Of a stretch of 64,000 bases of DNA, positions 1 to 64,000 are shown piece after piece. The stretch's first letter is position 1; every line of letters starts with the position of its first letter. Source of the stretch: Oculina patagonica (lineage: Eukaryota); contig NC_135770.1 in assembly GCF_052425735.1 (NCBI RefSeq), forward strand, positions 31,992,001 to 32,056,000, in the 5' to 3' direction. Made by a program: the position numbers and the translations under genes. The notes under the pieces were generated by a model. It was not told the DNA's origin. It saw only the letters and a list, made by a program, of their open reading frames with translations, and did not search any database.

Positions 1-48496: not shown

Positions 48497-49949
48497 AATA
48501 TTTTACACTAGACAGAGAGTAGTGTATTCGTAATTAAAAAAAAAAATGAATGATTTTTAGCCCTTTGCGAGCGATTGCTAGTAGACATCAAAAATTGCCT
48601 GACCAAATAGCTTGGACATGTCCAAGCAGGCTTCGGTTTCACAGTGTGATTACTTAGTGCTCTCTCCGAGTAAAACATTCGAACGACACAAAAATGTGCA
48701 TTTCACACTAGACACAGAGCAGAGTATTCGTAGCATTTTAAACGAGAGATCGCTAGTAGAATGAAGTAGAAATGAAATCTTGCGTGACCGTGAAAAAATC
48801 AGGAAAGCAAACTTAAAATATTATTCAGTTTTAGCCGGTATATATGTTTTATCGCAGTGTTTTACATTTTAATTTGTCTCCTAGCTAATCTTATTTTTAC
48901 ACAGTATATTTGCTGTTCATTGAAAACTGTAACAACAGTGTAACAATTTCAATAGCCCCGTGTTTTTTTTTTTCTTAAGGGCGAAAATTAAACATTTTTA
49001 GGGATCGATGGATTGAATAGTTCTTCCCTCTTGGTTTCAATTAAATTCCAATGAGACTAAAATGGGACAATCTGTAACCCTTCGTACTTAAACTTTGGGT
49101 AGTCCTCCTCCCTCCCCTCCCTCTCCCAACCGAGTTCTTTGGGAACCGGGAACTGAGGTGTGCGAGGTTCCTTACGACCTTTTCAAGTTTGCAGTATATT
49201 ATACCAGGCACCGGTAGCGATAGAAATAACTTTGTTAGAAGGTAACCTGTTACCACCAGCTTAAACATCACGACGCTTATTCAGTCAGCTACAGCCATGA
49301 CTAATATAATCAGGCTTGGCAAATTGTGATGCAGAATTTGAGTTATTTCGATGTCGTTTATCCCCTTCAGTGTTAAACTAGTGGATAAATTTATATTACT
49401 TTAAATAGCTAGGGGAGAAAAAACTTTTTATTTTTATTCTAAATTAAAAATTGTTTCTACATACTTTGCAATTTAAATTACCTAAACATGCATAAAGTGA
49501 CAAGCGGTCTCAAAACATTATCGTTGCTACATGTAGGTGCATCAGGGAACTCCTTCTATATATGGATAAAAAGCTTACCAAAATCATCGGCAAAACAAAT
49601 GTGTACCTCAAGCCTAAGTTTGATTTATTTGGTTTTGTTTGGTTGTTTACAGTCGATCCGCCGGTAGCTCTATCAAGCGGAAACGAAGAATGACAGAAGA
49701 GGAATGGGCTCAAATAATAAGCTAACATGGAGGTAAGGTTGGTGAAAAGAGCTGTCAATTCCGTCCTTTCATATTTGTTCTCGGTCTCCTGAAACTTGAC
49801 GTGCTTATGAGGCTGTGTTTATTGATTCGCGTTTGCAATTTAAATTTGAAGGGCAGTATGGATCACATAACAGACTAAGAAATCCTCAAAGAGGAAGTAG
49901 ACAAAGAAAAGTAGATCGTGAAGGATATAGTTAGTTCTCTTTTCGGACA

Positions 49950-52900
49950 ATGATGAGCGAAGAGAGAGAAATAACACCCGAACTATCCAACAGCGTTCTT
50001 AAACAGATCCAGCAGATTGTGAAGCAAAATCCAAGCCTCCATGATAAAAATGCTGAAGAGTTGGAAACTGTCTTAACAACATTGGCAACACTTCCTTTCA
50101 AAGATGAAATCCAACAGGTTTCCTTCCTTGAACATGTTCAGTGTCTGCAGGGCTATCACATCATTCACCTTTTCAATTTTGGTGTAGCTCCTGTTCAAAA
50201 GTCTTTGGCAGAATCTTCAGCTGAGTTTGTAGAAGAAGTAATAAAGCTTGTTGAAATTTGCTTTTCATTTTGCTACATCACTGACGTGTCAAAGCGAGTT
50301 GCTTTTGATTATTACGTCAGGGCTTTGAAGTTCTGCTTCCCTTCAGAGCCAAAGCAATGCCTCTCGACTGGAGTTGTTTCCAAGTTACTGGAACTCGTAC
50401 AGATTCTTCAGGAAGGGGAACTTGCTGAAATTGTCTGTGACAAAACTAAGGAAGAAGCCAACTCGAAGTTGCAAATCCACGGCACCTATTATTTCTTTGG
50501 TGAACTCCTCCAGATATTTGAATCGAGACGGCACGAGGACTGCCTTGTGGAAATCATTGAGCAAACAGTGAGGATAGCTTCTGCAGATGCTACAATAAAA
50601 TGCATTCAACAACATGCAATCGGCGAAGTGACTTTGCAAAGTAAACACGTGGTATCTCCAGTTGTTTTAACAAATTGGATGAAACTACTGAAGTTAGGAA
50701 ATGTGAGCAACGGCTTTGCATTCTCTCTAGCAAAGGCTGACAACCCTAGTCTTAGTCGCACAAAGCAAATTGTGCCATCCTTTTTTGGTCAATTTTTGTC
50801 ACAAACTAGGCTTTCTTATCAGTCCACCGTTTGCTGTTTTGTAAGGCTTTTGGACGAAATGCAGAAAAAAGGTGTTGAAGTTATCCTCCCTCGTGACAAA
50901 GATAGGCTGGATATATTCTTCAGCCATTTAAATCACTTGTGCAATCATCCTAACGTGACAGCGACATCACTTAAACTTCTAGCAGCCACAAGCATTAGGA
51001 ATGAAGTCCTAAGAGAGGTTCTTGACCAGTTCTTTTACAAAGGCAAAATGGCGACTGTCTTGAACAGGGAAGTAGCATTTGACCTGGTCTTTAAAGTGTT
51101 ATCTTTACTTCCAGACGGTGAAATCGTGAAGAGAGCTCTGACGTTATGGAGAGAAGTCTTTAGTGATGATACAGGCTACCAGACGCTTGTATGCTTGTTG
51201 GCTCTTTTAGACGTGGAAGGATCAAACAACGAAAGGGTTGGTTCTCAGGAGAGAGCAGAAAGAACATTGGATTTCCTAGAATGGCTTCCTCGCCCCTTAC
51301 TTCGTTCGATAAGCCTATGGCAAGGGTTCCTTTTGTGGTTTGTAAAGATTTTTCCAAATACGTTTCAAAGGCGTCCAGAGGTATTGGTCTTCATTCACAA
51401 AGCTCTACTAGCCGGACAAGTGCCAGCCCAACGACGTCAAGTCGCCTTGGAACAAGTACCAACTCTTCAGTTGTTAGAGTGGCTTTCCCAACAAAGCTGC
51501 ACAGAAGAAACAAAAAGCGAGATGATTTGGCTTCTCATGTGTTTCACAGATAGAGCGGTAAACCTCAACTCGGCGTTTGATACTGGGGTCATCAAGTCGT
51601 TGAGTCTGTTCCCGCGGCTGTCATTCAACACAAAGAAAATTGTTTTGCGTGAGATAACTAATTTCACACCATTTTTCAAGAATGAAGAGAAAATGGTTTT
51701 TAAAAATTTCATCGAAAACGTTGCAGAAAATCAAACAATTGAACCTATGGATGAAATCTTGTTCGAGTTTCTTGATTTTATCAAGGGTTTCGTTGTTCAC
51801 CAGAAACCTGAAGACGTTTTAGAGCTTCTTTCATTGTTGTCAAGAATGCCAATTTCCACTGAAAGAAAAGTGAAATTGATGCAGTTGTCGAAGAATTCCA
51901 GAAAAGGTTTACTGAACAGTTTACGTATTTTGCAGTTAATTGAAACGCAGCATCGGTTCGGCCATCAAGAAAGAACAAATGAATATTTTGATCTCCTTTA
52001 TGCTGCAATTTTCAAGACTCTCGAGGAAGACATTGATTTATGTGAACAGTTTTACGATCAAAATTGTTTCTATTTTCCTTCCAGCGACGTTCGAAATGTG
52101 TGGACCTTTGCGGTCGCTGGTTTGACATCGTTGGGTTTGTTCAAAGAAGAGATCGACTCACGATGTTGCCGTCCTGTTCTTCAACAAGCTATTGGATTTA
52201 GCTCACCGTTTGAGATTTTGCAACTTCTTACCCAAGTAAGGTCGACAGCTTCCAGAGTTGTCCACCTGTCACGCCAACGCCAAGCAGAGTCTAGTTTATC
52301 CTGCAATGCTTCACAAGAGATTTCCACTGGGCAGATCGATCTCCTGGAAAACTTTGTTGCATCCGTCACGACCGTTCTGGGTACAGACATGTTATCGTCC
52401 GGTGAAAAGATGTTGCTGGTTATGAAAGTGTGTGATTTTGTTCTTAGCACGCCAGATGTTTTAACAACAACGAGCTTGAGGAATGCCTTAAACAATTTGA
52501 TTCCTTACTTTTCCTGGCAACGAAGTACTCCATCAAGAAGTGAAAACATACAACTGGCGATTAACTGCATCGAAGCCGTACTGGAAAATCCCACGGTTCT
52601 GGCCCAACTTTCAAAAATTTCAGTCAACCAACCAGATACTTCTTTTGGTGCCATTCTCTTCAAAAATATGCCCAGTTCATTGTGCAAAGAGAACTTGATG
52701 GACATCTTACGTTTCATTGGGTCTCTAGAGGACCTTCATCAAAAATTCTTTGACCATTTATTGCCTTTTTTGGAGGTGGCTATCCAGGAAACCACGACAG
52801 TGGAAGACATACTGGAACGTTTGAAGGAATTGGTGCACCTTCTCCGCAGTACTCCCATAGCATCGATTCCTCTTACGATGCTCAACTTCGCTTACTTTTT

Positions 52901-55900
52901 AAAAAAGTCTGTCGGCAAACAAGAAAGGGACAGATTTCTCTCTGAAGTTGCCATGAGATGGAAACTGTTGCCTAACCACCGCGTTCTCAAGTGTTTTGAA
53001 GTCCCCCGTCTTCTTTGGAAAGCGTACAATGCTGCCAGCACCCCAGAAAAAAGGTTTGAAATGGTAGATCGTGTGCAAGAAATCCTGATGAAAAACAGGC
53101 AAGTTGACGAATGGGTGATGAGAAGCGATATGTATTTCGAAAGGCCTGAGGATAACATTAGAAGACGAATTGCATGTTGCGAGCTTGAGTGGCTTGTCTT
53201 TCATTCCTCTCTCCCAACTGAAAATGCGGCCCTTGCATTCGATCTGAGCTGTCTTGCCTTACAAGGATTCTTCCACCCACATCTTAAATGTTTTTATTTT
53301 TCTGACGCACAAATCAGTGAAGATGGGGCTTTCAAGTTTGCACCTCAAGGAAATAAAACGACAACAAAAGCACATCTACCTGACGAAGACACTGGGCCAA
53401 CTTCTAGCGTTGCAAAGGCATCTACAAGAAATTCCTCTTCAGCCACGGAGCCACAAAAAGCCACGTTAACACCAGTCTTAGTGGCCAAGGAAGTGATTTA
53501 TCATTTGAAACGTGTACTCGGTCAAGAAAACGACCCCTCTGCAAATGCGTTTTCGCTTTGGAACCTTGTGTTCAACCAGACGAAACCATTCACTTGGTGT
53601 GAGATAGAATGCATAAAAAGTTCACCTTTTCTTGATGACTATGTGGATGTTTTCCTGTCAATTTTAGCAGAGGCCTCGTCAATAGAAATGTTGTTCCACT
53701 GGGCACAACTAAATCAGCACCACGTCTGCCAGTGCTCAGAGGCTATTTTGAAAGCTTGCAAGTGGAAAGGAGACGACATTGACAAGGATGGCCTCTTTGA
53801 ACTTCAAACTTTGGTTAGCACAACACTGGAGAAAATGCGATTAAATACACGTGTAACGCTTACAGCTCCATTGGCGATTTCTGTTGCAGTTCCATGTTTT
53901 CGCCTTTTTAAACCGCAAATAATACACATGAGTAATATGCTCGAGAGCAGATTGCCTTTCGAGGTAACAACGAGAGTTCTTGCTCTCTATCAGATCAATG
54001 TCCGAGCTGGAGTCACAGTTGGAGAAATCGTCTCTTTCTGGCCATGCAAACAGCAGTCACTGAAACTGGTAGAAGACATTCAACCGTTTTGCAAAGAAGA
54101 CGAGATATCTTCCTTAAACCCTGCCCAAAGTGAATTTGCATGGCAATTGCTGAAGGTTTTTGGCCGGTTTTGCATTAACTCGTGTGAAAGTATTTTAACC
54201 AAGTTTAAGGAACTGATTGTACTGTACGATCCAGAAGATGCGTACGGTCTCAATCGCTTGCCCAGCTGGCGAGAGATGATGGTAGTAGACGGCTTTCCCG
54301 CCTTGGTGATTGACTCTTGGTGTGCAGCATTCCTGATGACGCCTCTTGACGATCTTACATCACGTGATGTTGACGCCATTGTTGACCTCAATTCCCACTC
54401 CTTGGGGCTTGTTACATCTGTTTCTCAACTAATAAAACAAGTCATCTTTCCTCAAAATGGTTTTGAAGTTACGCAAGGTAAAGGTATCAAGGAACGTCCA
54501 ATCAAGGAACTTATCCGGTTAGCTAGATTGCTTGGCGAGTTCATCAACATATTGAAAGGTCGAAAACCCGAAGAAAACCGCAAAGATGCTGTCGTCAGAG
54601 ACATTGTTGTCGATGCTTGTGTTGAGCTTTGCAGAAGTCATGAAAATGTCAACAGGAAAAGGAACGACCTCTACAAAATCCACGGCCAGAAGCTAAAGGC
54701 TCTATTCACAGAGGTCTTCGGCAAGCGACGTAAGAGCGAAGATGGTCAAGCCAGTATTCAAGATTGTGGACTGATACACAAAGAAGGCGAACAAGGGTTC
54801 AGAGTCGCAGTGCCTGTAGACAGACAGTCATCGTATCTGCACGAAAACCTTCCATCCGTGTTGAGTCACACACAAGTTTATGAACCAATGCTGATGTTGT
54901 TGCGGCGTTGGTTATCAGGCATCATGACAAAGCCAACCCTTGCCTCTCACACTCTCGACATTGTTCAGTTACTGTTTTCAATTCACCCCTCCGATGTGGG
55001 TCCTGGTCTTCTTCAGGAGTTGCATAGCATCATCCAAGCTCGGATTTTATCCCTTGAAACCAATCAGGCTCTTGTGGCTCAGCTCCAAGCAGCGGGATAC
55101 AACCAAAGGAATGAAGGCATCCCTGACCTGTGGTCTTCGCGTGCCGTGGAGCTTCCTTGCTACCTCAGCAAGCGTGAGTCCTGGAGCGGTAGATTATTTA
55201 CGAAAAAAATGATAAAAGTTCTGAGACCCCTTTGGAACGAGTGGAAGGACATCCTTGACATGTTTTACATTGCTTCCATTAAAGTTGGCGAGGATGAAGT
55301 GTGTACGATAGATCTCTTTGGTGTTCAGGCCTCTTTGGACGAGATGGAAGAACAGGCTGCTGCCGTAAAGGAAGTAGTCAAGCAAAAGGAAGTAGTCAAG
55401 CAAATTAATTCCGAAGACCTAGACAGAAGAGTGAAGCAGTTGATGCGTCTGGAGCAGCAACACCGAGCGAGGATTGAAAAACTCTACAAGAACAACAGGG
55501 TGGGTGAAGGTCGCCTATTTATTTATAATCCTAGTCTGTCTTCCGGCGCTGTTTGTTTCAGGCCAAAAATTGTCTTCTTTAAAGAAATAAAAAAGTTCGT
55601 TGTTTTTTTTTATGGGGTTTTTTTTTTTTTTTTTTAATTTTTTTAATTGAAATTTTTTTTTTTTTTTATTTAACTTTGTTTTAACCGCCAGAATATAAAG
55701 ACCAACCTCGTTCCCAGGGTCTACTAAGCTTTCAAGATGGCGGCTGGACGCAGAGACGAGCCGCCATTTTGAAAACTCGTCGCCGAGAAGACCCCAGGGA
55801 CGAGGTTGTATAAATACTTCACAACATACCATCGAAGTAACGTTATGACGTAAACGTTGAGCTTGACAGTATTTGAGTGGTGTTCCCCGTTTGGCTAAAA

Positions 55901-58900
55901 CGTTTCCCTATGCTCTTTTTCACTATACACACACACACACTACTACTACTACTACATCCCATGTTTGTATAAGCGTACGTACTTTGTGATTTTTCGCTTA
56001 CTTTTTTGGTAACTCGATTTCACTGTTCGTTCATTCGATTCATTCATTACTTCCTTTCACGATTATTTTTTCTCAATTGAAATTAAAATCTGAGCAAATT
56101 ATTCTTTTCCTTTTTTAAAGCAATTACCATTGAACTAAGTAGTCTTTTATTATATTAATTCGCCGTTCTTTTTAATAATGCTTATCCAGAATACTGTGAC
56201 TTGTAATGAGATGAAGAAATTTGTTGCCGTCTGGGAAAATCGATTTCTGGAGCAAGTCAAGTTGTGTTCAGAACGAATCCCAGGTAAGCATTAGAATTAC
56301 AGTTTCACTGTAGGAAAATGGTTACTGTGTAGAACATTGAAAATGAATTTGATAGAGGAGCTTAAGGCTATCATTCGTTTTCTATGGCACACTTATTGTA
56401 AAGAAATCAATGGCACTCTTGGTCTGTTCATGATACTTTTCAGCAAATGAGGATCATGTATACAAACAGTTGAAATGGACCGTCGATCACTATGCTTCAA
56501 CTTTCGTTTGGACGGCAAGGACGCTTATAAACAAAACTTTAGAAAAGATGAACGTTTTGAATGATGCGTTGTCATGTAGCCACTTTTAAATGAAGTACGA
56601 TTTGTGCACGTTATAACTTGACCTGTACAGCGCTGAATTTTTTTATATTTTCAGTTGTTAAAATTCTTTCTGGGGATACATGTCACTTTTAGAGCTTTTT
56701 AACTCAAAAGTGTATACGTTGAAAAGCGGGTTGACTGTCCACTTATAATATTTAGTTGGGGGGTTTTTTTTTTTGTTTCTTTTGGGGGGGGGGGGGGGGA
56801 GGTGATGTCAGAGAACAGTTTTAATTTTTTTCTTTTATGTTTCATTCATTTGTAGGATGTTACGCCCCCAATGGTTTCCACTCCGAGAAGCCTGTGATTT
56901 GTGCTTTGTCCGTGGACAACAGGATCTTGACCGTTTTCAAGGAGGAGAAGCCAGGTCGCAGAGAGGAAATCGAAAATGTTGAAGTGAAGCTTTTTGAAGC
57001 TGGTTTGTACGTGTATGGATTGCACACGAGCGGCCATGATTACGTCACTGATGAGCTGTGGGCTGCATTTTACGAGATGCTGCTGGAAAAGGAATTGGTG
57101 CCTAGCATTGTCTTGTCCAATGAAAGCCCAGGATTTGACTGGATAAAGGATTTTATACAACCTGGTTAGTGAACTCAAAGCCATTGAATTTAATCGACGG
57201 GCACAAGTCTGTCAGTCGAAGGGCAGTTCACCAAGACACCTAAACTATGTTGTTGCTTACTTGCACATTAAAAAATAGGGACTGCTCGTAGTCTACATTA
57301 TCTCCAGGTAATTCGACAAGATGATGTAAAGCATAACCTGAACTGTACCTTCTTCCGCCTTTCTTGAGCTCTGCCTCTATAGAAAGGCACTTTTCCATCA
57401 CACCATTAACGTAATCCCGAATGATCATATAACAAAATTGCTGAAATTGATCTGGCTCTGGTTCACACCATGTGCTACAAGATTGCGAGGAGAGAAAGGG
57501 CGATTCTTGCCGTTTTGTAAAAACTCCTGGATTGTGACTGCATTAAAAAGTCACAAACGGGTTTAAAGGGAGAATGCCATTTATTACGCATGTGCGGGAT
57601 AGTAGTCGAAATTTGAAAAGTTGCAAGCTCGTCTACAGAACCCCTGTTTTCGTATCAAGCGGATCTAGCTGGAACACAGGTGGTCCAAGCTCACAATTAG
57701 AGGAGTTAAAATATTTAACATAATTCTTTTTTTTACCGCGCGAACNNNNNNNNNNNNNNNNNNNNNNNNNNNNNNNNNNNNNNNNNNNNNNNNNNNNNNN
57801 NNNNNNNNNNNNNNNNNNNNNNNNNNNNNNNNNNNNNNNNNNNNNNNNNNNNNNNNNNNNNNNNNNNNNNNNNNNNNNNNNNNNNNNNNNNNNNNNNNNN
57901 NNNNTTTTAAGCGATTACCCTTTTTTTACTATATTGTACTCCTATGGCTTCCCCATTAAAAATCTGTTATCTTGTTTTTATTGTCTCATTTAGCAACAAG
58001 CCATCCCTGCCCCTGGAAGTGGGAGTTACATCGAGGCATTGTTCCCCGAGAGGAAGATTACTTGGACTACCTCCCGATAAGAGCCGCTATATGCCCTGCT
58101 TTACAGGGATTAAGAGAATTCCTAACTCTAACAAAAGAGAATGTTTCCATTTTTGAGTTCAGCGATTTCAAGGTAAATATAGCGTCTTCCGTAATATTAT
58201 CATACTTACTTCTGCTATACCCACCTTTTTGGTATTCTTGAAGATCGGGGAAAAGTTTCCCGGATGAGCTCACGCCCTGAACTTAAATTTGTCATATGAA
58301 AATCCTGTCTAGTTGCGTTTTATCGTGTCAGTTGCTTTCATACCTTTCTTGGACCCTAATGTCAAAAATAGTGCGATCTAAGGACGAAACACCCAACTAG
58401 TACTGAATCGAAGCAGTCGCCGCCAAATCAATAGAGATTTCAACTTTTTATGACTTTTTACTCTGGACTTTCTAGACCTCAAGCAGACATAGTATCTTCC
58501 TATTTGTAAATGCTGTTCTACTTTCGTAGCTTAAAACAAAAGACATCAACCGTGACGATGTTCGGAAATGTGTTATTAATTAGCATAGATTTTTGCAACT
58601 ACGTTTTTTATTTTCTCCATAGGGTTTGTTTCGATTGAGAAGATACATCAAACACTCGAGACAGTGTTTTATCACATATAAATATCCAAACATCTCGAAC
58701 TGGATGCAAAAATACTTCGCTGTGCGTCGTATTTTTTACTTCCTTCTTGGTATTTGGAACTGTGATCAATCGCTGTCTCTCGTGTTTGATATATTACTTG
58801 AAAATTTGGATGTCGCTTTGTTTGTTTAAAGGATACACCCGAAATCAGTTAAGTCATTTTCAACTAATATTAGATTGTACTTTGTTTTAAGGACGTTAAC

Positions 58901-59468
58901 ATCATCGAAAGCAAAGAAAGAAAAACAAAGGAAATGGCTGGGAAAGCCATTCAAGAACTTCAGCGCGAGTTGCACTTGTTGCACGGAGACAACGAGCCAA
59001 TCAGAAAAGCTTTGAAGGGAAAATTGACGTTTGCTGTTAAAGAGACAGTGAAGCGCATCGTCGATGGAGTGCAACCTACTGAAGAGACAGTAAAGGAGCT
59101 GATCGATATGGAAAGACTTGCCTTTGGACATCCTGAAGTGGAAAGAACTGAAGAGAGTCGGCAACAGTACGCAGCCGCAGTACTTCGTGCATGTGAGCAT
59201 GTAAGTGAGCATGCGCGATGAACACTTACATGGATAACATCACTGTAAATGAATATTCAACAATAGTTTTCTATTTATACAACACAGGGACGATCATTTG
59301 AAAAAAATTTAACCAGTCTTTCTGACCGAGTTTAAACCTATAATCCCCTGTAACATTTCGTTTAAACATGGTCTACATGACTGATGACCTTTAAATGTTT
59401 TTCTTCTCATTTACGCTTCATGGATGTTCTTTTAGGTCTTTTTAGTACAGATTGCGCCGACAGCGTAA
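49950..59468 (+). CDS. Giant uncharacterised alpha-helical protein, ~2157 aa; exons 49950-55499, 56190-56283, 56856-57164, 57994-58172, 58892-59200, 59436-59468
   Basis: 1850-codon uninterrupted first exon; donor AGG|gtgggt; downstream exons have GT-AG sites, compatible phases (0,1,1,0,0) and end VFLVQIAPTA*. An N-gap in intron 3 could hide an exon. Confidence 0.8.
55703..55808. mobile_element. 106-bp MITE with 9-bp TSD
   Basis: caacctcgttcccagggtct ... agaccccagggacgaggttg; TSD tataaagac / tataaatac. Confidence 0.75.
57746..57904. other. Assembly gap
   Basis: Run of N. Confidence 1.
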
Positions 59469-62177
59469 TCAGATCATTACAGCTTTATCTGGGTCTTCTC
59501 GAATGAACTCAAAATATGGATAAACTATTTTTAAGCTATCCTACTGAAAAGGAGCATTATTTTTCAATCAATCGCTCACTAATATCGAGGCTGCAAAAAT
59601 ATTCGTTCATTGAATTTTTGACACAGAGTTTTGTAAATTTATAATAGCTGTAGCCTTAGCCGAACAGGTTTTTGTTTTGTAATACCATTTCTTGCCTGTT
59701 ACAATATCTGTAGGTGGTTGTCCGAATGTTCCAACTTAATTAATTGAAATAATAAGCATTACGTGAACATAGAGCAGAGAGAAAGCATTTGGACTTATAT
59801 ATATGAAAATACCTGAAATCTGCACCATTAGTATTTTTTTACAGATAAAAACATGTAGTCAAGATGTTAGACTTAAACACACGAATTCGTGAAAGTTTTT
59901 CGAGCAAGTGTAGTGTCAATAAAAAGCGATAAAATTACAAATGAGTATACGATGTGTTGTGGTAGTATCGCTCGTTTACGAGTATAGCTCTCCCAACACG
60001 GCACACCCGAATTCGAATTCCTGTTCATTTTTTTTTTTTTTTTTTTTGGGGGGGGGGGGGTGGGGGGAATTCGAAGCATTGTCCACAGCATTGCTAATAT
60101 GCTGTTTTCATTTGAGTGTCTTTTAGAAACGAAGTGGCAAACTTGCGAAACTGCAATTTGACGCTAGTAAAAAAAAAACCTGTCAAAGTACGTTTCAGAA
60201 CCAGAGGATAATTTTTTTTTAAATGGGCAATTTCCAATTATTGATCAATATTGCAATATCCCTTTTTGCTTCACAACCATTTTTATGCACGCGAGCTTTG
60301 GATCTACGGTTTAGCCCTTGTTCTTGATATCTTGCTTTTATGTTTTGTTTTAACCCCTTTCAAGTTTATTTGGTAATTAAATTTTTGGGAGCTGAGAAAT
60401 ATTAGACGTTATGTGCTATTGCTAGCCAAGATTTGCTTTCTTTCGCGGTAAATAAAGCCAACTTATCATGATAAATCATAACTTAATCCTATATACACTA
60501 ATATAAGCTACACCTAATCATAATAAGTATATAATAATAGCACCTATATTCTATTCCATGGTTTAGGCATAGCTGCTTGACTATTATTGGGGCACGTAGT
60601 TTTTCCTATAATTTCCTCATCTTAAATTGTTTGCAGTCCTGAGACCAGGAAAATACTCCCATAAATAAAACTTCTGTGTGTGTTGCGTGAGACTAAGCAG
60701 ACAGTCTCTTACAGCGGTGTTACCCAAACTTTTCCGAGAAATCTTTCGATTTCGATATTCCCGGAAGTGGAATTGGAAGCGATTAGCCCGATTACGCTTG
60801 CAAAGCATTACGTAGCTGACTGCAGTAAACAGAGGATGGAGGCATGAAGGTAAGGCATTTATATCAAGTTCTGTTTGATCATGAAAACTTACTAGCACTC
60901 AAGGTCATTTCAATTGATTTTTGTTTAAGTGATTCTGTATGAGGAGTTTTTTCAGATGTGAATATCACAACACAAAACACCGAATCAGTAGAGAATTGCG
61001 TACAAATATAAGAAAGCCGAATCTCCACTGACTTTCGATCACCTCTTCATCACACCATCTCTTGAACAACTAGGACTTTTTGTCCTAACCGTGTGCACGC
61101 ATCGATCGATACACATATTACTACAGTGGTCTGCAATGAAAATGAACAATATCTTTTGTGCTAGCTATGTTGGGCAAGGGCGATACATTATAGGTAAATG
61201 TACATTTCGCTGATGACAACAAAATCGAACAGCAATGGGATGGAACATTCTGTCCTGTATATAAATGGACCTACTATCGTAGTAGTATTGGCAAAATTGG
61301 CGAAGAGGGTTTAAAAGTGTTTATAACTTTTATCAGGTTTAAAAGTAGTGTGCTGATAGGATCTCCGATCGAGCAGTTCAATTACCCAGACTTTATTCTG
61401 CTTTTACGGAATGATATTGAGTGGGAAGACATCTTGCTAAATCAACTCGACGATCACCGACTGATAAGATTTCAGAATGTTTAAAATAATGACGGAATAT
61501 CATAGCCAGGCACTGTTTGCAGTTTGAATTTTAGAGTACTGATTCGATAGTTTTCTTTTCGCTTCCGGCTTGAGCTTGGTATAGTTGATTTGTTCAGCTT
61601 TGAATTTGGTATATATTTGTAAGTGCTGGTGTGATATAAATTCGATCTGATGTGGCGTGACGGCTTATTGGGCTGACGGCGTGTTCCGTTTCTAATTTTT
61701 GACATGTTTAATTATTGTAATTTACTGTAAATAATTCCAGTGCTTAGTCCCATGGCGTGACATTACTCATAATACCAATTCACTTTTGCCACTAGCCATC
61801 GCAATAGCTTTCTATTTTATTTATTTTATAAATCCCCCCCCCGTACAAATGGGCCATAGCTGATTGGACTTATATGGAGGAGGCATCATAAATATATCAT
61901 AAACTTGAGTACAGCTGGTTGGTTTACTTGGCGTGAAGGACTTATAAATATGCAGTGAAACATGACACGACATGACAGTTTTAAATTGATGCTGCGACCT
62001 ACGAATTACAAAACCAGCAACCAAAACTATCAATCAGCCACGCTTGCCTCCTTGTTTTGTATCCGCCTCCTGAGGCTCGTGTATTAATTCGAATGTTCAA
62101 TTTAATTTTTAAGGACTGTATGAATCCTATCTCAGGCTGATGCACGAAGAGAAAAGCAGATCGTCAAGAATGAAATA

Positions 62178-64000
62178 ATGAACGAAGAGAGGGAAGCGAT
62201 AGCTGAGCTGCCTAACAGCGGTGGCAAACAGGGTCAGCAGATTTCAAGACTTCATTGTAAAAATGAGGAAGAATTAGAAAAGGACTTAGCAACATTGTCA
62301 GCTCTTCCTTTCAAAGATGAAATCCAACGGGCTTCCTTTCTTGAACATGTTCAACGTTTGCAGGGCTATCACATCATTCAGCTCTTCAATTTTGGCGTAG
62401 TTCCACTTCAAAGATCTTTGGCAGAATCTTCAGCTGATATTATACAAGAAGTTAACAAGCTTGTTGAAATTTGCCTTTCTTTTTGCTACACCCCTGACGT
62501 GTCAAATCGAGTTGCTTTTGATTATTACATTAGAGCTTTGAAATTCTGCTTCCCTTTTGACCCAAAGGAATGCCTATCAACTGCAGTTGTTTCTAAGTTA
62601 CTCCAACTCGTTCAGATCTTTCAGGAAGGGAAGCTTGCTGATATAACCGATGACAAAACTAAGTGTCAGGCCAGTTTCGTGAAGTTTCAATTGAACGGCA
62701 CCAATTATTTCTTCTGTGAACTCCTCCACATATTTGAATCGAGGCGACACGGGGGCCACCTTGAGGAAATCATTGATGAAACATTAAGGATAGCTTCGGT
62801 AGATGCCAGACATGCAACCACGGACTTGGCTTTGCAAACCCTTGAACATGTGGTTTCTCCAGTTTTCGTGAGAAATTGGATGAATCTACTGTCTTCAACG
62901 CATGTAAGTTGTGGTTTTGCAGTCCGTTTAGCAAAGGCTGACAGTTTAAGTTGCACGGACCAATCAACCATTTGCTATTTCGTAAGTGTATCAGAAGATT
63001 CGAAGAAAAACGGCATTGAAGTTAGCCTACCCTGTGACAAAGAAAGGTTGGATATATATTCAACCATTTAAAACACTTCTTGGTCCATCGTGACATGGCA
63101 ACGACATCACTTAAGCTCTTAGCAGCCATGGACGTCAGCAACAAAGTCCTAAGAGAGGTTCTCGACCAGTTCTGTTACAAAGAGGCAGTGGCTTCTGACT
63201 GCAGAGAAATAGCATTCAAGCTTATCTTTAAAGTCTTATCTTTAGTTCCAGACGGTGAACTGGTGAAGAAAGTTTTGAATTTTTGGAGAGAAGCATTTCC
63301 TGCTGACCCAGAGTACCAAGCTCTTGTGTGCTTGTTGGCGCTCTTTGTGCAAAAAACAAACAACGAAACCTTTTGTTTGCATGAAGAAGCAGAAAAGATA
63401 TTTGATTTCGTTGAAGGCCTTCCTCACCGTTTGTTTCCTTTGATAAGCCTTTGGCAAAGGTTCCTGTGGTGGTTTATAAAGATGTTTCCAGCTACGTTTC
63501 AAAGGCGTCCAGAGGTATTATCTTTCATTAACAAAGCAGCTCAACTTGCCCCTCGAGTGCCAGTCGAGGAACGCAGAGCTTGCGATATTAGAGGACAGAT
63601 TCATATAACGCTTCAGTTTTTACAATGGGTTTCTGAACAAAACTGCACTGAAGAAATGAGAAGCGAGATGATTCAGCTTCTCTTGTGTTGTACAGGCGAA
63701 GAAAGCTTCGAGGGGTTGTTTGCAATTGACACTTGGGTCATCAAATCGTTATGCTTGTGCACGCGATTGGCATTCAGCACCAAGGAACAAATTATACGCG
63801 AACTTACCTATTTAGCCCCATTTCTCAAACAACAGGAGAAAACCGTTGTCAATAATTTCATTGAAAACATAACAAATCGAACTCTTGAATATACAGAAAA
63901 AATCTTGCTTGAATTTCTTGATTTTATCAAACGCTCCGTTGACGGCCAGAACCCCAACGCCATTCCTGAAGACATCATGAAGATTCTATCAATGCTGTCA
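62178..64000 (+). CDS. Tandem paralog of the giant protein (5' part), with a 1-nt frameshift near 63058; runs off the window end
   Basis: Shares LPFKDEIQ..SFLEHVQ.LQGYHII.LFNFGV and RVAFDYY.RALKFCFP with the 49950 ORF. After the shift, FNHLKHF...TSLKLLAA...VLREVLDQF...TFQRRPEVL continues in an apparently open frame. Confidence 0.75.

Follow-up and report, generated by a model that had tools for sequence, protein, structure and literature searches.

At this locus of the stony coral Oculina patagonica, splicing joins a long helical protein to a compact alpha/beta segment, which raises the question of what that segment is and what it would do. The original prediction saw in it a catalytic-type module like the PcfJ/GNAT-like modules of large bacterial and phage proteins, present in tandem copies and forming an undescribed animal system, possibly acquired horizontally and possibly defensive. 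We found that the locus holds a real, transcribed, five-exon gene with a 2153-aa product, of which the predicted feature is the 3′ part. Positions below are those of the window, the whole stretch of 64,000 nucleotides that was analysed.

49950 to 55029, + strand: exon 1, first ~1693 codons, which encode the helical, alpha-solenoid-like N-terminal body; an uninterrupted open reading frame.
55030 to 55499, + strand: end of exon 1, the opening half of the conserved cassette, helical/coiled-coil and with motif N-x7-L-x3-GY...LW; assigned by BLASTP homology and motif conservation.
55500 to 56189, + strand: intron 1, GT..AG; a joint skipping it occurs in contigs of all four sequencing runs.
56190 to 56283, + strand: exon 2, which encodes strand beta1, helix alpha1 and the opening of the conserved loop (KKFVAVWENRF...CSERIPG); assigned by translation, splice sites, orthologue models and modelled secondary structure.
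56284 to 56855, + strand: intron 2, GT..AG; the joint 56283 to 56856 occurs in contigs of the four runs.
56856 to 57164, + strand: exon 3, core of the predicted GNAT-like domain (beta2 to beta5, alpha3 and the EIENVE strand); assigned by translation, model and conservation.
57165 to 57993, + strand: intron 3, with a gap of Ns at 57746-57904 inside it; donor CTG|GTTAGT, acceptor TTTAG|CA, and a loose end running into exon 4.
57994 to 58172, + strand: exon 4, which contributes the domain's final strand (EFLTLT) and an insertion bearing the conserved Y-x-D (…DYLDYLP); orthologue models agree, and the modelled strand E176-179 lies here.
58892 to 59221, + strand: exon 5, the helical tail at the C-terminus, with the stop codon; assigned by splice sites and by long helices in the first AF2 model.
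62178 to 64000, + strand: start of the next tandem paralogue, which leaves the window; its reading frame changes near 63044-63059.

Joining 49950-55499, 56190-56283 and 56856-57164 and translating the result reproduced the predicted peptides exactly. The pairs 55499|56190 and 56283|56856 are true last and first exon bases, and every junction of the five-exon model has canonical GT..AG ends. Contigs from four public runs of three studies (presumed to be RNA, with the introns uncovered) carried both joints, and the gene models of the Orbicella, Stylophora and Montipora orthologues at NCBI and JGI are spliced identically. The prediction was thus right about the splicing, but not in having the protein end there: 57164 is a phase-1 donor (CTG|GTTAGT), two more exons follow at 57994-58172 and 58892-59221, and exon 4 completes the domain by supplying its last strand. 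The same contigs of the four runs also show a loose end at 57164, whose continuation matches the opening letters of exon 4. Since the assembly gap at 57746-57904 was excluded from read placement, the junction between exons 3 and 4 rests on this loose end and on the orthologue models. Past the residues RACEH the orthologues diverge in their ends, and a further donor at 59199 in exon 5 (CAT|GTAAGT) may be used. An inverted-repeat search also located a 106-nt palindromic, MITE-like element within intron 1, at 55703-55808.

The predicted helical lead-in of ~1700 aa proved real: 49950-55499 makes up one exon, 1850 codons long, and the protein consists of ~1690 helical residues followed by a strongly conserved cassette of ~360 aa. 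The cassette comprises a helical segment with the N-x7-L-x3-GY...LW motif, a coiled coil and an alpha/beta domain of ~190 aa. The N-terminal region of exon 1 has no Pfam domain and evolves fast, with 43-64% identity to other corals and 21% to Actinia; full-length homologues are confined to scleractinians and anemones. As a lead only, its language-model features are akin to those of the large helical scaffolds EPG5, Med23 and INTS1. By BLASTP, homology to giant proteins of sponges, Amoebozoa and bacteria begins at residue ~1687-1700 of the protein encoded in the window, and the N-x7-L-x3-GY...LW motif is kept all the way from bacteria to corals. Exon 3 is the most conserved region (73-86% identity among corals, 47% to anemone). 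Exon 3 occurs three times in the genome, each time on this contig and with spacings of about 12 kb and 14.6 kb; the copies of the tandem paralogues lie further along it. This bears out the predicted tandem arrangement. A tandem triplication is also present in Stylophora.

Comparison of 152 homologous domains revealed a loop, G-C-[YF]-x-P-x-G-x-H-x-E-x-P, that is kept in over 90% of them and lies between helices alpha1 and alpha2. The coral version, G-C-Y-A-P-N-G-F-H-S-E-K-P, is encoded in exon 3, with the Cys codon at 56858-56860, the His codon at 56879-56881 and the Glu codon at 56885-56887. The GC motif noticed in the original prediction is indeed conserved, as the cysteine (C32) is retained in 92% of the domains from eukaryotes and 100% of those from bacteria. 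Residues P35, G37, E41, P43, N71, G80, P113, Y156 and D158 are also common to both groups; outside the loop, the conserved positions are an N in beta3, a G, a V-P pair and the Y-x-D.

Neither the coral protein nor the cassette nor the homologues gave a significant match in sequence searches of Pfam, NCBIfam, PADLOC and PDB, and PDB profile searches with the domain were empty. Judged by sequence, the domain therefore founds an undescribed family, one without a Pfam, NCBIfam or PDB sequence match, as had been anticipated. The PcfJ part of the prediction found no counterpart, since no Pfam scan, whether of the coral protein, of the module alignment or of bacterial homologues, matched PF14284. None of 37 members matched a GNAT Pfam family (clan Acetyltrans) at E<=1.

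The GNAT part of the prediction was supported by structural modelling. A first AF2 run used only 9 sequences and gave a pLDDT of 64, with the conserved core below 50; its weak GNAT matches were not trusted alone, and we repeated the run with 37 diverse sequences. The resulting model (pLDDT 84.8, pTM 0.84) has the predicted element order b1-a1-a2-b2-b3-b4-a3-b5-a4-b6, as in the GNAT superfamily. The best 50 Foldseek matches in the PDB were all GNATs (top E 8.7e-4, probability 1.00). Using VIA-align against 48,161 chains, the best 50 were again all of the GNAT superfamily, at Z 7.2-8.6 and an rmsd of 3-4 Å over 114-160 residues, although the top Z of 8.6 barely exceeds the tool's common range for models without a clear match. 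GNATs likewise dominated the fold matches among AFDB clusters and in the ESM Atlas. Together, these models and searches argue for a GNAT-like (acyl-CoA N-acyltransferase) fold. A language-model atlas also returned phage terminase-like clusters for the module, at 0.91-0.94 and with few shared features; as no fold search agreed, we took them as noise.

The same searches bear on two other assignments. The Pfam scan gave a sub-threshold match to Cass2 (E 0.067), which would fit a GyrI-like/SOUL-type small-molecule-binding fold, and the conserved residues occur in the C...H...D order of a papain-like Cys-His peptidase. However, the Cass2 match is far below threshold and is not repeated across members, and neither fold is among the top matches listed in the four GNAT-dominated searches. 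We therefore disfavour both and consider them highly improbable.

Within the GNAT superfamily (GCN5/PCAF, RimI/RimJ, PA3270, FdhC), the coral domain shares the predicted fold and element order, and its conserved loop is predicted to sit where these enzymes have their acceptor-substrate site. It has no detectable sequence relationship to these enzymes, however, and motif A (Q/R-x-x-G-x-G/A), the CoA-pyrophosphate loop between b4 and a3, is not conserved. The coral sequence at this site is Y/H-S-S-G-H-D-Y-V-T-D, in which only Y87 is common with bacteria, G90 is variable and there is no G-x-G/A. The domain further differs from other GNATs in its unique G-C-[YF]-x-P-x-G-x-H-x-E-x-P loop, in an insertion of ~50 residues with the conserved Y-x-D ahead of the last strand, and in being embedded in giant helical proteins. 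With the canonical acetyl-CoA motif missing, the description of the module as catalytic-type goes further than these data; that the domain is catalytic is possible, at somewhat below an even chance.

We examined the distribution of the family. The eukaryotic homologues, which are giant proteins, come from hexacorals, sponges, a chytrid and Amoebozoa. The bacterial homologues come from 18 loci in metagenome-assembled genomes, mostly Omnitrophota/Planctomycetota, with open reading frames ranging from <1000 to at least 5479 aa; large bacterial proteins are thus relatives, as predicted. In bacterial carriers, HEAT repeats, a Ser/Thr kinase or PCMT lie beside the cassette. On the eukaryotic side, several relatives (Amoebozoa and unidentified contigs) have a second, canonical GNAT that follows the GNAT-like domain and scores above the Pfam threshold for Acetyltransf_1. 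Given these carriers and relatives, the domain keeps company with protein-modifying enzymes. Hexacoral proteins have no downstream GNAT, kinase or PCMT. The relatives' canonical GNAT was not found in the coral genome in an exon-by-exon search, which, because it proceeded exon by exon, is weak evidence. Comparing the module with the relatives' own canonical GNAT by hhalign gave a probability of 0.2%, that is, no relationship.

An alternative would make the domain a pseudo-enzyme, GNAT-like in fold but without catalytic activity. Like the inactive half of a tandem-GNAT enzyme, it would serve in docking or regulation and hold partners in place on the helical scaffold, and the hexacoral protein would be purely a scaffold or adaptor. 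The variable downstream enzyme of the relatives (GNAT, kinase or PCMT) could then be the real effector, with the domain only its adaptor. Such a role would account for the missing motif A and GNAT profile matches, for the separate enzyme downstream and for a constant cassette set against a varying enzyme. It would account less well for a near-invariant Cys and conserved His, Glu, Asn and Asp that persist in both bacteria and eukaryotes, or for the domain being better conserved than any other part of the hexacoral proteins despite their having no downstream enzyme. We regard this alternative as a serious contender, though one that commands well under half of our confidence.

To place the coral sequences, we built a quick, unrooted IQ-TREE phylogeny. 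A long branch with 100% SH-aLRT support separated eukaryotes from bacteria, and hexacorals grouped with sponges, the chytrid and Amoebozoa. Since the eukaryote/bacteria split is clean, any transfer would be ancient. The family is ancient and patchily retained in Amorphea eukaryotes, and it also occurs in Omnitrophota, Planctomycetota and related uncultured bacteria.

This phylogeny bears on whether animals acquired a bacterial or phage effector-type module horizontally and deploy it for defence in tandem arrays. Bacterial homologues within giant proteins, the tandem triplication here and in Stylophora and the fast-evolving N-terminal region would all fit such a history. The eukaryotic copies, however, all lie on one side of the 100%-supported branch and are not nested in a bacterial clade, other eukaryotes carry the family and three spliceosomal introns interrupt the domain. 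PADLOC-DB gave no match at E<=1 when searched with the coral cassette, with the N-terminal exon of the coral gene or with cassettes from bacteria and sponges, and scans of IMG/VR with the bacterial-type pattern recovered no homologue on viral contigs, so the proposed phage connection did not materialise either. We disfavour this history and consider it very unlikely; the original claim is tempered, in that recent gene transfer and an immune role are without support here.

The explanation we find best, with slightly more than an even chance of holding as a whole, is a protein that begins with a helical scaffold and continues into a conserved cassette carrying a predicted GNAT-fold domain. On this scaffold, the domain probably forms a cysteine-dependent transferase or a ligand-binding site. 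Beyond the gene structure, transcription, conservation, distribution and predicted fold described above, we infer cofactor use, chemistry and substrate as follows. The conserved loop and the beta4/beta5 cleft may form a ligand or substrate pocket. If the domain is an enzyme, the Cys would most likely be the nucleophile in a ping-pong type transfer of an acyl or similar group, and the acceptor would be a protein or small molecule that the helical scaffold brings in as substrate. A bolder proposal, which we regard as doubtful, is that the cassette represents a new enzyme class: a GNAT-fold transferase in which a Cys-His-Glu loop replaces the CoA motif, acting as the conserved working part of the giant solenoid proteins that Omnitrophota/Planctomycetota share with early-branching animals, fungi and amoebae.

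Known systems offer partial precedents. There are documented GNATs, for example of the PA3944 type (PMC8072286), that use a nucleophilic residue and follow ping-pong kinetics. These enzymes, like Cys-dependent acetyltransferases, set a precedent for a covalent acyl-enzyme on a GNAT fold of the kind that we propose for the coral Cys. Those enzymes, however, keep a normal acyl-CoA site and have their nucleophile outside the alpha1-alpha2 loop, unlike the coral domain with its putative chemistry. In tandem-GNAT enzymes (N-myristoyltransferase, MshD, Eis), a binding half and a catalytic half resemble the pair of GNAT-like and canonical GNAT domains in the relatives; but in the relatives a distance of ~250-300 aa separates the two domains, which show no detectable sequence relationship, and coral, anemone and bacterial proteins have no second GNAT.

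Giant multi-enzyme/HEAT-repeat mosaics that include GNAT domains, the 'Archaeovorins' and related proteins, are described for Omnitrophota and Planctomycetota in two preprints (bioRxiv 10.1101/2023.11.21.568195; 10.64898/2026.06.07.730766). Our bacterial homologues come mostly from the same phyla and have HEAT repeats, a kinase or a methyltransferase beside the cassette. A keyword look-up in both preprints found no mention of eukaryotic homologues, and a literature search with the locus names of the orthologues gave no match.

Together, our results give a domain family absent from Pfam, NCBIfam and PDB a confident fold prediction and a clear residue signature. They offer a first handle on the tandemly multiplied, 'uncharacterized' proteins of ~2000 aa in corals and anemones, and they reveal that part of the unannotated giant-protein sequence of Omnitrophota/Planctomycetota has eukaryotic counterparts. 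If the invariant Cys is catalytic, it would represent unusual chemistry for a GNAT fold. If the cassette does define a new enzyme class, it would establish a new modification of proteins or small molecules and connect the enigmatic bacterial giants with a eukaryotic family.

The best protein matches to the window came from the stony corals Orbicella, Stylophora, Montipora and Desmophyllum. The giant helical-repeat gene has five exons:

Exons of the giant gene (positions in the window)
49950-55499, + strand: exon 1, an uninterrupted ORF of 1850 codons with a GT donor at its end
56190-56283, + strand: exon 2, GT..AG junctions
56856-57164, + strand: exon 3, GT..AG junctions, Cys codon at 56858-56860
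57994-58172, + strand: exon 4, GT..AG junctions
58892-59221, + strand: exon 5, GT..AG at its junction

Joined, these exons encode a stop-free protein of 2153 aa, with GT..AG at every junction, and the peptides quoted in the original prediction match its translation exactly. Contigs from four public runs (three studies), placed on 55300-57700, contain the 55499->56190 and 56283->56856 joints, cover the exons and leave the introns uncovered, with one loose end at 57164 running into the first letters of exon 4. That these runs are RNA is our guess; contigs that skip GT..AG introns are as expected of transcripts. The same splicing occurs in NCBI/JGI orthologue models (P0008 from Orbicella, P0097 from Stylophora, P0102 from Montipora, and P0053), all of which include exons 4 and 5. 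Splice sites, contig joints and orthologue models therefore establish both predicted junctions as true exon boundaries, with one correction: the protein was thought to end at 57164, and two more exons lie downstream.

Other features of the locus were also apparent. Within 59197-59221, 23 bases 5′ of the stop, is a strong donor-like site (CAT|GTAAGT); since the short tails after "RACEH" also differ among orthologue models, the gene may carry a sixth mini-exon or finish at an alternative 3′ end. Intron 3 contains an assembly gap (a 159-base N run, 57746-57904), which was excluded from read placement. Intron 1 contains a palindromic MITE-like element of 106 nt (55703-55808), in which inverted repeats, one of 23 nt and one of 19 nt, are nested; it has no Rfam match. 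Because its summed contig depth was very high in the four runs examined, it is multi-copy and transcribed somewhere.

Exon 3 is present in three copies in the coral genome, all in tandem on the same contig, and Stylophora likewise has three adjacent loci of the giant gene on one scaffold. Copies 2 and 3 are tandem paralogues at G000:C13:32060909 and G000:C13:32075481 (coordinates on the coral contig). Copy 2 starts at 62178 (+) and leaves the window at 64000. Its exon 3 is intact (93% identity), and its frame changes near 63044-63059, which could reflect a frameshift, misassembly or a small intron. Upstream lies a tandem array of single-exon ORFs (7696-9972, 11901-14183, 21704-22780, 30893-31333 and 31556-33199, all +), two of them 758 and 760 aa long and the others partial or split. 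They encode a membrane protein with multiple passes, a signal peptide and an N-terminal ectodomain that contains Cys. A Pfam scan of one copy, 7696-9972, gave no match, and the array looks like another lineage-specific expanded family adjoining the giant genes. By eye, ORF fragments at 17044-17577 (+) and 3013-3603 (+) resemble retroelement or transposon remnants.

Within the coral protein, the C-terminal alpha/beta segment (the module) is best conserved, with 73-86% identity to other corals and 47% to the anemone Actinia; for the N-terminal helical 1690 residues, these values are 43-64% and 21%. In word-based searches, the whole exon-1 protein recovered scleractinian proteins only, and the C-terminal piece also matched an anemone protein. 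An exhaustive HMMER profile search yielded 136 matches among 1.84 billion representatives. The long matches, named taxonomically by look-up, include giant proteins of Amoebozoa (Cavostelium, Pyxidicula, Pelomyxa, Mastigamoeba, Mastigella and Clydonella), sponges (Sycon and Oopsacas), anemones (Actinia and Actinostola) and corals, and one protein of the chytrid Rhizophlyctis. Homology of the coral protein to eukaryotic and bacterial relatives starts near residue 1690, approximately where the original prediction began, and extends beyond the alpha/beta segment to a helical segment, in which an N-x7-L-x3-GY...LW motif is conserved, and to a coiled coil.

In several relatives on the eukaryote side, among them the amoebozoans Pelomyxa and Mastigella, the module is followed ~250-300 residues later by a second GNAT, of canonical type. 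This second GNAT shows the usual R-G-x-G-x-A motif, passes the Pfam cut-off for Acetyltransf_1 in five relatives, and has no detectable sequence relationship to the module. Hexacoral proteins stop short of this region, and no such GNAT was found elsewhere in the coral genome. In alignment A4, the amoebozoan-type relatives P0176, P0184, P0236, P0164 and P0161 share, beyond the module, both a conserved NEDRVWRxRGGRP motif and the canonical GNAT (YEIVTAWV...RGxGxA); both appear to have been lost in hexacorals.

An initial AlphaFold2 run with nine close sequences gave a poor model, while 37 diverse domains (alignment A2) gave pLDDT 84.8 and pTM 0.84, with the order b1-a1-(long loop)-a2-b2-b3-b4-a3-b5-a4-(insertion)-b6. 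The best 50 Foldseek matches in the PDB were all GNAT acetyltransferases, led by human GCN5 (E 8.7e-4, probability 1.00, TM 0.46/0.52). With VIA-align against 48,161 representative chains, the best 50 were all GNAT-superfamily (rmsd ~3-4 A over 114-160 residues), at Z 7.2-8.6, barely above the range the tool calls common. GNATs also dominated searches of AFDB clusters and the ESM Atlas (TM by query 0.53-0.58 in the latter). Since the hit lists are uniform and the topology matches, despite the modest Z, the clear reading of the model is that the domain very probably has a GNAT-like fold, as anticipated and as all four structure libraries bear out.

Although the predicted module resembles the GNAT superfamily in fold, it matched no GNAT Pfam model in any family member, and it shows no conservation of the classical Q/R-x-x-G-x-G/A loop that joins b4 to a3. 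PDB profile and NCBIfam searches were empty, and Pfam scans contained no PcfJ match, leaving the suggested PcfJ affinity unsupported. What is conserved in the 152 homologous domains is instead a loop between a1 and a2, G-C-[YF]-x-P-x-G-x-H-x-E-x-P (G31, C32, P35, G37, H39, E41 and P43 of the domain), together with N71 on b3, G80, V112-P113, and the insertion residues Y156 and D158. C32 is kept in 92% of eukaryotic rows and all bacterial rows. In GNATs, the a1-a2 loop is one wall of the acceptor-substrate site, beside the b4/b5 splay that holds the acyl group, which in the predicted model would place the conserved loop where chemistry or ligand binding happens. We propose that the domain would act as a cysteine-dependent transferase or ligand pocket, the likeliest mechanism, if a tentative one; its main rival, a non-catalytic adaptor domain, is a serious possibility short of probable.

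Homologues in large bacterial proteins, also predicted, were found and form a distinct subgroup. P0195 (4355 aa) comes from a 172-kb metagenomic contig and P0230 (2292 aa) from one of 69 kb, near genes for ABC transporters, two-component systems, a sigma-70 factor and RND pumps. Among GTDB species genomes, a scan found 18 MAG loci (labelled Omnitrophota in 11 cases and Planctomycetota in 4, besides Saganbacteria/WOR-1 and 2 uncultured bacteria). Here the module lies within stop-free frames, the largest of at least 5479 aa (L015, an Omnitrophota MAG), with no Pfam annotation over most of their length, consistent in outline with published giant mosaic Omnitrophota proteins (bioRxiv 10.1101/2023.11.21.568195, 10.64898/2026.06.07.730766). 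In place of the canonical GNAT, the bacterial proteins have other enzymes downstream: a eukaryote-like Ser/Thr kinase domain in L005 (a Planctomycetia MAG; frame of at least 4403 aa) and PCMT, a protein-isoaspartate methyltransferase, in L008 (an Omnitrophota MAG; 2357 aa). HEAT repeats are also present in L003, L007 and P0219. Thus, the shared cassette is the constant element, accompanied by protein-modifying enzymes and helical repeats.

In a quick, unrooted maximum-likelihood tree of 50 domains, 19 rows of bacterial type (16 labelled bacterial, 3 without a label) and 31 of eukaryotic type fall on opposite sides of a long branch supported at 100%. Hexacorals form one group (100%), as do sponges (98%) and, more weakly, Amoebozoa (85%). 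This split, together with the three spliceosomal introns that interrupt the domain, argues against a recent acquisition by corals from bacteria; ancient inter-domain transfer, in either direction, is possible. A phage origin is likewise unsupported, as IMG/VR viral contigs yielded no homologue, and so is a defence role, as a PADLOC search was empty. The best reading is that the domain represents an undescribed, ancient GNAT-fold family, with a cysteine-containing signature loop, carried on giant helical scaffolds.
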